This document shows positions 1 through 64,000 of a stretch of 64,000 nucleotides of DNA, one piece after another (within the stretch, counting starts at the first letter, position 1; each line of letters opens with the position of its first letter). The translations under genes were made by a program, and so were the position numbers. The stretch comes from Octopus vulgaris. Lineage: Eukaryota. Where the stretch lies: positions 99,138,001 through 99,202,000 of the forward strand of contig OX597820.1 of assembly GCA_951406725.2 (NCBI GenBank), read 5' to 3'. The notes under the pieces were generated by a model. The model ran no database searches. It worked only from the letters and a program-made list of their open reading frames with translations, and had not been told where the DNA came from.

Positions 1-256
1 CTCACCCGGGGTCCATACGACCCTTAGGGATCCATTCAAGATTTATAAAATCTTGTTAACATTTATGTGCAATAAATTGGTTCTACAATACACAAAATAT
101 TTTAACAATTCTTACAATGCAATTTTTAATAATATTTAATTATGAAAACATAACAGGATTTTTTAAACATCGAATGGCAACTAGAAGGGGTCTAATAAAG
201 CAAAGTAGGAATTAAGGGGCACATAGGTAAAAAAAAGAAATGGTTGAGAAACACTG
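1..256. mobile_element. Right end of a hAT/Charlie-type MITE
   Basis: Ends in TGGTTGAGAAACACTG (reverse complement CAGTGTTTCTCAACC, a Charlie-like TIR). Confidence 0.5.
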
Positions 257-318
257 TATTAGAGAAATAAACCAGACTTGAATGACTAATTCCTGCCCAT
301 AACTCAAGTCTCTCTTCT

Positions 319-714
319 ATTCTCTCTTCTAAATTACAGTCTACTCCGCTTAAAAAGAAGAACACGTTTGATAATGAGGTTCTGAAGAAGGTCGGGATGG
401 TCACGGTTTGAATGTTTTTGATCACAGAGTTAATGGTCGACTCGCGAGAAATAGCAGCCTATTCTCTCTCCTAAATTACAGTCTACTCCGCTTAAAAGGA
501 AGAACACGTTTGGTAATGAGGTTCTGAAGAAGGTCGGGATGGTCACGGTTTGAATGTTTTTGATCACAGAATTAATGGTCGACTCGCGAGAAATAGCAGC
601 CTATTCTCTCTCCTAAATTACAGTCTACTCCGCTTAAAAGGAAGAACACGTTTGAAAATGAAGTTCTGAAGAAGGGCGGGATGGTCACGGTTTGAATGTT
701 TTTGATCACAGAGT
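319..714. repeat. Tandem repeat, 142-bp unit, about 2.8 copies
   Basis: Near-identical units start at 319, 461 and 603. Confidence 0.9.
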
Positions 715-1332
715 TGCTCGATACGGGATTGACTAAGGGTTAATTAAACAACGGTAACGTAGTTACTAGATCTGTGGGAGGGGCCGTACTTAGCCCAGGG
801 TTGGTGCTTTATTTACACACCTTCACTTGCAAATGTTTGTGTAATTACACCGCTAAAATATATATTAGCCTATCATTAATATCACAGATATATAAATACA
901 GGGTAAATTTTTAGGGTGTAATTGTAAAAATTTACCAAATATAATGCATAATATTTAAATAACATTTAAGAAATTTGTCCAAAATATCCAGACGACAAAT
1001 CCTTTATAAGCTACATCAAGCGAAGGAAATGTTTTATTAATATTTGTGACTCAAATAATAAAATATTACGTTAACTAATGCAGAGATAATGAAAAAGACG
1101 GCTCAGACTTACTGTTCGGTTATTTTTGTAGAAGTCGAATAAATAAAGATTTCCTCTTATATTATTATTATTTTTATTTTTACATTTTCACTAATACGCC
1201 ATTATGCTCGATAGCGAGGCTACCGGACGTAACTAATGTATAATATAAAAAAAAAAAAAAAACCAGTTTGTTTATCGTTCGACTAGTTGTGGCTTTGCTA
1301 ACTTTCACTATAAATTATCCATTATCTGTATA

Positions 1333-1822
1333 CTCCTTTACTCGTTTACTTGTTTCAGTTATTTGACCGTGACCATGCTGGAGCACTGCCTTTAGTCGAG
1401 CAAGTCGACACTAGGACTTATTCTGTGTAAGCCTAGTACTTATTCTATCGGTCTATTTTGCCGAACCGCTAAGTTACGGGGGACGTAAACACACCAGCAT
1501 CGGTTGTCAAGCGATGTTGGGGGACAAACACAGACACATAAACATTTACACACATATATATATATATATTTTGTTCGTCCCTTCGTGTATTTCACGTTAT
1601 TTATATTTATATATGTAAAGTTTTATTAATATATATATATATATATGTATGTATATATATATACACATACGACGGGCTTCTTTCAGTTTCCGTCTACCAA
1701 ATCCACTCACAAGGCTTTGGTCAGCCCGAGGCTATAGTAGAAGACACTTGCCACGCAGTGGGACAGAACCCGGAACCATGTGGTTGGTAAGCAAGCTACT
1801 TACCACACAACCACTCCTACGC
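1333..1822 (-). mobile_element. tRNA-derived SINE, family A (OK-like)
   Basis: A box TGGYTGTGTGG and B box GGTTCWGTCCC, internal TA/TG microsatellite and 3' end TGAAACAAGTAAAAGAG; more than 15 copies in the window. Confidence 0.85.
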
Positions 1823-1934
1823 TAGGAGGGACTCTTAAAATCAAAACTACCAAAATAAATAAACGTGTTTATTTATTTTGGTCGTTTTGACTTTAAGAGT
1901 CCCTCCTAGCGTGTGGCATTTATGTATAGTAATG

Positions 1935-2452
1935 CCCTCGGATCTTTTCGGTTTGAACGGCAGTTTTTTAAAATAATCTCTATGAAACTAAAAGATTTTA
2001 AACTTCGTATACTCGTAGAATGTGTTTATAAAACATCTTTTTCTCTCGGCTTTCTTGAGAAAATTCTGTAGTTTGTAAGACATTTGGTCTGTAATTTCTT
2101 GCATTTCTTGCATTTTGGCAATTTCAACCAATCAATGACGTCTATTGAGGTGAAAACAATATCTGCCGAAGTCTGTCAACAGCAATTTTTTGCAGTGTCA
2201 TGAAAATATCCCTAAGAAACAGATTGGGTTTATTTACATTTCTGAAGAAAAAAAGATACCCTTCTCCCACCCCTAACCCTAACCTTAACCCTAACCCTAA
2301 CTAACCCTCCCCACCCCTAACCCTAACCCTAAAACAGATTGAAATGCAATAGATCGATACTAGGGTCATAATTATGGGTGGACACTAAAGAGCAAATAAA
2401 CCCAATCTGTTTCTTAGGGACATTTTCATATGACACCGCAAAAACGTTCAAA
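1935..2452. mobile_element. Non-autonomous TIR-like element with internal (CCCTAA)n
   Basis: TTTGAACG...CGTTCAAA near the ends; internal inverted repeat 2187-2235/2394-2444; telomere-type repeats 2271-2332. Confidence 0.55.
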
Positions 2453-2454
2453 GG

Positions 2455-4880
2455 TCATGCATGACCACCTCATCCCATGTCTTCTTAGGTCTACCTCTAC
2501 CCTGGATTCCTTCAATTGTTTGGGAGTGGCACTTCTTCACACATCTCTCCTCATACCATACCAACACAAACGTCTCTCCTGCACGCCATATCCGATGCTT
2601 CTTATGTCCAACATTTCTCTCAGGGCGCTTACACTCTGTCGTGCATGCACACTGACATTACACATCTAGCGGACCATGCTAGCCTCATTTCTTTCGAGCC
2701 TATGCATGTCCTCTGCAGTCACAGCCCATGTTTCACTGCTATGAAGCATGGCAGTTCGCACACATGCGTCGTACAATCTACCTTTCACTCACGCTGATGA
2801 CAGGTCAATACCCAGAAACTTGAGTCCATGTGTATCATAGATTGAAGACAGGAAGGATGGCTTCCCTTTGCAAATACTGATAGGGCACAGAAAGTATGTC
2901 AATAGTTAGCTGGAGGAGGTGTCCTCCTGGGACTACAAGCTACAGTAGCAAATATACTTCACAATAATATAATCCCTAAAATTCAAAGAGATTAGAGATG
3001 GTCTATAACAGCAATGATTAAAATAGTAAACGCAAGGAAAAAAAGTGATGTTAATGTACTGTGGGAGAGGAAACAGTACACATTTTTGGCTTTATATCAG
3101 TTCATTCAACATTAACCTGAGGTCAATAACAAAATAAGAGAAAGAGAAGGGGTTAGTTTGAAGAATTGCATCCACAACTTTGCTTGCTCTTTTATGAGTA
3201 TATTATATTTTCTTTCGTTTTGGGGTGAGTTTACCATTTTCAGCAAAGCTCTACAAAATACACGGTAGTTTTGCTGGAGTCTTCTTATGTCTTTAAAAGA
3301 ATCTCAGGGAAGCCATCAGGTTGTGTTGCTGAGTTTAAACACATTTCATTTTTGGCTGATATTACATCACCCTTTTATGTCAATGTAATCGATGGTTGCC
3401 ACTTCATAATATAATTAATTTTGCAAATTCATAGAATCTGAGTTTCATTTTTGTATATTCTACAACTGTGACTTTTCTTCCTGCACTTTCTTGAGAGAGT
3501 TTGAGCTTGCTTTCCATGTTTTAAATGGGATTCCTTGCTGCCTTCAACATTTTGAGATCTTTATTCTTCATCTCATAGACTTCTATCTCAAAAAATGTTT
3601 TTGCATATATTGATCCTTCTCTCTGGGATAAATTTATTGCATAGAGCTTGCATTATTGACATAAAAATTTCAAGTTTTATCTTATCTTACTTCTTTCATT
3701 TCTTTTCAAGTTTTGCACAACCTTCACACTCAATGCCCATATTTTGCTACCAAGCAGCATAACATGCAACAGTACACATCATACACTCTATCTTGCATTT
3801 GAAGACAGAACTCCTTTTTGCCAAAAGAGAAGAGTTCCCATAATTTTTCTATTCTGTATTCTGGCTACTGTTACAAAGTTTCCACTTCTATTGGAAATTA
3901 GATCATATAGATAACAGAAGTTATCAACTACTTCCCAAATATTAGAATTTTGAAGGTGCTCTTATGACAAACTACTTTCATGCATTTGACAGTTTTCTTC
4001 TTTGTTAGTTTCCCTGAGTTTCAATTACATCACATGTCTACACATTGTTTATATTGCATACCCTGTGCCCTGTGCAGAATTCCTACTTACATCATTTCTG
4101 CATAGCGAGCATATCCACATTCCAAATGGTAGTAGATTCTTGTTTTGTTTTTTTTCCTGTTATAACTTTTGACTTTGCTAGGTCTACTCTCAGACATCTT
4201 GATTTTAGAAAAGAAATTCTCTATATCTTTGAAGTATTCCACTTTGAGGGCTGACCTGTCATCACTCGATCTTAACCTCATGTTATGGCCTTGAGAAGTA
4301 TAATAAACAGGAAAGGGCTGAGACCCAAGTCTTGATTAGACACCTACCTGCACACTAAATTCCTCATTGAGTTCTCATCTTGCTGATAGCAACAATGTGC
4401 AAGGTTTGCACAGCTACCACAAACTATTCGTCTACACCTAGCTTTCTTAAAGACTACCAGACTACAGAACATGGCACCCAGTCAAAGGCTTTCTCCAGAT
4501 CAATGAACAATTGATATAGTGGCTTGCATTCAGCTAAGAATTTCTCTTGTAGCTGTCCACTAGGAAGAGGGCATCAGACGTAACCTGTCATGGCACAAAT
4601 CCAAATTGTATTTCATCCAAGCTAATTCTTTTCATAATCAGTTGTTGCTAAAAACTCTTTCTGTTACTTTCATAACTTGGCCCATCAGTTTGATACTTCT
4701 GCTGTGGCCCCTTTCTAGAGCATCTCTTTTGCCCTTGTATTTTGACCCAATTGTTGATGATGATACTGCTATGACAGTTAATCGGTATGGCACCTCATTG
4801 TACTACTTTCTTGATAAATAATATGACAGTATAGGCATTTAAGAAAACTGGGTAGTTTTGATGACCAGGAACTTTGAAAT
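2455..4880 (-). mobile_element. Decayed RTE-clade LINE fragments
   Basis: Minus strand near 4480-4510 encodes the RT motif FIDLEKAFD; 2455-2800 resembles an RTE ORF C-terminus. Confidence 0.6.
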
Positions 4881-5384
4881 GATCAAGTCCACATAGATTG
4901 CAAGCATTCTAAGCAGTGACAATGACGACATCATCATCGTTTAACGTCCGCTTTCCATGTTGGACGATTTGAGTGAAGACTGGCGAACCAGATGGCTGCA
5001 CCAAGCTCCAATCTGATCTAGCAGAGTTTCTATAGCTGGATACCCTTCCTAATGCCAACCACTCTGATAGTGTAGTGGGTGCTTTTACATGCCACCGGCA
5101 CAAGGACCAGTCAGGCAGTGAGTGATTTGTAAAACCAGCAGTACAGAGTTCAATTCCACCAGTTCTTCCCATTGATACAAATTGATACTTACTTCTAGAA
5201 CTGATTTACCAAAGACATTACCTGGTGGGAGGTGACGTGCTGTTGTTTAACCCCAGATTAGCCCTGACTGAATAGGCTTAGGACCAAAAACATTCCAGGG
5301 GTAACCACACCATCTCTTCCTTTCTCAAGACAGAAGGATGGAATTTGAGGGATATTTGGCCGCTGTTTCTATTTTTATTCTTAA

Positions 5385-5782
5385 CTTTTACCTTTTACTT
5401 GTTTCAGTCATCTGACTGTGGCCAATCTGGGGCACCACCTTGAAGGGTTTTAAATCAACCCTAAGACTTTGTTTTCTATTTTAATGCCTGGTACTTATTT
5501 TATTGGTCGCTTTTGCCGAACTGCTAGCTTACATAAATGCAAACACACCAACACTGATTGTCAAGTGGTGGTCAGGGACAAACACAGACACAAAGATACA
5601 CACGCACACACACATGCACAACAGGCTTCTCTCAATTTCTGTATACCAAATCCACTCACAAGGCTTTGGTCGGCCCAAGGCTATAGTAGAAGACACTTGT
5701 TAAAGGTGCCACACAGTGGAACTGAACCTGGGACCATGTTGTTGGGAAGTAAGTTTCTAACCACACAGCCATGCCTGCACCT
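5385..5782 (-). mobile_element. SINE family A copy
   Basis: Similar to the other copies. Confidence 0.75.
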
Positions 5783-6311
5783 ATTGTGTGATCATATAAA
5801 ATCTATCGTCAGTGGCATTCCTGACTCAAATTAAGGGATTCACAACTTGTGGGTTTATGGAACAATGCCAAATGTTTGATCAGCTATTAGCTACCACCAA
5901 AGCACCTATGGGGGGAACCTGTGCTGTCACTTGACTAACTAGAAATAGCAGCCAAATCTTCCTCAAAGCTTACTTCCTTAAAAAAAAGTAAACACTGTAT
6001 TTGCAGATAATCAAAGAGAAGAGATGATCACCGATCACCGCTAAAATTTCATCATGAATTCTGCTTTGATGTGATGTGGGATCACTTCAACACCTCATGT
6101 GTTACACTGTGCACCTGTTCAGACAATATCGATTTGATAAAGAGAGTGAGCTAATGTGTGGCATGACCATTTGATCACAGGAAACAAATCATTTGTGCAG
6201 GTCATTTGGCAAAAGGTGAACACTCACTCAGTGTTGTTTTCGACGAGAAAATCCATCTTATATATACACGCATCTGTACATATATACACATACACACACA
6301 TACACACACAT

Positions 6312-6350
<39 letters not shown>

Positions 6351-6351
<1 letters not shown>

Positions 6352-6718
6352 GAGCACTATGTCCCGGCATTGCCAGGTCATAGTGCTAGTGCATGCATAT
6401 ACAACTGCGTGCGTGCACACATACACACGAGTACTGTCCAAATCTCTGACCAAATCTCACATACAGCTAGCTGGCATTCAATTGGCATATCAAGTTTCGG
6501 GTATTTTGATTGGGTTTTGGATAGAAAATTCACAAAAAGTCACTTCTATTGATTTTTTAATGGCTTTCGGGGTGACTGGGGAAATGTAAAGATGTGCACG
6601 ACCACCCTTGGACGGTTTTGAATGACCATAGAAAGTGCGAGCCCTCTAACTAAAAAATTGTGGATTTGTATAAAGGATACACATACAGACAGACATTTTG
6701 CTGTTTATATATATATAT
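6351..6718 (-). mobile_element. Non-autonomous Helitron
   Basis: On the minus strand: 5' TATATATAAACAGCAAAATGTCTGTCTG; 3' hairpin CCTGGCAATGCCGGG followed by GCTCG|T. Confidence 0.55.
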
Positions 6719-7521
6719 GGAAAAAAAAAGTCAAAATAGAAAATGCTAAAATAATTTTATAAAAAACATTTCAGTACCGGTTTCAGTCATTGAGACTTTT
6801 TCAACTGTAAGTATGGAAAACAATTAAATTTTGTAAAAATTAAAAGAAAAGCTCTTTTTAAAAGAATATTTGGACAATGTTCAAATACAAGTGGCATTTT
6901 TCTTGTTTCTGCCTGTTTCTCTCTCTCTCTTGTTTACTCTTGTGGGTTCGAGTATCAACCAAATACACTCACAAGGCTTTAGTTGACTCAGGGCAATTGT
7001 AGAAGACATTTGCCTAAGGTGATGTTCAGTAGGACAGAACCCAAAACCACATGGTTGAGAACTGAACTTCTTAACCACATAGCCATGCCTGCACCTATGC
7101 CTAAAGTTATGATGATAATAAAAATAAAAGAAAAGCAAACAATACCCTATAAAACAAAAAATAAATAAAAAGTCTAAAAAAACATTTTCTTTTATAGCAT
7201 TTTTGGTACTTGTATTTTTTTGGTATTTTTTTTAATAAATAAATGCAATGTGTACATGATCTCGATAGAGTAGGACGATTTTGGTAGACTTAATACATCG
7301 ACTTGTTTAACAACCTCAACAGGCCATCAGATGGTTTTAGCAGAGTCCATTCTGTTATAAGCATTTGGGACAGATGTCTGGTTTTGAGCATAATGTCCAC
7401 CCTTCCTGCCACCAGTCAGAAGCCCAAATGGACCGCAGGGGCTGCCTTTTGCCCCTTCTCACTAAGCCATTAAAAAAATATTTTTAAAAAAACCACTTTT
7501 TGCCTCTCAAATTGTATTGCA

Positions 7522-8325
7522 TTATTCGTCTTCTTCCTCCTCATCGTCATCGTCATCGTCGTCGTCGTCATCGTCCTCGTCATCATCATCATCATCATCA
7601 TCATCACTGCTATCATCTTTATCGTCATCTACGGCACCTGCATTATTACCACCATCATCCCCCTCATCATCATTATCCTCGTTGTCATTATTGTTGTCAT
7701 TTTCCTCCTCTTCCTCCTCCTCCTCCTCATCATCATCATCCTCATCACCATCATCATCGTCGTCTTCATCATCGTCGTCGTTGTTGTCAGCATTGATGGT
7801 AACACTGTCCTTGCATTGCGCCTTGCCCTTAACTACTACTGCCTCCGCTATTCCCTCTGACTCTTCCCCTTCTTCCTCCTCTTCTTCCCCACTGCTCTCT
7901 TCCCCAGCTTCACTGCTGCCCTCTTCCCCCTCTTCTGACTCTGCACCTTCTTCCCCATCGTCTTCCTCCTCTGACTCATCGTCTGACTCTATTGCCACTC
8001 TTTTTGCTGTTGCTGCAGCTAGGGCTGCTTGAGCCGCTTGAGCTGCCCGTGCTGCTTGAGCTGCTATCTGTGCCTTTGCCGCTTTGGTCCGGTTATCAGT
8101 TATTTTGGCATTTTTAACCATGGGTTTTGCTGGTGGTAGTTGTGGTTGTGAAGGTGAAGATTTTACTTGTACAGCTACTGGTGCTTGAGGTTTGACCGAT
8201 TTCTCTGGTTTCAATTTGGCAACTTTCGCTTTTGGTTGGAATTCTTCGTTTGTGGTCTTTGGTACAGGAATAATAGCCTTGGGTGATTCAACATTGACTT
8301 GCTGACTTCGGAAGATTATCATTTC
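7522..8325 (-). CDS. HMGB: HMGB terminal coding exon (Pro/Ala/Lys-rich segment followed by a long Asp/Glu tail)
   Basis: Acceptor TTTTGTTAATTGCAG, phase 0, open for 267 codons to TAA at 7522-7524, ending ...DDDEEEEDE. Confidence 0.85.
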   Translation of the reverse strand, partial: EMIIFRSQQVNVESPKAIIPVPKTTNEEFQPKAKVAKLKPEKSVKPQAPVAVQVKSSPSQPQLPPAKPMVKNAKITDNRTKAAKAQIAAQAARAAQAAQAALAAATAKRVAIESDDESEEEDDGEEGAESEEGEEGSSEAGEESSGEEEEEEGEESEGIAEAVVVKGKAQCKDSVTINADNNDDDDEDDDDDGDEDDDDEEEEEEEEENDNNNDNEDNDDEGDDGGNNAGAVDDDKDDSSDDDDDDDDDEDDDDDDDDDDDEEEEDE

Positions 8326-10604
8326 CTGCAATTAACAAAAAGATTGACTTAATAAACACACAGCAACCACCACTACCACAACCACAACAACAATAACAAT
8401 AACAACCACTATCATCACAACAACAACAATTCTAACAAGCACCACCACCACAACACCTACTATCTTAACAAGTACCATAACCATAACCACTCCACCACCA
8501 CTGTCACAACCACAACAAACACCATCATAACAATTCCTACTACACCATCATTACTACAACAACCACTTTCACTATCATCATCATCATCGTCATGAGAACC
8601 ATCATTGCCCTAACCACTATAACAATCACTTTCTCACCACCATCACCATCATAACAACAGTAAATGAAATATACATATTCTTACTTTCACTGGAGGGTTT
8701 TCCAGCTGATTTTAACCCTTAAACAGTGGACATCATTAATCAAAGTTTCACTAGAGAACAGAGGACATCATCAACTTATGTTTCAAAAGTTTTATATAGA
8801 TTTAGCCATCATTAGACAAAAGTAAATAATCTATGGCACTCTTCAACAAGGAGATTGTAAATTTTATTGGAAGAGAAACTGACAATTACTATAGTTTTTG
8901 TATTTATTTAAAGTGAAAATAAGAATAAAAATTACCGTTCAGAAAAAGAGATAATTTTTGTTTTTCTGGATGCTCGGCACACACATTCATGCAAACTCCT
9001 TACTGGCATTTAAAGGTTCATGTAATCAAGAATGAGATGGTGTGCAATATTTTAAAAAGAAGTTTCTTTTTCCATGGCTGGATGTCCTTCCTTTCACTAA
9101 TCCCTACTGTTTGCAAGCAAGGCAATATTACCCCTGGGCCAGAAAATGCTTTTACAGAACACTGGAAATGAAGGACAATAATTTACAACAGTCATGCAAT
9201 GTCAAGATAAAGAAACACAAATATACACACTTATATCATCATCATCATCGTTTAGCATCTGCTTTCCATGCTAGCATGGGTTGGACGGTTCAACTGGGGT
9301 CTGGGAAGCCAGAAGGCTGCACCAGGCCCTGTCTGATCTGGCAATGTTTCTATGGCTAGATGCCCTTCCTAACGCCCAACCACTCCGTGAGTGTAGTGGG
9401 TGCTTTTTATGTGCCAGACAAGGCTGGCAAATGGCCACGATCGGATTGGTGCTTTTTACGTGCCACCGGCATGGAGGCCAGTCGGGGCGGCGCTGGCAAC
9501 GGCCACATTCGGATGGTTCTCTTACGTGCCACCGACACTGGTATCACAGCTACAATTTCCATTGATGTTGATATACATATATACATACACACATGCACAC
9601 TCACACACACACACACAATTTACACAATGGGATTCTTTCAGTTTCCATCTGACAAATACACTCACAAGGCTTTGGTCAGCTTAGGGCTATAGTAGAAGAC
9701 AGTGGGATTGAACCCAAAACATGTGGTTGTAAAGCAAACTTCTTAACCACACAGCCATACTTGCTTTGATATAAAACTCTTGAACAAACAAAACAATTAC
9801 CTTCTCATATCGTTTTCTATCTTGGGCTGCTCTTTCTTCATATGATTTCTTCACCTCAGGTGTCGACAATTTCCACATCTTTCCCAGCAGTGTAGCCACT
9901 TCAGATACTTTTAATTCTGGTTTTTCTTCAATCAGCTTTGCTCTGTGGTCCTTACAGAAGATGAAAAACGCTGAGCTGAAAATGAAAGTAGAAATGAAAG
10001 AGAAGATGTAAGATAAATTAATGTGACTGTAATATAAGGAGCAGAGGTACATAAGGCACGGACATGGCTATATGGTTGAGAAGTTCACTTTGAAACCACA
10101 TTGTTTTGGGTTCAGTTCCATTGCACAGCACCATGGGTAAATTATTTTTTATCATAGGTAAATTATTTTTTATTATATATATATATATATATACATATAT
10201 ACTCCTTTACTTGTTTCAGTCATTTGACTGCGGCCATGCTGGAGCACCGCCCTTAGTCGAGCAACCCGACCCCGGGACTTATTCTTTGTAAGCCCAGTAC
10301 TTATTCTATCGGTCTCTTTTGCTGAACCGCTAAGTGACGGGGACATAGACACACCAGCATCGGTTGTCAAGCAATGCTAGGGGGACAAACACAGACACAC
10401 AAACATACACGCACACATATATATATATATATACTTATATACAACGGGCTTCTTTCAGTTTCCGTCTACCAAATCCACTCACAAGGCTTTGGTCGGCCCG
10501 AGGCTATAGTAGAAGACACTTGCCCAAATTGCCATGCAGTGGGACTGAACCCGGAACCATGTGGTTGGTAAGCAAGCTACTTACCACACAGCCACTCCTG
10601 CGCC

Positions 10605-10688
<84 letters not shown>

Positions 10689-11135
10689 GCACTTCTTCAG
10701 TGGAACCTTATGTTTGGCCTCCTAATCCAACTGACTGCAACCCCCTCAACTTCTTTATGTGGGGTGTGGTGGAATGAGAGACCAACAAATCCAGCTGCAA
10801 TACAAAGGATGAGTTGAGGACCAGGATTATCAGGGGCTTTAAGGGCCTAAGACAGGAGATAGTGACAATGGTCTGTGGTAAGTTTTGAGATTGCCTGGAA
10901 GCTATCATCAAGGCCAAAGATGGTTTCATTGAATGAGATAGACAGAACATGTCATGAAGACAAACTGGCCCAAATTTGACAAATATATCTAAAAAAAAAT
11001 AAAAACACTGTTTTATATTTTCCTGAGACAATCAACATACAAATACTGTCTGCATCCTCTCTCTCTCTCTTGTTCTGTGTGTGTGTATGTTAGGCAGAAG
11101 ATTACACTTCGCTTCACTGTTTGTTTTGTCAGGAT

Positions 11136-11189
<54 letters not shown>

Positions 11190-14100
11190 ATCCTGACAAA
11201 ACAAACAGTGAAGCGAAGTGTAATCTTCTGCCTAGCCAGCCCCTATCAAACCGTCCAACCCATAAATGATGATGATGATGATGATATATATATATCTATA
11301 TACTTTATTAAAGCTACCCGTACACTAGATGGTTGTGATCAGTTTTCATCATAACTGTCCAACAAACAGGAATGTGAAACTCTGAGTAACAGTCTTGTAA
11401 TAATTTTGCAGCTTTAATAAAAACATATTACTCTACCCTCGGTATTTGAGTACTATTCTTTTCTAGGAACTGCTAACCATATCTTAAAAATTCCAAGGTA
11501 ACAACATGTCAAATAGAATTTGAGCTCCACCTTACTTTGTATTCATTGCAGTTACCATTAGGATCTTCAACTGCACAACCCTAAACCTACTTGAATCACA
11601 AGAATCCACAAGGTTAGTTGCTAAGGTTTTGCAATGAAGGGAGATAAATCTTCTGGATCTGTAGCTGGCTTCTTATAGACATATATTTTTCCACAAGTGT
11701 AATTGATCATAACACTACACACCAATATAACATACATAAATTACACAAGAGTGCCACTACTTACAGAGGTAAGAAGAAATTTCTATAAGGTCATTCGACC
11801 TGCTAGAAATAGCAGGCACATCTTCCTCCAACCATTCACTGTCATCTTAAATAAGAATACATCAAATAATATTGTCCAAGGTACACTATTCTAGAATATC
11901 AGAATATCAGAATCTAGAATATCAGATATGATCATAGCCAGAATGGCCTTTGATCAGGGATCTGTTTACACTATCAAAGCTGATATGAATCTAAACAACA
12001 ATGTGTTAAAGCTAGATGAACTTAGCACATGAGACTTAAGTGTTTTGGTCATGGACAGATGCAGTACAGACAAAAGAATAAGAAACTTCTCAACTCTTTT
12101 AACTAGTTATGTAATTAATTACTAACCCTTTCTCTGTTCTGTGTAACACGTGACACACAGGATGCATTTCCCAGGTGTCCATGCATCATAAATGATACAC
12201 AATACCAATTCTTTTTAACTACCTGAGTACCTTGGTACTTATGTAAAGAAAGTTTTATATTACTCTGAATGTATAAAACAAGGGCTAACTAAAAGTCTGA
12301 AAACGAGAATGGATATTAAGGACAAACTAATAGAAAGGCTGAAGATGCTCGACCTTTATTCTCTAGAAAAACGACGACGCCGTGGTGATCTCATTCTTGC
12401 TCACAACATCATAAGCGGAAAGTGTAACCTCTCAAAAGAGCTGTTCTTCACTCCTGCTCCAGAGCGTTGGCTGCGAGGTCACTCCGAAAAGCTCTATCTG
12501 TGATGATTTCATCTCAGCCGAAGGAGAGGGGCTTTCTCCATCCGGGTTGTGGATCCGTGGAATAAGCTGCTGGACGAGATAGTGAAGATACCGACGACCG
12601 CTTGGTTCAAAGTCTCTCTTGACCAGAAATGGCCTGAACTCTTTGCATGAACACCCTCCCTGTACATAACTCCATGTCCCCCTTCATGGCCTTGCTTTTT
12701 GCTTTTTGAACCAAAAAATTAACTTAACTTAACTTAAATACTTTGGATAGGTAAAGGGTTATCTTAAGGCATCAACGGTTCCCAATATATGAACAAACAA
12801 GGAGGCAAAATACACTGAACATGCTCCAACTTGTACACAGTTTCTCATGTAACAATCTTATTGCACGGCAGAGCAGAAGGTTAATGATGCTACTGCTACA
12901 CATACAAACGTCCGAGATTGCATTAAAAACAAAATTTTTTAAATAAAAGACATGTAACCACTTGGCAGGAAATCACACCACCAACATACTCCTACTTTTG
13001 GTCCCTAAATACGTAGTTTACCCCCATCTGTCTTTTCTATCACTATGACAGTGGCCTCTCTCTGAGCCCACTGATTACATAACTATTTCTTTACTACCCA
13101 CAAGGGGCTAAACACAGACAGGACAAACAAGGACAGACAAACGGATTAAGTCAATTATATCAACCCCAGTGCGTAACTGGTACTTAAATCTATCGACCCC
13201 CGAAAGGATGAAAGGCAAAGTCGACCTCGGCGGAATTTGAACTCAGAAGTATACCACCTTCACTTTGACACATGTGACTCACTCCCCTTTCCTCCCCTCA
13301 TTATGCATACTGTGTCTACCACTACCATCACCAGGATCCACACCATATTCCTTATCCCTGTTCTTCTACATTGAATGTTATCCATGTGGAATTTCTTCCT
13401 TGCCAGTGTTTTTCCTGCTGTCGTTGACTGACTTGTGTTCAACAAGAACATTAACTGCATTAGTTTCACCAATGTCAGAGGACCTGCAAGAACCACACTC
13501 ACAGATCCTTCCCTCAGACCAAACCATTTGAAAATGGAAAAGAAAAAAAATCCCATACCCTCATCCTGCTCTGAAAATAATTGATTGACTGACTACCTGC
13601 ATAGTTTAGGCTTGCTTGAACGGAACTCCCTGAAGAGGCTCAATAACAATACTAAGAACAATTTGTTTGTTATTACAATGTTTTCCATGATACAAGTTGA
13701 ATTCTTCTGACCAACGTTGCCAAAAATTCCAAGTGAAATGCAACAGGATTTGGAAAGATGGTAACAATGTTTGAATAATTATACTACATGTTTATTTCAT
13801 ACGCTATGTTGGCTTATATGTCAGAAAACACTGTTACGATGTGTTGCAGATAAAGAGTTAGTAACACAGAAGATTTCAATTGAACTTTCTTTTTTATGAT
13901 GCTTAATCACAGAAGCCATAGTAGTACCCATGACCCTCGTCACAGTTTCCAAAACTGGTTTGAATTATCCTCAGGCCAGAGTGCTTGTAACAGAGTGGAC
14001 TGTTCTAAAGGCAGGTGATGATGCTAAACTGGACATATATATATATATACACATACATATATACAAATAAATATCTATCTCTCTATCTACCTACACATCT

Positions 14101-14335
14101 CTCTCTCTCTCTCTCTTTCTCAAGATATATATATATATAGGGTAAAGGTTTTTATTTTTCATTTATTTCGAAATTTGCTATAAAATTGTGGTTTTTGGCT
14201 GTGTTGGCTGCTATTTCTAGCATGTAAAATTACCTGTTAAAGGGTAATTTTCTATTTTGAAATACGAATATGTTGTCTATTGACTTTTTATACATGCTAG
14301 GCCAATGGTGGTGATATTTATAATGAGTATTCGCC

Positions 14336-14391
<56 letters not shown>

Positions 14392-14982
14392 TGCATGCAC
14401 ACATGCAAGCATGGAAAACAGATATTTAATGATGATGATGATGATACTTACACATATGTCTCTATATACAAGATGCAAAATAATGAATTAAAAGAAATAA
14501 TAGAAAATAAAGTTTGAAAAATTTCCAGAGTATATAGTAAACTTCCACTCACAGACAACGTTTCGGAGCATTCGGGTCTTTAACTTGTTTCCGTTTCCGT
14601 TTAATTTCACCAGGGGGTGGCACATAGTTAGCCATTTCATTGTCATACCGAATCTTGTCTTTCTGAGCCATCTCTTCAAACAGTTTCTTTTCCATAGGTA
14701 ACATGTCCTGAAGGGAAAATTTTACCATGATAAAATAGTAATGAGGATCTAAGTTGGTGTTTGAAACATAAAGGAACATGAAATTTTTTATTTAAATTTT
14801 AATTTAGAATACTAAGGTTTGGATGTGTGGTAAGTAGCTTGCTTACCAACAACATGGTTCCAGGTTCAGTCCCACTGCGTGGCACCTCATGCAAGTCTCT
14901 TCTACTATAGCCTCAGGCCGACCAAAGCCTTGTAAGTGGATTTGGAAGACGAAAACTGAAAGAAGCCCATCGTATATATGTA

Positions 14983-15015
<33 letters not shown>

Positions 15016-18000
15016 TTGTGTGTCTGTGTTTGTCCCCCCAACATTGCTTGACAACCGATGCTGATGTATTTACATCCCTGTAACTTAGCGGTTCAGCAAA
15101 AGAGACCGATAGAATAAGTACTAGGCTTGCAAAGAAAAAGTCCTGGAGTCGATTTGCTCAAACTAAAAGGCGGTGCTCTAGCATGGCCACAGTCACATGG
15201 CTGAAACAAGTAAAAGAGTAAAAGAGTAAACAGAAAGTTTGTAGGCATGGCTGTGTGGTAAGAAGCTTGCTTCCCAACCATGTGGTTTCAGGTTCATCTC
15301 ACTGTGCGGCACCTTGGGCAAGTGTCCTCTACTATTATTGCTTTGGGCTGACCAAAACCTTGTGAATGGATTTGGCAGACAGAAACTGAAAGAAACCTGT
15401 CCTGTATATGTGTGCGTGCATGTGCGCATGTGAGTCCTTGTGCCTGTGTTGGTCCCCCATCATCACAGCTTGACACCCAGTGTTAGTGTGTTTATGTCCC
15501 CATAACTTAGCAGTTCAGCAAAAAGAACAATAGAATAAGTACAAGGCTTAAAAATTAAAAAGTAAAAAAAGTACTAGGGTCAATTCATTCAACTAAAAAT
15601 TCTTCCAGGCAGTGCCCCAGGATGGCCACCGTCTAATGACTGAAACAATTAAAAAATAAAAGATAAAAGATACCATTGAACCAGATGTAGACTCAGATAG
15701 GTTGGTATAAAAAAGGTTAACCATAAGGTCACTTGTCTGTGGATACACTGGGACTAAGTTAAGTTAAGTTAAGTTAATTTTTTGGCTCAAAAAGCAAAAA
15801 GCAAGGCCATGTAGGGGGACATGGAATTATGTACAGGGAGGGTGTTCATGCAAAGAGTTCAGGCCATTTCTGGTCAAGAGAGACTTTGAACCGAGCGGTC
15901 GTCGGCATCTTCACTATCTCGTCCGGCAGCTTATTTCACAGATCTGCAACCTGGATGGAGAAAGCCCCTCTCCTTCGATTGAGATGAAATCGTCGCAGAT
16001 AGAGCTTTTCGGAGTGACCCCGCAGCCGACGCTCTGGAGCAGGAGTGAAGAACAGCTCTTTCGAGAGGTTACACTTTCCGCTTATGATGTTGTGAGCGAG
16101 AATGAGATCACCACGGCGTCGGCGTTTTTCTAGGGAATAAAGGTCGAGTGTCTTCTAGTACATCTGTCACAGATCTTGCTAGGCCTGATGAGAAGTAAAT
16201 CTTCCCCTTGATAGGATATTAGTCTATTGCAAGTTAACTTTCCCTGCAGAGAGCTTGAAGCAAGGATTGATCTCAATATTACTTAGTTTTCCAGGCTAAT
16301 ACTTAGTGGTGAATCATACTACTATGCTATGGTAAATTCTAGGTCTGCTGAAAATAGCAGCCTAATATCTCTCAAATTAGATCCAACCATCTTTGGAAAA
16401 AAGGAAGAGCATATTGGATAATGTAGTCTCAGGTGAACTTGTAAAGATGTATACTTTCTAGATTCTAGTCATTTGGGATTTCAAGCATTCAGGGTTATAA
16501 TACAAACATAGGCGCAGGAGTGGCTGTGTGGAAAGTAGCTTGCTAACCAGCCACATGGTTCCAGGTTCAGTCACCTGCGTGGCATCTTGGGCAAATGTCT
16601 TCTGCTATAGCCCCGGGCCGACCAATGCCTTGTGAGTGGATTTGGTAGACGGAAACTGAAAGAAGCCTGTCGTATATATGTATATATATATATATATATG
16701 TATGTGTGTATGTGTTTGTGTGTCTGTGTTTGTCTCCCTAGCATTGCTTGACAACCGATGCTGGTGTCTTTATGTCCCCGTCACTTAGCGGTTCAGCAAA
16801 AGTAACTGATAGAATAAGTACTGGGCTTACAAATGAATAAGTCCCGGGGTCGATTTGCTCGACTATAGGCGGTGCTCCAGCATGGCCGCAGTCAAATGAC
16901 TGAAACAAGTAATAGAGTAAAAGAGTAAAGAGTATATTTTTATTATAGAAAAAGCGCACTGCCAATGGCAAAATGCAAAAGACTCAAAGATTGGCTAGTT
17001 GCTCAATAATTCAAGAACATATCAATGAGGAGGTGTAGTCAATAATTTAATTAATAATATTGGACAAGTGATGACAGGATCCTAAGTTTAAATCTGCCTG
17101 CAGTGTACTGAACAATAGATGCTGTGAACTGTGCTGTGTACAGAACAATAGACATAACTCTACTTGCACTGGTTTGTCTTACTGAACAAAATATAGACTC
17201 TGCTCCTAATTTCACAGCTGAATTGGTCAACACTAGGAAGGCCATTCCAGACATATCAACAATTACTAGAAAAAACCTATGTACAATACACACATTTTTT
17301 TCACTAAAATTAAGGTTAAAATTAGGAGTGTATATAATACATGTATTTATAGATAATTTAATAGATAATATAGATTAATTTTGTTTGCTAGCATTTATGT
17401 GTCTGTGTGTATGCATGTATGTATGTATGTATGTATGTATGGGTGTATGAGGTCACTCTTTTCTACTCTAGGCACAATGCCTGAAATTTTGGGGGAGGGA
17501 GCCAGTTGATTAGATTGAACCCCAGTATACAACTGGTACTTAATTTATCGACCCCCAAAAGGATGAGAGGCAAAGTTGACCTCACCTCAGAACATAAAGA
17601 CAGACGAAATACTGCTAAGCATTTGCCTGGCATGCTAACGTTTCTGCCAGCTCGCCGCCATATGAGAAGGTCACTCTGATTTAAAACCGGATGTGTAGGG
17701 AATGGGAATGGACATTTTGGGGATCTTTTGCTTGTGCTTGAGATAATGGCACTCTCGCATTCCTGAGCTGGTGACTCATATTAGCACAGGATATCTTGCC
17801 TTGGCATGTCTGTGAGTCATGTTAACAGAGTGAAGAGAGTGAATGAGATATTGTGCAAGCTTTATTGGGTCTAAAATTTTAGGTGGCACAATCACCAGTG
17901 GAAAGCAATGGAATTCACAGGTGTAAGCCCAGGAGAAGCCAACTATGATGCAATAACCTTATGAACAAGCATTACTGACATCTTGCATTTTAAACCAGGT

Positions 18001-18720
18001 ATATCCAATCCATATACATATATACATACAAATATACATATTTGTATATATATATGTAGCAGTGTTCATGTGTGTGTGTGTGTGTGTATTTATGTATATA
18101 ACAAAATAAATCAAACTTAAACTTAATGTAGTCTGAGATGAACTTGTAAAGATGTATCATCATCATCGTCGTTTAACGTCCGTTCTCTATGCTAGCATGG
18201 GTTGGACGGTTCGACCGGGGATCTGGGAAGCCAGAAGGCTGCACCAGGCTCCAGTCAGATCTGGCAGTGTTTCTACAGCTGGATGCCCTTCCTAACGCCA
18301 ACCACTCCGTGAGTGTAGTGGGTGCATTTTACACGCCACAGATTCTAGTCATTTGGGATTTCAAACATTCAGGATTAAACTTAAATGTTGAAGTGAATCG
18401 AATGGCTCTTGTGTGCTTCTTAAATGGCTTATAAACACCTTCCACGCTGCAATTGTTTTCATTTCAGCACACGATCTCAGATCAAATCACTTGCTATGCA
18501 AGTACATTTCCGTAAGCAAAATAAATGTTAACAAGCAAAGAAAAAAAGAAAAAAGTAATTAGTCTCACACCTTCCATCTTTCTGAACATTTCCGTAAAAA
18601 TTCTTTAAAATCTAACTTAACACCGGGATGCTGTTTCTCGTGTTCTTCCCGACAAATCTTCACAAAGAACATGTAAGATGTTGAACGACTCCGTGGTTTG
18701 CCATCTGCCTTCTTACCCAT
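7522..18720 (-). CDS. HMGB: HMGB-family high mobility group protein, spliced: join(18720-18571,14707-14553,9975-9801,8325-7522), 427 aa
   Basis: Four exons with canonical GT/AG sites splice in frame (150+155+175+804=1284 nt). Box A starts [27 protein letters not shown]...KCSERWK, followed by linker KDPNAPKR, box [12 protein letters not shown]...LLGKMW...RYEK and an acidic C-terminus. Confidence 0.93.
9236..9570 (-). mobile_element. Short retroposon with an RTE-like 3' end and (GAT)n tail, family C
   Basis: Contains GCGTTAGGAAGGGCATC...CCCATGCTAGCATGG...(GAT)n; other copies near 4930, 18156, 22575, 24814, 30975-31430, 44522 and 53585. Confidence 0.7.
9801..9975 (-). CDS. HMGB: HMGB coding exon 3 (HMG box B)
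   Basis: Acceptor TTTCATTTTCAG; 175 nt; encodes [58 protein letters not shown]; donor AAG|GTAATT. Confidence 0.93.
10202..10605 (-). mobile_element. SINE family A, full length
   Basis: Runs from the GGCGCAGGAGTGGCTGTGTGG head to the AAACAAGTAAAGGAG tail. Confidence 0.88.
10705..11030 (+). mobile_element. Tc1/mariner-superfamily transposase C-terminal relic
   Basis: [20 protein letters not shown] resembles the WPPxSPDLNPLD motif. Confidence 0.6.
11091..11234. repeat. Perfect palindrome with a (TA)n centre
   Basis: About 48-bp unique arms, TAGGCAGAAG...GGATCTTA and TAAGATCC...CTTCTGCCTA. Confidence 0.92.
12333..12737 (+). mobile_element. CR1-clade LINE 3' fragment
   Basis: Encodes [16 protein letters not shown] (CR1 ORF2 C-terminal motif); (TTAAC)n tail. 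Confidence 0.8.
13084..13248 (-). mobile_element. tRNA-derived SINE, family B (OR-like), 5' truncated
   Basis: Core GAGTTCAAATTCCGCCGAGGTCGACTTTGCCTTTCATCC; other copies near 17458, 22960, 30486, 42912, 57986 and 60162. Confidence 0.78.
14553..14707 (-). CDS. HMGB: HMGB coding exon 2 (end of box A and linker)
   Basis: Acceptor TTTTCCCTTCAG; encodes [51 protein letters not shown]; phase-2 donor CT|GTGAGT. Confidence 0.93.
14822..15668 (+). mobile_element. Two tandem SINE family A copies (14822-15228 and 15241-15668)
   Basis: Two head-to-tail copies, each with A and B boxes. Confidence 0.82.
15755..16155 (-). mobile_element. CR1-clade LINE 3' fragment, inverted relative to 12333-12737
   Basis: Reverse complement of the 12.3-kb copy, including the (GTTAA)n tail. 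Confidence 0.8.
16509..16932 (+). mobile_element. SINE family A, full length
   Basis: Complete head, internal microsatellite and tail. Confidence 0.88.
17458..17659 (-). mobile_element. SINE family B copy
   Basis: GGCGGCGAGCTGGCAGAAACGTTAG head on the minus strand. Confidence 0.75.
18571..18720 (-). CDS. HMGB: HMGB coding exon 1 (first 50 aa of HMG box A); the exon starts at 18751 in the 5'UTR
   Basis: ATG at 18720; encodes [50 protein letters not shown]; acceptor TTCTACTTGCAG before 18751; donor AAG|GTGTGA after 18571. Confidence 0.92.
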
Positions 18721-19085
18721 CCTTGACAGGACTGGGTAGATTTAGATAAATCTGCAAGTAGAATAAAAAAAATTGGATAAAGATATGCATGCAAGTGTAT
18801 GTATGTATATGTATACATACTTATATATATATGTGTGTGTATATATATTTCTCTTTCTCTTTTACTTGTTTCAATCATTTGAACTGCGGCCAGGGAAAAA
18901 TTAGATTTAGGATTAAATCCAATTTTATAGTATAAATATATTATATTATATTATATTAAATTAGAGATAAAACCACTATTAGGCAAATCAAACAATGAAA
19001 AACATAAGCCAATACATAAAATTAATTAATTTATATTATTTAAATATATATCAAAAGTATTAAAAGTTTAATAAAAAATAAAGAG

Positions 19086-19161
<76 letters not shown>

Positions 19162-19363
19162 TGTACTCATTGGGTGTTACATGGATTATTCAAAACAGCT
19201 TGATTTAGATTCCGTGCTACTTCAAGTTTTGCAAATCCATAATGGAGCTTGTCTCCACTGGCTGGTGGGATCCCTCTAGCTTCTATTAAGGGCTTGCGAA
19301 ACTTGAAGCAGCACGGAATCTAAAAACTGTATGTGAATATATATAAATATACATATATATATT

Positions 19364-20213
19364 GTGGCTGTGTGGTAAGTAGTTTGCTTACCAACCACAT
19401 GGTTCTGGGTTCAGTCCCACTACATGGCAACTTGGGCAAGTGTCTTCTACTATAGCCTCGGGCTGACCAAAGCCTTGTGAGTGTATTTGGTAGATGGAAA
19501 CTGAAAGAAGCCCGTCGTATATATATATATATATGTGTGTGTGTGTTTGTGTGTCTGTGTTTGACCCCTAGCATTGCTTGACAACCGATGCTGGTGTGTT
19601 TATGTCCCCTTCACTTAGCGGTTCGGCAAAAAAGACCAATAGAATAAGTGCTGGGCTCACAAAGAATAAGTCCCAGGGTCGAGTTGCTCGATTAAAGGCG
19701 GTGCTCCAGCATGGTTGCAGTCAAATGACTGAAACAAGTAAAAGAGATACATACATACATACACACACATACATATATACACACACATACATACTTATAT
19801 ACACACACATACATACTTATATACACACACACACACATATGTACTTATACATACATACATATATACATGAATATATATATATATATATATATATAGAGAC
19901 ACACACATACGTATATTTATATATATTCCCAATGCAGGCCATCTTGGGCAAGTGTCTTCTATTATAGCCTTGGGCTGACCAAAACATTGTGAGTAGATTT
20001 GGTAGATGAAAGCTGAAAGAAGCCTGTTGTATGTATGTATGTATATATATATATGTGTGTGTGTGTGTGTTATTGTGTATGTCTTTGTCCCCTAACACTG
20101 CTTCACAACCAGTGTTAGTGTGTTTACAGCCTTGTAACTTAGCAGTTCAACAAAAGAGACTGATAGAATGAATACCAGGCTTAAAACAAACAAGTACTAG
20201 GGTTGACTCATTT
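19364..20213 (+). mobile_element. Two SINE family A copies (19364-19746 and 19937-20213)
   Basis: Similar to the other copies. Confidence 0.8.
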
Positions 20214-20237
20214 GATATATATATACATATATATATA

Positions 20238-21150
20238 CAGGGGTTGGACAAAATAATGGAAACAGCTAGCATCAGAGCATCATAATTTTGAAATATCGAT
20301 AAAACCGTCAAAAGCTTGCTTATTTTTAGGTTTTTTGATCTATTATTAGTATTGCTTAATATGTTCCGCTAAAATTCTAGTGTTTGACCGAAAGGTTGTA
20401 TCTATTCCATCTTCGTCTATCATTTCAAATTATATTTGTTTACTTTTGTACTTCCACCCTGTATTGTCTTGCTTGCTCAAGCCCTAATTCTACGCAAATC
20501 TTGCGGGTGCCGCCGATATACAAGGTTCTCAATCTTGTTGTTAAAAGCACGAAACTGACTATTAGTATTTTTGATCTGATGAAGAATTAGTGTCTGTCCT
20601 ACGTTTACGTTTTGTAGTATTTAATGCATTTTTCACTCATGTGTGTGCACGCGTGTATTCATAAAGGTATGTATATATATATACAGGGGTTGGACAAAAT
20701 AATGGAAATACCTAGAATCATAGCATCATAATTTTGAAATATCTATAAAACCGTCAAAAGCTTGTTTATTTTTATGTCTTTTTTATTTATTATTAGTATT
20801 GCTTAATATGTTTCGCTAAAATTGCTGTTTCTTTTCACATATCCAAAAAAGGTAATTAAAATTCATTAAAATGACAGATCTATTGAGCTTTCAAAGAGGT
20901 CAAATTGTTGGTGCTCATATGTCAGGTGCTAGAGTAAGGAAAACAGCCGATATGTTTGGTGTATCAAGAAGTACTGTCTCGAAAGTAATGACAGCCTTTG
21001 AGAAAGAGGGAAAAACCTCCACATTGAAACAAAACACCAGAAGAAAACCAAAACTTTCAGATAGGAACCATTGGACTCTTACTCGAATTGTTAGAAAGGA
21101 CCACAAAAATTCAGCTCCAAAAATTACTTAATGACCATCTCGGGAACCCA
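20238..21150 (+). mobile_element. Tc1-like transposon, duplicated left end and truncated transposase (20871-21131)
   Basis: TA|CAGGGGTTGGACAAAATAATGGAAA at 20238 and 20684; ORF contains FQRGQIVGAH...FGVSRSTVSKV (Tc1 HTH). Confidence 0.8.
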
Positions 21151-22093
21151 GTCTTACAAGAGCAAAGAAGACAAAGGATGAAACAATCTGAAACTGCCAC
21201 ACTATACCAAACATGGTAAACTACTAGTCACCAGAACATGCAATGTAGTCCTCAGCAAGACTACACTTACAGCATGGCATATCCAAAGTACTGAGTCTTT
21301 TGGTCACAGTTAGTCATTTGATCAAAACAAACCAAATAGGATAAAACCAATAAGATTATTGTTGCCTGTAGATACAACATAATGAACAAGTTTATTGTTC
21401 ATGTAGTAAGCTACAAAATTCTTACATTCCCTTGATTTCCTGTAATTCAGGCTACCTCCTGGTCACAGCAGACAAAATGGAAAAGGTGTTGCCTTGGAGG
21501 ATGCAAGGGTGATACAGTAAAAAAGCCATTGTGACTCACGGGGCAGCACTTGCAGATAACCATCACCATTCCGATAGCAGTGAGCAGGGATATGGCCCAG
21601 GAGTTGAAGACGCCGGAGGTCTTGACTACCACATGATAGTTTGCTTTTCTCAGCCTGACAAGCAGTGGAGCCTGGGCAGGTAGCTGAACACACCAAATTG
21701 CAGCTGGAGAACTTACTGCTGTATCGGTTCCAGCATGGTTAACCAAGGGAAGAGTGATACTGTATTGCACATGCGATTGCCATCAGCAATCACTACTACA
21801 ACCCTACATTAAGACTGTAATACCAGAATACCCTATCATAGCCAATGGCATTACTAACAACTACAACTAAAGCATTATAAATCAATGAAGAAATTTAAAG
21901 ATGGAGAACTCCTCACTAACAAGTGAAATTGCATTTACATTCAAATGTGAAACTGCCTATAATGAAATCTCAAAAAATCCCAACAAAAAGAAATTACTTA
22001 AGTCTTAACACCAAAACAGTTAATTTTAGTTGCCATATTTTTGTGGAAATAAACTGCTTTTGTTTCAACTGATTTTGAAAAATATTAAAGAAT

Positions 22094-22498
22094 AGGCGCA
22101 GGAGTGGCTGTGTGGTAAGTAGCTTGCTAACCAACCACATGGTTCCGGGTTCAGTCCCACTGCATGGCATCTTGGGCAAGTGTCTTCTACTATAGCCCCG
22201 GACCGACCAATGCCTTGTGAGTGGATTTGGTAGACAGAAACTGAAAGAAGCCTGTTGTATATATGTATATATATGTATGTGTGTGTGTGTTTGTGTGTCT
22301 GTGTTTGTCCCGCTAGCATTGCTTGACAACCGATGCTGGTGTGATTACGACCCCGTCACTTAGCACTTCGGCAAAAGAGACCGATTGAATAAATACTGGG
22401 CTTACAAAAAATAAGTCCCGGGATCGATTTGCTCGATTAAAGGCGGTGCTCCAGCATGACCACAGTCAAATGACTGAAACAAGTAAGAATAAGAATAA
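22094..22498 (+). mobile_element. SINE family A, full length
   Basis: Complete head and tail. Confidence 0.88.
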
Positions 22499-24032
22499 GT
22501 AATATAATTTAATCATTAAGTGGTGTTTGGTGTATAAACTACATGAAATTTTGTGGGAGCATTTTAATCTAAATCATCATCATCATCATCATCGTTTAAC
22601 GTCCGTTCTCCATGCTAGCATGGGTTGGACGGTTCGACCGGGGATCTGGGAAGCCAGAAGGCTGCACCAGGCTCCAGTCTTATCTGGCAATGTTTCTACA
22701 GCTGGATGCTCCGTGAGTGTAGTGGGTGCTTTTTACGTGCCACCTGCACAGGTGCCAGGCGAGGCTGGCATCAGCCACGGTCGGATTGGTGCATTTTACG
22801 TGCCACCGGCACGGAAGCCAGTCGAGGCGGCACTGGCTTCAGCCACGATTCGGATGGTGCTTTTTACGTGCCAACTTTAAAAAAAAGAAGTTTGTATTAC
22901 AAAACTAAGGGTGGTTTCAGGTGGGATGGCATCAAAAAGGTTAATATGTTCCCTACAAGATGGCAAGTTGGCAGAACCATTAGCATGCCGAACAAAATGC
23001 TTAGCAGCACTTTGCCTGTTTTACAATCCGAGTTCAAATTCCACTGAGGTCAACTTTGCATTTCATCCTTTTAGGGTTGATAAGATAAGTACCAGTTGAG
23101 CATTGGGGTCTATGTAATCAACTGAACCCCTCCCCCATACTAGCATAGCTAGAGTGTGCGCCATCCAGGGTGGCTCTTCAGTTTGCTGCTCTGCAGGCCC
23201 CCACAAAAAGTACATATTGCCTACGACAGACCCAAAACTGATACTACGCCACTAAAAGTGCCACGAGGAGTAGACCACTGCCTCCTACCTCTAACTACAC
23301 TAGTAATCCTCCAAAATTGCTGGCCTTGAGTCAAAATCTGAAACAAATATAAGTTCCCTACCTATGAATTTGTAAAATATTAGCTAAGTTTAGCAGAGAA
23401 CAATATTAGCAGAGTACAAGACAAACAACACAAGGGACATTCCCCTTCTTCAGCTGCCCCTGTTTCGACTCAATGCGTGCTTCGAAGGTATATATATATA
23501 TATAAGGGCTAACACAATTCCTGAGCTGGACACCGCTGCATCGCTTTTGAAGGGTTTGAGTGGATTTTATTGATTGCAATATGTTGGGTTGTACTAGAAA
23601 ACAGTTGAACCGCTGCAATTACCTTTCTACAGACTCCCATATTGGATAATTTTCTCCATCAAAATGTTATGTCTAATGATTGTCAGTGTCCTTACTGAAG
23701 CTGAGTTATGTGACATACGTTGGGGGCCCATGCTTAAAGCTATCAAAATGTCATTAGAGCATAAAAGTTGTGTTAAGCAGTCTTTACTACTTATTGCTAG
23801 CTGAGATTTAGAAGATTGTTTCTTTCTTCAAAATCAGTTATTCTTACTTCATACTCTCCATCTCTCTCTCTTTTTCTCCCTCAAATACTTTAATAAGAGA
23901 GATCAGTAAGCAAACAGTAATTTACTGTAAGCAATTTATTTCCATTTTTGAAAGCTGGTATGATGAACAGGGACAGAAAATGCTCAGGTATTATAGAGAG
24001 CATCCATACATTTTCTCCAAAGAATAGACAGA

Positions 24033-24198
24033 AGGCGTAGGAGTGGCTGTGTGGTAAGTAACTTGCTTACCAACCACATGGTTCCGGGTTCAGTCCCACT
24101 GCATGGCACCTTGGGCAAGTGTCTTCTGCTATAGCCTCAGGCCGACCAAAGCCTTGTGAGTGGATTTGGTAGACGGAAACTGAAAGACGCCCGTCGTA

Positions 24199-24254
<56 letters not shown>

Positions 24255-25047
24255 TGTACGTTGTCAAAGAGAGAAGAGCAAAGACTGGTAACGGCTCAAA
24301 GAGCCATGGAAAGGTCAATGCTTGGTATCTCGTTGAGAGAGCACATAAATAGCAAGATCATCAGAAAGAAGTCCGGCGTGAGAGACGTCATCGCAGAGTA
24401 TACTCGCAGCAAGTATAGATGGGCTGGACATGTCGCCCGGCTCACCGATAATCGGTGGACGCACGCAGTTGTCGAGTGGTACTCGTGTTAGCGGAAAAGA
24501 CCACCCGGAAGACCTCCACGATGGTGGAGTGACGATTTCAAGAGGACGATTGGGATCACGTGGATGAGAAAGGCGCGATCCAGAGAGGAGTGGACAGCGT
24601 GCTGTGACCAGCGGTGTCAAATGGACGCCTGACGGACTGGTCGGTCAAAGTGATCAAAGTGAAAGTGATATATGCATGTGTGTGTGTATACGTTTGTGTA
24701 TCTGTGTTTGTCCCCCCAACATCGCCTGACAACCGATGGTGGTGTGTTACGTTCCCATAACTTAGCGGTTCGGCAAAAGAGACTGATAGAATAAGTACTA
24801 GGCTTACAAAGAATGGCGTTAGGAAGGGCATCCAGCTGTAGAAACACTGCCAGATCAGACTGGAGCCTGGTGCAGCCTCCTGGCTTCCCAGACCCCAGGT
24901 CGAACTGTCCAACCCATGCTAGCATGGAGAACGGACGTTAAATGATGATGATGATGATGATGAAGTCCTGGGGGTGATTTGCTCGACTAAAGGCGGTGCT
25001 CCAGCATGGCCACAGTCAAATGACTGAAACAAGTAAAAGAGTAAAAG
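24033..25047 (+). mobile_element. SINE family A carrying two nested insertions: an RTE LINE 3' fragment (about 24252-24667) and a family C retroposon (24814-24962)
   Basis: The SINE sequence resumes after each insert; the RTE fragment encodes AQRAMERSMLGISLREHI...KYRWAGHVAR. Confidence 0.82.
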
Positions 25048-25450
25048 ACTTAATAAAGTAACTTAAGATGCTTCTCAGCTGCATTGGGTTTAATTTTATT
25101 AGCCACTACGATGTCTAAGGTGCTGAAAGTTAACATCAGGGATTTACTTCAACTTCAATAGATACAGCATAAATCAACCGAATCAGTATCACTGAAGAGA
25201 ACAATATTGCTTCAGTAGAATCTCTACAACTTTGACTTAGCACCAATAAATGAAACAGAAACCTTTGCTTCTTAACTATAAAGAATAGAACACTCAGGAG
25301 GTTGTGTTTAATTTTCTGAATGGTCCAACGGTTTATCTAGGAGCTTCTTTATTAATGATAGTAATCCTCATGCAGTTCTGAAGATATATTTTTCGTTCGA
25401 GCATTGTTATTGCCGTCTGCTGCTAGCAGTATACATACATACACGCATGA

Positions 25451-25481
<31 letters not shown>

Positions 25482-27345
25482 TACATATACACACACACAT
25501 ACATACATACACACATACATACACGCACACATGCATACACACATACATGTGTTTGTATACACACATACTCAAAGCGTACTCAATACATGCAGTAGAGTAT
25601 AATTATTTGTATGAAACTGGTGAGTCACTTCATTGCTAAACTACTTAGAATTTCTCGTTCAGTACGATCTATCAGACGAGTAGAGAGAGATGATCGTATA
25701 TTCTGAAGGATCGGGTCGAGAAAGAAACAATCAGTACCGACAGAGTAAATCGACAGTTTTATATAAGTGTTTGTGTACATGCCCCTAAATCGTGTGTACA
25801 ATAATATTCATACACATATCTTATAAGGGCAAGGTAACATGCAACACACACAGACTACCATTGAAAAATTGTGGTTACTGTGAGTGCAAAATGAGGTGGT
25901 GACTGCGGACAAGTTCCGTTGATGTATAGCCACAACCCAGCCTTGATTAAGCAGACGTATGACCAAAAGCATTCTAATCGTGACCATCCAGTTTTGTTTT
26001 CAAGTTACACTGTGCAATGTACCGCCTTTTTTTTTTTTTTTTTTTTCTTTGAGGCGGTAGAGTGTAGTTTGAAGGAAATTTGCTTGTCATGTCAAACAGA
26101 TCGAATAACTACGTGGGTCGTAGCGAAGAGATTAGAAGATAGCAGTTAGGTGACAGAGAAACGGGTGGATGGTTGGCTAGTTTCTGTACCAGTCATAATG
26201 GGTTAGTTAAGGGTAACTGTGATATGACACATTTCTGAAGCAATCTGATATAACGAACCTAGTTTCAATGATTCTAAAACAACGATATGAAATTAACATA
26301 CCGAAATACAATTAGAAATAACAATACTGTTATTTAGATTAATCTTTTCTGAAAGTTATTTGATAGTTATGATTAAAATTATAATTCTGTTGATCAGAAA
26401 ACATGTTTAACCCCAGATCAGTCCTAACTCAATAAACCTGATCAAAAGTGTTCCTCACATGACTATCCACCACCTCATCGCTTTTTTTTTGGGGGGGGGG
26501 GTTATCCTTTCTCAAAAAGGGTGTGATTTTAGATAGATACTGCTGCTGTTTATAGCAAATCAAGTAATCACTTTTGAGGTCTGTAGAAAGCTGTGTAAGA
26601 ACAAGGTAAAACTGGAAATTTACAAAGATAAAAAGATATGAGGAAGGGATAGATAAGGGCTTACAAAGGTGCCAGAGTATTTTGAAAACAAGGCCACTTA
26701 TCGCTCTCTCTCTATCTATCTATCTATCTATCTACCCACACACAGACACAAATTCTTTAATACTATTTTTCCATACATACTCAAACGTGTCTACGTATGT
26801 AATATTTGTGTATGTCCAGATTTTTCCATTTACTCACTAATTAGTTACGTTTTGTGGCAATATGCTTGTTTTCATTTAAACACACCCACTAACGCAAATA
26901 TTTACGCATACACATATTGTATGTGTGAGCGTGTACATGTATCTCTTTAAAAAAGATGTGTGTGTGTGTGAGAGATTATGCGTACGCATGTGTATGAGCA
27001 AAAATGATCTATATGACCATATGTTTGTTTGTTTCTGTTGAAATATACGTAAACGTAAACACATTATATTTTCCGATAAAAGCATTTATTTATTACAGTT
27101 ATCGACCATGAGATACGATCATATCGTGGAGGAAAAAAACACTCATAAATGTGATGAACAATGTTTTGGAAGTTACATACAGAATGCAAGCATGTGTCAA
27201 TTTCTTCCTCAAAAAAAAAAAAAAACCATCTACTCTCACTCCCCCCCTCTCTCTCGCTCTCATTAATTTTCCTTCGTCCTCTCACTCTATCATTCTTTCT
27301 TTCTCATTAATTTTCCTACATCTTCTCGCTCTCTCTCTTTAATCA

Positions 27346-27389
<44 letters not shown>

Positions 27390-27524
27390 TCTCTATCACA
27401 TACATACTTACATACTCATATGCACACATACTCACACTCACTGACATTTCTTCATACAAATACTCATTCCCTAATGAATTTCTGTGGCCCATAATCATGA
27501 ATATAAAATCACAGATGCATACAT

Positions 27525-27556
<32 letters not shown>

Positions 27557-27590
27557 GCATCGAATAAAATGAGGGCATGAATTTACTCAC

Positions 27591-27900
27591 GGGGAAGATG
27601 ACAAGAACTGATCGTTCCAGAGACCAGTGTTTGATCTAAACTGTCGGATTCGGTTTTTCAAACTGCTTTTGTTCTTAAAGACTTTTGTTTTTTTTTACGT
27701 TTGTTTGTTTGACACTTTAGTTTAACTTTTTTCTCTTTTCTTTAAAGTATGGTGTTGGAATCTAGAACATATGTCGTATCTCCTTAGCACACCAGTTGGT
27801 TTAAGGATCGCTTTGGAGAGGGAAAAAAACCGCCACGGCAACAATAATAACAAGAATAATGTCTACTACTACTACTACTACTATTGCTGCTACTGTCACT
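27591..27900 (-). other. Probable non-coding first (5'UTR) exon of the HMGB gene; 5' end uncertain
   Basis: Strong donor GTGAGTAA at 27590 after non-repetitive sequence; HMGB genes usually have a non-coding first exon. Confidence 0.5.
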
Positions 27901-29068
27901 ACTATAACTAAAGAACAAGTAAGCACTGCCAACTCCTCCTCTGTTAGCACTCCGTGTTCATAAAAGCACCTGCCCTACTCTTTCAACACCGCCAACCACT
28001 ATAACCTAAGTTCTTTCTGTATTCTCTCATATTGTTTTTCCTGTCCTTTCTTCCTTCACTCACGCACATACACTCTCACACATACGTACATTCTCTATTT
28101 ATTTCTCTATTTTTCAATCTTTTTTCCCTCTCTCATTCGTTCACACATACACACACACACTCTTTCACTGATTTTTTTCTGTCTATATTTATCTCTTACT
28201 GTCCTCTTTCTTATAAATAAAATAGATACTTTTCTCTTTTTTTCCTCGTACACACACACATTTCTTTCTTCATCACTTGTTTAATGCACATTTACTTCTA
28301 TATACTATCTTTGTGCGCCTGTACATTTTATCTGTTCCTTCCCCTTTTTTTTTCCCTCTCTTTCACTCACATTACACAACCATCTTCTCTGTCTCAATTC
28401 TTTTTCTCTCACACACACACATTGTTAACACTCTCTGTCGCACTCACTCTTATCATCCCTCACATTTTCTGACTCTGTCTTTCTCTTACCTTCACTCACA
28501 TCAACCCCCCCTACCGTCTCTGATCTCTTTCTCTAACTCTCTCTCACTTCATCAACTACCATTTTTTAACTCACACTCTCACTCTCCGTCACATCAGTCA
28601 GCCACCGTATTCTTTTATCTTTCTCTTTCTCTTTCATTCACCCCCAACCTCAACTACGTTTTCTGATTCTCTCTCTCTCTCTCGCTCTATCTGTCACTTT
28701 CCTCTTATCAGCAAATTTCATGACTCCTTCTCTTTCTCTTTCACACACATCATGAACCACATTTTCTCTTTCTCTCTCTCTCTCTCCACGTTCACTGTCT
28801 GCTTTTTTTTCTCTCTTCGTTACATCAACAACCACTTTCTCTAATTCTCTCACTTATTTCATACAACCACCTTATTTAAATTCTCATTTACACTCATAGA
28901 AATTCATAAACATTCCTAATGCTATTTATTCTCGTTTCTTCCTCATCTTGTATCTTCAACCCGGACACTATACTTTATACGGTTTTTTTTTCCCATGATT
29001 ATTCAGCAATCTAATAGATTTCCATAATAATCATCCTTAAAGAAAATATTCACGTCTTTTGTCAAGAA

Positions 29069-29646
<578 letters not shown>

Positions 29647-30235
29647 GAAAACAGCCACTCTTACAACAATTTTAATGCTATTAAACTTCCCTTTTTTTTT
29701 TTCTTTTTTCATTCAAGATGAGTTGCATGTCTGCTGTACTGAAAGATAAAAGAAAACAAAATTGAAAGAAATTTACACTTTTTTTATTGCCAACTAATAC
29801 ATCTTTCTCTAATGATTCGTAATATGGCACATTAAATTATCTTCTCTCTTTATCTGTCTACATTATCAAAATATTTTTGACTTATCAAAATAAATAGCTT
29901 TCAGTTTTTTGTTAATATCTATGTTGATTTCCTTATTTCTATCTTTCAGTCTTTTAATCTAGATAAAGTAGATATTTTTATGTATGTGATTAAATCCTTT
30001 ATAATATTCTTTATTTATTTTCTTATTTTCTGTATCGTATTCCGAAAGTGTCTAGAAGCTTTATCCTGTTTTGTATCTAGACATTTTTGCATCGTAAGTA
30101 TAATTTGTTACAATGACGACTTCAATAATAATAAAAAGGCTGACGCACCAAACCTCAAACTGCAAGATCTATTTAATTACATTGTGTGAGTGTGTGTTAA
30201 TATTTCATAACTTTTAGACATGTCTTTCATCTTCT

Positions 30236-30810
30236 ACATGTTTCAGTCATTGAACTGCGGCGATACTGGGGCACCGCCTCTGCCGAACCGCTAAGTTGCG
30301 AGGGAAGTAAACAAACCAGCACCGGTTGCCGGGGACGAATTTAAGCACACGCTCATACACACATTTTTAAACGTTTCAACCAAAGGCTGTGACCATGCTG
30401 AAGCACATATACGACGGGCTTCTTTCAGTTTCCGTCCACCAAATCCACTCAAGACTTTGGGCGGCCCGAGGTTATATTTGAAGACACGAGCTGGCAGAAA
30501 CGTTAGCGCGCCGGGAAAAATGTTTAGCGATATTTCGTCAGCCGTTACGTTCTGAGTTCAAATTCCGCCGAGTTCCACTTTACCTTTCATCCTTTCAGGG
30601 TCGATAAATAAAGTACTAGTTACGCACTGGGGTAGATGTAATCGACTTAATCCCTTTGTCTGTTGTTCTTGTTTGTCCCTTCTATGTTTAGCCCCTTGTG
30701 GGCAATAAAAAAATATATATTTGAAGACACTTGCCCAAGGTATCACGCGGTGGAACTGAACCCAGCCAGAACCAGGTAGTTAAGAAGCAAACTTCTTAAC
30801 AAACAGCCAC
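30236..30810. mobile_element. Decayed SINE A (minus strand) with a SINE B (plus strand, 30486-30715) inserted
   Basis: ATATTTGAAGACAC occurs on both sides of the insert, consistent with a target-site duplication. Confidence 0.75.
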
Positions 30811-31465
30811 AGAGTATTAAATCAAAACAGTATATTATGTATCTAAAATAAATATAAATTAGTGCTAACATAATCAGGACGTTTTAATTAATTTAAATTA
30901 AACGTAGCGTAGAAGAAAAAATAAATTAACTTAATAAATTCTGTTCAAGAAGGGTAGGGGAGACAAATCAAATTCGATGACTGGCATCCGTGCTAGTGGA
31001 GTGCTAAGAGTACCATACAAGTGTGATCGTTGCCAGAGGAACAAGCTGGCCTCCGTGCTGATGGCACGTAAATACCACCATTCGAGCGTGATCGTTACCT
31101 GCAACGCCTTATTGGCACTTGTGCTGGTGGCACGTGAAAAAATATTCGAGCAAAGTTCTTGCCAGTGCCGCTGGACTGGCTCCTGTGCAGGTGACACATA
31201 AAAAGCACCATTTGAGCGTGGCCGTTGCCAGTACCGCCTGACTGGCCCTCGTTCCGGTGGCACGTAAAAGCACCCACTACACTCTCGGAGTGGTTGGTGT
31301 TAGGAAGGGCATCCAGCCGTAGAAACCCCAGATCAGATTGGATTCTGGTGCAGCCATCTGGTTCGCCAGACCTCAGTCAAATCGTCCAACCCATGCTAGC
31401 ATGAAAAGCTGTTGTTAAACGATGATGATGTGATGATATATATATATATATATAACAATTGCAGC

Positions 31466-31746
31466 GTGGAAGGTGTTTATAAGCCATTTAAGAAACACAC
31501 AAAAACCGTTAGAACCACTTCAACATTTAAATTTAATTTGTCAAAATATTTTCGTCGCTTTGAGACCGTGACCTGTTAAATGACAAAATTCCATGCTGTA
31601 AAATTCCGAGATGCAGCATGGAATTTTGTCAGTGAACAGGTTGCGGTCTCAAAGCGATGAAAATATTTTGACAAATTAAATTTAAATGTTGAAGTGAACC
31701 TAACGGTTTTTGTGTGTTTCTTAAATGGCTTATACACACCTTCCAC
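31466..31746. repeat. Long inverted repeat (about 133-bp arms, 15-nt loop), possibly derived from a Penelope-like terminus
   Basis: Arms at 31466-31598 and 31614-31746; a single-arm relative lies at about 18375-18515. Confidence 0.8.
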
Positions 31747-31782
31747 ACTCAGCACACGATCTCATATCAGGTCACATTTCCG

Positions 31783-31832
<50 letters not shown>

Positions 31833-31870
31833 CATAGCAAGTACATTTATATATCTATAAAACATCTCTT

Positions 31871-34800
31871 CTCTCTATATAAAAAACTGAGAATGTGTGT
31901 GTGTCTGTCTATCTGTCTGTGTGTTTCCTTAAAACTTGAGAACTACACAACCGATTTCATTCAAATTTTACGCATGCCTTACTTAAGGTCCGGGGAGTGT
32001 CATCGACAAAAAAATTTTAACTTTTTCCCTAGGACGACCCCACAGCAATATATCTTCTCCACTATTTCAGTATTACGTATTAAAAGTGAAGCAAAAACAT
32101 CTCTCTTTTGTAATGCAGACACTTTCACTTTAATACTGAAACTATTAAAGTGAAAGTATTATATAACAGGGATGAACCATTAACAGTGGTCATCCATTTT
32201 GCTAGAAGAAGATCCGCTATGGTCTTATATGCTACACCACTGGTTTTCAATTCATATTAATCAAATTACTATTCAATTTTTCACCCTTATTATGTGTGTG
32301 TGTGTGTATTAGCAATTCGTATAAAATTGCATCAATGACTTGAACTTGAATAAGTGGTTTCACATAAATGGGGATAAATTAAAAAGGTTTGTTATTATTA
32401 TTATTACTGTTTGACTATTGTAATCACGTTTGTTGGTTCCTTGTCAGGGAAACGTTGTTGCGTTGCATTTGCTAAATAATTGTGAGGATGGCTACCACAT
32501 CGGTCTACTACAGCAACATCCTCAAAATCTTAATGAACGTCTCAATAAGTCAATATCCTGCATGGACTTCTACTCATACAGATTTATAACCTGAAACAAC
32601 CGCTGTAATCACTTCCAGCAGTCTCGAGAGCTGTTTCATCAATTTGCAGTCGATATGTGCGCAAAAATGGAATCAGAGAGATTGTGTTTCATCAGGTTAC
32701 ATAAAAACAAATTGCGATCTGACAGCTACATCCATCTCCGAGATGCCATCAACAATAATGCTGCTCCAACAAACATAGGAAGACTTTGCATCTTGCCTTC
32801 TACATTCACAGGAAGTCCCCGATATATGCATGAAAGAACACAGGATGCAATGACCTTTGTCCGCCATTACGGCAGGCCTGACCTATTCATAACTTTCACG
32901 TGCAATCCCAAGTGGAAGGAGATTCAGGCCGAACTCTTCTTCGGTCAAAAGCCTAAAGACAGGCATGACCTCCTCGCTCGAGTTTTCCATCTGAAGTAAA
33001 TTTCTCTCATTGAGCTCATACAAAAAGGGCAAGTCTTTGGGCCCATACAATGTGACATGTACACAATCGAGTGGCAAAAAAGGGGCATTCCACATGCTCA
33101 TATCCTGCTTTGGCTCTCAGCGAAGATCAATTCCAATGACATCGACAAGATAATCTCTGCAGAGCTTCCTGATCCAGCTTTAGACAAAGTACTATACGAA
33201 ATAGTTAAAGCAAACATGGTACATGGTCCATGTGGGCGTGGATTCAACATAAACTCACCATGCTTGAAGGACAGCATATATTCAAAAAGATTTCCAAGGA
33301 GGTTCCTACAAGAAACTCAGACAGGTGCTGATGGGTATCCATCATACAGACGCAGAAAACCAGAAGACGGAGGTTTCACAGCAACTATCGGACAGTACGA
33401 TATTAATAATAGATGGATTGTTCCATACTGCCCACTCCTGTCAAAGACTTGCAATGCCCACATCAACGTTGAGTTTTGCAACTCCGTTAAATCCATCAAG
33501 TACGTTTGCAAATATGTAAACAAGGGTTCTGACGCTGCAATGTTTGGACTTCAGCAAGCATACGGCCAGGATGAGGTGACGCATTATCAGGTGGGACGGT
33601 ACATAAGTTAGCAACGAGGCTTTCTGGCGCATCTTTGGCTTTCCAATTCACCAACGACACCCCGCCATTCAACAGCTTGCAGTGCACCTGGAAAATGGTC
33701 AAAGAGTGTACTACACCGATGCTAATGCTTCTCTGTTGGCAGAGGAACCAAGGGATAGCACACTCACTGCATTCTTCAAGCTTTGTCAAGTGGATCCATT
33801 CGCTCAAACCTTGCTGTATCCACAGATTCCATCGTACTACACTTGGAATGGAAAAAAATGGGCCCCACGGAAAGCAAGTCAAAATGTTCATGGATACCTT
33901 GGCATTAAGTTTCACACTTGCCTTGGGCGAGTATACACAGTGCATCCCACTCAACAAGAGTGCTTCTACCTTCATCTACTACTGCATGAGGTCAGAGGGC
34001 CAACGTCTTTCCAGGCCCTAAAAACCGTTCATAGACATGTCTGCACAACATACAGAGAAGCCTGCTATCGACAAGGTCTGTTAGAAGATGGTGCACAATG
34101 GGATGCAACTTTAGGAGAGGCTGCTTTATCACAATCACCTAAAAGTCTCAGGACACTATTTGCAGTATTACTACAGTCATGCGAACTGTGTGATCCGGCC
34201 ACTCTATGGCTCAAATATAGAGACAACCTGGTTGAAGACTTTCAGCGCCAAGCTCAACTGCTCTATCCTGACATGTAGGGTATCAACAATGAAATCTATA
34301 ACAAAACACTCATTGACATTGAAGACAGAATTGCTAAACTGGGTGGAAATGAATTGTCGACGTATGGCCTGCCACAAGCATTCAGATCAGGGTCAAATAG
34401 CCTTCCCACTGCTGTCATTCGTGAAACAACCTACGACACTCAAGCGCTTTCAAAGTACATTGTTGAAAATTAGCCTAAATTACTTCCGTACCAGCTGCAG
34501 GCCTACAGAACTATTCTTAACAGTGTACGCCAACGCGAGGGACGAATCTTCTTCTTCGATGCTCCTGGAGGGACAGGAAAAACATTTATTACAAAGCTTC
34601 TCCTTGCAGAAGTTAGACAGCATCAGGACATTGCAGTAGCTGTAGCCTCCTCTATCATTGCAGCTACTTTGTTACCCTGTGGCAGGACAGCACACTCAAC
34701 TTTTAAACTCCTTCTCAATTTAGCAGCATCCGAAATGCCTTCATGCAACATCAACAAAAGCTCAGATCAGGGACAAGTACTTAAAATCTGTCATCTAATT

Positions 34801-35222
34801 GTCTGGGGTGAGTGCACTATGGCTCACAAGGGAGCTTTGGAAACATTAGATGAGTCCTGAAAGACATCCGAGACTGTCAGGCTCCAATGGGAGGTGTAAC
34901 GCTTCTGTTGTCAGGTGATATCAGGCAAACTTTTCTTGCCATTCCGAAAGGCACAAGAGCAGATGAAGTCCAAGCATGCCTAAAGTCCTCTACCCTGTGG
35001 CATCAAGTTACAATCCTCAGTCTCACCACTAACATGAGAGCTCATCTACACGGCGACAAAATGTCCACAAAGTTTGCACAGGACATTTTGACACTTGGTG
35101 AAGGCAACATGCCTCATGATGCTGCAGGACAAATGGAAGAGTGGTCATTTTCCTCTGTTGTTAATTATGTAGATGACCTCATAAACAAAGTCTTTCCCAA
35201 CTTCACACAAAACTACCAAAAT
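31871..35222 (+). mobile_element. Helitron with a decayed RepHel gene (about 32490-35222), 3' truncated
   Basis: 5' TCTCTATATAAAA; Rep motifs GRPDLFITFTCNPKW, IEWQKRGIPHAHILLW and KYVCKYVNKG; PIF1-like helicase motifs DAPGGTGKTF, GRTAHSTFKL and LLSGDIRQ; stops and frameshifts. Confidence 0.92.
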
Positions 35223-35224
35223 CA

Positions 35225-35290
35225 CGGTTCGGTCCGGTCCGGTTCGGTTCGGTTCGGTTCGGTTCGGTTCGGTCCGGTCCGGTCCGGTTC
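35225..35290. repeat. (GGTYC)n pentanucleotide repeat at the Helitron/LINE junction
   Basis: About 13 units of GGTTC/GGTCC. Confidence 0.9.
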
Positions 35291-38200
35291 AGGGCCAGAG
35301 ATGAAATTGCTTGACTCTATACCTTTCAGCCTCGTCTTCCAAATCACCTCACTCGCAATTGCAACTACACTGAGAAAACAATTCTTACCTTCTTTCGAGA
35401 GGAAATCCGGTGGGTCAATTTTTATAATAGACTCAGTCGACAGCTGTACTCTTCGTGTGTTTGACAACAGTTGTTCGGCATAAACCCACACCTCTGACAC
35501 CTCCGGACATTGAACAATAGCGTGCGGGACGGTTTCCCTATCCCGCTCATATCTTGGACATGTTGGATTGCCTCGGCCACCACGCCTTGCGAGTTTGTCC
35601 CGAACAGGTAGAGCTCCTCTGTAACACTGCCATGCCAGAGACTTCTGAAAGTTGTCCAGGGTCTTCGGCCTGAATGTACGTCGGAACAGACTGGCCAGCT
35701 GATTATCATCGAGACCGAGGGTTTCCCCTAAAGTATCTTCTCATTTCGCCTCTATCAGCCCTGTATAAAAGAATGTGGTGGAACCCCCACCGCAGGCGTA
35801 GCCCGAGCGACGGAATAGCAGGATAACCTTGCAACACTCCGTAAACCATGTGCCCGGTTTCGATCTTCGATTCAACCAGGTTTCCCGTCCACCGAAACTA
35901 GTGAACTTGGGAAACATCAGTTTAGCCAGCGGAGACCACAACCGTTCACCATCCAGGTAGAGCCACAGATGCCTCAACCTCAGCGCATATCTGCGCATCA
36001 ACAGCCAAGGCATCCCTAGCCCACCCTTTAACGGTTGTTGACAGCAAGTAGAGCGTTTCACAAGCGGTTTCCAGCCCCTCCACAAAAAGTGAAAGAGATG
36101 TCTTTCCAGCTTGGTCAAGCACGAATCAGGGCAAGGAACGACGGATAGGCGGTAGGTAATGACCGATGCGATAAACACATTGGCTACCTCCGCCCTTCCT
36201 TTCAGGGATAGCCACCGCCAAGACCAGGTCTTGACTACTGCAGCCACCCTGCCCAATACCTCTATTTGGAAGTCTGGTCCAAACCAAACCTCTTGCAACT
36301 TAATCGGACCCTCTGTCCAACGTCCCACGACGCTGTCGGGAGGCATTGACTTGCCTCTCCAGGTGCTGAGCTGCAAGCCGACTGACTTTTCACGATTAAC
36401 TTTTGCTCCTGCCACCGTCTCGTAAACTTCTATGGCCTTGCCTACCCTCTGTAGGTGATCCATTTCGGTTACGATGATGGTGATGTCATCCGCGTAGGCT
36501 GACACCGATTTTCCACAACCTGGCTGTCTCGGGATGCCGCTCAATTTTCGCAGTAATGGCTCAAGAGCCATTACGTACTAAAGCGGGGAGAGCAGACACT
36601 CTTGACGAACCGAGCGCTTGATGTTGAACGGCTTCGAAAAGAAGCCGTTCACCCGAACTACCGAGTCGATGTTGTCATAAATCTGAATGATCGACCTGAG
36701 GAAGCCAAGGCCCAGGCCGAACTGTGCCAGAACGGACACCAGGTAGCGATGGTCGACCCTATCAAAAGTTTTAGATTGATCTAAATGGACCAGTGCCCCA
36801 TCCTTGCCAGAATCACTATTAAACCCCTCTAAAGTGTACCGCATAAGATGGAGTTTATTCTGAATGGTTCTGCCGGGAACGGCACATGTCTGTGCCTCCC
36901 CGATCAGACCATCCGCGACACGCGCCAATCTTTTCGATAACACTTTGGCCAAAATCTTCAACTCTGTGTTTAGCAGAGTGATGAGCCGGAAATTATCAAT
37001 ACAATCCCCCTTGTTCGGGTCCTTTCTGACAAGCGTCACTACTCCCCGGCGCACAGATCTGGGAATAAACCCGTTCTGCTGCCAGTTCGCGTAGACATCC
37101 GCCAGTAGGTGCCCGAACAGGTCTGGCATACTCTTATATAACTCATAGGGTAGACCATCCAGACCTGGCGCCTTACCCGCGCCGCAGTCCGCCATAGCCT
37201 CAGCCACATCCTCAGGCGTGATCGGCCCTTCACAGCTCTCCGCGTCTCGCCCCGATAGGCGCAGCAGCCCGTCGAGGAGGTCCGTAAAGTCCCTCCTACT
37301 GTCCGGTCCGCCGCCCCCACCGAAAAGCTGAGTGAAGTGCTCCTGAAAGTCCTCACACATCTCCTCGGGTTCGTCTATCAACTTACCTTGTTGGTTCGTC
37401 AAAGATCGAATTGTGGCATCATTACCACGTTGAGCCTCCACCACTCGGGCCCATCTCGCGGCGTTGATTCCCTCACAACCCATTGCGCGGATCCTAGCCC
37501 TGCCAATGCAGCCCATGTGTTTGGCCTCGAGGTGCTGGTTTAAAGCCAGTCTCTTGGCCGTCACCTGAGCCGCAGAGCCAGTTTTCATGGCTTCCTCTAA
37601 TTCCTTAACTAGAGTTGATCCCCTCCTAGCCTCTCTAGCCACTAATCCTGTGCTATATCTAATAGATTCGAATTTAATGGCTCGCTTGAGAGCATACCAC
37701 CATTTATTATTAATGATGGCACCAGACAGCGCCCTCTGAATCAAAGTCCTAATCCGGTCTCTGTACTCCTTAATCGCCAAAAGGGACGTATCTAAGTTTC
37801 CAATAACCGGAGCCTCTATTATATACCTTATCTATGTCAAGCTTACAGGTGACCATTTTATGATCACTGTAGCTGACCGGGTAAAACTGTGGACACTTAG
37901 CTATTTCTCTATCTGCTTTTCTAATTAGTATTCTATCTATGTAAGACCTGGAAGATCCGTCGCTACTTGACCATGTCCACAATGGAACGTTCGGAAATTC
38001 CAACCTATAAGGATCTGCTAGCTCAAAGCGTCTTAGCAGTTCCAGGAAGCCAGGGTTACCTTTTCTATCTATACGCGAGCCAACATAATCTACATCCGCC
38101 TTGTAAATTGTGTTATAGTCTCCTAGCATAACTAATGAATGTGAAGTACCAAGAAACTTCTCCAGCTCTCGAAAATACTCACTTTGCCCAGATGATGGGG

Positions 38201-38541
38201 GTGCATAAATTGCAACCAGACTGATAACTTTACCGTTACTGAACGTCAAATCCATGACGACCAGCCTACCTTCTGGATCTGAAAAAATTAACTTTTTCTC
38301 AAAAACCCGGTCTCTTTTTAATAGGACCAACACCCCACTCCCGCTGGCAGGACTAACCGGAGAGAAAAAAACTCACGTAGCCGTTAAACAGCGGGAGCAG
38401 ATCTCTTGGCCCCTCTAACTGGGTTTCTGTAGCAACAATGACATCCAAATTCCGTGACCTGATATCATTAAGGAAGCGACCCTGCATCCAGCTTGATCTC
38501 AGGCCACGCACATTTATACAACCGACGTAAATATTAGCCAT
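35291..38541 (-). pseudogene. LINE ORF2, endonuclease plus reverse transcriptase
   Basis: Pieces 38541-38353, 38333-37770, 37780-36578 and 36571-35741 carry EN and RT motifs. Confidence 0.88.
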
Positions 38542-38554
38542 GACTTACCTCATA

Positions 38555-39832
38555 TCAGTGGTTCGGCTCTTCTTCGTCTTTTTCTCTTTTATCTTTTTCA
38601 CGGGCCTGTGGAGGATTTTGACGCAGGCCCTCGTATATGTAAGGTGAGATATCCATCCTTAGAGGGCCTACGTCGTGGTAAAATTCGGACTTTATCCGTC
38701 CGTAATCCTTCTGGCCTATTCTATATATTATAAAGTCTTTTGTTGTGGTTTTTTCCACTTTTCTAACCGTTGACATTGCTGCCAAACGATTCACGAGTCT
38801 ATTATTCGATGCCTTAATGGCCATAAACGTGCTGACACTCTCCTTCCTCCTTTTCAGGTTCAATTTGTGAGGGGTGGTTTCTGTTTTTTGTTTTTCCCTC
38901 ATTTTCTTGGAAATCGTTGACCACCTCTCCTCTTTTTCATTTTCTTCACATCTTTCTTTCTTTCGTGTTTCTTTGGGTGCTGTTTCTGGTGTTCTATTCG
39001 GTGTTGCCTCTGACGATTTATCTGGTGTTGATTCTGGTGGTGATGTTTCTTGAGGTTTTGGCTGGCATTCCGCTCTTATGTGTCCCTTCATGCCACAGTT
39101 GAAGCATCTTGGCTTCCTACCCTCTACAAAGACTATTACTTTTTCTTCTTCGTTAATTCTTATGGTCTCTGGAATTTCTTCCAGAGTTTGGATTTCGGCT
39201 TGAATAGCCATTGATAGGCACTACCCCATCCAGTGCTCCTCTTCCTCTACTGAAGCCTGGAGAATATTAATCTTTTCCTCCAGTCCCAACATGACTGCTG
39301 CCACCAGACATGTGGCATCCACCTCAGGGAGGATGTTATTGATCTTAAGTTTTGAAGTTCTTCGTCCCATGTAAATTGGGAGAAGAACTATCTCCTCTGA
39401 TTTCAGTGTTTCCGATGACAATTTTCTTTCCACTTCCTCCGATCTGAATCTCACCTCCACTGCTCCAAATCTTTTGCCTCGATTTATATAAGTTATCTCC
39501 TGCCAAATTTGTTTTAAGCATTTTTCAATTTTCTTCTCCTCCACTCTTTGTATCATCTTTTTTGTTGCATTATACGTTTTGTAAATGATTCTCCTTTTGT
39601 TCACTTCCTCGGTTGTGTTCTCGTTCGATGTTATTATAATTTCTGTGCCTTCTTTCTTTAAGTTTGACATATATTTTTCCAGGTTACTTTTTTCGGTATT
39701 TAGTTTTCTCTCCTTCTTACCAGCCACTTCAGCAAATTTCTTCATTGGGGCTGCGTTCATTTTAGGCGATACTGCCGGTGAGTTTCCTTCACCTGACTCA
39801 GGTGAGCATGGAGTGTGAGTTTCCATTTCCAC
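38555..39832 (-). pseudogene. LINE ORF1, gag-like with a zinc knuckle
   Basis: Two ORF-track pieces in the same frame separated by TAG at 39221; CX2CX4HX4C motif. Confidence 0.8.
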
Positions 39833-40299
39833 AAAGAATTTTGGTTTAAAAAGCCTTTCACGAAAATTGGCTTAAACAAGCCTTTCACAAAATTTGGCTT
39901 AACAAGCCTTTCGCACAGGTTTATATTACAGCTACACAATAATACCCCGCGGGGGAGGGGGGATTTCAACACGTAGCTTTCAAACGAAGGCAAATAACAG
40001 TTTTCGACAACAAAGAACAACAAAATTTACAGTAACAATAACGAATTAACGTACCGATAGTAAAATTCCAAACAACAGAGTAACGTGGTGACAATTCGAC
40101 TTCCCCCATGATTAAGTAATGGGGATGACTAGGCTTAAATAAGAAATTAAAATGATTGACTGGAGAACGTTTACTTAATCATGCAAATAATAGCTTATGG
40201 GAATATTCCATTATGTACTGATATACTACTATAACCAAGGAAATTTAAATTTCAGACCGATGGTAAAAGTTCTATTTCTTAAAAAATAATAATGCTAAA

Positions 40300-41240
40300 T
40301 ATAAACGTTTCAAATTTACCGGCAAAATTAGTTTAAGACCGTATCATTCTTAATAACTAGTGAACAACGTCTCGGCATTGAATTCTCTAAGTGATTACAA
40401 AATTCTATGGAAATGTTTTGCCATATTTCATTGATATAATCGAATAATTGTTTTAGATTAGATGGTTTTTTAGCATAATTTCACAAGTTCTCGATCGGAT
40501 TTAGGTTCGGGCTCTGGGGAGGCCATTCGATTACGTCAATATTATGGTGATCAAATGATTCCATAATATTTTTGGATTTGTGCACAGGACTATTGTCCTG
40601 CTGATAAATAGCCCCCGGAGGCATTTGGTGAGTCAAATATGGCACATTATCCTTTATAAGATTCATAAAACCTACACTATTTAGATTTCCATCAACTTTA
40701 ACTAGAAGGCCAACACCAAAGCTACTAAATGCCGCCCACACCATCACCCCCTCTCCCCGCTTGCGTCGTCTTTTTCACGCATTTCGGATGGAATTCCTCG
40801 GTTGGGCGACGTCTGACATATGTTTTACCATCTGATTCAAATATTCAGAAGCGTGACTCGTCACTCCAAAGGACCCTGCACCAATCTTCGGCTGTCCATT
40901 GAGCATGGCTTTTTGCGAAATTAAGACGTTTGAGTCGACTTTTTCGGATATTATAGGCTTTTCCCATGTAGTCCAAATTCTCTCAAACGGTTGCGGACAG
41001 TTCATGGTGTAAAAATAACACCTTTCTCGTTGGACAATTGTTTACAAATGTCAACGTCTGTCAGCATTCCGTTGCCTTTCGAAAGTCGGTGGATTCGACG
41101 GTCCAACTGCGCCATCCTTTTTCTTGGGGTGCCAGTCCTTTGCCGATCTTTATATTGACCAGTCTCCAAAAATAACTTACACGCTTGCACATAAGCCGTT
41201 TTACTGCACTTTAGTAGTTTGCTTATGTTCGAAAAGGAAA
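40300..41240 (-). mobile_element. Tc1-like DD34E transposase relic
   Basis: Encodes MVWAAFS...YQQDNSPVHKS...WPPQSPNLNPIENL. Confidence 0.85.
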
Positions 41241-41244
41241 CTTT

Positions 41245-41745
41245 TTGCTGCTAGAATATCACCACGATTTTTGCTCTCTTGTCTGGACTGAGGCTACGAT
41301 TCTAGCCCTATTTTTTTTTCTTAGGTGGAAGGTGAAGAAATCCACCAACCCAGGGCCAGAGATAAAAATGCCTGTTATTAAACCTTTCATTCACGTCTTC
41401 CAAATCACCTTTCTTGCAATTGCTACTACGATGAGAATGCAATTCTTACCTTCTTTCGATAGGAAATTCGGTGGGTCAATTTTTACTATTGACTCAGTCG
41501 ATAACTGTACTCTTCCTGTACTAGACGATAGTTGTTCGGCATAAACCCACACATCTGAAACCACCGAACACTGAACAATAGCATGCGGGATGGTTTCCCT
41601 GACTTGCCCACATCTTGGACAGGTCGGTGGGTTAGGGCCACCATGATTGCGAGTTTGTCCCAGACAGGTAAGGCTCCTCGGTAACATTGCCATGCCAAAG
41701 ACGTCTGGAAGTTATCCAGTGTCTTCGGCCCGAATGTACGTTGGC
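41245..41745 (-). mobile_element. Second L1/Tx1-clade LINE 3' fragment
   Basis: Encodes CPRCGQVRETIPHAIVQC; similar to 35291-35690. Confidence 0.8.
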
Positions 41746-42395
41746 AAAAGAGCCCAATAGAATATGTACCAGACTAAAAATTAATACCAGGTTGATTTGT
41801 TTGACCAAACACCTCGAGGTAGTGGTCCAGCACGGCCACAGTCTTATAACTGAAATATATAAAGATAAAAAGATTACAGAGGTGAATTTATTTTTCTCCA
41901 AACTTTTAAACTTAAATGTTATTCATGAGAGCTAAATCATCATCATCATTTAATGTCTGCAATGATGATGGTGATGGTGATGGTGATGAATTAACTCTCA
42001 TGTACAACATTTAGGCTTAAAAGTCTGGGAAAATGTTAACTCTTTTGTTTCCAGTTATGAGATGGCATGACTGGAAGCAAGTTATATCTATTACACATGC
42101 CAACTGATGTGTAACAGAGAGTTAAAATCACAACAATGAAGTTTCACTCTTCGACAGTTGTGATATATTAAATGTTTGGTAAACACACAAAGGTTCCCTG
42201 AAATTACTGCCACCAGTCTTCAGTATGGAAGGCTAGGATGTAATACAGTAATGAACCTCTTATCTAGCTTCCAGAATTCCTTGAATACTTGTCCCATATT
42301 GTGTAAACAGATCTTGTTTGTGAAATTGGTTAATTTGCATACAAGGTATCAAAACTAGTTTTGCTCTTTACTTCACGTGGATTGATAAGGATTAA

Positions 42396-42615
42396 CCCTT
42401 TAGTATTTAAACCGGCCATATCCGGCCAAAATAGCTAATCTGTTTTATGTTCAAACTGACCAGATCCAGGCTCTCACACCTACCCCACAATGTTATTCTA
42501 CATCAAGTAATTACACCATCAAGATCTTGAAGATATGAGATAATGCATGATTAATTCAAATCAATGGGAATCAATAAGCATTAATGTTTGATAGAATAAT
42601 CTGAACACTAAAGGG
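42396..42615. mobile_element. piggyBac-type MITE
   Basis: TTAA|CCCTTTAGT...ACTAAAGGG|TTAA, giving a TIR and a TTAA target-site duplication. Confidence 0.8.
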
Positions 42616-42911
42616 TTAAACACACTCTGCTTTAGAAGTGTATTAACTTGTATTTGTGTCTGTTAAATAAAATCATGTTCTCTACTTTTCTTTGTTTAAT
42701 TTTCTTACTGTGATGGTTGGCTGAAAAGATCACAGGCTGACCAAGATACTCTCATAGAATGTGTCCAAATGAGGGTTATTTTCCAACATAGTCTCCCTAG
42801 CAATCCACACACTTCTCCCATTGGTGTTGCAGTGCATGGATCCCATTAGTGAAGACGCTTTTATCTTGTTGCCCCCAAAATTTATCAGCAGCAGATATGA
42901 CATCATTATCA

Positions 42912-43143
42912 CTCTGGCAGAATCGTTAGCACACTGGGCAAAATGCTTAGCGGTATTTCGTCTGCTGTTACATTCTGAGTTCAGTTCAAATTCCGCCGAG
43001 GTCGACTTTACCTTTCATCCCCTCAGGGTCGATTCAATAAGTACCAGTTATGCACTGGGGTCGATGTAATCAACTTAATCCTTTTGTCTGTGTTTGTTTG
43101 TCCCCTCTATGTTTAGCCCACTGTAGGCAATAAAGAAATAAAT
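42912..43143 (+). mobile_element. SINE family B copy
   Basis: Head, core and AATAAAGAAATA tail. Confidence 0.8.
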
Positions 43144-43191
43144 ATTGGTTCCTGGCCAAGTTAAGATTAGGGTTAGGGTAACCCTAAGAGG

Positions 43192-43258
<67 letters not shown>

Positions 43259-44759
43259 ATAGTTTCCAAATATTTATTTTTCCAATACAGGTTGAGGAAT
43301 TTTATTTCTGCAATCATATTTTCAATGTTTAAAAAAGTTTATAACACTGAAGAAATCCTTGATTAATCCACTTCCGATTAAAAACAGCACAAGTAATACA
43401 GCTAATGCTGAAAATAGTCACAAATCAATATTCCATTCCAGTTGTAACATATAGACAAAATATTAGGAATCAAAAATTGATCCCAAGATTAATAGAATAA
43501 ATATGGACAAAGCAATTCATTGTTATGTAGTTGGCTTCACAAGACATTTCCTGAGTTGCCCCAGGGAAAATATCCTCTAATGATGTATTACACTAGCTTT
43601 GTCAACAATATGCTTCATATCTGCTTCATATCTGCTTATTGCTATTTAAGGCAATTTATAACATCGTCAAATACTTAACTTATATTACAGAAATTACTAA
43701 ATATCATGTTTGTAGTATTGTGTTGCTATTTTTTTTATATTTGGATATAGGTGCAGGCTTGGCTGTGTAGTACGAAGTTTTCTTCTCAACCTGATGTTTT
43801 CAGGTTCAATCTCACTGCCTGACATCTTGAACATGTACCTGCTACTATAGTCTTAAGTAAACAAAAGCCTTGTGTGTAGATTCGGTAGAAGCTTGTCACA
43901 CACACGTGTGTGTGTGTGTCTTTGCACTGACATTGCCTGATTATTGTGAATGTCACTATTTTGCAAGTGTTGTCCTTTGTTTCTACTCTTCTGTGACCTT
44001 TCTGGTTATGAAAACAAGTATCCAGCTGTGGAAACTCTACCTCAACAAATTCTGTCTGATCCAGGCGAGCATTGTAAAATGGACTTTGAAACAATAGTGA
44101 TGACGACGACGACGATGATGATGATGATGAAGTGGGACTGAACCCAAGATGACACAATTGGGAAGCAAGCTTCTCAACTATACGTCCATGCTTACACTTA
44201 CATATTGTATTGGCTTTAAAATGATTTTAACTTTAAATATCAGCAGCATTTCAGCCATGACTATATTCTCCTTTAATTTGGTCTGATCTTGGGCAAAACA
44301 AGCTAATGTATCTTTCCTTTTTTTTTAAATGGTTGGATGGGATTAGAGGGAGATTTGGCTGCTATTTCTAGCTGGTCAAGTGATTGCATCAAGCAGGGAT
44401 TCTCTAACATTTTCTTCTGGCATATCTCTTCCTCATGTCCAAAAGTGTTAGCATACCCTATGTGAAGAATATAATGTTAAATGGTTGATTGAGTACTATA
44501 GAACAGATAATAGACATGTATTCATCATCATCATCATCATCGTCATCATTTAATCTCTGTTCTCAATGCTGGCATGGGTTGGACAGTTTGACAGTAGTTA
44601 GCCAGCTCAAGGGCTGTTTGTGTTCTGTTTGTCTGTTTTAGCTTGGGCTCTACAGCTGGATGCTCCTCCTAATGCCAACCACTTCACAGAGTGTACTGGA
44701 TGCTTTTATGTAGTATGAGGATGGGCACTTTTACGTGGTACTTTTACATGGCACCGACA

Positions 44760-45118
44760 CCTGGGTTCAGTCCCACTGCGTGGCATCTTGGGCAAGTGTC
44801 TTCTGCTATAGCCCCGGGCCGACCAATGCCTTGTGAGTGGATTTGGTAGACGGAAACTGAAAAGAAGCCTGTCGTATATATGTATATATATATATATGTA
44901 TGTGTGTGTTTGTGTGTCTGTGGTTGTCCCCCTAGCATTGCTTGACAGCCGATGCTGGTATGTTTACGTCCCCGTCACTTAGCGGTTCGGCAAAAGAGAC
45001 CGATAGAATAAGTACTGGGCTTACAAAGAATAAGTCCCGGGGTCTATTTGCTCGACTAAAGGCGGTGCTCCAGCATGGCTGCAGTCAAATGACTGAAACA
45101 AGTAAAAGAGTAAAAGAG
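44760..45118 (+). mobile_element. SINE family A inserted in a family C retroposon
   Basis: CTTTTACATGGCACCRACAC occurs on both sides. Confidence 0.78.
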
Positions 45119-46120
45119 AGAGACACTTTTACATGGCACCAACACAGGTGCCTTTGTTATTAATTTAACCTAATTTAATGAGCTTAAATTCCACTACAAT
45201 CAACTTTATCATTTATTATTCTATTGTTGATAAAATAAAATATCTCACTACTGGGGTTGATACACCCAGCTATTCCCTCCCCACCCAAATTTCTGGCCTT
45301 GTGCTTATGTGAGAAATAATTTCATTTAATTCAATGTTACTTTTTCTCTTAATGAGAGTGATAAGCTTAGATCTTCCAAATGAGTGACTCTGTTCTAGGC
45401 AGCTCCAGAGAGACACACCCACATATCATTCTCGATTGGAAGTCTTGCATGAAATTCGTTTTTGATAATTAACATTGCGTAAAACCCTTATTCACAACAG
45501 GAAATGAATGAGAACAACAAAAGTCTCAGCACACATTTTCTAAACATAATAGTGGCATTTACATAGTCGTGATTACTTCAAAATTCCTGTCTTTTTACAA
45601 GCCTCACATACTCATGCAATTGCTCCTGTGTTCCCCTAGGGATACACGTACCCCCAAGGATATGCATATCCTGGTTTGCGAACCCCTTGCGTAGAGCCTG
45701 TCTCATGGACTCATGTCTGTTTTTTATTTTCCTTTTTTTAAATGGGCAACTTCATTTCTCAAGCATCAAAGCAGAAATTCATGTGCAGGAAACTATCTGA
45801 ATCATAGTGAAGCTTTAGAGTAAGCCTTCGAACCGTTAAAAATCTAAAAGTGACTGGTTTCAATTTAAAGTGTTCCTTTGCACTGTGCATAGCTTGAACT
45901 TTGAAGTAATATAACTCTTCTACATTCACAGCGGAGTTATATCCCTTGTGACGTCATCACTTTCATTACTATAAATTTTTTTTTTTCCTTCAGAAACGCA
46001 TTACCCTTTTATAAAGTTTTTTTTTTTTTAACTTTCTCGCTATAAATTGTAATCCATAAGTTAAAATATTTCTTTGTTTTGTAAACATACTCAGGAGTTT
46101 TTAAAATCTTTGTATTAAAT

Positions 46121-46500
46121 GGCGCAGGAGTGGCTGTGTGGTAAGTAGCTTGCTTACCAACCACATGGTTCCGGGTTCAGTCCCACTGCGTGGCACCTTG
46201 GGCAAGTGTCTTCTACTATAGCCTCGGGCCGACCAAAGCCTTGTGAGTGGATTTGGTAGACGGAAACCGAAATAAGCCCGTCGTATATATGTATGTATAT
46301 GTGTTTGTGTTTGTGTGTCTGTGTTTGTCCCCGCACCATCGCTTGACAACCGATGTTGGTGTGTTTACGTCCCCGTAACTTAGCGGTTCGGCAAAGAATA
46401 AGTCCTGGAGCAGGGCGATTTCCTCGACTAAAAGTGGTGCTCCAGCATGTCAGCAGTCAAATGACTGAAACAAGTAAAAGAGTAAAAGACAAAGAGTAAA
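46121..46500 (+). mobile_element. SINE family A
   Basis: Complete head and tail. Confidence 0.85.
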
Positions 46501-46834
46501 TGAAGTCACATACAAATAGATATAATGGTGGTCTTATTTTTTTTCTTTTCCTCCTCTTTGTCTTTTTTTTAATTTTATCTAGTTTCAGCTCACGAGCTGT
46601 GGCCATGCTGGGGCACTGCTTTATTTGATTTTGCTGATTCTTGCTAAATACATATTCAAGAAAGTATTTAGTTATATTCCTTTACATTCAGAGTTCAATT
46701 TCTGCTGGGTGTGACTTTGCGGTTCAACTTTTCAGGATGATTAAAATAAAGTACTAATGTTGATTTAACTAACAGTAAATGCTTTCCTAAATTTATGGTT
46801 ATGTGCCAGTGATGTGGAGATATTAGCAGTCAAA

Positions 46835-47294
46835 CCAAAGAATCTCAAACTTGAAATCTTCAAAGCCACAGTCGAACCAATTCTACTATATGGCTCAGAA
46901 ACCTGGACATTATCAAAGAAGCTTGAGAGGCGGTTGGATAAAACCTACACTCGCCTCCTTATGAGAGCTCAAAATCTCTCGTGGAAGCGTCATCCAACCA
47001 AAATGTAAATATATGGGAAACTACCACCTGTATCATCTCTTGTGAAAGGTAGGAGAGTCCAGTTTGCTGGACATTGTTGTAGAGCTGAAAACGATGCAAT
47101 TTCTACTCTTCTCCTCTGGAAGCCATCTACTCGCAATACCAGAGGGTGCATACTCTCCTACCCTGATGTAATCTCCAGGGATACAGGCATCCAGCAACAG
47201 GACCTCCGTAATGCTATGATGGACCGTGAAGTCTGGTGTAGCATGGTAAATTCCATTGTCTCGACCACGGTCGAACAATGATGATGATGATGAT
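46835..47294 (+). mobile_element. RTE-clade LINE 3' fragment with a (GAT)n tail
   Basis: Encodes FKATVEPILLYGSETWTL...QFAGHCCR. Confidence 0.8.
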
Positions 47295-47842
47295 GTCTTT
47301 TGATAAATTATTGATACTGTCAGTCCCAAGTCCTGAGAGAAGAACAGGATTTGAACTCAGAATGCACAGAGATGGAACAGATACTACAAGGCATCCAATC
47401 TGATGTACTAACAGTTATCTCAATCCACCAACTGAATGGGTACTGTTTTTTTTTTGTTGACCCGGAAAGAGTAAATGACAAAGCTGACTTCAGCAAAAAT
47501 TGAACTCAGAATGCAGAGAACCAGAACAAATACTACAAAGCATTTTATCCAACACTCATTCACTCTGAAAAATCACTACATTGCCAGAGATAGATGTCTT
47601 TTTAATTCACAAAGACATACACAGACACACACAGACAAATATATACATCTTTTTAATTTGTTTACAGGAAACGTTTTGAATATGGAAATAAAGCTCCTAT
47701 TCTATTATGCTGGTCATGGTCTAATGATGCTGACTTGTGAACCAGATTTTTGGGGGGTTGCATTGAACTGTGCCGATATGATGTAGGATAAATATAATAA
47801 TAATAATAACAATAATTCTTGGATGGAATTTATAAACATTTA

Positions 47843-48190
47843 ATTGCATGGCACTTTGGGCAAGTGTCTTCTACTATAGCCTTGGGCCGACCAAAGCCTT
47901 GTGAGTGGATTTCGTAGATGGAAACTGAAAGAAGCCTGTCGTATATATGTATATGTATATATGTGTGCATGTATGTTTGTATGTCTGTGTTTGTCCCCCC
48001 AACATCGCTTGACAACCGATGCTGATGTGTTTATGTCCCCGTCACTTAGCGGTTTGGCAAAAGAGACTGATAGAATAAGTACTGGGCTTACAAAGACTAA
48101 GTCCCGGGGTCGAGTTGCTCGATTAAAGGTGGTGCTCCAGCATGGCCACAGTCAAATGACTGAAACAAGTAAAAGAAAGAAAGAGAAAGA
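47843..48190 (+). mobile_element. SINE family A, 5' truncated
   Basis: Similar to the other copies. Confidence 0.8.
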
Positions 48191-48357
48191 GATTATTTAC
48201 ATTTGACGGATATTTGTCCTCATCTTGTTTCTTGTTAACATGTTTTGGCTCATATACCCTCCAAGCCTTCATCAGGTGTCTTGGGGAAACTTCCAGCCTG
48301 GTTTCTCATTCCTAAGGTAATTTTCGATGTTGTTATTATTATTATTATTATTATTCA

Positions 48358-48430
48358 GGTCACTGCCTAGAATCGAACTCGGAATCTTGGGGTTAGTAGC
48401 CCGTGCTCTTAACCACTACGCCATATGCCC
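48358..48430 (-). pseudogene. tRNA-derived head (not a functional tRNA)
   Basis: GGGCATATGGCGTAGTGGTTAAGAGCACGGGCTACTAACCCCAAGATTCCGAGTTCGATTCTAGG has A and B boxes plus anticodon and T arms, but a poor acceptor stem. Confidence 0.65.
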
Positions 48431-48601
48431 ACAGACATATGGTAGCCTGTGCTCTTAACTACTATGGGCATATGGCGTAGTAGTTAAGAGTGCAGGCTAC
48501 TAACCCCAAGATTCCGAGTCCGATTCTAGGCATTGACCTGAATAATAATAATATCAAAAATTACCTTAGGAATGAGAAACCAGGTTCGAAATTTCTCCAA
48601 G

Positions 48602-48645
48602 ACACCTGATGAAGGCTGGAGGGTTTATCAGCCGAAACATTGTGT
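48602..48645 (+). ncRNA. Minimal type I hammerhead ribozyme motif (PLE type)
   Basis: ACAC-CTGATGA-A-GGCTG[10 nt]CAGCC-GAAA-CATT-GTGT. Confidence 0.7.
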
Positions 48646-49186
48646 TAACAACAAAGATGAGGACAAATATCTGTCAAATGTAAATAATGTAAATAATGTA
48701 CATAATTCCTCATCCCTTAAATATAGAACTGTATTTAATGCACTGCTATGCAGATTTCCACTAGTCACATGTCTCTTAAGATCACAGTCCATATGGGTAT
48801 CGGGTTGATAATCATCCTGGATTCATTTCTTCAGGCAATATAACATTGATGGATGTTTAACAGAGGGTTGTTTATCTCTTTTGACCAATGCAAAGGTTGA
48901 TTGAGTTATGTGGGTATTTCCGTGTGTATTTGGTGGGGAGGTGGGGAAGGTGATGGAAAGAGAGGAGGAATAGTAGTTATATGCGGATGGAGGTGTGTAT
49001 GGTGATGGTTTAAGAACTGCATCCAGCTCCAGTGTCTGATTTGGCATGGTTGTTTAGCTGAATGCCCTACCTTGTGCCAACCACTTTACAGTGTTTACTG
49101 CGTGCTTTTTTCATGCTACCAGCTGTAATGGCATTGCCATGCAGCTAAGCAAGACTATGAACCTCAGAGTTGGTGGGAGCGCTTCA

Positions 49187-49680
49187 TCTATTATATAAAA
49201 TCCGTTCTCTGTGTGTGTGTGTGTGTCTTGTAGGATCTCGGGCATCCTCCATCCGATTGCACTCAAATTTGATATGTAGATACCAACAGTATCAGGGCAT
49301 GTATAAGTCTTGAAAAAATTACAAAAATCGATTCCAGGTGAGAATGCGATCGATAAAGCCGTGGGAACGTGCATTTGTACATGCAAGTACATCAGCTGTT
49401 GCGATCGATACTACGTGTACGTGAGAAAAATGCATGTGCAGTTTGTGCAAAAAAAAGCCGGCTGGCTTAAAATAAAGCCACAAAATGCAGCATATTTAAG
49501 AGACCAAAAAAGTAAGATGCAAAAGAGATATTTTCTTCAAACTTGGCATGAAGGAAGGAAAGACTATTTGGTTTCTCAAGAAGTTTTTTTTTTTGCCTTA
49601 ACTTTGTTTAACAAAACCAAAAATTTTATTGAAATAAAGGCATGCTTAATTGTTTTTTAATGAAAAGAACACACTGATTG
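49187..49680 (+). mobile_element. 5' part of a non-autonomous Helitron
   Basis: A|TCTATTATATAAAA followed by (TG)n and CCGATTGCACTCAAATTT, like the 31.9-kb Helitron end. Confidence 0.55.
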
Positions 49681-50889
49681 CTTTTTATTCAGCAGATATG
49701 ATTCAGAACCATCCATTGGTTGGTGGGAGGAGGCGTTTTGCTCGTGTTAGTATATCAGATGTTAAGGTATGAGAGAAGGTGTCAGAGCAGAACAGGTTTC
49801 TTGCAGTAGAGGAGCGATATGACTACTCACATTTAGAAGAGAGGGTCAGAATGATCAGGTGGAGTAGGAAAGAGATATAATAGCAGTGATGAGGTGTTCA
49901 AGTTCCCTCCCTCTCTCGAGGTACAAGGTAAGTAGAAATGAGAGGGAATAGGGAAACCACAAATGCAGGAGGGTAGAAGGGCAGGTGGGTGGGTGGTTGG
50001 CAGGTTGCAACAGTAGATTGTGAAGTGAGAAAGGAGAGGGATGGATGAGGAGAGGGGAGATAGCATCTGTAAAGGTTGGATAAGTTTAAAAGCTGGATGT
50101 AGTGAATAAGTTGTAGGGGAATAACAAACGATGCATGAGTTGGAGGGTAGATAAGGGTGCAGAAGAAAGTGGAAGCAGGGGGAGATAATAGTGATGATAC
50201 AGTAAGCACGGGAAGGACGAGAGAGATATGACAGATAGATGGATGGTTTGCAGGAGGGTTGGGGTGGGGTGGGAGAAAGAGGCAGGTGTAATGCCTGAGG
50301 AGAGAGAGAGAGAGAGAGATGTATGGTAGAGGAGGAGAAAAGATAATTGGGGAGCTCAGTGTGTAACCAATGTATGTAAATTGTAGGTGGAGAGAACAGT
50401 ATCAATATATGGAGTATGAATAATACGTGAAATGGTTCCAGGTAACAAGAAAAATAAGTGGTATCAAGTGAGAGCAACAGTTGGAGAAATGATGGGTGGG
50501 GAGAATGGGGTGATTTGAGGAGATTGGTCAAAAGGCCCATTTGTTCATACACACACACACATACACATACATATATGTGTAATTATAAGATCCAAGGATC
50601 TAAGTTCAGGAAGTTTGTAAGCTTCAAGCACTTCACGACTCATTTCAAATTATATCTTCGGTGAGTTAGTATTCCTTAACGACACTGTAACGTTCATATA
50701 ATTAAGGTATCTTTGGCCTAGTGAGTAGCTAGCTGAGTATCCCTCATTGACTAATTAGTTACATCAGAGAATATGCTAGCTAGGAAACATATGTAGCCTG
50801 GATTTTACCTCCTCCACTCATTCAATTTGGATACACTCACAGATATAGCTCTTTTAGAACTCTGTTTCACTGAGGCAGGTAGGTCTTTT

Positions 50890-51450
50890 CAAGAACCGTG
50901 TATCATCAATCATCCATGAGGCCCAGAGTCCTGAGATCAGCTGTCACCACTTCATTTTATTGTTTTCTTGGGTCACCATTTTCCACAAGTTCCATCCACC
51001 TTGAATGTGCAACAATTCCTTGTATAACTGTCATCATCCATATGCATCATATGTCCGTACCAGAGCAGTCCTTTTTCTTGCTCATTACATCCGATTCCTC
51101 TTATGCCTAGTTTTTCTCTCAGTACATTTATACTGTCATTCATGCACACTTACATTGCACATCTAAGAGAGTATAGTGGCTTCATTTCTTTTCAGTTTTG
51201 TCAAGTTGTCTGTGTTCAAGGCCTGTGTCTCACTACCATGCAACAGTGTAGTTCTAGCACAAACATAAAGCAATCTGCCTTTGACATCAAGGGAAATAGC
51301 TGTGTTGCCAACAGCATTAGTAGCTCCTTGAACTTTCTCTAGCCTGTTCTTACTCTGGCTACTATACTTTCAGAGCAACTTGCTTTCTAATTGCATCTCA
51401 AAGATAACAAAAACTCTCAACTTCTTCTAACAAGCCATTTGGGTATTCCT
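50890..51450 (-). mobile_element. Old RTE LINE fragment
   Basis: Similar to the fragments at 2455-2800 and 56580-57140. Confidence 0.5.
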
Positions 51451-51790
51451 CATACATACTGCTCCAGGGCATTCATCACATACGAAGCATGTATTCACTA
51501 TTAGTCTGCTTATAATTCTACATCTCTTATGTGTTCATAGCTTACATTGGGTACAACAAATACAGTTAATATCTCCTCCTCCTTTTCTGCCTGCATGGCA
51601 ATGTGGTGAGAAGTTTGCTTCCCAACCATATGGTTCCAGGTTCAGTCCCACTGCATGGCACCTTGGGCAGATGTCTTCAACTATAGCCTTGAGCCAACTA
51701 AAGCCTTGTGAGTGGATTTGGTAGATAGAAACTGAACTGAAAGAGACTCATCATAGGTGTATTGTATGCATGCGTGTGCATGTGTATGTA

Positions 51791-52365
51791 TAGGGTTGGT
51801 CGAAAAGTCCATTCAGTTTGTTAAGCAAAAATACAACAGGAGTTTTAGACTTGAAGCGATTTGTTCAATCAATGATATAATTACTGTTTGGTTCCAGTAT
51901 CTTCTGTGATCTTGTAGGCAGATCCATTTATTCCCTGCTCAAAGAATTTCCTGTCTTTGCTGGTGAAAACTCTTCCAAGTCAATTTTTACATCCTCTTCA
52001 GAGTTGAGGGTCTGTTCTGTTCAATGAATCTTGAAGAGACTGAAACAGGTGGAAATCTGAAAGTGCAAGGTTGAGTGACTATGGAGAATGTGGCAAAACA
52101 TCTCAGCCAAGCTCTAGTAACTTGTGCCATGTCCACAAAGAAGTGTGTGGTCTGGTATTGTTATGATGAAAGACAATGCCCTTATGATTAGCAAATGCTC
52201 CTGGTGAATTGTCGTGTTTAATTTGTCCACCTGATCAGAGTACACACCTAAATTGATCATCCTGTCTGTGGGAACCTTGTAAAAGACAGTACCCTTCCAA
52301 TTCCACCAAATTGAAAGCATTACCTTCGGGCAAAGTGCTGCTTTGAAGTTTGTTTGTGGCATGTC
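51791..52365 (-). mobile_element. mariner-family transposase relic
   Basis: KVMLSIWWNWKG plus decayed HHDNxRPH and PYSPxLAxSDFHLF motifs; end TAGGGTTGGTCGAAAAGT. Confidence 0.75.
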
Positions 52366-53204
52366 CAGTAAATTCACCATCATCAATTCACTGCAGGGAA
52401 AGTTCACCATTATCAGGTTTTTTTTTTCAATAAAATAGATTTTAACTATCAATAGTGAGATACTATGGATATATTTTCTCAGTAAACTTACCTCACAGTG
52501 AGTTTTAGATGATGGTGAACTTCCTCTGCAGTGAATTGATGGTGGGGAACTTACCTGAAATCTATTTGTGGTGATTTGTCACACTTCTCCTATAATCATT
52601 TATACTTTACATTGTTATAGACAATCCATTTTATGCCCACTATCATCATCTTCTTCAAAAAGTATTATTTGCTTCACATTTTTGCAACAAATCACAGATA
52701 AAAATCCGTTAGGCAAGGTTAGCCTCATTCAATTGAAGTGGGAGTCAAACACTAAATATGCTGGTGTAACCAAGTTAATGTAGATAGATTTCAACACTCA
52801 ATTTGGATATTTTGAGAAAATCTGTGATAATTCTGGTTGTATAATTGGAGTTGGTGTTGATTGACTCCTTTATTTTGTTTCAGTTGGCTGGCAAGAGTGA
52901 GGACTGAAGAACTTCCCAATCAAAATCTTGACAACCATTGCTGGAACATGTTTCATAACAGCATCCTCTCAATACACAGTGCATAACTTTCTGCATGTTC
53001 GTTTTGGTTCTCCATTTTCAGGGTGGCCCCATGCACATAAAATTCAATCTGTCTCATTGAAAGCTCATGTCAAACCGCATTGAAATGTCAAGTATCTAAA
53101 GAGTGTGCATGTGCAAGGGACCAACTGAAGTTAGGTACATATTAGAGTGCTTGAAGTTAGTGTTGACAAAAACTGAACAGTTGTTTGTGCATATATGTAT
53201 GTAT

Positions 53205-53295
53205 GTAGGTAGGTAGATAGGTAGGTAGGTAGGTAGGTAGGTAGGTAGGTAGGTAGGTAGGTAGATAGGTAGGTAGGTAGGTAGATAGATAGATG
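53205..53295. repeat. (TAGG)n/(TAGA)n microsatellite
   Basis: Read directly from the sequence. Confidence 0.9.
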
Positions 53296-54000
53296 GATAT
53301 ACAGACCAGCATTCCATCGAATATAAATAATAATGCTGTTACCTTCAACTGAATACCAACGCAGGATGCTTGTTTGAATCAGTTCACTTTGAAACTGCTC
53401 TGGATGATGGACCCTTGGTGAAATTGCAATGACTAGAATGTATAATTGCATACAAAGCAATGTGCAGTCGCTGCAGCTGAGACATATACAGGTCAGATGA
53501 ATATGCTGTAGAAAACTTTTAAATAAAGAAATTTTTGGATGTGAATAAGATCTCCACTCTCCTCTTTGTTATCAATGTTATGTATCATCATCATCATCGT
53601 TTAACGTCCATTTTCCATGCTAGCATGGGTTGTCCGGGGTCTGGGAAGCCAGGAGGCTGCACCAGGCTCCAGTCTGATCTAGCTGAGTTTCTACTGCTGG
53701 ATGCTCTTCTTAATGCCAACCAATCCATGAGTGTAGTGGGTGCTTTTTACAAGCCACCAGCACGGGGGCCAGAGGAGGCTGGCAAACAGTCATGATCAGT
53801 TGGTGCTTTTTACGTGTCACCGGCATGGAAGCCAGTCAAGGCAGTGCTGGCATCGGCTCCACATTTATGTAGGACTGATACCTGCCTCAGTGTAACAGAG
53901 TTCTGAAAGTGCTATATATGTATGTGCATGAGTGTGTGTGTGCACGTGTGTATCCAAACACACACTTATGTATATATATATATGTATGTATATATATATG

Positions 54001-54046
<46 letters not shown>

Positions 54047-54105
54047 TGATTGATTGATTGATTCCAGTTTCAGCTTATGAGCTGTGGCCATGCTGGGGCA
54101 CCACC

Positions 54106-54137
<32 letters not shown>

Positions 54138-54139
<2 letters not shown>

Positions 54140-55340
54140 CGGGAAGCTTTATGAAAATAGACAAAAGACGAAGGCAGGTGGAAAACAAACAAACAATTGT
54201 ATTAGTATGGCGCTCAGGAAATATAAATAAAACAAGTCTTTAACGTTTCGAGCCTACGCTCTTCAACAGAAAGATACACAGAGAGAGAAAAAAACAGAAA
54301 GAAGGAGAGAAAAAAAATGCATGCAGTAACTAACGAATCAACATGGCGATCTGATTTCGGCCAGAAGTCAAAGATCAAACATGAGACGCGAGAGCGAAAT
54401 TAGGGGAGATAATAGGGTTGAATGACCAGCTCCAACATAAGGGTGTGTGTGTGTGTGTGTGTGTGTATGAGAGAGTATTAGTGCGTATGAGAGGTCTGGA
54501 CGTGTGTATGTATAGGGTTGGTGTATGTATTAGTATGTATAAGGGTGTGTGTGTGTGTGTGTGTGAGAGAGTATTAGTGCGTATGAGAGGTCTGGACGTG
54601 TGTATGTATAGGGTGGGTGTATGTATTAGTATGTATTAGTTGGTGTATGTATTAGTATGGCACATCATATATGATGTGATGTGTAAAGTCGTGTGGTGTA
54701 GTGTGGAGAGAGAAGAGGGGAGGGGAGGGAGGTGAGAAGAGGGGAGGGGGAGAGAGAGGGGGAGAAGGAAGGGGAGGAGGAGGGGAGGAGGAAAGAGGGA
54801 GAGGGGGAGAGAGAAGGGGAAAAGGGAAGGAGGGAGGGAGAAAGAGGGAAGAAGGGAAGGGGAGTAGGGGTGAAAGGATGAAGGACTGAAGTAGTAGGGG
54901 TCGAGGGGAAAGGTAGGTGAGGAGGGGGGAGAGGGGGTTAGATGAGGAAGGGGGGAGAGTTGAGACCAAATGGCGTATAAGAGCGAAGAGAGAAGATTAA
55001 TTCCTGTTCACGGCGCAAACGGGAATCCGGATGGCCTCTGTGTAAGGACAAACCGAACACAGATAGGTGTTGCAAGGAGTGACCGGTGACGCGGAAATGG
55101 CGTGAGACCGGTGTGTCGTTCGCAAGGTGGATGTCACGAAGGTGTTCCGCGAACCGGTCAGCCAAGCGGCGTCCCGTTTGTCCGATGTACAAGGAATGGC
55201 AGAGAGAGCAAGAGACGCAATAGATAATATTGCTGGAGGTGCAGGTGAAGGAGTGGATGATGGGATAGGGTCGATGATGGATGCTAGTGAGGAGGGTGGT
55301 GTTGGAGAGGTAAGGGCAAGTGCGGCAACGTGGGCGGGAA
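54138..55340 (-). mobile_element. Penelope-like retroelement 3' fragment (GIY-YIG endonuclease, 3' region and hammerhead)
   Basis: Minus-strand frame reads RPRCRTCP...FTCTSSNIIYCVSCSLCHSLYIGQTGRRLADRFAEH...REQELIFSLRSYTPFGLN. Confidence 0.88.
54237..54274 (-). ncRNA. Minimal hammerhead ribozyme motif with a variant core
   Basis: TCTTT-CTGTTGA-A-GAGC[GTAG]GCTC-GAAA-CGTT-AAAGA, with palindromic ACGT as stem III. Confidence 0.65.
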
Positions 55341-55731
55341 CTAGCAGCATAGCCCGGCGTTGCCCGGGTATGTAAGAGCCCCTAGTAGGCAACGACTAAT
55401 CCCAATCTAGTTCTTTCCCTCTAGGGAACGAAGGCGCATGTGTAGGTTGCAATGTATTCTCTTCACTCGAATACTTCTATGTATACGATGTTCCTAGCTG
55501 TCTCCCGACAGAAAATGTGTTGCATATAAAAAGCTTAGATTCTCGACCCCATGTCGAATTTAACGATTTTTTCAGAACTGGGGAAATTTTTCAAAATTTT
55601 TGCTGCGTTAGTTTTGAATTATGACATTGGGCTATGTGTGTGTCAAGTTTCATCAGAATCGGTTGAAAGCCGTGGTCAGTGTGAAGGTACAACCTGACAG
55701 CCACACAAACTGCCGTTTATATATATAGAGA
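55341..55731 (-). mobile_element. Complete non-autonomous Helitron
   Basis: A|TCTCTATATATATAAA...CCCGGGCAACGCCGGG hairpin...GCTAG|T. Confidence 0.82.
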
Positions 55732-55829
55732 TAATAACAAAGGGTAAAATTAATTAATTAAGAAGTAATCAGTAATTTCACCAAGTAGAATTCGGCATGA
55801 AAAAGACCATTTCATGGTAAGCTTAAGTA

Positions 55830-56100
55830 ATACTTTATAATTAGGGTTCAGCAGAGATTTGCTTCACCACATACCGAAGTTTAGAAATAGCAGTCAAAAA
55901 ATCTTAGCTATTCCTTCTACTTTAAAATCAATTGATTTTCGTTATTTTTCCCTTTTGTCTGCATGGATTGTTTTCAAGTACTTTGGTTTTTCTGGGAGCC
56001 CCTTTTAAAGTAGAAGGAATAGCTAAGATTTTTTGACTGCTATTTCTAAACTTCGGTATGTGGTGAAGCAAATCTCTGCTGAACCCTAATTATAAAGTAT
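55830..56100. repeat. Inverted repeat, about 98-bp apparently perfect arms and a 75-bp spacer
   Basis: 55830-55927 is the reverse complement of 56003-56100. Confidence 0.9.
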
Positions 56101-56393
56101 ATATATATATATATATATATATATAGGTATAAAAATTATATATAAAAAGGGACAAGAACGTGAAATACACAAAGAGATGACACAAAAAATGGACGGGTCA
56201 TTCAAAGCCTTTAATCTTCAGTCAGGAACCGGATCATCACAGCAAATTTCGGCTGATTTGTATATATATATATATATATGTATATATATACGTATATATG
56301 TATATCTATATATATATATATATGTATGTATGTATATATATATATATATATATGCACATGTATATATGTATATACAAACATACATATATATAC

Positions 56394-56442
<49 letters not shown>

Positions 56443-56464
56443 TATATATATGTATATATATATG

Positions 56465-56516
<52 letters not shown>

Positions 56517-56579
56517 CATACATACGTGTGTGTGTGAGTGTAATGTTAGTTTAGAGGGATATATATATCAGGGCAGATA

Positions 56580-57138
56580 CCATGGTATCTTAGCTTCATG
56601 TGTCTTTTCAAGCACAGCAGACTGCCAGGAAATCTCAAACCCCTGTCATTCCCTCTGTGAGGTCCAACACCTGAAGAGTCTTCCTCACTACTTCATACCA
56701 TGTCTTTCTGGGTCTATCCCTTCTACATATTCCTTCTACAATTAGAGATTGGCATCTCTTGATGCAACTGTCTTCATATGCATTACATGATCATGTCAGC
56801 ACAGTCTTTTCTCTTACACACTACATCTGATGCATAGCATACCCAGTTTTTCTCTCAAATCAGTTACACTCTGTTACATATGCACACTCGCATAATCCAT
56901 CCAGTGGAGCATACTGGCCTTATTTTATTCAAGCCTTTGCATATCCTCAGAAGTCATAGCCTGTGTCTCACTGCCATGTAGCATAGTTGTTTATACACAG
57001 GCATCATACAATCTGCCTTTCACTCTGAGGGAGAGGCCCTTTGTTACTAACAGAGATAGTAGTTCACTGAACTTTGACCAGCCTGTTCTTATTGTAGCAG
57101 CTATGCTTTCAGAACCACCTCCCCCACTACTAACTTGG
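56580..57138 (-). mobile_element. RTE LINE 3' fragment
   Basis: Encodes IRTGWSKFSELLSLLVTKGLSLRVKGRLYDACV. Confidence 0.75.
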
Positions 57139-57520
57139 TCACTGTGGCCATGCTGGAGCACTGCCTTTAGTTGAGCAAATCGACCCCAGGACTTATTCTT
57201 TGGAAGCCTAGTACTTATTTTATCGGTCACTTTTGCCAAACCGCTAAATTGCGGGGACGTAAACACACCAGCATCGGTTGTCAAGCAATGTTGGGGGGAG
57301 GGGACACACATAGACACACAAACATATACACACATACACATACATATATATATGTATGACGGGCTTCTTTCAGTTTCCGTCTACTAAATCCCCTCACAAA
57401 GCTTTGATCAGCTCGAGGCTATATTAGAAGACACTTGACCAAGGTGCTATGCAGTGGGACTGAACCTAGAACCATGTGGTTGGTAAGCAAGCTACTTACT
57501 ACACAGCCACTCCTACGCCT
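57139..57520 (-). mobile_element. SINE family A
   Basis: Head GGCGTAGGAGTGGCTGTG near 57520. Confidence 0.85.
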
Positions 57521-58911
57521 ATAGATAGATAGATAGATAATTTAGTTTATGATCTACATCCAATAAAACTAAATCTAAGAAAGGATTCAATACAGGAGAG
57601 TGTAGAATATATGTTTATATAAATACCTAACGATTATATAGATGTTGCAATGGTACAAAATTGTGAGGCATTTTTATTTATATGAAATTCTACAAACATC
57701 TATCCACTTGTCCATCTATCTGTCTATCATTCTATCTATCTGTCTGTTTATCTGTCTATCTCTCTATCTACCTGTCTGCCTGCCTACCTACCAATGACAG
57801 ACCAACCCCGGTTTCTTAGAATTCTACCTTGTTCATGATGTATCTTTGCTTTTGTAAGACGAAGGGGTGTGATTTGAGGTAGATTTTAGTGGCTTCATTC
57901 ATTAAACCTTTGCCATTGTTCTTTTAGTTGGATCATACGCTCATGTTATTTTATCAATATTTTGAACATTTTTTTTCTTAACAATCGGCGAGCTGGCAAA
58001 GTTGTTTTGCACGTCAATCAAAATGCTTTATCCGTCTTTACGTTCTGATTTCAAATTCCGCCGACGTCAGGTTCCCTTTGCCTTTAGGTGTCTATGAAAT
58101 AAGGAATATTTTTAATACTTCTGTACTTATTTTTATTCTTCGTTGTTACCGGCAAAATGTCAAAAGAAGTACGACACCCCCTGTTACTGTTCAGCCCAAG
58201 GTCAACTGTGATCGAGTAGAACTTTGATCAAAAATATTCCAGTCGTGCCCATCCATTTTTTTAGGAGTGTGTCTGGAACTACAATATCTAAAGTGTCGTT
58301 TTATAGTTTTAGACAGAAGAATGCTATATTCTAGCAAGCTGATCGATGACTGTTTATCAGAAAGAAGCTGCAAGAGTTGATTAATGAATGAATGATGCTA
58401 TAGCTGATGGATGGATGGTGGGATGAAACACACCAAAAGATAAATTAATTTTTGATATTAAAAACAAGTGATAGCGTGTGACGAAAGACTGATAAACATA
58501 AAAAAAGACTCAACTATCATTGAATAAAATACCAGACTCTCGTTTCCTCGTTTCAACCCAGGATTTTCACTAAAGAACCGCTATGTGGTTACTCGACATG
58601 TTAGAAATAACAATCGAATCCCTTCTTTTAAATTGCATTAGACTGCCTTTTAAAAAATAGAACAAAGGACATATTAAATAAAGTATACCTAAATACACTA
58701 TGCTGGGGAAAAAATAATAAAAATTTGAGGATCATGCTGCTGGTAGATCTTTCACCATAGCTAGGTATGCGCGATCATGGTTGACCTAGGGTTAAACATA
58801 CACGATCGACAACAACAGAGGAATTCACGTCATCTTATGACACAAGAAAAGCGAAAGAATTACATACTTCAAGGGAGATAACTGAATAACAAATAGAAAC
58901 AAACAGTTCGC

Positions 58912-58976
58912 TGACCTAGCAATCTCTTGCTGCTAAGTGTTGACCCGTTGACATCTGACCTGCTGACCTCTGACCT
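58912..58976. promoter_or_regulatory. Array of nuclear-receptor-type half-sites (TGACCT/AGGTCA) with DR1/DR2 spacing
   Basis: TGACCC-gt-TGACAT-c-TGACCT-gc-TGACCT-c-TGACCT at 58941-58976, plus TGACCT at 58912. Confidence 0.45.
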
Positions 58977-58979
58977 GCG

Positions 58980-59225
58980 CATACTCAAAACAGTCCGCCA
59001 GTCGGCTTTCATTGTTAGTTTGTATTTGCTGTTCGCCTTAGCAGCAAGCAGCTATGTTGAGAGCAGTTATAAGTTGGATAGACAGATAGCACCATGCTTG
59101 CGACATATATTTCAAATGGGGCAGACAGAACGAAAGAAAACTGACGTTTGAAAACGATTAAAAAGAAAAAAAAAAGGAGTTAAAAACAATATTCATATAT
59201 TTATACATACATCCATACACACATC

Positions 59226-59258
<33 letters not shown>

Positions 59259-59505
59259 ATATATATATAGATAAATAAATACAGCATTTTTTTTGGATTT
59301 ATCATTTTCTCTGAATATATATACATATATTTATATGTATAATCCATAAGTTAATTCGAATATTGGAGCATACGATCTCAAAATCTAAGCCTGATTTCAA
59401 ATCAAGCACATTTTCACCCAAAACGACCAAGATATAAACGAAAAAAAAAAAAAATTAAGAAAAGGGAAAAACCAACAAACGAAGAGAAGAGACAAGTATA
59501 AGAAG
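58980..59505 (+). other. Probable 5'UTR first exon of an unidentified plus-strand gene
   Basis: Unique sequence after a motif cluster, ending in the donor AAG|GTAATA at 59506; no coding exon seen in the window. Confidence 0.35.
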
Positions 59506-59642
59506 GTAATACTTTTACACCTTAGTTTTGGTTATTATTGTATATATATTCTGTTTGTCTTCACATTACAGTCACCATCGTAATTTTGTTTTCTAAAAAT
59601 GAATTAGGTCTTGGTGTTGTCAACTAAACTGTCCCCGTTTAT

Positions 59643-59675
<33 letters not shown>

Positions 59676-60161
59676 ATAGTTGCTCTTTCTAGAAATGTAA
59701 ATATATTTCCTAGTGTTGCGTGTATGGTTTGGTCTAGGAAGATAATGGAAATTTTAAAAATATAATTTAATTATATTAGTATTCATTAATGCCATCGTCA
59801 TTTTATCTTATAGTAATTTCTCTACAACACTTAAAAAGGTTTTTTTTTTATAGTGTTTCGAAAATAATGTCAGTTTATTTGTTTGGTATAAGTGCCATAT
59901 AAGTATGTATACATTTATATATATATAAATATATACATTTTCTTATATTAGTTATTGTCATTATATAAAAGAACAAATAAATGAACTAATGTTGTTACGA
60001 TTCCCGGGCATAGTTAAACAAATTTCACTTCATTTAATTATGTAGCTCATCGTTGGAAAAGCATTACCATCAATCATCACAGTTATATACATTTGAAATA
60101 TCCTCTAAAAAATGCATGTCCTTTCTCTGTGCCAACACAAACGAAGCCAATATTATAATTA

Positions 60162-60332
60162 CTTCGTCTGTCTTTATGTTCTAAGTTCAAATTCCGCCGA
60201 GGTCGACTTCGCTTTTGATCCTTTCGGAGTCGATAAATTAAGTACCAGTTGCGTACTGGGGTCGATCTAATCGACTAGCCTCCTCCCCCTAAAATTTCGG
60301 GCCTTGTACCTTAGGGTAGAGAAGAATATTAT
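60162..60332 (+). mobile_element. SINE family B with an alternative 3' tail
   Basis: Same core as the other B copies; ends CCCCTAAAATTTCGGGCCTTGTACCT. Confidence 0.75.
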
Positions 60333-61069
60333 AATTACTTGGTCGGGAGCTAAAAACATGCGTTTGTCGTTTTTCTTCGTGTTTTGCCCTTTCGCTTTCT
60401 CATGTTGGAACAGTTTCACTCGACTTTCATCCATCCCACTTCATAACTTAAATTTCTCTACGATGTATATTTTATTTCTAAAATCGAATAAGAAAGAAAA
60501 ACAAAATTTTCCCTTGCTTCATATATTTAATGTAAGATAGAAAGAAAAAAGAAACCCAACTATTTATAAATCATTTTCAGAGAGGTTGGACCAAAAACAA
60601 ACACCCTGGGTCCTGTGATTGATTGTAATTATAGAAAAATGATAACGAACTATAAAATTAAAACGAAATATATTCACACAGTGACATGTGTGTATTTATA
60701 TATTTAATTGATCGGCAAAGTTGTAGCATAAACAGAAAAAAATTCATTCATGGAATCCAGAGAAGACCAGTTTGAAAATTAACAACAAAACAATAACAAC
60801 GAGACCAACAACAAACAACTTAAACCTTTAATGCAAAACTTAGGATTTTTTCCCGAACTTTTTTTTTCCATTTTCGTTAATATTTGTTTCATTATTCAGA
60901 TCTTCACTCTGTATTCTATCTTGAATATTTGGCGACAGTGGAAATTTAATCTTAACAGAGTTAGGTGTTTTTGCTGTGGTTTGAATTAAAGAAAAATCTG
61001 TCGGCTTTGACTTTATTTTTTTCTGTTATCAACCTAAATGTTTGTTGTGGTAGATAAAATAAGTATCAG

Positions 61070-61113
<44 letters not shown>

Positions 61114-61573
61114 CCTTTTCCCTTCCTAGAAACAATATGTATACGTACAGATTTCAAAGTATCATATATGAAAAAAAAAAAACGAAAACCCTATCGAAAA
61201 ATAAAGTAGACCAACTATTAGGTTTTTGCCCCAGTGACAAGAAATCCTACATGGGTGTTATAATGTAAAATAATAACGAAAGTTATGGGTGTTATGATGT
61301 AAAATAGTAACGGAAGCTATGAACGAATGTCACAACATCCCGTACCTTCACCCCTAATAAGTATCCGACTCGATTCTCTGCCTATATAAGAAATGATATG
61401 TATGCGTCGTGTAAAAAAATATAAAATGGTAAAGTAAAAGAAACATTTTGAAAGATGTAGTGGGAGAAAGTCTCTCCTACTTCCAGTCACATAAGAATAT
61501 AAATATATATATATATGTGTGTGAATTTGATTTTCTTTTTACCCTTTTTGTCCACAAGTGTTGTTTGAAAGGT

Positions 61574-61623
<50 letters not shown>

Positions 61624-64000
61624 GATTAATATGAGGGGTACTATATATATATAAATAAATATATATATATTTATATATAACTCCTTCAAACAACACTTGT
61701 GGACAAAAAGGGTAAAAAAGAAAATCAAATTTACACACACATATATATATATATATATTACACACACACATATATATATATATATATTTATATATAGTTC
61801 CTCTCATATTAATCGTATGTCTAATCTCTGTAACTCTGCCTTTCTGATTTCAATATATCCCCCCTTTTGTTTTTGCTAGTTACCGACAGACCGAATAGTT
61901 AGTCCTTCTTTCCATTGTCAACATTTAAGTATAACGTAAATAGGTTGTTTTTTTTTTTTCGAATGAAAGAAAACACAAGGGAAGAATCCATTCTTTTACT
62001 CTTCTATTCTGTGTTACTACTTTCTCTCTCTCAACACACACACACACATATATATATATATATGGGTGTTTTTCAGACTTATGGATTGTTACACGAATAT
62101 ATATATATTTATGTGTGTATGCATTCCTAATTCTCTGTTCCACACACTTCTCTATGGTTTTCACTTTTGTTTGATGCCCTTTCATGTCTTCCTCATGTTA
62201 GCTTCTCTGTTACCTATTTAGTTTTTCTTTTACTTTCTTTTCTGTACCATTGCACATACACACACGTACTCGAGAGGCGGGTATTCCTTCTGCTACACAT
62301 GAAATCTTCTACGCTGTCGTTTCGACCCTCTTCGAAATAGTTGTCAATCAAAACCTTTCAAACCACCCTCTGATATCATAAAAAAAAGGGACACATTGAA
62401 CTGTATAGTCTCTCATATTCAAAAAGAAGAGATGGTCACAACTGGAATGTCTATGATCATAGAACTGCTCAGTTGGGACTGACCTAGAGCCAAATAACGA
62501 TATTTACACATCATGCCTTATGTTGATAGGTGAATATAGCCTGATTGATTTCTTCCGCTATTCTTTACTCCCTTACATCATCACTCATACAAATTTATAA
62601 TAATAATGGGTTCATTATATATATGTTGTTCAACCCCAGATCAGCTTTAATTTATCAGACATATGGTTAAAGGCATTATTACCCATGATCGTCCTTTTAT
62701 TTATTCATTTTGTATAGCTTAGCATTTGTCCTGCGTATCTGCTTTTTAAGAGCAATAGGTTATGATTTGAGGATTGACTGATATTTCTAGCTGGTCGAGC
62801 GACCGCACAGTAGCACGATCTATCTAGCTATTTAAATAGAAGTGTTAAGTTTATCTTCGTTTGTTGATGTACATGTGGCTAATATTTTATCGTATATATA
62901 CATATATACACACGACACGCATATGTATTAATGAATTAAAGGGGATTAAATATTTATACTTTGTGTTGGGTTTGTAGTATATAAGATATTTGGGTTTTAA
63001 AGTTACGCAAACCTCTCAATTTACTTGTAGATGTGTAAATGAAAAAGCAGCCTTTCTTTTTGATGTTTGCACGTTATTTATAAGAATAGGTCATGCAATA
63101 ATGTACAACATTCAGGCCCATTTTATCTCAGCTTTCTTTAGCAGCCACATAACCTTCATTTATGCAAAGCTAATGAGGGAAACTCCTGTGTGAGAGCACT
63201 CGATTTTTGCATCGAAGAGCAAGTAAGACCATACTAAAATCACAATCTCGCTTAGAGGACACATTGGGATATCTGAATAACCAAGAAGAGTCCCTTAATG
63301 GTTGATGGAAAAACTAAAATAAAATATAAAATTGAAAAAAAAAAAAGACGGGATGGTCTCAATTGGAATGATTTTGATAGATTTTGTTCGATTAGAAATA
63401 GCAGTCGGATTTTTCACGCCCTACCGTTAACCCCCCCCCCCCTCAAAAAAACAAAAACGGAAGGATATCTAAATTACGAAGTGTTCTGGAAAAGGATGGC
63501 CACGAATGAAGTGTCTTTGACGAAAGAAAGGTCTGCTCTGTGTCTTAACATCAACTTTCATATACAAACAGCTTGCCTATCAAACTCTTTTTTTCCATTC
63601 CTCTTTCTGTTTTGCATATGCAGACTAATTTCCAGGCTTCCACCTTATTTAATCTATCGGGAATTAAGTCGTTTCTTATGTAGGACCTAACCATTTTTAA
63701 AGGATAAATGTAGAGAGGAGCGAGTAATGGATGATTGCGACCTTTCATGCCTTTTCTTGAGGTATTATTAAACAACGGTGACGTGAAATGGTTCCAAGTG
63801 GAAGTCGAAAATCATGTGTATTGATTGTTTGGAGCATGACAACTGTGTGACTTCCTCTCGAAATAGAAGAGATGTTTAGGAAGTTGAAACATTCATGCCT
63901 GTGTGTGTGTCAAGGACGAAAACAGTGTGTAATGAAATAGAATAGTTACTACCAGAGAATCGAAACCGAATCTCGAGAACTAAAACACGTAGCTTTTTTT

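Follow-up and report, generated by a model that had tools for sequence, protein, structure and literature searches.

The paired repeat at positions 48192-48733 of the window (the whole 64,000-nucleotide stretch of Octopus vulgaris DNA analysed here) is, with a probability of about 0.95, the pseudo-LTR of an autonomous Penelope/Poseidon-type element. The repeat opens with a start signal of tRNA origin, so that RNA polymerase III (Pol III) probably transcribes the entire element. The original prediction had described a separate non-autonomous SINE or retrozyme that uses Penelope-like machinery. The machinery was correctly recognized, as the unit is contiguous with the ORF of a Penelope-like element (PLE), but the separate family was not, as the unit is the terminal repeat of that autonomous PLE and holds its start codon.

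The repeat unit, its inverted partner and its family

The predicted anatomy, i.e. a tRNA-like head, (AAT)n, a minimal hammerhead, a 3' end and a second, inverted copy with the heads 35 bp apart, was seen both in the sequence and in a repeat search, where the inverted arms (48192-48434 and 48462-48688) exhibited 83-91% complementarity. Two details of the prediction had to be amended. The A and B boxes quoted as perfect are so in the left copy, but each box of the right copy carries a single change, and the AATGTAAAT repeat described as the end of the unit is present but is an in-frame coding repeat, after which a further ~30 nt lead to the fixed 3' end. The features are collected in Table 1. 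Positions denoted r take the first base of the tRNA-like head as zero (r0 is 48466 in the right copy).

Table 1. Coordinates of the repeat unit, its parts and its inverted partner in the window.
Feature	Position	Strand	Remark
Complete pseudo-LTR of Penelope/Poseidon-type element, right copy (about 95% probable)	48466..48733	+	tRNA-derived head through fixed 3' end, with tail
tRNA-derived head, right copy	48466..48539	+	best match tRNA-Arg; cloverleaf fold lost
A box, right copy	48473..48483	+	one change relative to family majority
B box, right copy	48516..48527	+	one change relative to family majority
(AAT)n tract	48541..48555	+	length differs greatly among copies
First ~54-55 codons of PLE frame	48572..48733	+	first Met 5' of hammerhead; frame passes through ribozyme; aligns to P0019 N-terminus
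Minimal type I hammerhead, right copy	48602..48645	+	predicted cut after 48641; stem-III palindrome decayed
9-nt repeat	48677..48706	+	in frame, Asn-Val-Asn codons
Optional PLE tail	48692..48733	+	missing from most inverted partner arms
Head-to-head junction	48431..48465	.	short direct piece and short inverted piece of head
Left copy, tail-less inverted pseudo-LTR	48192..48430	-	A and B boxes intact; last ~45 nt missing
Decayed hammerhead, left copy	48238..48279	-	GAAA>AAAA plus 3-nt loss

Both copies are decayed. They probably stem from the same insertion event, which fits the three private changes that the two arms have in common; among 33 loci with two head-bearing units, the shared non-CpG changes averaged 1.9 between paired units vs 0.4 between loci. 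The pieces found in the 35-bp junction are likely products of template switches. The pair sits exactly where another high-copy repeat of tRNA type (47850-48191) finishes in an A-rich 3' end, and this 3' end recurs about ten other times within the window.

The head was compared with 25 distinct tRNA sequences, representing six isotypes, from the same genome. Two tRNA-Arg genes matched the family majority best, at 49 of 74 nt (z 7.4 and 6.5), an assignment that is provisional because the comparison set held only six isotypes. The resulting identity (66% over 74 nt) lies above the SINEBase limit for tRNA-likeness (at least 60% over 60 nt), and the unit is also short and dispersed in thousands of copies, where SINEBase asks for at least 100. 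The head scored 9.8 bits against a tRNA profile (E 0.051). ARAGORN and Rfam called no tRNA in the head at this locus, nor at 30 (ARAGORN) and ten (Rfam) further head loci, and the sole matches on the locus and the head loci were to a hairpin and to simple repeats.

The hammerhead at 48602-48645 reads as first described, the decay of its left counterpart is accompanied by the additional 3-nt loss, and the stem III foreseen for the consensus (ACGT) is that of the family majority, the right copy itself reading ACAT. Set against the criteria for minimal type I hammerheads in the accessible text of PMC4209133, the ribozyme has a 4-bp stem I, a 5-6-bp stem II and an extra base between 9 and 10.1, and it lacks helix III. 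The family majority carries the full set, comprising the core (CUGANGA...GAAA..UH), stems I and II, and a palindromic stem III remnant. Of 254 copies that span the ribozyme, 130 have an intact core and 85 have both the core and ACGT. Rfam called no hammerhead at the locus or at the ten head loci. Near the predicted cut site, eight copy ends were found at r197-211 compared with 11 at r156-196 (139 arms; P = 0.11), and a small cluster at r196-199 (5/98) includes two ends that lie on a local palindrome. Cleavage would require a dimer or assistance by protein, and insertion need not use it. Elsewhere in the window, at 56190-56255 (-), hammerhead-like pieces occur in reversed order (CCGAAA before CTGAAGA).

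The genome (2.8 Gb in 227 contigs) was searched with the unit, giving 5,078 first-look candidates, of which 40 were scored, the best at 85-92%. Exact matches to the 33-nt 3' end, the head and a 19-nt body motif numbered 2,763, 2,528 and 10,800 genome-wide, with no match in the same genome for any of the three reversed-motif controls, so the unit is not due to chance. Head and hammerhead are joined across the family rather than only at this locus, in line with the original prediction: an AAT-type tract follows the head in all 30 head-anchored copies, 29 of them extend into the hammerhead body, and the family majority has an intact core. A free-standing SINE with the same head and a different tail was not clearly seen in any of these 30 copies; one (L203) ends after the tract.

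The 3' end of the unit is fixed across copies, which are dispersed singles or inverted pairs, with one direct tandem pair (L007) among the 30 best loci. An inverted upstream arm is present in 56 of 100 copies, and 52 of these 56 arms end at r247-265, the main arms ending at r291. Two loci on contig C1, 0.86 Mb apart (L210 and L211), are 98% identical over ~3 kb and contain a palindromic copy of the element. They were considered as a re-mobilised palindromic unit and rejected as such, because their shared flanks identify a segmental duplication. Pieces of the PLE family are present in contigs of four organisms, which are uninformative on strand, start and level; no relatives of the element were found in the viral contigs searched.

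Linkage to an autonomous ORF

When an RT fragment from Anolis was searched against the genome, the 30 best loci all belonged to one and the same PLE family, sister Poseidon families not being among them, and it is this family that the unit terminates. Sequence upstream of the unit was shared in five of the 30 best loci, one of them with a decayed RT frame, and a genome search with that RT-bearing sequence gave 2,706 candidates. In 19 of 30 ORF-anchored loci the end of the ORF was reached; the head follows it directly in 17 of the 19 and is deleted in two. The motif spanning the ORF end and the head has 395 exact matches genome-wide, so ORF-linked copies are not rare chimeras. At the other side, 14 of 30 loci have the hammerhead-and-tail part of the unit ahead of the ORF start.

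The majority monomer of 2,673 nt runs from the head through (AAT)n, start codon, hammerhead, tail, the rest of the frame and the stop to the next head, which begins 29 nt 3' of the stop. From a Met at r127, 5' of the hammerhead, the frame is open for 838 aa. The protein is 57% identical to P0019 over 830 aa, with the N-terminus aligned through the ribozyme codons, and 37% identical over 812 aa to the Anolis protein P0065 (836 aa). As both the frame and the P0019 alignment run through the ribozyme, the 3' half of the unit is coding and its 9-nt repeat represents three codons. Pfam placed RVT_1 above cut-off in the PLE frame. A GIY-YIG-type endonuclease with a divergent motif appears to be present at the C-terminus, since the BLASTP match to P0065 spans its C-terminal domain (query residues 34-833); in a decayed copy, Pfam gave no hit to this endonuclease. 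The Penelope/Poseidon assignment is by pairwise similarity.

It is very improbable that the unit is instead a non-autonomous SINE or retrozyme in its own right, dependent on borrowed PLE enzymes such as those of a GIY-YIG element 6 kb away. It has the look of a SINE, being short, dispersed and tRNA-like in its head, and elements combining Pol III promoters and hammerheads exist in Schistosoma according to the available part of a review (PMC6765202). However, the unit adjoins an autonomous ORF and encodes part of its protein, which makes it integral to an autonomous element rather than a family apart from its partner. Retrozymes are head-to-tail, non-coding tandem units; the present copies are dispersed, hold an ORF start, and form a direct tandem only once in the 30 best loci.

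The neighbouring GIY-YIG element at 54938-55381, which had been put forward as the source of the machinery, was rejected as a partner. It belongs to a separate family with 27% protein identity to ours and a different hammerhead, the B-box motif was not found in it, and no DNA similarity between the two families was found, barring one copy of ours inserted in a member of the other (L259). The sequence at 54230-55381 (-) is the 3' part of this C-rich, very abundant and young PLE family (16,989 candidates), which has a Zn-finger linker, GIY-YIG, frames that stay open for as many as ~1,100 aa, a minimal hammerhead of its own near 54273 (core CUGUUGA), and a 96-nt tandem unit in the 3' UTR.

The window contains further features. 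A near full-length, decayed LINE with ORF1 and its zinc knuckle, endonuclease and RT, as judged on ORF translations, lies at 35222-39871 (-), and an interstitial telomere-like (CCCTAA)n tract of 11 copies at 2271-2332. Broken Rep/helicase frames at 32595-35200 (+) are presumably Helitron-like, as judged by motifs in the translation, and we take 7522-8331 and 9687-10067 (-), with an HMG-box-like segment and a frame that is long, acidic and of low complexity, to be likely host exons.

Copy ends, terminators and the reading by Pol III

We consider it rather probable that Pol III uses the head in some form. A fuller model, to which we give somewhat better than even odds, combines a Pol III master copy with internal RT starts that yield short as well as ORF-bearing copies. 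On a master copy with a head 5' of the ORF, Pol III would start ~2-7 nt before the head and then read through an ORF free of T4 terminators. By analogy with anole Poseidon, whose RT initiates internally in vitro at two sites bounding the tail (PMC11167929, available part), the RT of the element would have two alternative start sites, separated by ~40 nt, at the pseudo-LTR end. A start in the upstream repeat would give a ~290-nt cDNA reaching the RNA 5' end and hence a SINE-like copy with the head at its beginning, and a start in the downstream repeat would give ORF-bearing copies, while fold-back or second priming would add the tail-less inverted arm. One ORF-bearing copy (L179), whose first sequence is the head of the 5' repeat, agrees with such reverse transcription up to the head.

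The 5' ends were mapped in two samples. In the first (the first 100 exact 3'-end matches on contig C1), 32 of the 40 copies that reach r+19 end within -20..+19 and eight (nine in the first mapping) run into the ORF side; the density of ends at the boundary is 2.0%/nt, vs 0.13-0.24%/nt in the other intervals computed. The second, largely separate but partially overlapping sample (98 arms; 99 loci were used among the first 100 matches to the body motif) had 24 of 31 copies ending at the boundary and a density of 1.9%/nt vs 0.2-0.4%/nt, the AAT tract excepted. That tract gathers many apparent ends too (31/68 in the second sample), so local sequence alone can gather ends. Among head-anchored copies, 24 of 30 begin at -7..+5.

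An imperfect palindrome is located exactly at the head boundary and, together with the palindromes known from rotifers, it provides a rival cause for the pile-up of 5' ends. The element could be a Poseidon PLE transcribed by Pol II or by read-through that passively captured a tRNA or SINE fragment in its 3' UTR, with the palindrome or a structured head halting RT and promoting fold-back. We regard this as unlikely, if still the weightiest of the alternatives. Fold-back at the junction was indeed seen in 10 of 30 head-anchored copies, the majority showing none, and palindromic pseudo-LTR 5' ends with self-priming are described in the available text of PMC3846280. However, many copies end at -2..-7, beyond the hairpin loop, where they are joined to unrelated flanks or distant inverted pieces; a structural block should, as we reason, stop RT 3' of the stem. 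Moreover, the majority sequence has kept perfect A and B boxes though its cloverleaf is unrecognised, which counts against passive capture.

Runs of T4 are absent from the 2,673-nt sense strand, with P = 0.0045 by base shuffle, 0.05 with synonymous codons and 0.09 under a dinucleotide model; the borderline values under the last two controls suit passive capture. Most other PLE coding stretches are T4-rich, which argues against it: in 19 of them T4 was above expectation in 12, below in four and zero in three, our sequence being a majority and the comparators mostly single copies. The three comparators at zero also make the absence of T4 modest evidence for transcription by Pol III, and two T4-free comparators, L327 (expected 1.0) and L333 (expected 2.2), have no tRNA-like head. 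Left out of the count were duplicates (L287, L325) and short or weak matches (L290, L291, L292, L332, L335). The decayed LINE of the window, serving as a T-run control, has 15 T4 runs in 4,131 nt.

The third T4-free comparator, L282, is a perfect tandem PLE in a public metagenome contig (2,791-nt unit, intact frame of ~900 codons). Between its stop and its hammerhead, at 2018-2227 and 4809-5018, lie AAT repeats and sequence resembling A and B boxes. Its RT/EN coding stretch is T4-free, but two T4 runs lie shortly 3' of the hammerhead; the tRNA profile gave 6.2 bits (E 0.68) and Rfam no tRNA hit. The same tRNA-promoter design may have arisen again in this distant PLE, and we offer it as a weak candidate for an independent second case. 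Eukaryotic-type PLE sequences with hammerheads were also seen in assemblies labelled as bacterial or archaeal MAGs (L323-L335), probably reflecting host or eukaryote contamination.

Head-start copies outnumber ORF-linked copies by ~3-4 to 1 (32:8 and 24:7 in the two samples; 1,408 vs 395 motif matches), and every short copy holds the promoter, the ribozyme and both RT start sites. This would suit a reading where full-length elements depend on Pol II or read-through and the short copies are themselves Pol III-active sources, i.e. a nascent PLE-driven SINE identical to its parent. The cis-acting pseudo-LTRs of PLEs are, in the available part of PMC3846280, able to mobilise in trans. Nevertheless, we find this reading quite improbable. 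Three linked variants that define a subfamily occur in equal proportions in the ORF-linked and head-start copies compared (83 and 103 copies; 29/83 vs 35/103, 14/68 vs 18/89 and 11/65 vs 11/85), non-CpG divergence is similar (6.1% in ORF-linked and 5.2% in head-start copies), and no variant private to short copies was found among them. As judged by the subfamily markers that they share, short and ORF-linked copies are one lineage and a separate SINE lineage is absent. In addition, the anole RT requires sequence 3' of the start site (the first 172 nt of the ORF), and this sequence is missing from short copies; the one repeated short unit that was checked proved to be the segmental duplication mentioned above; and a T4-free ORF would be left unexplained.

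B boxes are intact in 61 of 102 head-start copies vs 42 of 83 ORF-linked copies (P = 0.24), and their CpG decay is alike in both groups. An initial signal of selection for intact B boxes in head-start copies (P = 0.0002) vanished in the larger sample, from which query-biased loci were removed and to which 60 junction loci were added. The lack of such a signal is compatible with a passively captured head and counts against the Pol III model, as does the fact that the head is kept in only two of 14 upstream repeats. Two published views are also at odds with the Pol III model, as far as the accessible texts go: Pol III is held to be too weakly processive for autonomous elements (Kojima 2024, PMC10886601), and D. 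virilis Penelope uses a LINE-like internal promoter (PMC2377424).

The strongest form of the Pol III model is an autonomous coding retrotransposon transcribed by Pol III end to end, which has purged terminators from its 2.5-kb ORF and sheds thousands of SINE-like copies, and this would show a SINE in the act of arising from a Penelope-like parent. We put this forward tentatively, at rather less than even odds. SINEs are defined as Pol III-transcribed, non-coding and LINE-driven, and the accessible text of the 2024 paper assigns autonomous partners to Pol II (PMC10886601). A coding retroelement on a tRNA promoter would, if true, break this division of polymerases between SINEs and autonomous elements and provide one route by which an autonomous parent directly yields SINE-like families. 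It would also be a clean system for questions on PLEs (RNA start, translation of uncapped RNA, the role of the hammerhead), because the start site is predictable and recorded in thousands of copies. Repeat annotators, for their part, will divide this one family into 'tRNA SINE' and 'Penelope'.

Comparison with known systems

The octopus OR1, OR2 and OK SINEs were reportedly traced to tRNA-Arg by Ohshima and Okada in 1994. Set beside our unit by description only, they likewise have a tRNA-derived head, possibly of the same isotype; unlike in OR1 and OR2 (cited as CORE-SINEs), our head leads into (AAT)n and coding sequence of the PLE. Catalogues such as Repbase, Dfam or SINEBase may already list the short form as a SINE. 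Neither hammerheads nor ribozymes are mentioned in the main text of a 2026 annotation of octopus repeats, and no sequence match to the unit was found in a supplement of PMC13282606.

The inverted pair, the optional tail and the ribozyme are already published for PLEs. What is apparently new is the tRNA-derived A/B-box promoter in an autonomous PLE, which is in no paper found; the literature covered, outside which lie most subscription papers and Repbase Reports, gave no autonomous PLE with a tRNA-derived or Pol III promoter. The likenesses and differences below refer to the available parts of the cited sources.

Among elements with Pol III-type promoters, the SINE-like Sm-alpha and Sj-alpha of Schistosoma (PMC6765202) resemble our unit in having such a promoter followed by a hammerhead. 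They differ in being non-coding and tandem, with ORF continuity undescribed in the accessible text, whereas ours is part of an autonomous element. The TRIMp3 elements Cassandra, Helenus and Ajax (Kojima 2024, PMC10886601) likewise hold a small-RNA-derived Pol III promoter inside the terminal repeat; their promoters (tRNA or 5S) are proposed to have arisen by SINE insertion, and their autonomous partners must, according to the same paper, use Pol II. However, they are non-autonomous, 0.3-1.3 kb long and of LTR type, with true LTRs, PBS, PPT and TSD and no ORF, as opposed to an autonomous 2.7-kb PLE with an ORF and PLE-type ends. Animal non-LTR retrozymes (bioRxiv 10.64898/2026.07.22.740005; PMC7761336) share the type I hammerhead, which in their case is derived from PLE pseudo-LTRs, but are tandem and described as promoter-less and non-coding; the words 'tRNA' and 'promoter' have no occurrence in the retrozyme preprint (bioRxiv 10.64898/2026.07.22.740005).

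The hammerhead itself is like the minimal ones known from PLEs of metazoans (Cervera and De la Pena 2014, PMC4209133), with a short stem I, a long stem II, an extra base between 9 and 10.1, G10.1-C11.1 and a palindromic 15.2-16.2, although a tRNA head is unreported in the text available. In the same paper, opposite-strand pairs of minimal hammerheads 100-700 bp apart are regarded as probably truncated PLEs. Inverted 5' copies and a 30-40-bp tail are known in PLEs (Craig et al. preprint; PMC3846280). Adineta vaga Pen2a and Pen3a and D. virilis Penelope (PMC3846280, PMC2377424) also have head-to-head inverted pseudo-LTRs with a 31-37-bp tail, first codons within the pseudo-LTR, an internal promoter and palindromic 5' ends. 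Their promoters are, unlike ours, TATA/Inr or LINE-like (DPE), and tRNA is nowhere mentioned in the accessible text on rotifer PLEs with palindromic pseudo-LTR 5' ends (PMC3846280).

For the Poseidon element of Anolis carolinensis, the part available (Frangieh et al. 2024, PMC11167929) mentions neither a head of tRNA origin nor a Pol III promoter, and the promoter is presumed to lie in the pseudo-LTR. In other respects our element is like Poseidon: a single ORF of ~840 aa encodes RT and a C-terminal endonuclease in a pLTR-ORF-pLTR arrangement, the ORF start overlaps the hammerhead, and there are two 3' ends 30-40 nt apart (the tail). In the anole element the ORF likewise starts at the hammerhead, and protein-assisted cleavage is not needed for insertion (PMC11167929).
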